Made by a program: the position numbers and the translations under genes
Assembly: GCA_039545335.1 (NCBI GenBank)
Contig: BCIN01000002.1
Coordinates: forward strand, 1-64,000
DNA: 64,000 bases
Reading direction: 5' to 3'
Source: Kondoa subrosea
Taxonomy: Eukaryota
Notes under the pieces: generated by a model
Database searches by the model: none
The model's input: only the letters and a program-made list of their open reading frames with translations
What the model was told of the DNA's origin: nothing
In this document: one piece after another, positions 1-64,000 of the stretch
Layout: the number at the start of each line of letters is the position of its first letter
Position numbering within the stretch: position 1 is the first letter of the stretch

Positions 1-50
1 CTCGCTAACTCTCGCTAACTCTTCATAACTCTCGCTAACTCTTCATAGCT
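1..50. repeat. 10-bp tandem array of CTCGCTAACT / CTTCATAACT variants (5 units)
   Basis: Read directly: ctcgctaact ctcgctaact cttcataact ctcgctaact cttcatagct. Confidence 0.9.
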
Positions 51-619
51 CGAGGTGAAGTATCGAGATCGGGTTGACTTGAATTGCGGAGAAAGTGGCG
101 ATGTCACTGCAGCCTCAGGCCGCAAGGAGTAACTAATTAGTGCTGTGTTGTCTATCAGTATAGATGTTAGTATAGATGTAGTCGGTTTAGGCATCCTCGT
201 AGCAAGTAGATTGCCTGTCTTAGCGTTTTGTGGAAATGCCAATCCATTATCGGGCCACTGTAGTTGATCACATGCACACATATATGCCGGCAGGCAGCAG
301 CAAGTCAAGATTCGTAAGACCTCATCTAGCTTAGGTCCTCCCTGAAAGATAACTAGGAAATGAAGAGGCCGTTCCTGATTCCACTTGACAAAACTGAAGG
401 CAAAACATAAGAAAGAGAGCAGAAAAAGAGGTATCATGATGGGCAGTAAAGATAATAGGTTAATGTATATGGGTTTGTAGGTATTACCTCTGTCTCCCGT
501 GAGGTCGACATAGGCCTTCCCTAAGACAAATGGCGACCTCATATAGAGGCCTTGCATATGTCTGCTTTGTGTGTTGTGCATAAAAGGCGGGTTTCTCACT
601 ATTATGAGCTCTACCCGCA

Positions 620-647
620 GGTTGATGGTTGATGGTTGATGGTTGAT
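620..647. repeat. (GGTTGAT)x4 heptamer tandem repeat
   Basis: Read directly, just inside the right-hand inverted repeat. Confidence 0.9.
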
Positions 648-713
648 CGTGAAGAGTTATGAAGAGTTAGCGAGCTTGTAGCTTGAAGCCAATCAGCGGT
701 TTGTCGAGACACG

Positions 714-1814
714 ATGATCACAACCCTATTATATCGACCTGTTCTATCTTGCAAGAGATGCAGCAGCTTCTGATGTTTGACCATTGGCGTGCCAGAGGCA
801 TTGATAGGCTCAAGAGGAAAGATAGCTCAAAAACGGCAGCAGTATGAAGAGAAGTATGGGCAGGCGCTGGAAGCTGCGGCGAAGGCGTGAGCGAATCCAT
901 TATCTGGTAAACGTCTTGCTCAATTTGGATGCTAGGAAAGGAGTAGACTTGCAGGCGTTGAAGAACAAGGCTCGTCAAGCTGAAAAAGTGAAACCGATTA
1001 AGCCATTCAGCTCGGCTCCCAAGCTATCAAGCAATTCATCTCTGCAACAGATACCTTCTGCTGTTGTAGCTCCTTCATTGCCGAGCGGGATCGATCAAGC
1101 GAAGAGCAAGAGCGGCATCAAGGTCAGCATAGCGCTCTCCGATTTCAGCGAGCGCAAGGTATCTACAGCCTCTGTCGGACCTTATGGACCTACAAGAGCT
1201 TCTCACAAGGTATCCTGCACCTTCCGCTGAGGAGATTTCTGCTCTTTGGAAAGCTTACCATGCTTCAGCCAAATCAACAACGAAACTAGGCGCCGTCATC
1301 CCAGTCGAAACCTACAGGCGAATGACTGCAGTAGCTCGCGAGAATCTGCGCTTCATCCTTCCTCTGCCTCGAGAAATATCTGACGGAACTACTGGATGGG
1401 AAAACATCCTTCTTGAATGGGCGTTCGTTTCTTCTCCTTCAACCATGCCAGCAGGCACACCAGAAAAAACTACTGTTCTCTTCGTTCCTTGAGCCTCATA
1501 CAAAATCACGAGACTTCCGCTCAACCAGCTCTCAAAGTCAGCATTGCACCGATCTAGCTATTTCGCATGGAATCGTTCTACTTAGTGGTCAAATCACAGC
1601 AAGTGGTTCAGGATCTGGGCAGCTTATCTCTCAAACCGATGCTCAGCTTCTATGTATGCGTCTGCAGCGGTTTTATGCTGAGAAGAATGAAGAATATCTG
1701 AGACAAATTGAGACCTGTAGCAGCAGCTGCTTGTACTTCCGCTCACACAATGGTGCTGTGATTCATCTGATCCGAGGTGAGGAAGATGAAGTTCAGCAAG
1801 CATTCAGGGTTTGA
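714..1814 (+). pseudogene. ATP11: Mitochondrial F1-ATPase assembly chaperone Atp11, disrupted (pseudogene or low-quality consensus)
   Basis: Atp11-like blocks: YEEKYGQALEAAAK, SGIK|PLSDLMDL, EISALWKAYH, LGAVIP, RFILPLPRE, EWAF, TTVLFVP, TDLAISHGIVLLSGQI, DAQLLCMRLQRFY. In-frame TGA at 1490-1492 where Leu is expected, plus apparent frameshifts near 760, 820, 1505 and 1540. Confidence 0.75.
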
Positions 1815-2107
1815 GAAATCGCAAAAGATATGTAATACAGATCTGTATGTACATTTAAATAACAGCTCTGCATATATGGTTTCATACCACGCAAGCCCAT
1901 AGCTTTTTGCAACCCTGCTGTGCTTACCTTTACTTCAGTACTAGTAAAAGCGAAGTCAAATGAGCTCACAATATGACTCTTCGCAGGGCTTGACGAGATG
2001 TTACTTTGGGCTACTTATTACTTCCTACATGTTTGCCAAGTTATGTGATCTGCAAGGACTCTTTAGCAAAGAGACAGAATTGTTCTGACTCGCGGACCTC
2101 CTAAAAA

Positions 2108-3215
2108 TTACGTGTTCCGATAGACTCTTAGATCTTTCACTCCATCCGCTTTTCCATCGAGCACACACTTTACTAGAGCTTCCCATGTCAATTGAGTTGC
2201 CGTTCTGGTCTCGAAAGAAGCCTTCAGGGGAGAATAGGCTATCGAAGCAGTATGAAGAAGAATGTCGGCAGTGAGGCCACTGATCGCTATGTATTAGTCA
2301 GTACTATCGTCATATAGGCTGATAGAGTCACTCGTACCAGAAGGTAAACTCGGATGACTTATTGAATGTAGCCTATACTTTGATTGGTCAATCCATCCCA
2401 CGTCTTGATGAGTCTGCTTTAATTGTAGGGATTGATCGTCTGAAGGAAGACAAAGAATACTCTTGAGAGGTACATGGAAGATGTCCGAGACTTCAACTTC
2501 ATTCTTGATTAGACCTGAGAGTACTTTCGGAGCAGGAGAAGCCAGCAAATAGATAATTGGTACGACAAAGAGCAAATTACGACTGTAGCGTTGTTAGCAA
2601 CAGCAAGCAACAAATGAGTCTGGCTCTGACCTAACAGTCAAAGGCAAAGTCGCGAGGTGTAGCAATTTACAATCTTTCGACTGAACGAGACCTATCTCTT
2701 CTTGTGCCTCCCTAAGCTAGTAAAGAAAGTGAGCGCTGGCTAAAGATAAGCACGACAGGCTTACAGCAGTGTCGTTGGGCGTTCGATCGACGCGTTCTTC
2801 GAATCTCCCACCGCTACTCAGAGTCAAAGCTGGTTAGTATGAGGAGCAGAATAGCTCACGGTAAAGCAGTATCGCCAGGATGTGAGCGAAGAGTCAAGGC
2901 TCGAGTAGTGAGAGTTACTTGAAGTTCGCCGAGGTCATTGGCAGATAACAGAATCAGAACAGCAGCGGTCTTGCGTTCCGGCACGCTAACCAGAATTGAG
3001 CTGATTGTGCTCGATTGAAAGTTCAACGAAGACACATACGTGCGCCATTGTTCGCTTTGAACATGAGATTGCTTCAAAGCTTGAATGGCTCGCAAGGATT
3101 CTTCCGAGTACAGGTCATTGAGAACTGGCCAGATATCTTCGAGTACCGTAAAGCTATTCTGCGTGAAGCTATTCTTTCCAGATGCCGATTCGCCAGTCAG
3201 GCTATCGTTGTTCAT
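2108..3215 (-). CDS. PCD1: Nudix hydrolase, CoA pyrophosphatase (PCD1/NUDT7) family; multi-exon
   Basis: AAVLILL, LTTRALTLRSHPGDTALP|GG (UPF0035 motif), Nudix box LREAQEEIGL, EVSDIFHVPL, ISGLTADIL. Stop TAA at 2108-2110. Confidence 0.85.
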
Positions 3216-3374
3216 ATGAGATGCGCTGTCGGTAATTTGGAGGAACGAATGGCTCGGACGTAAAGCGATTGTCTCAATAGGCGAATACAGACGGATCTAA
3301 GGTGAGCCTGCTCGATTTCTTTGCTTCGTGTACTAGAGTACTTTGCATATTCACTTATATAAACTCCTTGAGAC

Positions 3375-4011
3375 CTACAAGACTGCTTCTGTTTCCAATT
3401 CATAGCGGTCAATCTCTTTGAAAGCCTCAATACGCTTCTGTCGTGCTTTCTCGACCTGCTATGACAGCTGTTAGATTCTCTGGCCAAAATATGGACGATG
3501 GCGTACCTCATCATCCGACGACTCCTCCTTCTTTGCCTTACAAGCTTGTTTCTGACGTCTGAGAGGCGGCTGATTCTTATGTAGTCAGAGTCAGAGCGAG
3601 CTAAAAGAGTCGACAGGATCTATGGCGAACTTCTTCACCACTATCCGATAGATCTAGCTCAGCGTCTAGTACTCGCGGTAAGAATGAGACAAAAGACATG
3701 TATAGTAGAAGCGTACGAGCTTTATGACGAAGTTGTCTGTTCTTCATAGGCTTCAGCTTGCGCTTAGGCAGCAAGCGGACGCTTGAGAAGATGTGTAAGA
3801 ACAAGAAACGAAATAAAGAGAAGACGGAGCACAGGTCATCAGTCTGAAAAGGACTAAGAGGTAGAGAGGCCTGGATAGCCTTGGCCTTGTTGCGCCTAGG
3901 CGATGGAAAATTCGAAGCAACAGATGACAGAGCAGAGGAAGCAGCAGCGTTGCTTTTGCCCTTTTCCACTGCAGCAGTCCTTTGCTGCTCCAAGCTGGCC
4001 ACTTCAAACAT
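3375..4011 (-). CDS. Small sororin-like (Sor1-like) cohesin regulator candidate, ~140 aa, 5 exons
   Basis: The spliced model yields TDDLVRLLPKRK and a C-terminal EKARQKRIEAFKEIDRYELETEAVL*, which resembles the sororin C-terminal F-x-E-[VI]-D-x-[YF]-E-L-x-x-E motif. Confidence 0.6.
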
Positions 4012-4293
4012 GGCTGTACATGCTTAAGCGCAAAAAGTGACAGTCTTGCCCAAAATCTAGTGCTCGAACGGGGTTAACCTTTGTCTGCGAACTGGTTCTG
4101 GGTTTTGGTCTTCAGAGAAGCTGCTGATATCAAGCAAGACTCGCGAGATTGTCAAGACGTCAACGCTCTTTGAACAACACTGTGAATACCGACAAAGGGT
4201 TTGTTTGGTGTTCTGGCCTTTGAACGAAGCCTCTCTTCTGCCCAGCTATTATTCAGCTAGCACCAAGCTCGCCTTACAAGTGATCAAGAAGCT

Positions 4294-7200
4294 ATGGACA
4301 CAGCATGGCAGCCTCAGCCAGACGGGCTCAAAGATCTCTTAATTTGCATAGAGCAGTCTCGAAGCTCAGACAATGCAGTCCAACAGCAAGTACGAGAGGT
4401 AACTCATCCTATTCTCATCCGATATTTCTCTCTCAATGCTTTATCTCTTTGGCTAGCGATTCGAGCTGTTCAATCAAGTCCCGGATTTCAATGCCTATTT
4501 GGCTTTTGTGCTCTGTACTCAACTTGAGGGCGTGGAAGTAGGCAACAGAGCAGTCGCTGGTTATCTTCTCGTCAGCAACCTACGCACCCGTTTCCTTTCG
4601 ATCCCTTTACCTGTCGTCGAATACATCAAGTCTGTCATCTTCCGAGGTCTCAACGATACTGAAGGAGAAGTACGACGCTCTACAAGTAATGCTCTCACTT
4701 GGCTCATTCGTGGTGTGGTTCCCGACAATTGGCCTCAAGCTTTGATACAATTGGTTGAAATGATGCAATCTCCCTTCGTAGAAGGTGTTGAGGTTAGCAC
4801 AAACGGACCTAGAACGGGTGCACCACTGATTTGTTTCCATATAGACGGCGGTATCTACGCTTGCCAAAATATGTCAAGACGTACCCAAAGCTCTCGAACG
4901 AGTTCAGACAAATGGCAAACCTTTCCTGGATTTCCTCATTCCCGCCTTGCTTCAGCAACTAGAATCTGAAGATGCCAAAATTCGATCTGGTGCATTGACA
5001 TGTCTGACGCCGTTTATTGAGCCGCCGTCATCAGAGGGCGTCGAAAACGCTTTGTCAAGACATCTTGATACTTTTATTGCAGCACTCTTTAAGCGAGCAT
5101 CAGATACCTCTCCATCCGTTCGAAAGCAAGTCTGCACATCTATGGTCGCTCTTCTTGCCAATCGCCCAGACAAGCTTTTACCTGAAATCAATGGTGTGGT
5201 GGATTACGTTCTGCATTGTACAATGGAAACCGATACCGATTTGGCTTTGGAAGCATGCGAATTTTGGCTCTCTTTTGCCGAAGATCCAGAATTACATACA
5301 GCTTTGCATCCTTTTTTACCCAGAGTCGCTCCAGTTCTACTAAATTGTACCAAATATGACGATGAAGAACTCTTCTCTTTAGGTGCTTTCGACGACGAAA
5401 ACGATGCAGCTGTGCCTGATAAGGCAACTGATATCAAACCCAAACATTTTGGCGCCAAAACTCATGCTCAGGAGAAAGAATCAGATTCGAAGGAAAAACA
5501 AGGGAACACAAATAACAGAGCAAACGCAAATCAAGAAGACAATGATGATGATGAAGACGAGGAAGAGGATGACGAAGAAGAAGACGAAGATGATGAAGGA
5601 TATGCGGAATGGACGTTGCGTAAATGCGCTGCTGCAGCGTTGGATGTGATGGCCACGGCTTTCGAGAAGGATCTTATGCACATTCTCCTTCCTTACCTGA
5701 AGGAAAAACTCTTTAGCGAAGATTGGCTACAGCGAGAGAGCGGAATCTTGACTATTGGCGCTATCGCCGAAGGTGAATATTTAGACTTGTTTCGCGTATT
5801 ACACTCATCGGCTCATACTCATACCCGTCGACAGGATGCGTTAGCGACTTGGGCGAACATCTACCAACGCTGATACCGTATCTCATTAACACTTTGAATG
5901 ATGCCAAGGTCAGTTTATGCTGTTTTGACCATGAACAAAACTAATGTATACTATTTAGCCATTGATCCGATCAATAGCGTGCTGGGCCATTGGCCGATAC
6001 TCAGCCTGGCTCATATACGAATCTGCTACACCAGAGCACAAACAGACGTACTTTGTTCCAGCAATGGAAAATGTAAGTCAGCAACGTCCTTTGCGAGTAT
6101 AGCTCAAGGTCTTCACAGCTGCTACGCATGCTTCTGGACGACAACAAGAAAGTACAAGAAGCAGGTTGTAGTGCTTTCGCAACGCTAGAGGAAGAAGCAG
6201 GAGCTGAACTCGATCCATACCTTGGACCGATCCTTCAGCAGCTTGTTTACGCGTTTGCAAAATATCAACAGAAGAACCTTCTGATTCTTTACGATGCGAT
6301 CGGAACACTAGCTGATGCTGTTGGCGACTCATTGAATCAGAAGGACCTGATCGATATTCTTATGCCACCATTGATTGCGAAATGGCAAAGTCTTGAAGAT
6401 GATGACGAAGACATCATTCCGCTACTAGAGGTACGTCCCGGCCGCACCATCAAGAAGTAGGCTTATACTTTGGTAGTGCATGTCCTCGGTGGTCATTGCA
6501 ATTGGTACTGGTTTTGGTCCATTTGCGCAGGCCGTATTTGAGCGCTCCGTCCGGATCGTACATCAAAATCTCGTACACTTCCAAACATATCAGCAGAATC
6601 CTGAAGCCTACGATCCACCTGATAAAACTTTCTTGGTTGTATCCTTGGATCTACTTAGCGGTCTAACGCAAGGTCTTCAAAGCCAAATCACGCCTCTGTA
6701 TCAAACCCAAGAAGCACAGATCTTCACTCTTCTTGTTCTCTGCCTACAAGTGTGTTGTTTGCTTGTCTTTCTGGTTATTGTCGCTAAAAGTGAAATTGCA
6801 GTACCCTGAGCCAGCGGTCCGCCAGTCAGCTTACGCGTTACTTGGCGATTGTGCGATTTCCGTCTTCCCTCTCCTGAAGAGGCATCTCCCGCAAATTATG
6901 CCTCATTTGACTATGCAAATTGAAACTGAACCAAAGTCGGAAACTGTCAGTGCATGCAACAATGCGGCATGGTCTGCCGGCGAACTGGCTCTAAAACTAG
7001 GTGCGGTCTAAAGAAAGGTTCTGATCCAATTCTCATAGTTCGCGCAGGACCTGAAGTCGAGCCTTACGTACATCCTCTGATATCAAGATTGGTACCGCTA
7101 CTGTTATCGAGCAAGGCCGCTCGTTCTCTGGCCGAGAATGCGGCAGTAACAATTGGCAGACTCGGCTTTGTATCGCCGCAGCTAGTTGCGCCGCATTTAG

Positions 7201-7655
7201 AAGTATTCATCAAGCAATGGTCAGTGTGCCCTCGCTTGAACGTGTAGCCTCACTAACCATCATGATGTCCAGGTGTATGGCACTTGCGGAGATCAAGGAT
7301 AACGATGAGAAAGACTCAGCTTTCCGCGGCATATGCATGGTAATTCAAGTCAATCCCGGAGGTTTGGCAAAGGTATGTTGGGGTTCCTTTATGGGAGTAA
7401 CGTTAACAATGCGCTGTAGAGCTTCCAATACTTCTTGAATGCTGTAGCACGATGGCAAAGACCGTCCAACGAATTGAATGAGATGTTCAAAGCTGTAAGT
7501 TACTCTTCCCTTGTGCTACGACAAAAGAAGACTGAACGCTCTACTTGTAGATTCTCAGTGGGTTCAAACAAGCAGCCGGACCTGGATGGCAAACTACAAT
7601 GTCAGCTTTACCTCAAATGATCCAAACTCGGCTTCACGACAAATATTCCGTCTAA
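4294..7655 (+). CDS. KAP104: Transportin-1 / karyopherin beta-2 (importin beta family)
   Basis: N-terminal [23 protein letters not shown] followed by the acidic H8 loop, [48 protein letters not shown]. Confidence 0.95.
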
Positions 7656-8053
7656 ACGCATTGCAATCATGGCATTCAAGTCTGTTCGTCTTCATCGGTA
7701 CAAAAAGGGCGTAAATCAAAGACAAGCAGGAATCAGTACATATGACCATTTCATTTTTCGATATCAAAGTTTAGCAAAAGCAAGAGGAGAGTTTGTGGGC
7801 TCATATAGCGCGACTCTCCCTGCCACAATAGGATTAGCATAGAGGTAGCATAGACGTTCGGCCTGGAAGGCATTTCATCAAATGGGAACATTTTTAGCAT
7901 ATTACAAACTTTGGATTTCAATCCGATTACGCTTTCGCAGCCGGCGCTGCATGCCACATGGCTGATCTTACTGCTCGGCCAAAAGGCACGGAATAGGCTC
8001 TGGGAATCTGCATGCATGTAAGGTAGATTGCAGTTTTGTGACCTGCACACTGC

Positions 8054-9500
8054 TCAAAACCGTTTACTATCTTTTCTGACTACAGCAAGATTGAATTAGC
8101 GTCTCGACCAAATTGCTTCCGCTGTGAGTACTTACTTTTCCATTTCCTGGCCTCATTCCCAGCAATACCCAAAACAGCAATGATTGAGATCCACTTGATG
8201 AACCAGAAAAGATAGCTGAAGAAACCAATTGTTCTTGAAGATCGCGAATTTTCGTTAAGGTGCGGTGGATGGTACACGACATTGGAAGTGGAGATTTGAA
8301 CTATGTCGTGTTCATCTACAGAAAACGCGCAAGTGAGCAGCATCAAAGCGCAATGAGCAAAGGAGCGTACCGCTCACATCGCCAGTGTGCGCTGAGAAGC
8401 CCAAGTACGGAGATTCTGGCAGCGTCACATTAAAGGCGGTAAAGCACGTTTGCCATCTGGCTTGACATGAGCGGACATTTTGTCGATTCGGGCGATATAA
8501 CTTACTCGTCCCATTGCTCTGTTTGTAATTGAAGCTATAGAAGCGAGAAAATAAGAAACGAAGCACATTTGGCAAGTTCTTGGGGTCACCTCTAGGAACT
8601 GATTCTTGAAATAGGTCAATTTCGCTTTGGCTGAAATTTCTGTCCTTCGATAATCAATCTGAGGTGGAACATATATTTAAGCCGACGAATGATGCAAGAA
8701 CGGGAGCACTGACAGAACAACGACCTAACTCTTGTCCCGCTCCGTCCTTGTTCACATCATAGATTTTCGTTCCATCGTTCATCATAGCGAGGACTTCCGG
8801 GAAGACGTACGAATGCCTCGAATTGGCATATGTATCGAAAAAGAGACCCAGTCCTTCCCATTGATCTACACTGCCGAAAACGGGTCCTTGTTGCGCTCTT
8901 CCTCTTGTAAGCCACATTGCGAAGCCATCACCATACAGCGAATTGGCTTTCCCGTCTACTCTGAATTCAAATTCAATTTCAAAGGATGTAGGTGTCAGAG
9001 GTAGTCGAGACCACAACCAGCCTGATTGCGATGGTCTATCTTGCGTCAGACGGATGTGCTTGTTTGTATTTATTATCCTGACAAGCATTGATCAGCTTTC
9101 CAGTGTCATGAGGCCTTAGGCTAGACCAACGAAGAGCCTCCAAAGTCGAACCTGTGTTTGATGCATTTCAAGCTTTGACTGATGCTGAGAACTTGAAGCA
9201 CTCACCATCGGTTCTGCAGATCACTGTCCACATAAGCTGCAGAGAGCTCACGTATCAGTATAAATCACAGCATTCATTCAGCCTTATAACTTGCGAGCAT
9301 AGATCGAGTGAGTTCGTAGCGGTACCGTCCTTTCTGTCGTCCCACGCATCCCTGCAGGAACCTGTCCTCAAATCAGCCTCTCACTCCTCTACATTACGCC
9401 TCGAATTGCAGGCAAGACAAACATTTGCGTCTGAGCGTGATCTAGCCAAAGCAGCAGGAGCGAAGCTGGCTGCAATGGTCAGCCATAGGTACAGCTGCAT
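8054..9500 (-). CDS. Legume-like (L-type) lectin cargo receptor, VIP36/ERGIC-53/Emp47 family
   Basis: Signal peptide MQLYLWLTIAASFAPAALA, IRLTQDRPSQSGWLWSRLP, YGDGFAMWLT, GLGLFFDTYAN, YLGFSAHTGDVS, a TM helix and the tail KDSKRF*. Confidence 0.92.
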
Positions 9501-10483
9501 CTCTGCGCGGTATCAGGTCGTGACAGAGTCGTTACAGAAACTTCAAGTCGTGCACTTTGGTCAACCTCAAGTTGGCGCTTTTTGCAAGTTGCACCTCTTT
9601 CGTAGACGGCCATCGCTCACCTCGTGACAAGTCTTTATCAAATGTTTCTGCTGACAGATGCCTACTGTGCCTGTCAAAGCGTTCTGCATTGCGCGCGTTT
9701 GCCTCGGTTTCAGTTTCGCTCTTCGTCTGGGATTAGTGGATTATCGAAAGGAAGTGGCATGGTGCTGTCAAGCCATAGATCGTGACTATTTGCATGACCA
9801 TTGCATGCGCGCCTGGGCGTGAATCTCTCGTTTCCTATCATACCTCTCATTTCTTGTCTCTATGTCCGTTGGATCCAGTACTCTTTTCGAAGATGTGATG
9901 TTCATATGTATTAGACTCCCGCAATACACAATGAGCAGTGATCAAATCAAAGAATCAGAAAGATGATGCAGCTGGCCAAGGCAGGCGATCCGGCCGGACA
10001 TTTTCGTGTTTGGCTCGCGTTTTACCTCTATACTATCAGGACATGATATCGTTCTTTCTTCACTTCCGAGGCATCACGTTTTCGTGCTATTCACAATATT
10101 CGCAGCGCAAATCAAAGGAGATCCGTACGCGACATGCTTGATAAGGTGCGTGTATTCGGAATGACTTGTTCGCTGTAGATGTGTTCATTTCTGTATCACA
10201 GGATGATCAGAATCAACTGAATGATCATTCGGACAGTGAAACACCCTCGCCTGTAAGCTCTTGTACCAAACACCGTGTGTGACATTTGCAAAGGGATCAA
10301 TTTGTGATCGCTGCATTAATCAAGCTTTGCGAACGTTCTCTGCTTGACTACGTGCATGCGCGAAAAAGATGGATGCCTGAAGCTGACATGTTTTATGAGT
10401 TGTTGACTATTCATGCAATGAGTTCCGAATGCACCTTATTCCCTAACAAAGAGGTACTGATTTTAGCGAGAGACGTATCTGCA

Positions 10484-11651
10484 ATGTCGACAGCGCCTAT
10501 AAGAGTGTTGATGCTGCATGGCTGTGAGGAATAACTTGCGATCAGCTCAATCTAGCTGCATCTGATTGAAATCTTGCAAGACACACAAAATGCAGCAATC
10601 TTCAGCAAGAAGCTAGGGGCCATTAGGTATCTCAGTCCTGTTATGGCAGTATATGTAGCTCATTGCTGCAGGAAAGGAAGGCTGCCAAATCCGTAGAAAT
10701 GGTCTTTGTTGACGGTTTGTGAATCTTGTGAACATGCGAAGTGTGAAAGTCTCAAATATCGTTATAGCTCCTCATGTGGTACGTCAGGCTTCTCCGCTAG
10801 CCATCCAAGCTGAACGCAAGTCTAGGTGAATATGCCAACAGCCAGCGCTTCTGCTTTCGACTCCAATGCTGACGAGGCTTCAGACGATCCAGCGCTGATA
10901 CCAAGAGCATGGTATGTCCCTCTCTCTGGCCGACAGCTAACTTTAATGACTCGTGTGACCCAGGTGGTTCGCTAATGATCAAGGTGATGGGACCAAGAGC
11001 TATCGTGGATTCAAGGAAAGCTTTGAAATGTTAGCACAAAGTGAGCTGATCCCACTGCTTTGACATAGCGCTAAACGGTTGCATCTGCAGTACTGCGGGA
11101 ACAGCCCTTCGACGGAGTGTTTGGCTTTTCTCAAGGCGCAGCGATGGCTTCTCTGTTAGCAGCTGTACTGCATAACCCTCAAGCGCATCCTGCTTTCGCT
11201 TCAATTGATCCACCTATACGGCCTCTCCACTTCCATGTCTTTGTCGCCGGCTTCTTATCGGTTGATCCCTCGCATGCGGTTTTATTCCCCAAAACTAAGA
11301 TAGACGTTCCTACATGTCATGTTTTGGGCAGGGGTGATACGATAGTGGGAGAAGACAGAACTCAACCTCTTGTTGATGCTTTTTTGGATCCTTTGGTGTG
11401 AGTCGCGTTTGTTTCAGAGTCAGCAATGTCTAAATCGCGCTTCAGGATTTACCATGATGGAGGTATGTTATCAGATCTATCAGATCTCTATATGTACTGT
11501 ACTCTCATCAAGGTTTCCAGGACATCATGTACCTTCTCAGGCCAAATTCCGCAATTTCTTCAACGATTACTTCCAGTCAAGGGGAGATTCAACCACCATA
11601 TTGCCTGAAAGTCGGTCAGGAACATCAACACCTATTAGTGGCAGGCTGTAA
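10484..11651 (+). CDS. FSH1: Serine hydrolase, FSH1/OVCA2 (DUF341) family
   Basis: IRVLMLHG|YTQNAAIF, nucleophile motif GFSQGAAMA, HVLGRGDTIV (Asp), HDG|GHHVP (His). Confidence 0.9.
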
Positions 11652-11715
11652 TTTAGAACCTTGTCTGAATTATATTGTACATTTGTGCTATATGACTAGA
11701 TACATGGTGTCTCTG

Positions 11716-14700
11716 TTATTCCTTCAGCAGTTCTCGCGCTTGACGGGCCGGCCTTGAGAGAGCTGGTTGATCGCTTTGACAGAGTCGCTCAGCGACACCT
11801 GCCAAGTTCGGCAAAATACCTAGTGCCTCGACGGCACTTTTTGCGCTTTCTACGATTTCAAGCAAACATAAAGATGTCATGTTTGTTTCCGTATCGGCAT
11901 TAGTGATGTAGGTTCTAGCCGCAAACATTAAATATGTTGTTGAATCTATCCAAACCAATGAATATCACTCACGAGACGAGGCGTTGAGCGAGCTCTGGTT
12001 CCGAATTCAAAAGAGCAGCGAGATTGCGTGCGATGATGAGATTCCAGGTTTCTGATGTGTAAGGATTCAGCTGGAGACCCTGAATTGAAATCCATCAGAC
12101 CAACCTTTTTGACTCGGTTGCGACAAGTTGTCTTCAAGGAAAGATACAATAGCTGTCTTTGACACCAGTGAAGCGTTCTTGCCGCCCGAAGCAATTACTT
12201 TGGCGAGCGCCGTGGCATATGCATCTCTGATTGCATGATCCTCCTGATTGGCTGAACCAGTTAGAAGTTCGGTGATCAATGGGTCGACTGTAATGTAAGA
12301 AGCTTCTAAGTGTAATTCTATCAAAAGGTAGGATGAAATACCTCGAGGCTGATGGACCATCAATGCACCAAGTCCTGAAGCGGCACGGCTTCGAACTGAC
12401 TGGCTAGCGGGATCTGCCAGATTCTTGACAAAGGTGCGCTGAATTTGAGGGAAGAAAGGTCGAACTTGCATAGGTATATCGAGCAATAGAGTAGTGAGTG
12501 TAGAAAGGATAGCTGATTTGACTGGAGCGGGAACTCTTTCGCTGACAATTCGGATCAGAGGTCCAGCTATTTGAGGAACGAAAGGCTTGATGTTTTCGGG
12601 CGGTGTTCGGGAGACTAGATCGCCAAATCCGTAGGCTGATTGTTCTCTTTGCTCTGCTGTGCCTGCTGTCAACCCTTGATGGAATATGGCTGTCGAGTAG
12701 AGAAAATCAGTTGGAAACTTATAAGTAAACAACAAACACATACGCAAGAGTGGCTTCAAGCCAGAAGGGCGACTGAATCCGGGTACAAACTGTCCAGGCT
12801 CCCCCAGATTCTCGATTGTACGTCGCAAAGGAACTGATAGGGCTTCCATGTCTTCTTTGGAAATCGTCTTTACCAAAGCCTCGAGAGCAGCGTGTGCTGC
12901 ATCGATAACGTCGCTGTCAGGATCCATGTGTGATGATACCAATTGACGTAACCAATCGACATCGAAGTCCGTATGATCAATTTGCGAAGTAGTGCAAAAA
13001 ACGGCGAACAGTTGGCAACCGCTGATTCGCTTGGAGGGAGACTTGTCTTTGGTCATCCCGAGCAAGAACATGAGTATGGAGTTGAGTCCTGCTATATCGC
13101 TTATAGAGGCGAAGAGATCGCCAATTGTAGCATCGAGTTGACTGATTACTTCTGCGTCCTGTTCGCTTTGCTTCGACTTTTCCAAAGACGACAGAATTGC
13201 TTCGAGGCGAGAAGCTAGAGCTGGACCTGCAACTGTCACCAAGGAAGATAGAGCTTTGGCATTGACAATGCTGATTGGTTGTTTTATCAGTGTCGGCACG
13301 AGGACAGGGATGACAACACCAGCGCGAACAGCCATTCTGTAGCGGAAATAGTCAGAGACTACTCTTGATCGAAAGAAGTACCGACATACACTGCTCTCAG
13401 TGCTGCTAAAGCTGCATCTGCAATCTCGCCAGGTTGACCAAGAGCTTGAAGTAGACTTGGAAGAGTTTCATCGATTGCTCTTGGACCAAGCTGTCTTTGC
13501 AGAGCATCTACAGTGTAACGTTAGGACAGGTCGATTTAGGTCCAAACTACAACGCACCGAATGCCTGAGCGGCCGCTGCTCGAACTTGCTCATTGTCGTC
13601 CAGCAAAGATTTGCGAACAGCTGCAATCATTGCATCCTCACTGAATATATGGTAAACGAAAGATGCTGCCCGAAAAAAAATGCCAAAGCTCACTGAGATT
13701 CCAATTGCTGACGAGTGGTGTTGGCTAAGATTTCTACGTAAGCGAGGCAAACACCGCGGCGACTCTGTACATCTCCAGCGGATGCCGTCCGAAGGATGGG
13801 AATAACTTCTCCTAGTATGCTTTCACCCAATTTGCGAGACAATTCTCCCAACGTGCGAGAAGCAGTCTATGCTCTTTGATTAGCTCATGCCTAGAAAACC
13901 AGATAGCAAACTCACCTCCGCTTGCTCTCCAGCTGAAGTTGAAAGCGTTCGAACAAGAATTTGTACTGTTACAACTTAACTTAGTCAAATTCGATTCGGA
14001 GGCAATTTTGACTAACTGAGAGTAGGCAAAATTTCGCGGATAGTTCGAGGCGTATTGTGCACCAGCGCTTTCCATACATGGATGGAAAGCTTTCTGACCA
14101 GACCCGAAGGATCTTGGCGAACAATGTATACTGAGGCGAGAACTCGATCTCGTCGTTCTTTACCCAAAACATCGAGAAGAGCCTTTTTGGAACTTTCGGC
14201 TGTCTGTCGATCTTCTTCCTCTTCCTTCTCTTCCTCTTCGCCAATGTCTGCCTTTGAAGTGATTCCAACAATACGGAATAACAGCTCGCCGACCAATTGG
14301 ATCGAACTAGAAACGCATGTTAAGATGATGCAGATCGCTGGGATGACACTCTCTCACCTTTGCCTGATCCTCCAGCTGCCATCAAAGAGACCTTTCTCCA
14401 ATTCGGGTAACAAGAGATCGATAGCTTTAGTGCTGTGATTGGTAACAATCATGCGCCCTGCGCGCATAGAGGCATCGCGAACATAGTCAGAGTCGTCCGC
14501 CAGGCCAGATAAAATAGGTTGAATGATGCGTCCAAGATATGGTGCGAAGCGATCCCCAAAAACGGAAGGCAAAAACACGAGCAAACTGATATATCCTTCG
14601 CGAACATATGCTCTAGAGCTGGCTGTATTATTGATGATTTCCGGAAGCAATTCCTCCAAGCGTTCGACACCGAGGCCTCCTTAAAACATGGATCAGTAAA

Positions 14701-17700
14701 ACAGAAAGTCAATAGTAACAGAAGCTTATTTACCAATGATTTCGGCCAGACCCTGCGCAGCTCCTTGTTGATCAACTCCGCTGGAGTCAGATTGTAAAAC
14801 TTCCAGCAAGGAAGCGACTAGTTCAGGGAATGAATCTTCGCCTAATCTCTCTACGAGCCCGCCAAGCGCCTTTGCGGCTGTTGCTCTTGCTTCTGGTACG
14901 GGATCCACTAGAACAGTTCTCACTAGCGGTATAAGTTGTGATAGGTATGGTAGAAGATCCTTGGAATCGGTCAGCTGTAGGTTCAATCAGCCCTGATCTA
15001 ACATTCTAGATGGCATCCATTTACAGTGGCCATGTTTCCGCTAATGCCATAGGTCAGCGAAATTTACAGATTTAGCAGTAGGCACATACACGATCTGAGC
15101 GGACTTGCGCTTGACTTCTGCGCTTCTCTCTCGTAGTCCTCGGTCCAGAATTGGAACAACCTTCGATACAATCAGTCAATCGTGATGAAATACACAGAGA
15201 AGCCTCACAATTGCCAGAGAGGAAGAGTCGATGAAATGAGCGAATGAAGTTCTGATCAAGGTGTCGAGAGCTCGAAGGGTTTTCTTCGCAGGATCTACAA
15301 GCGCGTCCAACAGAATCGATTGAATCTGCTGAATTTCCGGATTGGTCACCACCTATCTACAGGTCAGACGAGGCAAGGAGCGAAAGACGGTGTTCTATTT
15401 ACCTCGCCGAATCTCTTTAAACTGCTATTCGCTGCATTACGAACTTGAGTGTGCGTGTCAGTCAACACGTCTGTCAGGCGAGGCACGATAATCGGAAGTG
15501 AAAGTGCCAATTGACGCGGTGCCAGGTATGCCATATTACCCATCAGATCAATGGCACCTTTCTTTGAACGCCATTCTGCGCAACAAAGCCAATCAATCAA
15601 TCTCTGCCGTCTGCGAGAAATGACTGACGCTTATCGTTCAGACTCTCCAGTAATGTAGGCAAGATCAACTTGACGGCATGTCCAGAGATTCGAGCCACTG
15701 CAGCTCTCTTAGCAAAGTAATTGCGATCGAACAGTATGCTTACTAATAGCACGTGCAGCATCCGAGGTGGCTTCACGAACATCAACGGAAGCGTCGCCTA
15801 ATGCTGCAAGCAGAAGGGGTAAGATCTGTACGACGTAAGGCTCGAAAATACGGCCAAGAATTGAGGAGAAACACTCGATCGCAAACATTGCACCTTGCTT
15901 TGGATTCGAGTTCTTCTTATCTTCTAGAGCGTCTCTAAGTCGAGGGATGATGTTGAACTCTCGCAAGGAGGCAATTCCTCGACCACGTATACAACCAGCC
16001 AGGCCATAAGCTGCGCCTCGGCGTTCGGCATATTTGGGACCATAGAACAGATCATGTAAGAGGCGATCGATGATGGCTGGCGCTTCTTCCTTTCGTACTT
16101 TGATCAAAGGTGGTAAACACTCCGAAACAGCAATTTGTACCACTTCGGATGGCGTTTTGAGAGCTTCGATAAGACGTTCGACAACAGCATTGATTCTGGG
16201 ATCTTCAGGTTCGAGATGCTTTGCGAGACGTCCGTAAAGAACGACCGTAGATTCCTGGCAATGTCATATCAGCGACTCTCTGTATATCGCTCGATGCGCA
16301 GATGTTGCGCTCACAATAATTCGGTCAGCTGTGTCTCGATCGAAGGCAGATGTCTTGCCGCCCAGATACTCTTCAAAGAGGGCGATCAAAGGTTGTAAGC
16401 TTTCTTTGCCTTTGATGTCGATGGTAGATGTTGCGGACTATATCGGTGTAATGAGCACAATAGAAAGGCATTGTCAACTGAAATGCTTACCTCGAGCATC
16501 TCAGATCTGACTTCTTGTGATCTGTCGCCAAGTGCGCCATCAACTAGAAGCAAATTGAATAGCTTTTGTACACTTGGGGGGTCGAAGTGCGGAGAAGAAG
16601 CTTTGAGTGCTGATGCTACTGCTTTTCGAGTTCGCCAAGGATCTTCGCGATTTAGCGTGGCCTCAATCACCATACCGAAGTTATCGTACTCAGGCATCAG
16701 CAGCTTGTTCTTTTCGATATACAGTATACGCAATTTTTCCAGCAATAGAGGCAATTGTTCCGGTTGATTTGCGATAGCAGCACCGATACTTCTAGCGCAT
16801 GAAGCTCTTGTAAACGTGGATTGGTGATCTACAGAGCTGTCAATACGAAAGTTATCGGAGATCAATCAGACGAACCTAAAAGTGGTATGAGACTTTCGAC
16901 CCAATCCTTTTGCAGTTCTAAGCCATTTTCTTCGAAGATTGCCGTTGCCATCTTAGCGTTTCGGGCATCATCATCATGACAGAGCAACCAAAGCTCTTTC
17001 GAGAAGTCGAGAACAGTGAGATCTAATGGCTGAAGCAGAATTGAGCAAACACAATAAGCAATCAGTCCACATACCTGCAAAGACTGAAGGCAAGCCAAAC
17101 GAATGTGCGATTCATCCACGAGTGCGCCTCGTTCCAGTGTCGCTATCTCTTCTGTAGTAGCGCTTTCAGGAATAGCTTCAGCAAGTGTAATTATTGCGCT
17201 GGATGCGGCTTTGGTCAGGGAAGGATACTGCGACAGCGCAAATAGTAATAGCTGTATTAAGGCAATGCGAGGGAAAGATGTCTCGGATGCTACGGAGAAC
17301 CAATCAATTCACGGCCATCGACGGAGACTGCACAAACCTGAGTGACAGTGAGCAGCTATTATATCTACCGATAGCGAGACTTGCTCCAGAGCAACTTCAC
17401 GCTCATCCGCCGTCAACCCTAACCCAGCTTGACGAATGACTTTTGCTAGCAGAGGGAAAATGAGGGTAAAGGTGACTGAATCAAAAGCCCGATTCTGGCT
17501 CAGAAATTGAAGTCGATAGAGTACTCGAAGGACAAGGGCTGTGAGACTGTAAGCATGCATAAAGCGTTTCGCCGGAGAATAGATGGCACTGACAAGACAG
17601 AGGTTCTTCGAGATGGTTTGACGGAACAACGGGACTATCGATTGCCCGAAGAATTGCGACTGCGATTGCCACCCTGAAGGAGGCAAGTTCCTGCGCCAGA

Positions 17701-20700
17701 GAAGAGGTTATGATCTAAAACAGGCAATCAGAAATTCGGAGCCGGCTCATGCTAATCTAATGAAACTAACCATCCACGATTCAAAAGCCACCTGATTGAT
17801 CTGTCGAGTTATAGGTAGCTGTAAGGCAGCGACTACGCTATCAATCAAAGACGGAGCGAAAGAGTGCGGTAGCTGAAGGTTGTAAAGCCAGATAGCTTCT
17901 ACGCTTCTAAAGCCGCGGCGTAGTTGCGCGAGAGCTGAGTCGACGTTGGCTCGAATCTCAGCTTCTTTTGCAAGTTGCGCGTCCAACAGCGATCGCTCAG
18001 CCTTGGTCAAGGTTTTCGGTATACCGTTGACCTTCTTGGCAGCTAGAGATTTACGAATGTCGTCTTCCCATTCTTGTATCGCTCGCTCTTTGCCTTTGGC
18101 AGGTCTCTGATTCGAAGCAGCATCTTTCGGAGCCAGCACATCGATATAAGGGGTATCAGCCGAGGCAGCCCAAATGTCCATGTCTGTTTGGCTGATATCT
18201 GTGAATGCCGAAGAATTCAGATCTTTCTGCACTTGCTCCAGCAGACGAGGTAGAACCAGATCAGGAGCAATCAAAGAAAAGACAGCTTGAGCTCGATATG
18301 CGGCGCTCTGGAAGTTTGAACTTGAAGCGTCGGTAATCGAAGCTTCAACTAGGTTGAGAAGCTTGAGATGATTTTCATTGACAACTTTCTGTGCGTCGAG
18401 CTTGTTTTCCAGCAGACATTCAATCCAAAGAGATTCAGCTTCTTTATCTAGAAACACAAAAAAATCAGATCAGTCTACGACATTAGTAGCAAATCTTTAC
18501 GCAGAGCAGGATGATATGCCATAATAGCCAAATTGCAGATATAGTCAGAAGCCGCTGATTCCAGTGTTAATGAATCCAGCGAGGCTAGAGCATGTATCAC
18601 TTGTCTTATATTGCCGGATTTGTTTGCAGGACTGTCTTCGTCTGCGTTTTTCAGTGCCTGTTGTTTCTCGTACTAAATGTATGTCAGTTTTACAGCTTTG
18701 AACAAGGTGGTACTGAAGAAGCTCACAGATAACAACCAGAATCGAAGACCAGGCAAGAAAATCGAATGTGTAAAAGCTGGTCTAGATGTTGTAAGCTGAC
18801 CAATCATGCGGAAAGCTTCTTTTCTTGATTCGTAGTGCTTGCTGTCAATAGCTACATGTAGAATAGGCAAAGCAGCCTCGGCACTGTTTGCAAAGATTGA
18901 GCTATTAACGCATAACAAACAGGCCAAATGACGAACTCTAGGTCCAATATCCCTTCTACTTGACTTTGTCTATTGGTCAAGACAGCAAACATGGCTCGCA
19001 ATAGCCAAACTTCTTCCTCTTGAGTTGTAATCTTCCGATAAATTCTATCCCAGAGCAAGAAACTTGGCTTGACGCCATGCGAGAGAATAGCTTGCAGGAC
19101 TGAATTCGCTGACAATATTTCATCTGCTTATTACTTCAGATCTGCTCCAAACTTGATAGCAGCAAAACTTACCGACCATAGGCCCTTTGAAGCAGCTTTC
19201 AAGCAACGCTACAGCTACGTAGCCTTCCAGTGGACCGCTTGGATTGGTGAGAGGACTAGTTGATGCATTTTTGAGGTTTGCTTCCAAAGCAGGCAGGACT
19301 GCCTTGACGAAATCTTCATCCACCTTTCTTTCATTAACGTGCGCATGAGACCATAAGCATTCTCCTAATCCTGCAACAACCGGTTTCCTGATTTGAGGTT
19401 TGGCATCTTGCATAGCTTTGACCAAAGCGGAAGTCAATGTTTTAGGTACAGATGCTTCTAGTGTCAATGGTAGATAGGCTGAAATGCAATTCATAAGCGA
19501 TACCAATGCTGGTTCGCTTGTTTCTTTGGCAAGAACGGCTGCACATGCTGAAAGAATCTTGTCGCTGGCTGTGGTCAAAGAAATATCTGCCAATAATGGT
19601 TTTGACGCGAGCATAGTGAAAAGAGTGACTCTTTGATCTGCTGACGATGTTTTACCGCTAGCCAGGAGAGAGGTGTATTCTGTGATTATCTTATCAAAAG
19701 CAGCTTGATCGTGTAATTTGGTCATAAGAATGTCAAAGACTTGACTTGCCGCTGCCCTTGTGCTAGGATTTGTTGATTTCGAAACGGTCAATAGGGAAGA
19801 GGCTAATTTGGTAGAAAAGACAGTTGAGGCTGAATGATTATCTGAGTAATGCGCAAAGAAGACCACAATCGTAGGCAAGACAGCTTCAGGACTTCGCAAC
19901 AGCATCTTTTCGAAAGCTGGTAGGATACTTGCGTTGAGATCTTCCGCCGTCACAAGCCTCTCAATAAAGTCGTCAAAAGCGTTCTATCGACAAGGGGGTT
20001 ATTTCTTAACGCTACGAGTCATAAGTCTCACACGTACGAGATGTCTTGTTGGAAGAGCCGTCTTTGAGAGAACTGCTTGATCGACATAAAACGCTAAGAT
20101 GGATGCTTTAGCTTGTACCAAAGCTTCTTTCCCTTCCAAGGCTAGTCGAGGTGACTTGAGTCGAGCCGCTACACCAATGACTATACTGAGTAGGGAGACT
20201 TGTTGAATTTTGCCTGCAGTCAATGTCTTTAAGAACGCAGGTATCAGTTTTGGTACATTGCGAATAGTTCTTCTTGTGGTTGCTATAGCACTTCGATTGA
20301 CTGATAGTTTAGCACCGGCTGAAGAATCTATCAAGGAATCTACGAGAAGTGACATGCTGATGACAAGCGGATTCCATGTTGGTAGTTGAGCAATTTCAAT
20401 GCCTTTGATCTTGTAGGCAGTCGCAAGCACAGTGGACACCCAATCAAGAAGAGCATATCTATTCGAAGCAGCCGTGGTAATCCCAGCTTCGACTTTGAAG
20501 ATGGAAGTCGTTTCTTTCGCCAGCCAGTTGCATACAGCTTGATAGACGTTAGACTCTAAGTCGACAGTAGCATCTGCTTGATCTTCTTCTGGTTTGACTT
20601 GCAACAAAGTCTGAAGCACAACGAGGACAGCATCTCTTGAGGCTTGATCACTATATAACGGTATTGTGAATATGAGAAGTCGAAGCACATCCAGTCTTTC

Positions 20701-20944
20701 GTTAAGCGCCAAATCTAAGAGACCAGCAATGCAATCACATATCATGAGCCAATGCTGCTGCACCCATGTATGCCAGAGCTGATGTACCTTGTCGAGTAGC
20801 AAATTGCTTGAGTGCATTTATGCGAATCTTTGTCGAACTTGCACCGAGAGCTTTCTGCATTTGTGCCTTGTAAGCTGGCCAGTCGAGTTGATCTGCATCC
20901 CCATCATTATCTGACGAAGAGTCAAAGTGTTCCTTCAAGCTCAT
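11716..20944 (-). CDS. GCN1: eIF2-alpha kinase activator GCN1 (HEAT-repeat protein)
   Basis: [85 protein letters not shown]. Many short introns. Confidence 0.96.
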
Positions 20945-21107
20945 CACTGTGTCCAAAAAACCAAAGCTTGCTTGACGAAAATCCACGAGAATCGCTATAC
21001 ACAGCGCTGACCCCCCTGCTGCTGCTTGAATCCACAGCTATATACCTTCCTCGAGTGGAATACCACAGTTGTCTGCTATACCTCTTTCCTGGTCATCACC
21101 TCCAATA

Positions 21108-22558
21108 ATGTCTGATTTGAATCTGGAGAGCGAATCTTTCTTGCGCGATGAAACGAAATCTACAAGTACAACAGTAGCTCTCATAGCTGGATCTGTTGGA
21201 GGAGCAACTCAAGTGCTAGTGTCCGTCATCATTGTGTTTGCGTTCATGCTATACTTGCTTACCATATCTATAATGTCATTAGAGGCCAGCCTCTGGTCAG
21301 TCTTGCTCTACTTCCGCATCTTCCTTCACTCATAGAAAGAACAGGATACAATCAAAACTAGAGCACAGATAGCGCCGAGAGGGCAATTCAAAGGTCCAAT
21401 GGATATCGCAATGCAGACAATAAAGAAGGAAGGCTTCTTCGCACTTTACAAAGGTAACACTACTCTTCTTCTGCCTTGTACTACACATATCTCACAATTT
21501 CTGTAAAGGCATGGCATCACCTCTTCTTGGTGTAGCAGGCGTCAATTCTCTTCTTTTCGGTTCTTTCGCTGTTTCGAAAGGAGTCGTATCTCCTTACCCG
21601 GATCTATCAATCGCACAAACTGCTCTGGCTGGAGCTATGGCAGGAGGCATAACTGCCACTCTGGCTAGTCCAGTAGAAATGTTCAAGATCAAGTGAGCTC
21701 CCCTAACCAGTGCAGTCATTCACGGCTGATTCTGGAATTAGAATGCAGGGTCAATATGGATCAGCCGATGACAGAAAGCTCAGTCGAGTTGCGTCCGATC
21801 TATGGCGAGAACATGGCTTCCGAAATGGTATAATGCGAGGCTTCTGGGTGACTGTGGCGAGAGAGATTCCAGCCTATGCGGGTAAATGGGACCGTTTCCT
21901 TCATTGTGTTGTGTGCTGAGCTGGTATCTAGGCTTTTATGCCTTCTATGAAGCTACAAAGCGAAGTTTCCAAACTAGACTGACACCGAATAGTCCTTCAA
22001 GTCAGCTTCCAGCTTGGGCTTTACTTACATCAGGCGCAATGGGAGGAATAGGCTATGTCAGTCCTTTGAGATTTCATTCTTATCATCTCGTGCTAAAAGG
22101 AAGACTGCACAGTGGACGGCTTGTTATCCGCTTGATGTTCTCAAATCAAAGGTGCAGATGGCAGACCAACCACCAAAGAGTATAGCGTATGTATGGAGAG
22201 GCTTCAGCGAGATAGCAGCGAAAGAAGGATGGAGCACTTTTATTCGAGGTATTACACCAACCTGTGAGTGTTTCACTCGACACAGTGGTTTGTCAATGAC
22301 ACATCATCTACAGATGTAAGAGCGTAAGTGAGACCAAGACTGCTAGAACTGCTGAGTGACTGATCTGTTACCTGTCAGTGTCCCAGCAGCAGCTTCAACA
22401 GTATGTCTCGATGAAATACATGCGGCATAACTAATTGTTTTCCGCTAGTTCCTTGCCTTTGAGCTGGCTCAAGATTGGCTTAACCAAGTAAGTCTCCTTG
22501 TTTGTGCTCAGGACTCCAACCGCTGACACTGGCTATCTTCTAGAACACATCATTGTAA
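21108..22558 (+). CDS. Mitochondrial carrier, carnitine/acylcarnitine (CRC1/YMC1-like) subfamily
   Basis: Three Px[DE]xx[KR] signatures (PLDTIK, PVEMFK, PLDVLK), YKGMASPLLGV and REIPAYAG. Confidence 0.9.
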
Positions 22559-23136
22559 CTACATTGGCAGCGGAAGGAACCGAACTGTTTGAGCGCAGTG
22601 AAGGATATAGACCTTGTACAACATGTATACAATAGAAGAGGCCCAAAAGTCTAAAACTAGCCGATCTTCGAATGACTTGAGTTTTTTCATGCAACTCTAC
22701 TCTTTTCTTCAACCACAATAAATTGTGTGCGGCACTTCTTTGCTACAACCCGTGTTGCAGTGCGCCCAAATAATAACCTCATTGGAGCACACTGCGTCAG
22801 CAAAGAAGCAGATCAAAATTTCCTCATTGCTCATCTAAGCACCCTTTGGCTTTTCATTATTCGTTGCATGCTCCTCACGAGTGTGTAATGGCCCTTGGCT
22901 TTGACTGTTGCAGGTTGGGCTTGTCGGTGGATGAATGTGCTGGGTTGGTAGAGCAAACAATTTCAATTTGGAAAAACGCGCAGGGTTGTGGAATAGGATA
23001 GGCTGTGTAGCAGGAATCGAGGCTTGTCAATACTAATGTATCACTTTGGGACTCGGCTAAATGAAATGCGACGCTTGTTCTATTCATTTACAATATACAT
23101 GCGCATCCCATTTTATCCTGATCACTCCTAATACCT

Positions 23137-25221
23137 TTACCCTCTTTCAACAATGGGCCAGCCTGAGGATATAAGTCAGTATTAGCATAGGCAGTTGCGA
23201 TGGACGAAGGACTGACCATGATAACTTTGATGCAGCACATCTATCGCGAAGCGACTAAATGTACTTTTTGGTGTACCAACAATACCTCTTGATTTGGCGG
23301 CTACCATCATATCCACAACAGGATACAAGAAAGGTGCCAGAGGAACGTGATCGTCAGCATTTCGCCATACATCAAGCTGATGTAGGGCTTCAATTGGTTT
23401 GCTGTTGTATTTGGAAGAAGGACCGAAATCGGACAGAACAAAGGTGCAGGGGAAGGCTTTGAAAAAGATAGCCAAGTTCTTGTCGGATTCGGGAATCCGC
23501 GAGTCGGTAGCGAGAAAGAGAGGTGCATTGAGATGGATATAGGGCGAATCTGGAGGGTAAAGAGGTCCGCGACAGGTGAGAGCAGGATCTAAAGGTGAAT
23601 CTGAACGCTGTCGGATTGGTCGAATAGGTTTGGGCCAAGGATGCTTATATGCTCCAGGTCTTTGAGGTCTGCTGTTAGAGGCACGCTTCTGCAGATGGGA
23701 AACGGTGACATCGTGTTCCTCCGCAGTTTCGAACGATCGTTTTGCTAATATCGCTTCTTCGCTTGTATCGTCATCGTCTTCAGCTTCTTGAGGCTGCTGC
23801 GAAGAGGATAAGAGATCAGGTTGAAGTTGGCGAATAAGTTCTTCTGTGAGTTTGTCACTGAATTTGAGCTTGTTGTGCATAAGCTGTCGAAAGATGAGCA
23901 GAGCGTTCTTGCCCGCTTGTTTCAGGAAAACCCCATCTCCGACTCGGAAGTGAACACCATAGTAGCCTGCTTCACCGCCTAGCTGATCGCGCATTGTATT
24001 TGTAATATGATCCAAAGTGGGATTGCTGAAGACCATTGCTTGCCTCATTGCTGACCTGACTTCCCAATTATCCTCTTCAACTGTTCTGAGTCTAGAGGTG
24101 CCAAAGAGCGATCCCACATGTACAAGCTTGTATTCGTCCAAGAGTTTCAGATCAGCCAATTCAATCCTCTTCTCAAACTTCTCCAGGGGTTCCTCATCAT
24201 CGCTTGAGTCGTAGTAGCGAAATTGATACATGCTATCGTCTTTGAAAGCATAGATGTCCTCATCCTCTCTAATGCCTAAAGTGTCTTCTAACCATTCCAA
24301 AGTTCCATTCCACCGATCAATAATTGGTTGTTGCATGGTTACCTCAATTTGGGTCATGTTCACCAGGAAATCCCAGCTGACAAGAGTCCAATCGAAGAAA
24401 TCTATGCATTCGCGAGGTAGAATGCCATATTCGTCGTAATTTCGACAGTGTAGAAGACCGTCTTTAGTTGCTTGGTTCAGCCGTAGATGGAGTTTATCGA
24501 AAGAAATGTAAGGGATAGCATTGCCAAAGCGTACAGGCGGAATGAGCAGAGTTCGGTTCAATAATTTGGCTAGGGTCAGGGCGTTCTCCAGCGCTATCCG
24601 TTCTATACGCCAGGCAACAAATAAACAAAGGTGTGTATGGATATTCGCATCGTCGCCTTACGATTATGATAACCAGAGTGCGTAAAGTATGCCAAATAGC
24701 GAATTTGATCTTGAGGGATTCCTTCGGGCGGATGTCGTATCGGCGGCTTGACGTTGATATCTCTAGTGAAGCCCTGCTGCGTAGACACAGAGGTTCCCGT
24801 ATAGTGTGATAGTGTTTGCACGATGTTTGAGTGTTGCGACGTTGGAACATCAGGTAGATAAAATAATATGAAGAGAAGGATGAGACAGAAAGTAGATAGG
24901 GCGAAGAGCAGATTCGATAGTAGTCTCTGTTTGCCTAATTGAAGTTTGGCTTCACCGAGAGAGGCTGGGCCAAATCTTCGAGATGTCAGAGGTCGACGCT
25001 GTTTGCTGTCCGACTGGATATCACCGTTTGCTTCAGTTGATCTGCCTTCGATATCCACGCTTGTGCGTCTTCTATGCGCTATACCAACGAGTCAGCCGTG
25101 GTGAAGTCTCTGGCTGCCAGCTAGAAAACGCACAAAGCTCAGTGAAAGTGGGTTGCAAGGGAGAAGTCTGGCCATGTCTTGTAGATTCTGCTGTATGTGA
25201 CAAACGGGCGTCTGCAGACAT
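23137..25221 (-). CDS. Type II membrane O-fucosyltransferase-like glycosyltransferase (fungal CigA-like)
   Basis: N-terminal TM helix, YLAYFTHSGYHN|QRIALENAL..LNRTLLIPP, GSLFGTSRL, GVHFRVGDG, LFLATD, GTPKSTFS, tail GWPIVERG*. Confidence 0.82.
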
Positions 25222-25416
25222 ATCATCTCGCGAGCAGCCTCTCAATTTGGTATAGAGCAGAAAACGCGGTATCTTGGCAAAAGAGCACAAATATCAAAAG
25301 ATAAGTCTGTGTTCGGAAAGATACAAGCGATCTGCCTTCCAAAGCCCAAGCAGATTGACAATACAATGGAACACAATAAACTAAACGTCCGCCGAATCTA
25401 CTTTCACATGTGAGCT

Positions 25417-28400
25417 TCACTTTATAGCAGACAGCCTCATTGGCGTCGAGGCTTTCCTGGCGGCCATTGACGCGCCTTTTCTCCTGGTATCTAGTCCGTT
25501 AGGTTGCTTTTCGAAAATGCTGGAAGAAATTCGAGTGGCTCTCCTGCTTGTTCTGGCGCCATGTTCGGCTAGGGTTGCATCTTCAGATGTAGATTGACCA
25601 GATCCGATGGACAAACGCTGATGAGGAGATCGCTGTCGCAATATTCTCCAAATTCGGGGTTCGAGGGTTGAGCGTGTAATGACGGGATATGGTGGTCGAA
25701 TGACTGGACTTGCTGCTCTTGCAACATAAGCTGAAGGCGCAACAAGAGAGTGGATTTGCATATTGACAAGGTCTTCTGAGCTGGATGCAGGATTGGCCGG
25801 AGCGAAAGATTGAGACCTATTGAGCTGTCCGACATCGTTACGTGTGGAACTAGCTTCACCAATATGGGATTCTGAAATAGCGGTATTGGAAGTCGACTTT
25901 CGACGCATGGCGATTATGTCGGGTAAACGGCGTAAAGGATCTTCTGTATCTAACACATATACATCAGCATCGTTGAATGAACGAAGTTGCTGAATACGCA
26001 CTAGTCGCAAGACTGACACTTCGATCAACGACTCCATCTACTTCCCTCAAAGGTTTATTTCCAAGCGCTGTTGGAGATATTGCCATCTGCTCTTCTACAT
26101 TGGATTGATTCTTCAGACCTAGGATGGACCGTGAATATTTGGGAGATACAGTGCATACTGCTGAATTACCTGCGCTTGTAGTTGTTAGCTGATTGAGGTT
26201 TTTTCCCCTGAAAGAGGAAGAGCCGACAGAGTTATAATGATTCAGTGGCAGGCTCGGTCCAGGTTGCATATTGCCTACAGTGCTGCTATGCCCGTTGGCC
26301 GGAAGTGCAGGCACGGCTCGATTTGTACCAGCTTGCAGATTTGAGCCATTCGCAGAGCCACCGTTCCGGACAGAAGCGCCTGACTCAGATAGTTTCTGTT
26401 GTTCCTGGTCGACGATGGTGCGGTGCTCTATTCTTTGCAAACTTGCTTTAAATTGATCGAGCAATCCATTGTAAGGAAACAACATTTCGACCACTTTGGG
26501 AATTGCACCCGGAATAGCTTGAGAAGGTCCTACAACAATTGACTTGACTGCCTCCGAGATACTAGCTAGATGGTCTTTATCTGCCAAAAGAGATATGCAA
26601 GCGGACACAAATAGCTTGTACTTATAGATATCGAAGATTGACGATGCTGCCGAAGAACTTTGTAGTTGCTGAGCAGCTCGACTGTCGTTACTTGACGCGT
26701 GGGGGGCAGATGCCACATTGCGGCCAGAACCAGCCGCGACTTGTTGAAGAGATGTCCAGGGAGAAATTAAGCTGATAAGTCGACCTTTTGCGAGTTCCAA
26801 CCTTCTTGTTCTGGCCGCATTTACCAGGTCCGCCATATCCGGGGAAGCTTGCATCAGCTTCTGAATAATGAAAGCCCCAGAAGAGGGAAGTAGTCCGGCC
26901 ATTGTCGTTACGAATGACGAAAGGAAGTCATCCGCACCAGAGCGACGAAATCGATCTCCCAAACGCTTTTGCGAAGTTTCATTGACCGAGAGGGCGAAAG
27001 ATTGGTCCAGAGCTGATACAACGAGCATTGCAAACCCGACACCATGGAATGAAGGTTCAGATAGCATGTTGATGAGGTGCACCAACGCCGTTCGATCCTG
27101 CTGGATCTTATGTGAGACAACGCTTTCGTGTTCTTTAAGCCGCGCATCCGGAGATCGGTGAATCTATTTGTACATGTCAATATGAAACTCAATCCTGGGA
27201 GACAGCTTGCTTACCTCGAGAATGAAGAAGTTTCGGACAATGCCAACCAAATCTCCGGGCATCTTCAGGTTATGGGCTGTCCTCTGAAGCCATACAACGT
27301 CACCAGGATCAACAGTTACGAGTGTACTCGGAAGAGGATTCGGTAAAGGCGGCTTGGCTGTTATGGTTTCTGAGGCGGCGCTGAAGCTCCCAACAGATCT
27401 GCTAGAGAGAGGCGGAGCTCGCATCGAAGCTTGGGAGTCATTAAACTTTTGCGCAAACGTTGCCCTCTGTCGTGCACATAGTTCACAGTTGCAACGAGCT
27501 GGCGTTGTAGAAGGAGAGCTGTTATTCGTAGACATAACCACAGCGGGACGCGCCAAGCGAATTGCGAAAGAAGGAGTGTCTGCTGGAATGGAAGTGCTGA
27601 CAGCATTTGTAGCTCTGGAAAGAGAGGAGTTGTCATATCGAAAAGAGGGTCTGGATGCCATCGTTGGGAAGAGCAAGAATGGAGGAGGTAAAGGACATTG
27701 CCGAGTAAAGGAAACCTGCGGTTCTTGTAAGCGGAGAGCTGGCATGTTTCCAGAGATTCGCCGAGGTAGTGGTCTGATAGGCGCTGATACTGTGGCATGC
27801 AACATGTTGATTGAACAGCGTTTGACACAAGGACACTCACGAGTGTCTTCCTGATCACTGTCTAAGAGATCATTCATCTCAGTCAACAGGTTCTCGATCT
27901 CCTGACCACAACTGCCAATACTTGACAAACTAGCTTTTCGTACGGATCTCCTTCGATTGCTACTGTTTACTTCCCGCGGAACTGTACTGTAGATTGGTGT
28001 AGGAGGTGCGACATTGATATTAGGAGTGGGCGCATGTGAAGTTACTGGACTAGGTTGAATGACTGATGGATGTGCATTGTGCTTTGATCCAGAAGCCGAA
28101 TTTGTCGACTGTGGAATTGTGCCGTTGGAAGAACCGCAAGTCGTTTTCAATCCGGTAGCCATTGTGCTACTTGTCTGAAGGGGAGCAAAGGTGATGGGTG
28201 AAGAGTTGGAAATAGGTCGAGCATTGATGCTTGATTGTTGCTGTTGGCTTGGAACAGCTCGACTTGGGATTGCCGCTTGAAGAGCTACTGGAGCAGCGGT
28301 CGATGGTACAGTAGCAACAACTTTTTTCTGATTCGAATCAGGTTTGGCTGTAGGTTGAGAATCGATGCTCGAGTGTTCCTCTGGAAAAGGGGTGACTCTA

Positions 28401-31400
28401 TCCGAGATTTTCTCCTGTTCCGACACACGAATGCGGGCCGATTGAGTAGCAAGATTGGTATTGGTATTTAATGGTCTGCTATTGGCTGCATTCGGGACAG
28501 ACGCTGGCGCAGACGGAGGAGATGTGTCATGATTGTTTGGAAAATGCTTGGAAATTGGAGTTGTAGCATTCGGATTGTTCATCATGTGTTGCGCGAAAGA
28601 CGTTGAACGAGCTGATGTACTAGCCGATGGAATGCTGGGCGAGTTTTTTGAAGATGATCGAGATGTGACTGCCTGATTTTCCGTCCCGTCCTGCATTGTC
28701 TGAGCTGTCTTTGGAACTTCCGCAGATACTTTAAAAATGCTCTTTGTAGTATTGGAAGCGTCCGTGGCTATAGAAATAGAAGGCAGAGAATTCATGTTAC
28801 CAGCCGGCTGAGAGACAGGTGTAAGTAGCAGAGCGGCGATCTGTCAAATGTTGAATTAGTCAAGCATCCTATCCAGACGAAGACGAACTCACAGTAGAGT
28901 CTGTTGGCGAATTTTCAGTTGACAGCGCAATCACTTCTTCTGGTTGTACTTCTGATGGTGCAGAGTGGAGGGCAGTGAGCAACTTTGAGCGTAATTGCTG
29001 ATCGATCATCGAATCCTTCGGAGTAGCTGCTGCTGTTTTAGGCATAGTATCGACTTCAGTCGTGTCTTGCGACACTGTTGATTCCTGTACAATAGTTTCG
29101 AGAGCCGCAGCTGAAGTCTCTGGTTCGCAGAGCGGATCTTTAGTGGACAAATTCCTTAGTGCAGCCGGATGCGAGTCTGCTGCAGCCCTCTTGCTCAATG
29201 AATTGGGTTTACTGCTTGCAGGAGTCGACTGCCGAGCAGGTGTACTTCCTCGCGGGCCTGGACCTGGAGTAGATCCTTTTCCCCTCGCGTACTGCAGTCT
29301 CTTTCGATCAGGTTTGGCTACTGCCATTGTTGATCTTCGAGCAGGTACTACACGAAGGGGCGCAGGTTTGTTAATTGCTTCATCTTCAGACGTTGAAGAA
29401 TTGCCTGAGGTAGTTGTAGTTCTTGATCGAACCGAGGCAGGCTTCTTCGGTATCGCTTTGGTAGATTGAGAAGTAGAAGGTGGACTAACGAGATCAGCTT
29501 CGGCTTGCATCGAATTAGCTTCAGGCGGAACAAGGCTCTTGAGAGTCGGACTCGAAACAGCATGCTGGGAAGGTTCTTGTGTCGAAAGACTAGCGACCGT
29601 CGTTGATACAGATTTCGGATCCGAATCAGCAGCATCTGCGTTTGCTTGAAGAGGTGCTGGTAATTCCTCGCATGGAGGAGGCAAATGAGGCAGATCGACC
29701 TGCATATCGCTCTCGTGTACGCTCATTGATGTGCGATCAAGCAGTTCCGGATCCTCTTCCTCTTCTGTAGAGGTATCAAGATTGAGGACTTCTGATTTCC
29801 GTTTAGCTGTTGCAGGAAGGGCGGCAACTTCACGTTGATCTGCACTACTAGAAAGAGAGCGAGAAGTCCTCTGTGCAGGAGATTCACGAGATTCAGTTTG
29901 ATCGAGATCCATGTTTGAGCGAGATTTATGGAATCGTGGATCGTCCTGTTCTTCGGCAGAAGAAGAATCTTGAACATAAGTCTTTCGTTTACTTGTTTGC
30001 TTCTTATTTGTGAGCAAGTGTCTTTTTTCTGGGGGCTGCTGTATCAATGTGAGTAATGTATGTTTGACAAGGAAAATATCACCTACTTTGCTTGTACCAG
30101 CGATACTTGTTTCGGAAGGCTTCTCAAGCGACTTGCTTCTCGCTATAAATGCCGACTCGTCTCGAGTAGTGTTGAGCTTCTGTCTTTTGTCTGATGTGGA
30201 AGACTTGTTCTGTTGACTTGATGAAACTTTGGCAGTAGACTTTTCAGAAGCGGAAAGAAGTGGAGGTGAAGCAGACGGTCTGACAAGGGTCGGTCTCTTC
30301 CTCTTTTTCGGAGCAGGAGAAGACGGCGGAGTGACTTCCGGACGAATGATACTTGGCGAAACAACCGCTTTAGCTTTGCCCTTTTCTTTTGGCGAGACGG
30401 CCGTGGAAAGGCTTTCAATGACTTGCAGACCATCATCGTCATCGCTTGGTGTTTCTTGGACAGGTGAACGTTTTTGCTTCTTCTTCTTGATCTCCGTAGT
30501 CGTTACCGAACTCTTTCTCGCGCGCTTCTTTCCTTTTCCTTCATCTTTCTCCTTTTCCACTTCTTTGCCCTTTCCCTTGTCAGGAGATTTACCATAAAGT
30601 GCTTTACTTAATCCAGCAGAACCACTCTTAGTTTTCGCTTCCTCCCATTCTTTTACATTCTTTGCAATAGCCGATGCACTTAATTTAGGTACAATCGTTG
30701 TTTCTGATGGTGCATCTACATACATTTGCTCTTCATTTTCATCCTCCGAAGGTGTATCGATATCAATCACTGGACCTTTAGCCTTGAACGCAATTTTAGG
30801 AGAAGTTTTGGAAGTAGGTGCTTTAGCAGAAGAGGGTTTGATGACAGGTGCTTTGAAAGTAGAAGCTTTAGGTAAACTTGAAGGTCCTGCTAATGGTGTT
30901 TGAGAGGTCGAGTTTGCTGCAGATGACCGATGGGCCTGAGAAGTGGAAGGTTGAGCCACAGCAGCGAGAGATAGCGAGGTCGTCTTAGAGGAAGAAGAGT
31001 GAGAGACTGTACTAGTTGTAGCGGAAGGCAAGATACCAGAGGCTCGACTTGTAGGTTTGGCTTTGATCTTCTTGCTTTTGTTTGGAACGATTGCCTGTGA
31101 AGAGAAAGTAATTTCTTGCTCTGACTTCTCCGCTTTCTCTATTTGCGATGCGGAAGACTTTGTTACCATTGCTGGAGCGACGGAATTGCTCTTACGAGGG
31201 ATTGCGGCAGTATTGATTGATCCACTTTGGGACGGGCGAGATTTATCAGAAGCTGAAGCTGGATCTGTGTTTTGAGAAACTCCAACAGCAGGCGGAGCAG
31301 TAGATGTACTTGCAGAAGCAGTAGGAGCTGGAGTTGCGGGCTTCTTTGTCAAAGCATGGACAGCAGCATCTTCAAAAATCGAAACACCATTTGCTGATCC

Positions 31401-31880
31401 ACATTGTTCTGCAAAGAGGGGCCACACACATTGACGCCAAGTTTCAAGTCTTTGCATTTGCAAGAATCGAGTATCTCGGTCCAACTTGTGAGCCTTCTTT
31501 GCTATTCCATTGTCCACTTTGTCATATACAGAGCTATCGTAGAGAAAGAGAGAGGCTATAGGACCGAGGATTGGAAAGAGGGGAATGGGTGGTTGAAATG
31601 AAGAACACCATTGTTCGTATTGATCGAAGAGACCAAGTAAAGCCTGCTTCGTTTCTGGATTCTTTTCGGCAGTGATCTTGGACAGCAACAGCCCTCTTGC
31701 TTGATGCGTTACAGTCTTGATAGCAGCTTCATCACCAACTTGTCGAAGTAAATAACGAAGCGCTTCTTGGTGTTTCAATCTATCCTTCAGCACCTTATTG
31801 ATGCCTGGCGCCTTCTTCTTTGATCCAGCAGCATTAGTATCTGCGTTGACCGCTGGAGCACCCTGAGAAGAGAAAGCCAT
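25417..31880 (-). CDS. Large (~2,100 aa) mostly disordered, probably nuclear protein of unknown function
   Basis: ORFs of 1003, 543, 373 and 206 aa join in frame through GT-AG introns near 28870, 27190 and 25975. S/T/A/P/K-rich, with basic clusters (KKRARK, KKKKQKR, KKRKRP). The 3' end is uncertain. Confidence 0.75.
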
Positions 31881-32147
31881 GTTTGAGGGAACAACAAGGG
31901 GTATGTTATGTTATTGCAAGCAAGTTCGGGTATCTGATTAGGGCAAGCGATGGTATACAGCCTCACTGCTGATGCCAGGTCATGGTTGCACTAGCACATA
32001 GAGTCCAGTGAGTTGCGCGAGTGACTGTGTCGAGACAAGTTAGAGACTCCATGTTTTTGCTGGGATCCACCATTGCTTGAGAGTGCTTGAGGCTGAATTT
32101 AGAAATACTAGTGTGCTACGACTTGCTGCTGAGGAAGAGGAGAAGAT

Positions 32148-33770
32148 ATGCCAAACACAAATGGCAGCAGCACAACAACTGCAAACACAAATACAACTTT
32201 ATCGAATTCAGCAAGTCCTACAACTCAAGCCCTAGCTACGCAAGTCCAGCCTTCAACGAGCAAGAAAGACCGGAAACGACTCCTGTTTGTTCGTGAAGCT
32301 TTAACTTATATACGCGAAGTATCTTGTAAAGGTGAAGTTATTCATTTCGGAAGCCCATTCAAATGTTCAAAATCCTGGAACTTTGACTTCAAAGGTGATT
32401 GGGTCCTGACAAATCTGCGCTTTGGGAATTCGGTGTCTGGAAGATCTGACGATCGATTTCTTGAATCCATCTTCATCCGCTCCATACTCTCTGAATCCCT
32501 TCCGAGGCTGCTGAAAGATCTAAGTGGCATACCATCTGTAGAGGGAGTAGGTTGTTCCGTAGCATAAGCATTGCTCTGGCTGAATAGTCACTGAAGGTAG
32601 GGAAACATGATACGAAATTAGGGTTGTTAGTGGATCCAAAATATGACGGGAAAGATATTCGAATAAAGGTGCGCTGTCCTGGCTTCATCTGGTATATCCA
32701 GCTCTAAGCTTTCGGACGATGCACAGTTTGGGGACAGTTTCGCTCTTGGCTTCTTCACTGTACAAAGTTTTGGCATTTGGCCAGCAGCAATACGACTAAT
32801 ACCGCCAAAGCAACGTCTAGAAGTGTTTAGAGCAGTATTACGCGGTCTTCTCATACATCTGCTTATATATCAACAAGGTTCGTTTGTGATTGTCTTAAAT
32901 CACCAAAAGAGCTTAGAATCTGAAATACAAAGGTTCAGAAAGGGCTCCTTTGGCTGATCGATTCTCAGGGACAACAATGTATCTTGCTTCGCTTATACAT
33001 CTCGCCGCTTTGGATCCGGAAGGGTGTCGGAATGTCGAACTCAATGAATCAATACATAGTCAGCCCAAGTTTGTATATTGCGTGGTACTGGCTGATATTT
33101 GGAACAGTTGGCGGAGAGAAGCATGGAGAATCAAAGCCTTCTCTACTATCTGCTTTCAAATGGCTAAGGCGGCAAGGAGCAGGTTGTTCTGACGAGGTAC
33201 AAAGATTAATGGAAGGACTCCGATTTATACTTGGCTTCCCGTGCGTTCTTTTCTACTCTCCTGATGATATACCTCTCATGACAGTTGTTAGACCAACATC
33301 GCTACTAGAAAAAGCTGGTCTTTCACCTTTTGAAGTAGCAGCTGCATCGAAATCACCTGAACTTCGAATGACGCTAGCAGCAAGCTGGATTGAACGGAAT
33401 CCTTTGTTTGTCATATCTTCTCGCGTTGGGTGCGCTGGATGTGGGCGAATAGCGGAAGGTATTGAAGCTACTAAATTCAAGGTGTGTTCCTGTCATTCGC
33501 TTGCTGCTTATGTGTGAGATAGTGATCGCTGCTCATAGATATGCATGGATTGTCGATGTGTGGCATATTGTGGAAGACCGTGTCAAATGTGAGCTGTTCT
33601 TGCCTGTTTTGCTTTTTATTAGCATCATCTGACACCTGAACAGACTGGACTACTACGAAGGAGAGCACAAGAAATACTGCTCGCGGATGATAAAGAATCA
33701 AGTACCCGAACCGATTGACAAAGGCAAAGCGAAGGCTCTTCGAGGTGTTATTACAGGCGGTCCCATCTAA
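32148..33770 (+). CDS. C-terminal MYND zinc-finger protein
   Basis: Spliced C-terminus GCAGCG..FK|ICMDCRCVAYCGRPCQ|LDYYEGEHKKYC matches MYND Cys/His spacing. Confidence 0.8.
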
Positions 33771-33925
33771 ATGTGTAATTTGGATTCTTGTTCAGTTCAG
33801 TGTCAATGTATCACTTGTTATTCAGCAGTCGCATCGTTACTGTATTGCAAAAGGGCCTTTGAACAGCCGACCCCCCTCGTCTTCATCATGAGCTGCACTG
33901 TGCCGGGCATTGTTTTGATTTTCCA

Positions 33926-33931
33926 ACGCGT
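33926..33931. promoter_or_regulatory. MCB-like element ACGCGT upstream of CDC6
   Basis: Exact MluI cell-cycle box ~165 bp before the CDC6 ATG, with a partial ACGCG at 34081. CDC6/cdc18 is a classic MBF target in yeasts. A 6-mer can occur by chance. Confidence 0.45.
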
Positions 33932-34094
33932 CTTTGAATTTCGAGCTTTCTTTTCCTCTTTCATTACAACCATCAAGCGCTGCACACCTCTCACCCAACC
34001 CAAGCGACTCCTTCACACTCCTTACAGCAGCTCTCCCACAGGTCAAGTCATTCTATCACAAATCTCATTTCACTTTCTTCACGCGCATAACACA

Positions 34095-35927
34095 ATGTCC
34101 ACACCTATACGCAGAATAACTCGCTCTTCATCAGCAGCAACAGTAGAAGTAGTCATTGCCAGCTCCCCATCACCTCTCAAACGCTCAAGATGTCCTTCTC
34201 AAGCTCAAGAGTCGAAAAGATCAGTTAGGCAACGGACTGACAAACTGGTCTCGTCTATAGTAGCTTCTCAGCCTGGTGAGTCGACGTCACACAGGGAGAG
34301 ATACTTTGACGCTCATCCACTTTACGCGTAGCACCTATTCTAGTCGAAGATTTACAAACACCAACCAAAGCTCGCACGATCGAAATTCCTCAACTCCATA
34401 GTCCAACGACTACACCTACCAAGTCAACTTCTCGCTCACCTTATGCTCAAGCTCGATCTCTACTGAGATTATCAGCTACAACCAATTCTGATGAATCGTT
34501 ACCTTTGCTGGGTCGCGATAAACAGCGAGACCAGATCCTCTCCTTCATCTCTGCTTCTTCTTCTACTTCTTCTGACTTTGAACTACGTCAAGGTGGTGCA
34601 TTGTACGTGTCTGGACAACCTGGAACGGGCAAGACTGCTTTAATTACCGATTTACTCGAACGAACTCTGCCTACAACTCTGCCTAAGCTCTTTCTCAATT
34701 GCGCAACTGTCAAAGGTATTCAAATCTGGGAGCATGTACTGGATGCTGTCAATGGTTCGCCTGTTGGACTCAAGGGTTTGAGGGCAAGAAAGCGTTTGGA
34801 AGAATTGCTTCAGCAGAGCGATCGCGAAGCATTGTGCGTGTTCTCGTTGCTCTCCTCGTTCATGCACTGACACATATACTAGTCTATTGGTTCTGGATGA
34901 AATTGATCATCTCGCTCAAACCAATCTTCTCCAGACACTCTTTGTGTTGGCTATCGCCGAAGGATCCAAACTAACTCTGATCGGTATTGCGAATGCTCTG
35001 GATCTCTCTGCACGTCTGCCTACTTCAAATCCCAATCTGCAATGCCTGGATTTCCCGCCTTATGAAGCAAGTGACATGGTTCTGATCGCTCGACAACGCT
35101 TGGCTCTTCTTTCTAATTCAAACGACAATTCTTCCCTTCCTCTTATCGCTGCACCTGCTCTAGAACTTGCTTCAAGAAAAGTAGCTGCCTCGTCAAGCGA
35201 TCTTCGAACTTTTCTTTCTGTAGTACGCAAGGCCATTGAATTCGCTGAACCTGAAACTCTATCTCCCGATCTCGATCTAGCCAACGCACCAAAAGCAAGT
35301 CCAGCTCATGTACTCAAAGCCCTGAAAGCTTGTTCTATGTCTTCTTCTACTGGATCCGCTTCAGGGAAACTTCAAGCTGCTTTAAGTTTGGTTGGTGGTT
35401 TGCAAGCTCGACTAGCTCTGACAGCACTCTGTATCGCTTTGGATCGATCTTCTCCTTCTCCTTCTCAACAGCAGGAAATCTCTATCGAAGCTTGTTGGAG
35501 CGTTTACAACGATTCTTTAAGCAAAGCTAATAGAGAAGAATTCATTCAATCTAGATCAGATTGGGAAAACTTATTGGACAACCTTTCTTCTAATGGAATC
35601 ACTAGAGTTTCAGTCGTTACTCGATCTTCACCTACTTCTTCGTCCAAGAAAAAATCACCTAGAAAAGGTGAAAGAATGTTGAGTTTGGTTTTTGGGTTGA
35701 AAGAAACAAGTGAAGCTGTCAAGAATTGTGAAACGAGTAAAGAGGTTTCTGCAATCGCTGCGAGCATTTTGAATTGCGAAGAAAAACTCAAAGGAAGGAA
35801 AGCTCGTGTTTGGGAAACAAACGAAGTTGCACCTCAGAGGGGTTTCAATGGAGATGGATTGGATGGAAGAGAGCAGATGATGATTGGTGATGAGAGAAGA
35901 TCGAGAAGAGATGAAGAGGAGTTGTAG
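34095..35927 (+). CDS. CDC6: Replication licensing AAA+ ATPase Cdc6/Cdc18
   Basis: N-terminus rich in S/T-P sites, LYVSGQPGTGKT (Walker A), VLDEID (Walker B), LIGIANALDL, KVAASSSDLR. Confidence 0.93.
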
Positions 35928-37004
35928 ATTGTAACAAGCAAGTCGTTTTTCGTTTAGTGTCTTACTTCAATTGCATTTTCGTTCACATTGTATTGTCTGA
36001 CCTCGACCAGAGACTGTCGAGAGTGCGAGAGCTAGTCGTGGAACTATGAAAGACATTATAGCAGATTTGAAGATGCGTCGCAAGGCAATAGTAGAGTTTG
36101 ACAAAAATAAAGCATCCATTACGCAAACATATGATTGATCACAAAGATGTCCGTACCACTTGAAAGAAACTCAAGCATGCGAATCCGTCTCCGAAAAGAA
36201 AGGACTCCAGCTTCGAAAAGCCTTGCAAAGAGTTTCTACAGAAATAGCGCGGTGCTTTCCATCTCTCGCCAGAGAAAATGGATAGCTCAATTCGTCTTGC
36301 CCAGTTTTAGCACAGTCTCAAAAAGCATTGAAAGGTTTAGCTGTAAGACGGAATAATATAAAGGGCGTTATGTTGGAAGGGAAGAGAAGAGAAGAGAAAG
36401 AACCGAAGCGAGCTATCAATGTCGGGATGAGAGGGGAGAGCAATCCGATAAGTGATTGCAGTACTGCTTATATGCAATACTGAAACCTGTACTCAAAGCC
36501 AAAATCAGCGATTTGTCCAACTTGGGTTTTTCGTCTGGCTGATCGAAAGTTATGTTCAGGCATGAGAATGTCTCCATTCAAACATGATCGCGTAAAGATC
36601 AGCATCCACGCTTAATGCAGCGCCTAAGCTGTCCCTATCTATGAGTGCGTTTTGACATCTTATTGAAAAGTCGGACAGAAAAAGACAGAAGCCAAACTAG
36701 AAGCAGGGATGGATGGGCTTACTATACAGTGTGCCCATGCTACAATTAGGCGATAATACAACAATGATGGTGTCCGGAAGTCAACCTCCGAAATTGCGCT
36801 TTTGAATCTCGTAAGTCACACTTCGGTCTTTCCGAAACGATTCACAACTGCCATCCAAGTCCTGCTCTGCCTGTCAGTCGGTGGTCTGCACGGCCTCAAC
36901 AGCTGGCTGCATTCCATTGCGACCCTGTTTCCTTTCAAGTTTGACTCGTCAACCTCAAGCCCACTTTTCTATTGCGCGCTGATAACGCATGCAAGCGCTA
37001 CACG

Positions 37005-38591
37005 ATGAAGACTTTGTCTCTGCCTCCAAGGACTGTATCTGGCACATCGTGTGATTCCGCAATCGATCTCACTTACTCAAGGTCTCCTTCTCCACATAGT
37101 CAAAGTGCGACCGCAGCAGCAATGTCCGCACTCGAAAGAGTCACTGCCCAGTGTGCCGCTCAGCAAGCTCCGTTGACTATCAAGAAAGCTGGTCCTACAA
37201 AATCGCTCAAGATTCTTATTAAAGCAAAACCTTCTGCCCCTAAACTTCCGCCAACACCGCTCAAGAAACTCACCATCTCCAGTTCTAAAGTGCAGAAACC
37301 TATCAAGCCTACTCCAGCCAAACCAGTTATTTGGCATCGCGCAGGCCAATCATCGCCTCGCAAGATCCCGCGTTCCAGTACAAGTCCCATTGTTCCCATA
37401 TATCCAACTATGTCCATTGCTCGAAGGAAGTCTACAGCTGTTATTCAAGAGCCAGATACTGGCGACACAGACTCCGAAGAAGAAGTTCTCCACATTTTGC
37501 AAAAACCAATCAAGAAATCCGTCAAGGCTCAAGGGAAAGCAAGAGAAACATCTCAAGACAGGCCCATCGATATCGCAAGAGTTGATCAATCGGGTAGTCT
37601 GGTCTTGTCGCCCAAGAGAGCAATCTCTGAAGATCTCATTGTCAAACGGCAATACTTCATACCACCGTCACCACCTCTTCCTTTCGCTTCCACTTCCAAG
37701 CACATTGCGAAAACAATAGAAGAAGAATCGTATGCGAAAGAAGAATCGCCTGATGTCGAAGTAGTCATTCCTTTGGTCTCTGTCCCGCCTCCGCCTGTGA
37801 CCGTCCCATTCTCGTCTTCGCAAACTGCTAAAGTTCCCAAGCGCAAACGTAACTGTCTTCCTAGAGAACGCTCTCAGTCTTTCGTGGAGGAAGCAGATGA
37901 TTTGCCCGGGAAACGATCACGCTATGTGGAATCAGATTACGTGCCGAAAAAGCGAAAGGAAAGAAGGTCTTTACGTAATTCGCACACTTGTGCTCGAGAA
38001 GACTATCCGTGAGTCTGCACTTGCAAATAGCTGGTAAGACTTGCTTATTACAAGCTTGCGAAAACTCACAGAGAACCGAATTTCATTGTCGACGTTCCAT
38101 CTTTTCCTTCACCATCTTCGCTTGTAGTCAGACCAGCAGCTCCACTCAAGATCAAACTCAAGATTCCTTCTGCGAATCCAAGTCCCGACAATTCAGTTGT
38201 CGTGCCTGAAACTGTACCAGAATTTACTTTCGCCGAAGAACCAGCAGAACCCTCGCCAGATGTCGAAGAAGGGGAGGAGTCATTCAACATGCTCAATGCT
38301 CAAGCTATTACTACCGATCCATTCTTAACTTATGAACCACCACCTGATTCTGATCTTTATGAACCTTTACCTGAATTCAGCCTGCCAGCTTTGGACGACG
38401 ATATGGGATCGACTACACCTTCTTCTGTTAACTCGTTACCTGGCTTTGAAGATCTGTTTGGAGCAAGTTTGGAACCGCCTGGTTTGATGAGTGACGGAGT
38501 GAAATTCGAATGGGAACAGAAAGATGTGGTCACGAATATGGATGTGGATGGAGATTGGTTAATGAATGAAGACTTCTTGGTTGGCTACTGA
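37005..38591 (+). CDS. Hypothetical Pro/Ser/Lys-rich protein with acidic C-terminus
   Basis: A 335-codon exon joined through a GTGAGT intron at ~38009 to an acidic final exon. No domain recognised. Confidence 0.7.
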
Positions 38592-39267
38592 AGAATCCTC
38601 AAAGATTGGTGCAAGTGTCGATAGGAAGTGTGGGTCTGTATTATGTATTGTAGGTATTGCAAGAGCAACCTCTCCTTTCCCTGGATTTTGTATAGTATAG
38701 TCATCACCTTTCTTGTGTATAGCATAACACACACCTCTTGGGAATATAGCAAATGTATATAAGGTTTCAGATTTCATTCGTTCCTTTTTTTCCCCTCTGC
38801 GTTTTGGCTACGAGCCTGAGCCCTTCACTGCTGTGAGTCGTGCGCTCGATCTCAGCAGTTGCGAGATCTCCGAGACAGCGGAATTACGTTTTGACATTTG
38901 ACTTTGTTTCTCCTCAAACGCGACCGTCCAGCCAACTCATTTCGCTCTACGTTGCTGGCACCACACTCGCACGCGATCTGGTGACTTGTGGATACCTACG
39001 GCCTGCATTCCCCCCTGTGCGCCAAGAGTGGCCTGATATAACTCAAGATTTCCATATTTCGCCATGCGATGCTCGCGAGAAGCGTAGCTGCTTAGTCACA
39101 AGACAACACATCAAGTCCAGATCTGCATGAAATCATCGTTCCGCTTGTCAATCTCCTGCATTCCTTTTCAGAACCTCGCGCTTCCGTCGTGCCTTTGCAT
39201 ATTGGCGCTCATAAATCTCTCTCTACATATCGGTCTTATAGACAGACAGCAACAGGATACATAGGAT

Positions 39268-41609
39268 ATGGCCTCTGTCGCGACCATGACTTATCAACCT
39301 CAATCTCAACATCATGCAATGTCAATGTCTCAGCAACAATTCTTTAGCGATCCATCTTCAAGAATTCCTTCCAGACAAATGCCGCCTCCTCCACCTCAAG
39401 CACTCACGCTCGATCAGCAAAGGTTGCAAGAGCAAGCTCAACATGCAGAGAAATTGCAGCAGTATTATCATCACCAGAGACAACAAGTTAGTCTATGTGG
39501 CTTGCTCTCGGCTCTTGTCACTGATAATGCTTTTAACAGCAGCAACAAGGTCAACCAAATCAAATGCATATGATGCCTCAAGATCAACAAGTTCCACCTC
39601 ACCCAAGACTACAGCGAGCGAATTCCAATCCTCATATGGTCAACGGTCGACCAATGCAATCACCTGCTCATCATCAACAAATGCTTGCTCAACAGCAGCA
39701 GCAGCAACACTTGCAACAAGCAAACAATTTCATACCGACTAGCATGTCGAACCCAGATATCGCGGCTTTGCATGAAAGAAGGATGCAAAACGATAGAGCT
39801 TACATGGAGCAACAAAGAGTGCTGGCTTTGCAAAATCAAGCTCAAATGACACATCAGGTTCCTGGTCCGCGTCCTCAACAGCAACAACAACAACATATGA
39901 TGACCCAGAATGGCATTCCAATACATTCTGGGTATGCTCCTCCTGCGCCCCAGCAACCAGTACAAAGAGGTCCTCCGCAACCTCAACATGCATATATGTC
40001 AAGACCTCCTTCACAAGCAGCTCAATATCCACCTAATAATCCACCTCAATTGCAAAGTATGACAGCACATCAACAGCAAGCTTTTCAAGCAGCTCGCGAA
40101 AGGCAATTAGCTAGCAATGGAGCTATGCAACATCTTCCGCCTCCTCCCACACCTCATACTCGAGCAGCCTCAAATAGAGCACCGAGTCCTTCTCCCGTCG
40201 CATCTACATCTTCTTCTTACGTCGTTCCTTCCACTCCAGCTTCCGTTACTCTTCCACCTAGATCCTCTTCACTTGCACCTCCAAGACCTCAGAATCCTAT
40301 CAATGTGTTTTCAGCGAATGGGGTAGCAACTATGCGCCTGTTACAATATACTCAAGCTCTAACAGAAGCAATGCAAGATGGAATGGAAGGATTGAAACGA
40401 TTCGTCTCAGACTTCTATACCGACAAAGCTTCAATCAAGTTCCTGCTGACTGAAGAAGGAACTGGAGTCATCAAACAGCTTGGTCAGTTGTTCTATACCA
40501 TGAATGCTTGAGCTTGACTAATAGTTGAGCTGACGCAGAGATGCCTATAAGCGTTTTCCCTCGATATATGACAATGTATGCCGAAGCTGGAGTCAAGTCT
40601 TTTACCCAATCTCTCGAATCACCTCAAGAAACGCAATCTGTTTTCCCTACACCGGATGGCAAATTCTCACCAACAGGCCATTTCCAAGTCGATTGCGCTC
40701 GGTGCACTTTCATCACAACCTATTCCAACGACACGCAAGTTTTCACTTCTGGTTCAGTGCGCGTTCAGTTTCGAAGATTCCCTCTTCCGCCTGAAGCTGG
40801 AACATCGCCTGCTCGGATGATGGCTGGAGGCAAAGCACCTATGATACTGAAGATCGATCATATGGAGATGCATATTCAATCCTTTCAACATTCAGTGCTA
40901 AGACCACCAAAGACAATAACAAACCCTTCTTCTCCCAGAAAGCCCGTGAACGGACTATCAGACAGTCTGGTGATCGATTCGCCTGGTGATGTCACTCCTA
41001 CAAATTCTGTCAAAGGAAGTCAAAGTGAGGGCAAAAGGCCTGAATCTGTGTATAAATGGCCAGAAGTGAAAGTTGGCAGATATGGGATACCAGATGCCAT
41101 CCTGGAGTTCCTCGAGGTGCGTGTACCTGAGACAGTATCAGATGCATTGCTGATGCACACATTGGTATACTGCACAGGTTGCCGAAATGATTCATACTCT
41201 TGGAGATCTGATCTATACCTCTACAACTGAATCTATTGGACCTCAAGAAGCGTTAGCAAGATATGCGAGTCTTCATGTTCCATCTCCTACACATCAACAA
41301 CAAGCTTCACCGCCTTACAGCAATTCAGCGCCAATTGTTTCCAGAGCACCGATGCAATTAGGAATAAGAATACCAGAACATCGGTTAGAACCAGGTCCAG
41401 CTAGCGCACCTATCATACCTCCTTCGCATCTCAATAATGTACCGCCTGTCTTGCCGCCTCAACAGCATGCGCAAACAAATTCAGCGCCCACTTCACCAAA
41501 TCAAGGTGGATTGAAACGAAAGATGGATGGAATGGATATGGCAGAAGAGGAAGATCTGTTGATCAGTAGTCCTAGGCTTCTGAAAAGAGCAAGAGGGAGA
41601 GGAAGGTGA
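39268..41609 (+). CDS. LIM-domain-binding (LDB/SEUSS) family transcriptional co-regulator, Mfg1/PtaB/Adn1-like
   Basis: Q/P-rich N-terminus, then MRLLQY, FVSDFYT, VFPRY..EAGVKS, VDCARC, LKIDHMEM, YGIPDAILEFLE|VAEMI..LGDLI. Confidence 0.85.
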
Positions 41610-41866
41610 TTTCGGCATTGCTCGGAGCAGCAAGTCTGTACAAAGTCGTTTGTGTTTTCTTTTTGGGTTCATGCGCGTCAAGGAAAAGGGTTTTATCGCA
41701 CAAAGGGTTATTTAATGTTTTCAATTCTAAGTTGTTCGCACTACAATTGTTGTACAGAGCACCTTTCTAAGCACTACTACATGTTGGCTTACGTAATTTT
41801 CGTAAATGTCGGTCTATTCTCGACAGCCAAATATAATACCTCAGACTCTCTGTATACCCCGTAGTC

Positions 41867-44800
41867 ATGCGTAGACGTAACAAGTCTGCTAGCAAGGCTG
41901 CATCGTCTCCTGTCAAGCTGGACATAGACATCCCAGCGCAATTGCATATCAATGAAATTTCACCCAAGAAAGCTACCATCAGAGCTGTGCGCTGTCTCTT
42001 CATATAGTCGCTATCTCTTCTCTTATGTAACGATTAATGCTTAGCCTGGGACTCCTTTCGACGAGCGCGAGATTGATCTGACTGAACTAGACGCGGACTC
42101 TGATTCTCCAACGAAAGCGAAGAAGCGCAAACCTTTACAAAGCAAACGTCGCTACTACTTTGTCCTTGGCGGTCTCGTTGGAGCTATAGCTGTTTATAGC
42201 ACCCTGTTTCAAAGCGAATCAGCATGGGGGAACCTTGCTCTACCTGATATGTCAGGCTTGAACTTTGATACAAGCTTCATGGATTCCGTTGCGCTACCTG
42301 GAAACTTTGCCAGAGATTTCAGAGAGACGATTGCGAATTTGAGTGGAAGTTTTGTAGGAGGTACTGGCGGCCAGCGATGGTGGATGGAAAAGACAGACTT
42401 CAAAGTCGGTAGACAAGCGCTTTCTGAAGGTCTGACAAAGAAGCACGCTGTAATCTTGGTTCCTGGCATCATTTCTTCTGGGCTCGAGAGTTGGTCTACA
42501 GAGTTTGTGCAAGATTCGATTGCTTTGCATCATTCTTGATGAGGTGCTTTTGCAGTGATCAGACTTCTGCTTTCTTCCGCAAACGTGTCTGGGGAAATGC
42601 GGAAATGGTTCGCGCTATCTTGACGAATAAGGCGCAATGGATACAAACGCTCAAAGTTTGCAATTCCTTTGGCGGTCGACTGACGCTCTGACTTATGGCC
42701 TAGCTTGACGATGAGACTGGTCTTGATCCCCCTGGTGTCAAGGTTAGATCTGCTCAGGGCTTGGATGCTGCGTAAGATCTAGAATCAGCCAGCTGTACCG
42801 ATTGCTGACGGTCCACATAGGAGCTACTTTATTACAGGCTAGTACGTTCTCACGCATCCCCGGCTCGCGCTTTCCTTGACTAGCGTGCCATTAGCTTCAT
42901 CTGGTGCGAAATAACACACATGCCCCGGGTCAGGCCTAACATTAGGCATACAGGGCAAAGATAATCGAAGATCTAGCTGTTTTGGGTATGACAATACCAT
43001 GCAGCATAAGCACTTAATTCATTTCATGTCCAGATTACGACCCATCGGACATGCAACTTGCTGCCTATGATTGGCGACTGACAGCGTTCAATCTGGAAGT
43101 ACGAGACAAGTACTTCTCGCGTCTAGTAAGTTTGCATAACAGAAACCGTCAACTTCGCTCAAGTCTGTACTAGAAATTCATGATCGAGCACAATTTGAAG
43201 TACTCTGGGAAGAAGACTGTTCTCATATCGCATTCAATGGGAGGTCAGATTGTTCTATGGTTTATGAAGTGGGTTAATATTATAGTCATCATCTCCAGAG
43301 CTGAGCAAGTCAAACAGATGGGTTGAAGCACCTGGCTTTGGCGATGGAGGTATGTAAAAGTGCTTTTCATGCGTCATCTAATTAAATCTCGATTGAGGCG
43401 ATCAATGGGTGGAAACTCATCTCGAATCTTTCGTAAACATCGCAGGCACACTGCTAGGTGTACCAAAAGCCACAGCTGCTTTGTTGAGCGGAGAAGTAAG
43501 CTTTTCACCTACCTTACGACTGTGCTGGCGCTGACTTTATGCATAGATGCGCGATACAGTAGGTCAGACATGCTGACCTCTGCTGGCATTGCTGAACATG
43601 TCTAGGTCGAGCTGAATCCAGCGGGTAAGCCAAAGCTGCGCGCTTAATCTGAAAATTCGCTGATCCTGACTGTGGCCGAAGGTGTTTACCTTCTCGAGAA
43701 AGTGAGTTTTATCGACTGATTCCTTCTTGACATCACTAAATTCTTCGTACAGTTCTTCAGTCGTCGAGAGCGAGCAGAATTGTTTCGGACGTGGTACGTC
43801 GGAGTTCCAATTGGTATCGATTTGACTTCCCATGCAATGATTTAGGGGCGGAGCTGCGCAAGCAACATTTTCTCTGTAAACAAGCTTGCAACTAATGTTT
43901 CGCTGTAGCACAATGTGGCCCAAAGGTGGTTCGGCAGTTTGGGGAGAAGAGAACTCTGCGCCAGACGTACGCATATCCCTGGGCGTCATTTCAATCTCAC
44001 CATTGCACCAGGATCCGGAAAACTGCACGGTCAGTGGCGGGTCGATGTATCGGTTCAAAGAAGCTGGAGCAACAGAACTCAACTCTACCACTGTTCAGCC
44101 GAACCTAACAATGTAAGTGTTACGTCTTGTTTGTTTGATTCCTGCTCAATCTCAAGACAGGGACCACGCACTAACTTTCATGCTTCAACATACACCTACA
44201 ACTTTTCAACGCATGATGCAAAGCAACTACTCGCATGGCATGGAAAGAGATCCAAAGCAGATAGCCAAGAACGATATGGATCATCGCAAGTGGGCGAATC
44301 CTCTGGAAGTGCGTCTGCCTCGCGCCCCCTCAATGGCAATCTACTGTTTATATGGCTATGGCAAACCTACGGAGCGATCTTACTTCTATGCGAAAGGGGC
44401 ATTTGAACATGGCGAGACCGATAACGCAGAGATGCATGAAGCTGAATGTTCTGCGGACGAAGTGGACTGTGTAGCTAGCAACATCACCGAACGTCGGCCG
44501 CTAGATGTCAGTCCTGAACAAAGACCATTGACCCTTCTGACTTGTGCTACAGATGCCGATGTCTAGGAAGAGCTGGATCGATACGTCAATACACATTACT
44601 AACGGCTCTTCTCAAGTGAGAAGTGGAGTGTGAGTTCTTCGAGCCATTTGCAGGCTAGGCTCAATTTCATAACAGCCTAGCGACTGAGGGCGATGGAACG
44701 GTCAATCTACTCTCACGTAAGGCAGTGTTCAACTGCCGCCATTTTTGCTAACCGACTCTTGACTTTTAGTTGGGGCAGTCTGCGCAGAAGGTGGAGCTTG

Positions 44801-45191
44801 GCACAAGCCCTGTACGTTTTGCAAGCTGTCCCAAGTGTCCTGCTTATGCCCTTCAGTGTACAATCCCGCGGGGATCAAGGTCATCACCAAAGAATTGCTT
44901 CATGAGCCAGCAGGAATCGATTTACGGGGCGGCCCGAGCTCGGCTGACCATGTGTAAGTCTTCCAGAATGATAGCATATGATTCCAAAATCTCACCGACT
45001 CTGACAGTGACATTCTTGGAAACTCAGAATTGTCGAAATCGATTTTGCGTATTGTAGCAGGTATACCGAATCCGGTGGAAGAAGTGAGTTTTCTACTGTC
45101 TTGCTGTTACAAGCACAGATTGAACTTTGTCTGATAGCGCTATTACTCTAACATTCGGGAAATAAATAGAAAGATCAAGTGGGAGATTTAG
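41867..45191 (+). CDS. LRO1: Phospholipid:diacylglycerol acyltransferase (LCAT family)
   Basis: VILVPGIISSGLESW, GLDPPGVKVRSAQG, AYDWRL, SHSMG, NPLEVRLPRAPSMAIYCLYGYGKPTERSY, EGDGTV, ADHVDILG. Confidence 0.95.
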
Positions 45192-45237
45192 AGGGTAGAG
45201 AAATTTTTAGAAAGCACATGTCACATAGAGATCCATT

Positions 45238-49114
<3,877 letters not shown>

Positions 49115-49280
49115 CGCATCCAGGCCTTTGTTTTGTTGTAGGTTGACCCGAGAAGACGAGTCGGCTGCTGTGTTTCGCGTCTTTCTACGCCTCTCTATAC
49201 CCTTGTGTCTTAATGTCTGAGTGCTTACTGTGATATCTTTATCTCTTCAATTGAGTCGAAGTTGATTTTATGCGCATAAC

Positions 49281-52065
49281 ATGTACCCTTGTTTTCTTTC
49301 GCTGGTGCTGCTGGTGCTGTCCTTTCAGCAATGTACATGTCTAGAGATCAAAGGATGGGATGCTTCATCTCTTCCGCTCGCTGTCAAGACACCTTATCTG
49401 TCAAGCTGGATGCCTAAAGGTCAACTTAACGCAAACACTGCTCGATTCTGGACTGGAGATGGGGCAGATTGGACTGCGATTGTACGTGTGAATGGAGAGG
49501 CTCACAATTTGATGGGTGTACCCAATATTGATTGGTCACCTGCAGAGCAAATAAGATTGGATGTACGTGACTGGTCTCGGTAGTTAATTGATCAGCTCAG
49601 AGTTGTACTTGGATAGCTGACAGCAACGAGAACCATCTTCACTATGCGAGCTGGACCAGTCGATGCTGTTCTAACCTTCTTCACCCCAATCTCACCTGAA
49701 AACCTCTTGAGGCAATCTCTTCCTTTCTCCTATCTTGACATCTCAATCAGCTCAAATGATGGTCAATCTCATCAAGTAGAACTGTACACTGAAGTCGGCT
49801 TGGAACTCATCACTTCCGACCGAAATGTAGTAGCCAAATGGAATCTCAATAGTGTCCCTTCATCTAATGGCGAGATCTCTTACTTCAACATCACTCGAAG
49901 TGAACAACTTCTGTATCAAGAAACGAATGATCGAATAGATTATGGTTCTGCTATTTATGCATCTCAAGCGCAAGGTTCGTCTATCACGACTACTTTCTCT
50001 TCAGGTCAAGATATTGCTCGCACTCGGAATGACTTTGTTGGATCTGGTTCGTTTGCGAATGTCAAAAATAAAGATTGGAGGAGCATGGAATTTGAAAGAC
50101 CTGTTTTTGCTTTTGCACATGATTTTGGATCAGTAGGCAAAAAGAGCAAAAGTGTACGAAACGTAGTTGGGCATACAAGGAACCCTGCTTTGGTCTATGC
50201 TACGAAAGAAGGGATGCAAGTGAGGTATGAGTATTGGCGCAGCAAGATGTCGACAGTCGAAGAAGCTGTCCGTGAAAGCTCTTGGTTTTTGCCATTAATG
50301 GAAACTGACCTATCTCGGTAGTTGCAATTCGTTTACAAAGATTATGATAGTGCTCTGGAGGCATCGACAACTCTAGATCAGCGCATCGAGCAAGATGCCG
50401 TTGCTGCCCATTCTAAAGATTACGCTGCTTTGTGTCTTCTTTCCGCCAGACAAGTCATGATGGCGACGGAAATCACTACAGGTGCACTAGATGGCGATGA
50501 CGATGATGTGTTGGTCTTTCTTAAAGAGATTTCAAGCAACGGAAACATTCGTGAGTTTATATATGCGATCTTTGGAATACCGAATGACCATGTATAGAAA
50601 CGACCGATGTAATCTTTCCTGCTGCGCCTTTCTTCCTATACCTTTCTCCTCGCTACTTGGAACTTTTGCTCGAGCCGTCGTATAAATATCAGCTCTCAGG
50701 TCTTTACGAACCTCTACCTGCTGCTCATGATATCGGAGAGTAAGTCTCTAGATGTGTGAGCAATAGCTCAATCTGATGTTAAACACAGTCACTACCCAAA
50801 TGCGACTGGCCATCCTACATTTCATAATGCCCCCTTGCCAGTGGAAGAATCAGCAGACATGATCATTATGGCCCTGGCGTTGGTCCAGAAAGGATTCTGG
50901 ACACAAGCTGAGCGGTATTATGATCTGTTGAAAAGATGGGGAGATGAATTGGTCAATCTCGCCTTGATTCCATCAAATCAGCTGGTGCGTCTCAGTTGTA
51001 TGAAGTTGAGCACTTAATTGACTTCTCTCCAGTCTACAGACGAGTGAGGTCTTCCCTGATCAAAGCTTAAGCTTCCGCTCATACTGGCTTTTGCGTAGCT
51101 TCCAAGGCCGCTTAGCAAACCAAACTAGTCTAGCTCTAAAAGGCCTGATTGGCATCAAAGCCTTCAGCGCCTTAGCAGATACTCTGGATCATTCAGACGA
51201 TGCAAAGCGTTACTCCAATATCGCCGACGATTACCTGTCAAAGTTCCTCGATCTGGCAATCAGCTCAGACGAAACGCATATAATGCTTTCTTATCACAAT
51301 GAAACCAGTTGGTCGACTCAATATAATCTGTATGCTGATATCCTGCTCGGACTCAAATTCATCCCTCAAAAAGTGTATGACATACAAGCGGAGTTCTACA
51401 TGAGTGTTATGGGTAAGTACATCCTGGGTGTAAGAGTCAAGCTGATTCATCGCATAGGCGAATATGGTCTACCTCTTGATTCCAGAAGCACTGTCGCGAA
51501 AACAGATTGGGCACTGTTTACTGCTGCCAGTATCACAACGTTCCAAAACAATGCTACCAGGGAAATCATTATGTCCAAGATCTTCCGATATATGAAGGAG
51601 ACGCCGTTCGATGGACCTTGGAGCGACATGTATCAAACGACTGACGGAAGTTGGCATGGGTTCAGAGCGAGGTAACCTTATCTTGGAACCCCTTTGACCG
51701 GAACTCATGAACTTCGCAGGCCTGTCGTTGGGGGTCATTTTGCGCTTCTAGCTCATCCTACGCGGTTCCAACTTCAACAGAGACCAAAAACACCTCTATC
51801 GATCAAAGTCAAGGATCACACACTCGGTATTGCTTCAATTCTAGCTACAGCTCTTGGCATATCTGTTCTCTGGTTTACATATCATCTGTACAAGAAGCAA
51901 AGGAGACAGTCTCCTTTGGACAGGCAAGAAGATGCGATCACGATGCAGCCTTTGCTCGCACCTGATGACAACGAGAAGATTTACAAAGGCAGACTCATGC
52001 AATCGAATTCGCCGATTGCTGAGTCGCCCAGGATACGCTATGTGAGGCAAGATACTCCGGGATAG
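49281..52065 (+). CDS. gtaA: Glutaminase GtaA family protein (DUF5127/DUF4965/DUF1793) with signal peptide and C-terminal TM helix
   Basis: PLAVKTPYLSSW, RQSLPFSY, PVFAFAHDFG, FLKEISSNGN, PVEESADMII, LANQTSLALKGLIGI, YNLYAD, ARPVVGGHFALL. Confidence 0.9.
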
Positions 52066-52138
52066 CAGAAAGTACAATGTATTCGATTATAACAGTATTT
52101 CGTTTCCATTACAGCGTGACATATCATTTTCCTTGTTT

Positions 52139-54124
52139 TTACAATTTTGCCTTGCCTGAATGGGCAATCTCTTGTCTTGCTCCCGCTCGTGTAGTTTTTG
52201 CCTCAAAAGCAAAGAAGCCAGTACGTTCTAGTCTTTCCTTGAGCACATTCCCTAGAGCTGTTGCAGGTGTCAAAGGACCAGCACTGAGAATCGCAATAAC
52301 ATGAGTGGTCTGCGCAACAATGGCTGTCGTATGCTCACTCTTTAGCTATAGCAGGTAGCTTCTCTCGATCTTGCAGAACTGCCAAAGCGCATTCGCTAAT
52401 CATCATAGCGGTTGAAGCATAGCCCTGAAGCCAAACATCAGCCGAATAAAGTCAAGATGCTTTGAATAGACTAACCGGATCCCCTTTACCGTAAGCAGTG
52501 ACTGTAGCTTGAGTGTTGCCATCCACCTCGCTTGCGATCGTTGTTGCCTTCCACCAACCGTTTGCTCTAGTATGTTCGGAAGGGCCGTCTCCCGATTGAG
52601 GCCCAAACCGCTTAAGTAAAGCTCGTATCGGTTTTATAGTCATCAAGCTGAGAAAGAAGAGTAGAGTAGCTGATACGAAGGTCGACATGATCGCTGAGGA
52701 ATATTCGACGTATTCGTTATAGTGGAAGTCTATGGAGCAGAAAGATCAGGAAACGAACAGAACTGGGCAGCTGATTCACCTTCGCCATAATGGAACTGCT
52801 CCTTGTTTGCTTTGGCAAGCGTCTCCAAAATGCCGAACCTGAAGACATCTGCCATGAGCCTCATTTCATCAACGAATAGCTATACTCACGTCCGGTAAAC
52901 GATTTTGGTATCTAGGCATAGACTTATTAGATGGAACGCGTTATACTGCCTGAGTCACGTACTGTGGAACGCTGAAAGGTGATTCGATTAAGATTTAACG
53001 AAATGATCAATCTCCTGCAGACCTACACATGATAAAGAAACTACAGATACAACATCAGCTCGAAGCTTCAAGCAAAACAACCTTGAATACTCACCCTCCT
53101 CTCTTTCCATCCTGGAGCTTTGTAGCAAAGGGTGTTCCGTAAGCATGTCGATACTTGCGATTCGGGGCACCAATAGGTGACAGAGCGAATGGTGAGCCGA
53201 TCGTTTTGCGGTCGAGATCTCTTTCGGTTTCGATCATGCTGATCATACTTGCGAATGTGCCACCTGCGCAAGAGTAAGGACATAGCAGAAGACAAATACA
53301 GCTAAACATACCGCTGAAACCTCCTTTGAACTTATGTGCTGTGAAGGGCAATGAGTCTTTAGGATTGAACTCTACGCTATGAGCTAACCAGTCTCAACCA
53401 ATCCTACTTTGGCACTGGGTTTCGCTCTTTGTAGTTCTTGTACGGCCAAGAAGGTTCCTAAGTCACTAGGTATACCTGGGTGGGCGTGTCAGTACAGAAA
53501 GCGCAACACAAGGGAAGCGATCGCACTATCCCAACCACAAGAGCTGTACATTATTGGACAATAAACAGCTGATAGACAGCAGATTTAGCCCAGTAACGTA
53601 CTTGATCATAATGGCTCCGCTTTTTATCGCGGCAGCAGAATGCTCGCCGACCATTTTGACGCAGAAAGGAATCTCTCCAGTTCTATGAGAAAAAGAAAGC
53701 TTCCAATGAATAAGTCTGATTGATAGCTAGTCTTGCTGCTCACAAATCAAAGTAATGCGTGCCATTCTCAGCACATGCTTTGTATAAAGCGGAACCATAG
53801 ATCTCATACGGTCCAACCAGAGCTATGGAAGACACAAGAATGAGGTGTCTTGCAACTCAATGCAGAATTGTACTCACAGATGACAGCCTTCGTTTGTTTG
53901 ACCAATTTCAACAAAGCAGTCACATCAAAGCTATCGGCTTCCAGAATATCTACACCATCGCCAAGTGCCAAATCTCTCTTGACGGCTTCGAGTTTAGACC
54001 TGGATCTACCAGCAATAGCGAATTTCGTTGGTCCAGAGGCAGTCTTCAAGTATTTGGTCACCAATTTTCCTGTGAATCCTGTAGCTCCATAGACGACTAG
54101 ATCATAAGGTCTTGAGTCTGACAT
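52139..54124 (-). CDS. Saccharopine dehydrogenase-like oxidoreductase (SCCPDH family) ending in PTS1-type AKL
   Basis: YDLVVYGATGFTG, AIAGRSRSKL, HYFDLTGE, CGWDSIPSDLG, GGTFASM, GDPGYASTA, LTPATALG. C-terminus HSGKAKL*. Confidence 0.9.
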
Positions 54125-54247
54125 TTGTTTGAAATGGTTCGAAAAGAAAACGTCATCACATGCTTCAACTCCGAAGAAACTTATAGAACGATTATGCATA
54201 AAAGGTACACATGTCTAATACACAGGAGGTTTGCATATAATCATGGG

Positions 54248-55399
54248 CTAGATCTTCTTCCGAGGTGAAGCGCGCTTGATCCAAGGTAAGAATCCAGTTG
54301 ATCCTTCAAAGGCTTCCGCTCCTTCTCGGATACTGAGCGATAAGAGCTGCATGGCCAGGATAAGATAATAAGCGCCAAAGCCTGTGAGTAAGTGCCAGTA
54401 CGCATGTCCTTCTAGCAATCCGGAAAGAGGGAAGCCGAGCAGATCTTTGTACTTTGTGAGCGAGTCGCACAGAAGATTACTAAAGTGCCTTGATCAGCGA
54501 GGCTTTGCATTATACCAGAGCATATACTCACTCGCAGTTCCAAAGCGCGAAAGCTGCTACCGCGCACAAGCAACCTATCCTGTAATAAGCTCTAATCTCC
54601 TTCTTCCTCATCGATTCGAACGGCGTGTCTTGCAAAGAGGTATGCATAAGATAAGCCGTGTGTGTGATGTTGCTTACGACCAGGATACCCCAGGCTACCT
54701 GGTGAAAGACGGCAATCGAATAATGGATATAGATCAGGCTCAATACGGTCGCCATTGTGGCGAGGAATATCGGCAGTCGTATACCGCCTCTCTTGGGTTG
54801 GCCAAGTCGGGCGGTTTCGAGAGATATGTAGCACACTGTAAAGGCTGATCAGCTTTAAGATCACATCGAGCACATCGTCTGACTGACTCTGAGCGGTGAC
54901 AAACAACATCGGAAGTTCGTCCATCAGCTGCCAGCGCCAGTGTAGAGTGGCGTGGAAGAGAAATGATCCTGTCCCGAACTCAGTTCATGATGCCTTACGT
55001 AATCAATGCAAACGTACCTGATCCGACAACACCCAGGCCAACCCAGGCTAGCAAGTATCGTATGCCTAGGGACTCATTGACCGCATTCCTTATACCATGT
55101 ATAGAAAGAAAGACTAGCATATGAGAAGAATCACGTGAGCACCGCTTTCAGAAGATAGTCTGTCGGAACCAACGGAACGTACAGAAGAGCAGATTGGTGA
55201 ACGTATTGAAGAATTCCGCGATCCAAGGAGTGACAGCGTAGTTGCGCTCGCACCTGTTTGATGTTTCGTCGGAGTTAGAAACGGGCTTGACTATAAAAGA
55301 TCAACGCTACCAATCAATGCTGGCTGTCACAGGTTGCCAATGTCCTGCAGTAGGAAGCTTATCCAGAGAATTCCAGATGACCAGGTGTTGATGAGGCAT
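54248..55399 (-). CDS. YPC1: Alkaline ceramidase (Ypc1/Ydc1/ACER3 family)
   Basis: WQPVTASIDW|CERNY, IAEFFNTFTN, GSFLFHATL, QLMDELPM, LEGHAYWHLLTG. Confidence 0.92.
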
Positions 55400-56229
55400 G
55401 TTGAAAGAAAAGATAGTTTCTAAATTTGCTTTCAGTCAGTACGAGCGAGGTTGGTCACGTAATGTGCTTTGGTAAGCAAGCGGGACAAATCAAGGAGATA
55501 CTAAAGCAATCTCAGAGCCAGGCAAAAGGAAAGCTGAGCTGAACATGATCGCTACCGAACAAGACCGATAACACCCAAATGTCACAACAAAATCTTGCGA
55601 ATGATCATGGTAAGGGCGATTACAATAGCCTTCTTTTATGACACGGAGAGCAGTCGTAATCGCTTTCAAATATATGTCTGCTATCGAAACGCAAAAATAA
55701 TAATTCAAGGGTTTATGACGGGTTTTCAGCATATCGTTCTCATACCACAACGCTATTGACCAATCCGGCTGGAAGAAAAGAGAAAGTGCCAATTGAATTC
55801 CAGCTGACGGATCTGATATGAGAATGAAAGGAGCCATGATCTGACAGTGTCGTGGTGCCTGATTCACCAATAGCAGATATGAGATGCCGCGGTCGGAAGT
55901 TATGGTATCGGTATCCATTCCTCTGGGATGGAATATCCGCCCATCTGTCTCGAATTGTAATATTCTGGGAATTTCTAACGAAGAATTTTGCGTTCGATAG
56001 AAACAGAGAAAGAGTACTTGATGCTTTGTTGCCTTTTGCGCTGTAGATGGATGGATGGAATTCGATAAATGGGTACTGTAATGTTGGAAGCGTCTGGACG
56101 TTGAATGCGAGATGACAAGGCGATATAACGGAAGGTGAAGATACATGTGTATGCTATTTTGACGCTGAGCCGGACCTTCATGGTATCAAGGTGAACTTAT
56201 ATCTTGTCTAGGTCCAGTCACTGATATCA

Positions 56230-57445
56230 TTACAGGGCGTAGTCATTGTTGCAAGTGTGGCGATGTGCAGACCAATCTGTCAACACTGTGAGTAGTAATT
56301 GGAATGGACAGTAGCACAGACGAACCCTTTCTTTGACATAAAGTATCACAGCTGATAGAGGATTTATATATAAGACCAGGAACTGAAAAAGGATTCGCAC
56401 ACGTACTATGAAGCGATTCTACAATTGGCGCAGTAATATACCTTTCCCGTCTTGGATGGTCCGCACGCGAAGCAAAACCTCTGAACGAAGTCTATTGTAC
56501 GTAAAGGCTTGCCAACCTTCGCTATCAGATATGCGGCCCGGAAGCTAGCCATGCGATATTTCATGCTGCCGCTTGAACCTGTGAGATCTTCGAAGTCTGA
56601 AATACCCAAAAGAACGGCCAATCGTGCCACAAGACGCAGTTGATACGTTGGAGCGGTTTCCGCCTGAGATGCGCTGACACAAGTCGGTCCGAAATCTGCT
56701 TGAGCTCGACGGATGAGCACTGTGAAGCCGCGCCGGCCTATCTTGTCCCAATCGTCAAAGGAATGCACAAGGCGGTAAAAATCATTCCACACAGCAGATG
56801 ATCTGCAGAGACCTGTATATACGCATGCAAGTGTTTCTCTTGCGATTGCGATATACAAGAGTTGGTCTTGTTCGGTTACTTGGAGTTGATCGCCTTCTGA
56901 TACAGATACGAATAGCAACAGTAGTGAAAGACGAAGCAGCGGAATTGATAAGCTAAGGAGGGTAGCTTTGCTGTGGTTCTTCATTAGTTTGGTGCCGGCT
57001 TGCATCAGATTGGCCGTAGATAGGATGTCAGCCATTTGTGGACAGAGCGATGCGTAGTTGGTAGAGGCCGATAGTGAGACCTTATTGCAGAAACTCGCGA
57101 TTGCTGTAATCCATTCCGTGAGCCGACATGAGTTTGCAGCGAAGAGAGCGCAGGCCATTTTCAGACTCTCCAAGTCCATGTCCTTTGGGAAGGCCTCTAC
57201 AATCATGTCCAACCAGTCGCAGTTCCCATTTGCTGCCTCTATACCGATTAGCCCATACAACTCTTGAGCCTGTTTCCACCTCTTGCGTGACCTAGCGCCC
57301 ATTGATATACGTTTTTACGACACTCTGATTACTTGCTGACTTGCAGTGCTACAACAAGATCCAGCTTGTTGGTGGTGTAGGTCAAGAGCATGTGGAATTC
57401 AGGCCAATGAGGTGATGCCTCAGATACGGCACGCAGATCTGCCAT
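56230..57445 (-). CDS. C-terminal MYND zinc-finger protein
   Basis: Spliced C-terminus FCFACG..YCANCRIASY|CDTLCQRK|DWSAHRHTC. Confidence 0.8.
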
Positions 57446-57692
57446 AATACGTGCAAAAGTATGATCCCATTGTATACAAATGAAAGCGACAGCCAAAGAA
57501 ACGAAAGTAAAGTCAGCTATATAGTACAAAAACAATGCTAAACAACAACATATTAATGAGCTCAAATTGGAGAAAGAGTTTGCTTCTCTCTTTTGTTATG
57601 TGCAATGTGATGCTGTTGAAGAAGAATGACAGACGAAAAACAACAGAAGGCCGACAACAACAGTTCTCCATGAATTTTGAGCAGTGAGATGA

Positions 57693-59891
57693 TTAACGTC
57701 GAGCCTGGTTCTCGGCGTTCTCCTTATCTTCCAAGTACTGTGCGATGTTCTTAGAGATGCCGAAGACATTAGTTTCTTTAGGTTTCTGTTGACGAATAGT
57801 AGGAACGAAGCCAAAGCGAGGTTGATTAGCTAATGACACAGATCAGCGTGTGACCTGGGAGGCTTTGAAGTGAGCGCTTACCACTGTGAAAACACGAAAG
57901 CAGGTCATGAGTAAAGATACTCAGGTCACGCTCAGTCGAGTCTCACCATCTGTCTTTACCACTGCAGAACAATGAGTATCGTTCATGACCTAGGGAAAGT
58001 GAACCTACTATGCAATCTTGTAGGCTGAATAATCATCGCGGTTTCTGATACCTTCAATCGCCTTGATAGCATTAGTGATGTTCGTGAAATTGACAAAAGC
58101 TACTCCACAATCAGCTTGCATTCCACTTTTTTCGTACCTTCTGTGACTCACCGCAATTCTTTTCTTGCAAAGTATTGATCAACTCAATCTCTCCGTAAGC
58201 GCCAAAATCCTTCTTCAACTTTTCTTCAGTGAAACTTTCGAAATCTTCAATTCCGCCAATATACACGTTCCTGCTTCCACCTGCATGAACAGCCATAGCG
58301 ATTCCCGCTGGTGTAGCTCCTGTAGGCTTGCCCCAACCAACTCGTAAGCGTTTGTTGCGGATTGTGATACCTTGAGAAGAAGCGAGAGTAAAGAAAGCTA
58401 GAGCTGCATTTGGATCGACGAAAGTAATGAAGCAGGCGTGACCTGTGTGGTATCTTCCCACTCAGCTACATATAGCGGAATTGAAACTTTGCACACACGT
58501 TCGGGAATATACTTAATCTCCTGTAGAACTCCGCCTCGGATAGAATTGCAAATCTCCTCCACAGTAGTTTCAGGGTTCAGATTGCTGTTGTCGAGCATGG
58601 GTTGATATCAGCATACGCTGACCATCCGCAAGCCCGCACTAACCCTAGGTAAACGTTCCGATTGCCAGGAATGTATTGAGTTTGGACATGCATCATTTGC
58701 TGTTGATTCTCAGGAGTGATGACGGGAGCGTAGGAAGTCAGAGAAGAAGTATAAGTCGCTGCCATTGCTGCTGCGGTAAGGTTGTGTTGCTGTTGATGAT
58801 GCTGATTCTTCGGAACATAAGCGCCTGTGAGAATGGACAGCCGATCGATCAGACATGATCTGAAGTAGATCGATTCGCAATGCTCACATCGATCTTTACC
58901 GAAATTAACCTTCCTTTTTGCCCATTCTGGATCATCTTGCAATTCTTCAACCACTTGGCAAGCCGTAGCAATACTCAAGAAATGAATGAATCCAATCCCA
59001 CGATCTCTCACAATCTTGACTTGATCAATCGGACCCCATTCAGAGAATTCATCCCTTAACATAGCTTCAGTGTAATGTAAACCTAAACCACCAACGAAAA
59101 CGTTTCTTGAAGCTTGTTGCGTTTTCACAGCTTCTAAAACCATAGCAGGTACAGGAGTAGGATTACCAAAACCAACTTTGAGCACTAAGTTGTGCAGAGT
59201 GATTTTTCGAATGTTTGCATCCGATTCAAAAGCTGCTGCGGTTGTTGCATCGAGGAAAGAGATGAAGGCACAAGACTTCTCTCCAATGATTCGAATGTTT
59301 TCGATCGGACCATAGCGGACTTGGTTGAGTAATTCATCGACGGATGCGGTGCACGGAAGATTGCCTGTGTGTAAACAAAACCCTCAATACCTGCAACGAT
59401 ACTTGACGATAGATCAACACACCAACATAAACTGTCCGCATGACAGCTTCATTCGGTTCAGGTAATCGAGGTGCCAATTGAGGCAAAGGAGGAGAAAGTT
59501 GATTTGGTGAAGGAGGTCCAAAAGCATTGAAAGAGCCGCTGGTAGGAGAAGGGAGAGCATTTTGCATGTGATTGTAGACGAAAGAGTGTTGATCGAAAGC
59601 TGAACGAGATGCTAGACTGCCAGAAGAGGATTCTGAAGTTGAAGGTGAAAGATCTGGAGGAAAAGTTGGAGATTGAGTTAGGAAGGAGGAAGAAGAGGAT
59701 GCGGATGAAGAAATAGGCGGTAAAAGAGGTTGCTGAGCTGCAGAGAATTGCTGAGGCCAACCATACTGATGAGCTAAAGCCGGTTGAAAAGCTTGCAAGT
59801 TTGGATCAAAGCGTTGCTTCTTTTCTGGAGATGATGGCATGAGACCAGGTGGTAAGATTGACAGAGTAAGTTCTTCCATGTTCCTTTTCAT
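57693..59891 (-). CDS. MRN1: Four-RRM RNA-binding protein, S. pombe Nrd1/Msa2 - S. cerevisiae Mrn1 family (start may lie up to ~120 nt further upstream)
   Basis: [67 protein letters not shown]. Confidence 0.9.
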
Positions 59892-60566
59892 TGCAAAGTA
59901 TTCAAAGCGCTGAGCGAAAGTCCGTTCGTATTCTGGATACAGATCTTGAGGTTGACTAACGTATGGGCCATAGTGAGTAACATATGAGGACGGCATGATC
60001 TGCAGCATCGATGATTCAGTCACGAGACAAAGCGGACAGCTACTTCAAACTCACCGAATAATATATAAAAACAAGGGAGACGAAGCAATTGCAAGAGGAA
60101 AGAAAGAAAGCGATACAGAAATGTCAGTAACAAGACGGTTGGCTGAGTGAAAGCAACCTCACGCAACAGAGTGTCAAAGCAGAGACTGCTTTTATGTAGC
60201 ACAACTTCCTGAGGCCGATTGAATGTGAGGCGTCTTTCTTTCCTATCTCCGCTTGCCTCGTTTCAGACAGCTTATCGACAGCTAGATGGAGTCTTCTTGC
60301 AGGTCCCAGTGACGCAGAACAATGTACAGAAGTTGAGGGGATATATAGTGCTACGAAATACTTTGTCGGAGCCAAGGCAAGACTCAAAGGGTATGACTAG
60401 TCAGTCGAGCTGCTGATGGATGTCAGATTGTCTATCCTGCAGTATCGAGGCAGTCGAGATGGGAATCGATGTTCGAAGGCAAGAGAGCTTTCTCGCGAAA
60501 ACAACACCGCTTTGTGTTTACCCAAATTATTATGCGCTTTAACGGTGTCTGTGTCTAGTTCTATGC

Positions 60567-62899
60567 TTAAGGAGTAGCACGCCTGTATCAATATATCAGC
60601 GAAACGAACGCGAGACTAAGCTGAGAATGACAAACTCAGTATATCTAGGGTATAAGCAGCTTTAAATCGATATCATAAGCTTCCCATTCTTGATGTACAA
60701 TAAGAAAAGACACTCACCACTCTCTAACGGTATACCTGTTAGTCAACCAAGCCAGCAGTCTTTCCACTCCCAAACCGTAACCTCCGTGTTCACAAGTTCC
60801 GTATTTCCTTTGATCCGAAAACCAATAGTAAGGTGATGGATCAATCCCTTCTCTTGCATAACCTTCCATGAGTTCAGTCATGTCCGCAATACGCATAGAT
60901 CCGCCTATCAGTAATTTCCTCTTCGCCGATCAACAACATTGATGGCTCATGAGCAGAAAAACACTGACCTGTAATCTCTCCTACATTAGGCATGAGCACG
61001 TCCACACTTTCAGTAAAAGCAGGATCTTCAGGGCATCGCTTCATGTAGAAAGCCTTGATCTCTCTGTGCAACCACGTGCGATTATAAGCTTAAAACAGTT
61101 TAGAACTGAACGTCACGCACTTGGGGAACCTCGTCAAGAAGATAGGAACGCCAATCTGATCCGTCATCTTCCTTTCTGGTGCTTCAGCAATATCATCTCC
61201 TACTACATGATGCACCGGACCATCATCTGTTTCTTTCATGATGTTGTGATCGTTGCAGTACTTTATAGCGTCTTTGTCTGTCAGTTCGTTCGTTTGGTTG
61301 AGCTATGGAAAGAGCAAAGCAAAAACGTAAACCGACAATCTAACCGCATGAATGGGCGAGCTGGTGCTTTGAAGCCTGGGTTGAGGGATTCGATCAATGC
61401 TGCTGTCACAGGGTTGGCCAGTAGTGTGTCCACGACAGAGCAGATCTGTGTGTCTTCATTCAATCAATACAACCAGAAGGCTGAGCTTGACTGATGCGAC
61501 GCACAACTTCTTCGATATGTTCCAGCATGTCATCAAAACTGATGAAAGCCAGTTCCGCTTCAACATGAGTATATTCAGAGAGATGACGACGTGTTCGACT
61601 GTGCGGCAACAGACAACATGAATCAAACAATGCTGAATACATTGCGATCGCGCGCACCTCTTTTCCGCTCTGAAACTTTCAGCGACGCAGAACACATCAC
61701 CTAAGGCAGGTAAGCATGTTTCGAGGTAGAGTTGGGAAGATTGAGTGAGGTAAGCTGGTTTGCCGTAGTAGTTGAACTCGAAGAGCGTAGATCCTCCTCT
61801 GTGACAAGTCGGCACACCCTATCAGCACATGCTGAAGAAGGAGTGCAGCCACTCACTCTACTGATGTCTGCACCATACATGGAGGAGTGACTTCTAGCAA
61901 TTCCAAGCGTTCGTACGTTGATCGGAAAGCTTGTAAAAGAGCAGCTCGAACTTTAAGGATATCCGAAGCTGTTTGTCCTCGAATGACTAGATGACGGTTG
62001 TCTGCTAATATTTCTGGACCAGCGTCCTGTACGCCGACGAAATCATGAAGCTGAAAGACAGCTCGTGACGACGAATTGCGCACCTCGTTAACTCTATTTG
62101 AGACTGCTTCGTCACCTCCTGGAGCACGACCAATAACAGACCACCAATCCGCTGTGAGTTCATGACCGTCTGGTGCTGATTTGCCAGCTGGTAAAGGTTT
62201 GATGATGCCTGTAATGACTATACTTGATTCGAGCGTTAAAGTAATTGCATCGTAACATTGTGCCTGCAATTTCATCATTAAACATATCCTGAGTATAGAC
62301 AGACGAGGACGTACCAAGTTTCCGCTGAGCACGCATTGAAGATAACCAGTTCCATCCCTCAAGACCAAGAAAGTTAAACCACCTTGCTGTCTCAATCTAT
62401 GCACCCAACCAAAGATTCTAACTCTCTTCCCTCTAGATTCAACAGCATGTTTCAGCTTGATCTTCTCCGCCGCTTCAGTGGGTTCCGACAGAACTATAGC
62501 TTTGGCATCTTGTAATTTTTTGGCTTCGAGTTCTGCTTTGCCCGAAGCGTCTGATGCTTGCTTCTGAGCTAATTCTTGCTGTCTCGCTTGCTTCTTCACG
62601 TGTTGCTCATACAACTTTTTAGCTTTTTTGACTGAGCTCGAAGTAGCTTCAGTGTAAGCAGGTGTAGGTTCTTCTGCTGTTGCTTGTTTCTTGACTAAGA
62701 CATTGATGCTTGTAGAATCACGTGCAATGTAAGCTCCAAGAACAGTAGAGTAAGGTGAGGCTTCGGTTCCTTGTCCAGCTGAATCTGAGCCTGATGCACT
62801 TTCGTCGACGTAAACTGTTTCAGACACTTTCAAGGCTGAAGTAGCAGCAGTCAAGGCTTCTTGCACTTGATCTACAGATTTCGAGAGTATAGCAGACAT
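60567..62899 (-). CDS. DED81: Cytoplasmic asparaginyl-tRNA synthetase
   Basis: [67 protein letters not shown]. Confidence 0.96.
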
Positions 62900-64000
62900 G
62901 GTGTATGCAAGTCAAGAGCTCAAATGATGCTGTTTGACTCGAAATGCGAAATGCGGTGTCGGACTTATCATGAGCTAAGGAAGTCTAGCAAGTGCATACG
63001 TAGAGCTAATAGACCTATCATACAACTGTCACCATTTCTTCACTTCATTTAGTAAATTCAAACTTGCAGTCCAATAACGGAATAGTTCTCCTTCCTCCTC
63101 CTTCTATACGTGCTAAGGCTTTGCAGCGAAACCTATTGTACGCCCATAATCAGCTCTAGATCATTCCAAACGAGAGTCATTCGATCAAGACAACAAGAAA
63201 GAGATCAGCCTCGAGAGCATCGCGTAGCGGCGATATGTAATTGCTAAGAGGTTTGCTTCTCTTTCGCCATATCCCTCGTTGCTTCTTCATCTTTTGAATT
63301 TTACCCTTTCTTCGCAAGACTGTCATGGATCAGACAAACCCAAAAGAAAAGACTTGCGCCAGAAATGTGAGTGAATGTACGCTTCGCATCCTCGTAGACA
63401 TGCAACATGGAGCTAGAGTTGTTCTACTGATAAGCGAGCTTTGATCAATGTGATCCGACATGATCAAAGAGACCAGTCATGACTGATAGATTCCTCTGAC
63501 AAATCCACCCAAACACCTGCTAGGATCTTGATGAGGTTGAGCTCTGAGGTACGGACAGATATAAGAGGAGAATATATGTAGGCTTCTGCTTTATACTTGT
63601 CCATCCGTGAAATTTCGTACGAGGAAAGCCAAATAAGAAGCCTTCTCGTGCATTCACAAAGTGAAGAACTGCACAAGATTGATCGGAACTCGCCTTTTAC
63701 AGTCTTTGAAAACCCTGTTGAAACTAGTTTAGGAAGACTCGGAATCGAGAACAAGCACATATTCCAGCACAAAGTGATTTTCAAAAGAGGTTCATTGAAA
63801 TCCTACATATGACAGCCCGTGTAGTGCAAAGAAAGAACACACAAGGCAAAAGACGGAAGCAACAAAGAAAGTCCAACTTCTCTAGCTGAAATTGCATCAT
63901 ATCTCGACAAACAAGGAAAGAGAATGGAACAGGAATGCAGTGAGGAAGATTCACCTGTGTTTCTGACGTGTAGAGTGAGCGTTGTTCAGCTTTCCATGTA

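Follow-up and report, generated by a model that had tools for sequence, protein, structure and literature searches.

An Nrd1/Mrn1-type gene on the minus strand of the window (the whole stretch of DNA analysed here, 64,000 nucleotides long and with a GC content of 46%) most likely contains an exon of just two nucleotides, TG, at positions 57883-57882. We consider it probable that this TG is a genuine spliceosomal micro-exon and that its use is constitutive. The exon would be bounded by two ordinary short introns, separated by just these 2 nt and located after RRM4 within the conserved GKDRC-ANxPR motif. The actual splicing, the order in which the introns are removed and the constitutive use of the exon are what we infer from the evidence presented below.

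The membership of this gene in the Nrd1/Mrn1 family, which an earlier note on this DNA had proposed, was borne out by a match to RRM_1, by collinearity with named members and by the presence of GKDRC after both RRM2 and RRM4. Exon 2 matched Pfam RRM_1 over the cut-off (E 9.8e-15, 54.6 bits), and exon 5 scored 16.2 bits, under the 20.7 cut-off, because an intron splits that RRM. When exon 2 was used as query, 448 proteins were recovered at E <= 1e-3 (best E 3.9e-85); the best 120 of these 448 were all fungal four-RRM proteins with 57-65% identity, several of them named Nrd1 or MRN1, and the top homologues among the matches listed were basidiomycete proteins, 57-65% identical within RRM1-2. The predicted protein aligned collinearly with the homologues over residues 146-593, from RRM1 to past RRM4, with 262 identities in 454 columns against P0016. 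All the splice junctions of the model fell inside conserved sequence without any break of the frame, and the two motifs carried by the model, GKDRCAYVPK after RRM2 and GKDRCANQPR after RRM4, were both present in homologues. The gene was placed in a tree of 30 named homologues, picked from the 120, plus the model and with no outgroup; there it occupied a long branch (1.68), weakly joined (62/31) to Mixia, in a neighbourhood of Pucciniomycotina-type sequences. Upstream of the gene, positions 60714-61818 of the minus strand hold ORF pieces split by short introns, which look like parts of an aminoacyl-tRNA synthetase of class II (Asn/Asp type). No Rfam family reached its gathering score anywhere in the 64-kb window.

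The gene and the features of its 3' end are the following:

60008-57693, minus strand: whole Nrd1/Mrn1-type gene, with 9 exons, 8 introns of 47-63 nt (all eight of the form GT..YAG), 621 aa and four RRMs, according to the gene model and collinear homologues.
58099-58009, minus strand: exon 6, 91 nt, the end of RRM4 plus the TA of a Tyr codon, from the model and the alignment.
58008-57962, minus strand: intron 6, 47 nt, GTAGGT..CTGCAG, splitting the Tyr codon in phase 2; its junction restores KIAYGKDRC as in the homologues.
57961-57947, minus strand: exon 7, a micro-exon of 15 nt, T GGT AAA GAC AGA TG, read as (Y)GKDR(C).
57946-57884, minus strand: intron 7, 63 nt, GTGAGA..TTTTCACAG (ending in CACAG), phase 2 in the Cys codon.
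57883-57882, minus strand: the putative 2-nt exon TG, the T completing Cys (TG+T) and the G starting Ala (G+CT).
57881-57830, minus strand: intron 8, 52 nt, GTAAGC..CATTAG, splitting the Ala codon in phase 1.
57829-57693, minus strand: last exon, CT AAT CAA CCT CGC.., that is, CT plus 44 codons plus a TAA stop (57695-57693).
57725-57717, minus strand: the word KEN, residues 612-614.

The letters and coordinates reported earlier for the exon, the introns and the TG were all confirmed on the minus strand, and the gene model reproduced both outcomes that had been read from them. Inclusion of TG gives YGKDRCANQPR followed by a tail of 45 aa, and skipping gives TGC TAA, a stop directly after GKDRC. 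Introns 7 and 8 are typical of the introns of this gene, being canonical GT-AG introns inside the range of 47-63 nt. Most introns of the gene have a CTGAT branch site; intron 7 does not, and CTGAG, CTCAT and ATGAC, at 37, 24 and 21 nt from its 3' end, are candidate branch sites as read from the sequence. Intron 8 has a branch-like CTGAT 13 nt before its 3' end. The region is a dense one, with three introns within 179 nt (57830-58008, minus strand), between which a 25-nt stretch of the mRNA is broken up into segments of 15 and 2 nt. The 15 nt of exon 7 are a multiple of three, and its skipping would stay in frame and yield KIAY-ANQPR, devoid of GKDRC.

The proposal that the 2-nt exon is needed to obtain both the family motif and the tail was upheld by an enumeration of all the one- and two-intron GT-AG paths leading from exon 7 to the tail frame, with 35 nt as the minimum intron length. 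Three paths, one with a single intron and two with a pair of introns, reached the tail frame free of stops; two of these three delete or replace GKDRC, and the path through TG was the only enumerated one that both keeps GKDRC and reaches the tail. CANQPR is obtained only when TG is kept, because its T finishes the Cys codon and its G starts the Ala codon. Among the best 120 of the 448 homologues, GKDR followed RRM4 in 120/120 (GKDRC is likewise given as 120/120), GKDRC[AG][NG]x[PA]R was found in 107, and CANxPR stood at the same place in 78.

The bare AG-NN-GT arrangement occurs at chance frequency. A loose scan of the window detected 10 pairs of intron-like stretches separated by 1-5 nt, 3 of them with a gap of 2, and 100 block-shuffles gave a mean of 6.5 such pairs, 1.04 of them with a gap of 2. 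The other tandem-intron pairs in the window had no backing from homology or from flanking reading frames. The TG exon stands above chance because of its context: its T is the third base of the Cys codon and its G opens the Ala codon, both of them conserved. One of these other pairs, with a 2-nt gap (CG), at 2712-2859 of the minus strand, adjoins the peptide REAQEEIGL, which we take to resemble a Nudix box; its frames fit more than one model. An origin of the 2-nt exon by local duplication was considered and rejected: the stretch shared by the starts of exon 7 and the micro-exon (CAGTGGTAA) is just 9 nt, and its score was reached in 50 of 1000 shuffles. No pairwise similarity among the introns was found in this duplication test.

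The tail reached through TG behaves as coding sequence. Its codon-usage log-odds were 9.3 bits in the predicted frame, versus -1.9 and -30.6 in the other two; for reference, windows of the same gene gave 9.6 ± 3.8 in frame and -15.3 ± 10.4 off frame, and non-coding windows just downstream had a mean of -14.2 and a maximum of 6.7. With the 45 aa of the tail as query, HMMER returned 6 matches in an exhaustive search, from which one was kept, P0125, a 55-aa ORF fragment on a Logan contig of 66.7 kb (library E 5.1e-4). This single, borderline match shares 23 of 42 residues with the tail (55%), ANQPRFGF being identical, and the similarity begins precisely at the junction Ala. Its protein sequence, by itself, reads V-ANQPR, which would fit an AG acceptor whose end coincides with base 1 of the Ala codon. 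P0121-P0124 were discarded as tail relatives, as they are tandem-repeat translations in which 4-7 recurring weak stretches inflate the E-values, and P0126 was discarded as having no reported matched stretch. P0121-P0124 are long proteins (repeat unit FGLQPNLVRTAGMPKTNVFGHIRASAQFGPNSRNAEN) with some 36-39% identity to the tail in each stretch, and are probably translations of satellite-like DNA in which a chance likeness was multiplied by repetition. The first ~17 tail residues could also be aligned with Sporobolomyces-type tails (..APRAFRGFDLRNQQRP). A word-index search for tail homologues in the longer and near length classes found none, and Pfam had no match to the tail. The tail, 45 aa long, is lineage-specific. 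Its coding-like composition and its homology, taken with the motif and the enumerated paths, imply that it is translated, which requires the 2-nt exon. We argue from the composition and the conservation of the tail that inclusion would be the selected product; the same evidence is silent on a second functional product.

These data bear directly on the possibility that the tail is not expressed at all. In that case, the 117 nt from 57946 to 57830 would be removed as one intron, or intron sequence would be retained, the protein would end at GKDRC or at GKDRW, or would have a short read-through, and the ANQPR frame would represent a relic in decay. A single GT..AG intron of 117 nt, using the same donor and acceptor, is mechanically simple, and an open frame of 49 codons is too short to be significant on its own. 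However, the tail and the rest of the gene have equally coding-like codon usage, its counterpart in another assembly retains the 55% identity given above, ANxPR is intact and in phase only via TG, and both inner splice sites are well formed, all of which makes an unexpressed tail improbable.

The earlier note had gone further and suggested a regulated switch, in which inclusion and skipping of the two bases would both be functional and would toggle a 45-aa tail, possibly bearing a degron and maybe under autoregulation. It is true that skipping leads at once to an in-frame stop after GKDRC and leaves the four RRMs intact. A stop placed in the last exon is normally not a trigger of decay under the exon-junction rule, and the stop created by skipping is located there, so that no decay of this mRNA would be expected. 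A regulated micro-exon switch has also been described for a Trichoderma transcription factor, in the portion of that report considered here (PMC11121469). On the other side, all the complete homologues have a tail after the motif, with a median of 72.5 aa, and the few that end there have the appearance of incomplete or mis-spliced models. Moreover, in Coprinopsis cinerea the omission of such exons typically results in a premature stop and is treated, in the part of the study drawn on here, as a matter of annotation and not of regulation (PMC12230235). Of the KEN-box-like degron, the word KEN was indeed found in the tail, but its conservation in related fungi was not: it aligns with LDN in P0125 and is present in 0/120 of the homologue tails (best 120 of 448). 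Autoregulation, for its part, is a conjecture that found no support: S. pombe Nrd1 prefers UCUU (PMC3261880), and intron 7 has a single such word and intron 8 has none, which matches the chance expectation. A second product arising from skipping is possible, and we hold a switch of this kind to be unlikely. Quite unlikely too is its more specific form, in which skipping regulated by, for example, starvation or mating signals would toggle between the full-length Nrd1-type protein and a form ending after RRM4, with the tail altering stability, localisation or partner binding.

Shifts of two bases are a common type of error, and an assembly or sequencing error, or a pseudogene, could in principle hide a true gene with one intron or none at this place, but no error would produce an entire second intron, complete with a GTAAGC donor, a branch-like CTGAT and a TAG acceptor, and the remaining gene is intact and collinear with its homologues, which renders this reading highly improbable.

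Recognition across the intron is the accepted model for organisms whose introns are as short as those of this gene, and each of the two introns, having a donor, a branch-like site and a YAG acceptor of its own, would probably be recognised singly by intron definition. Introns 7 and 8 would probably be excised successively and not together, since the intron 7 acceptor and the intron 8 donor share a stretch of ~10 nt and could not both be engaged at once. Either order of removal would leave the signals of the other intron whole, and the joined mRNA would read GKDR-C-A-NQPR and continue into the lineage-specific tail of 45 aa.

The motif was also inspected in metagenome loci, 80 of which were kept out of 407 confirmed, none above 65% identity. 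GKDRC-ANxPR was uninterrupted in 76 of those 80 loci, Agaricomycete-like loci among them, and 2 contigs end before the site. Two genomic loci of the 80, L066 and L070, have a single phase 2 intron in the Arg codon of GKDRC, 3 nt upstream of intron 7 of the window:

L066, 470-540, strand not given: Arg-codon intron in a metagenome locus.
L070, 535-602, strand not given: Arg-codon intron in a metagenome locus.

As judged from these sequences, the GKDRC-ANxPR motif is an apparent hot-spot for introns, whose positions differ between lineages. Among the proteins, P0019 has an in-frame insertion of 18 aa after GKDRCGG that looks like an unspliced intron, and four Logan proteins (P0050, P0073, P0078 and P0080) stop shortly past GKDRCGN with R-E-x, as expected from read-through of a GTGAG donor. 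Further upstream, intron 5 of the window (58100-58151, phase 0, after EKNC) has the same position as an intron in L066 (316-370), an Ustilaginomycotina-like contig, and is probably an old intron.

The main value of the finding concerns annotation: a gene finder unable to place a 2-nt exon would end the protein at GKDRC or run into the intron, and several public homologues are damaged in such fashion at the GKDRC-ANxPR motif. The gene also marks a motif with lineage-varying intron positions, and gives the growing list of fungal exons of 1-3 nt a homology-supported case from a conserved RNA-binding regulator. It would be of mechanistic interest only if regulated skipping were true, in which case two bases would provide an on/off control of a differentiation regulator. 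A role of Nrd1 in differentiation or mRNA stability is known for S. pombe only (PMC3261880). The window gene has the four-RRM architecture of S. pombe Nrd1/Msa2 and S. cerevisiae Mrn1, whose names its homologues bear, but its closest listed homologues are basidiomycete, its tail is lineage-specific and its function is a predicted one. The literature searched, for Nrd1/Mrn1 and for very short exons, yielded no report of a micro-exon in this family.

Several known systems resemble the arrangement proposed here. At recursive splice sites no nucleotides are left between the excisions, and in stwintrons an internal intron breaks up the donor, branch site or acceptor of an external one, with nothing left in the mRNA. 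The gene resembles both in having a donor just behind an acceptor (CAG|TG|GTAAGC), implying stepwise removal of neighbouring intronic segments, and differs from both in that 2 nt are kept in the mRNA and the two introns have complete signals of their own. A stwintron was accordingly rejected, as neither intron interrupts the other and the 2 nt must stay for the frame.

Single-nucleotide exons have been described inside a conserved P450 motif of Fusarium CYP621A (PMC12940212) and in Arabidopsis APC11 (PMC4674806). In the portions of these reports considered here, both cases are like that of the window, the ultra-short exon being situated in a highly conserved motif, flanked by AG and GT, required by the phase and spotted via homologues (PMC12940212, PMC4674806). 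The summed 'intron' was about twice the usual length in CYP621A and APC11, and in the window it is 117 nt against 47-63 nt (PMC12940212, PMC4674806). Those exons are of 1 nt and not 2, and come with transcript or reporter evidence and conservation in orthologs, whereas the window exon is predicted from sequence (PMC12940212, PMC4674806).

For a switch, the nearest parallel is Xlr2 of Trichoderma virens, where both mRNAs were observed and depend on glucose, according to the excerpt of that report used here (PMC11121469). Like the window gene, it is a fungal regulator in which a micro-exon in or out gives a long or a short protein, although the isoforms of Xlr2 have been observed and those of the window are predicted from its sequence (PMC11121469).

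The long-read annotation of C. cinerea lists, in the section considered here, 13 exons of 1 nt, 57 of 2 nt (in 50 genes) and 27 of 3 nt, and in 63 gene models an alternative stop arises when an exon of <= 3 nt is left out (PMC12230235). Those exons rest on full-length transcripts, and TG, in another gene and another organism, on homology. As far as that section goes, the 2-nt exons of C. cinerea are, like the TG of the window, nuclear and spliceosomal, belong to an intron-rich fungus and have the same consequence for annotation (PMC12230235). With 2-nt exons already documented in fungi in this way (PMC12230235), the TG described here is probably a further example, in a different gene.
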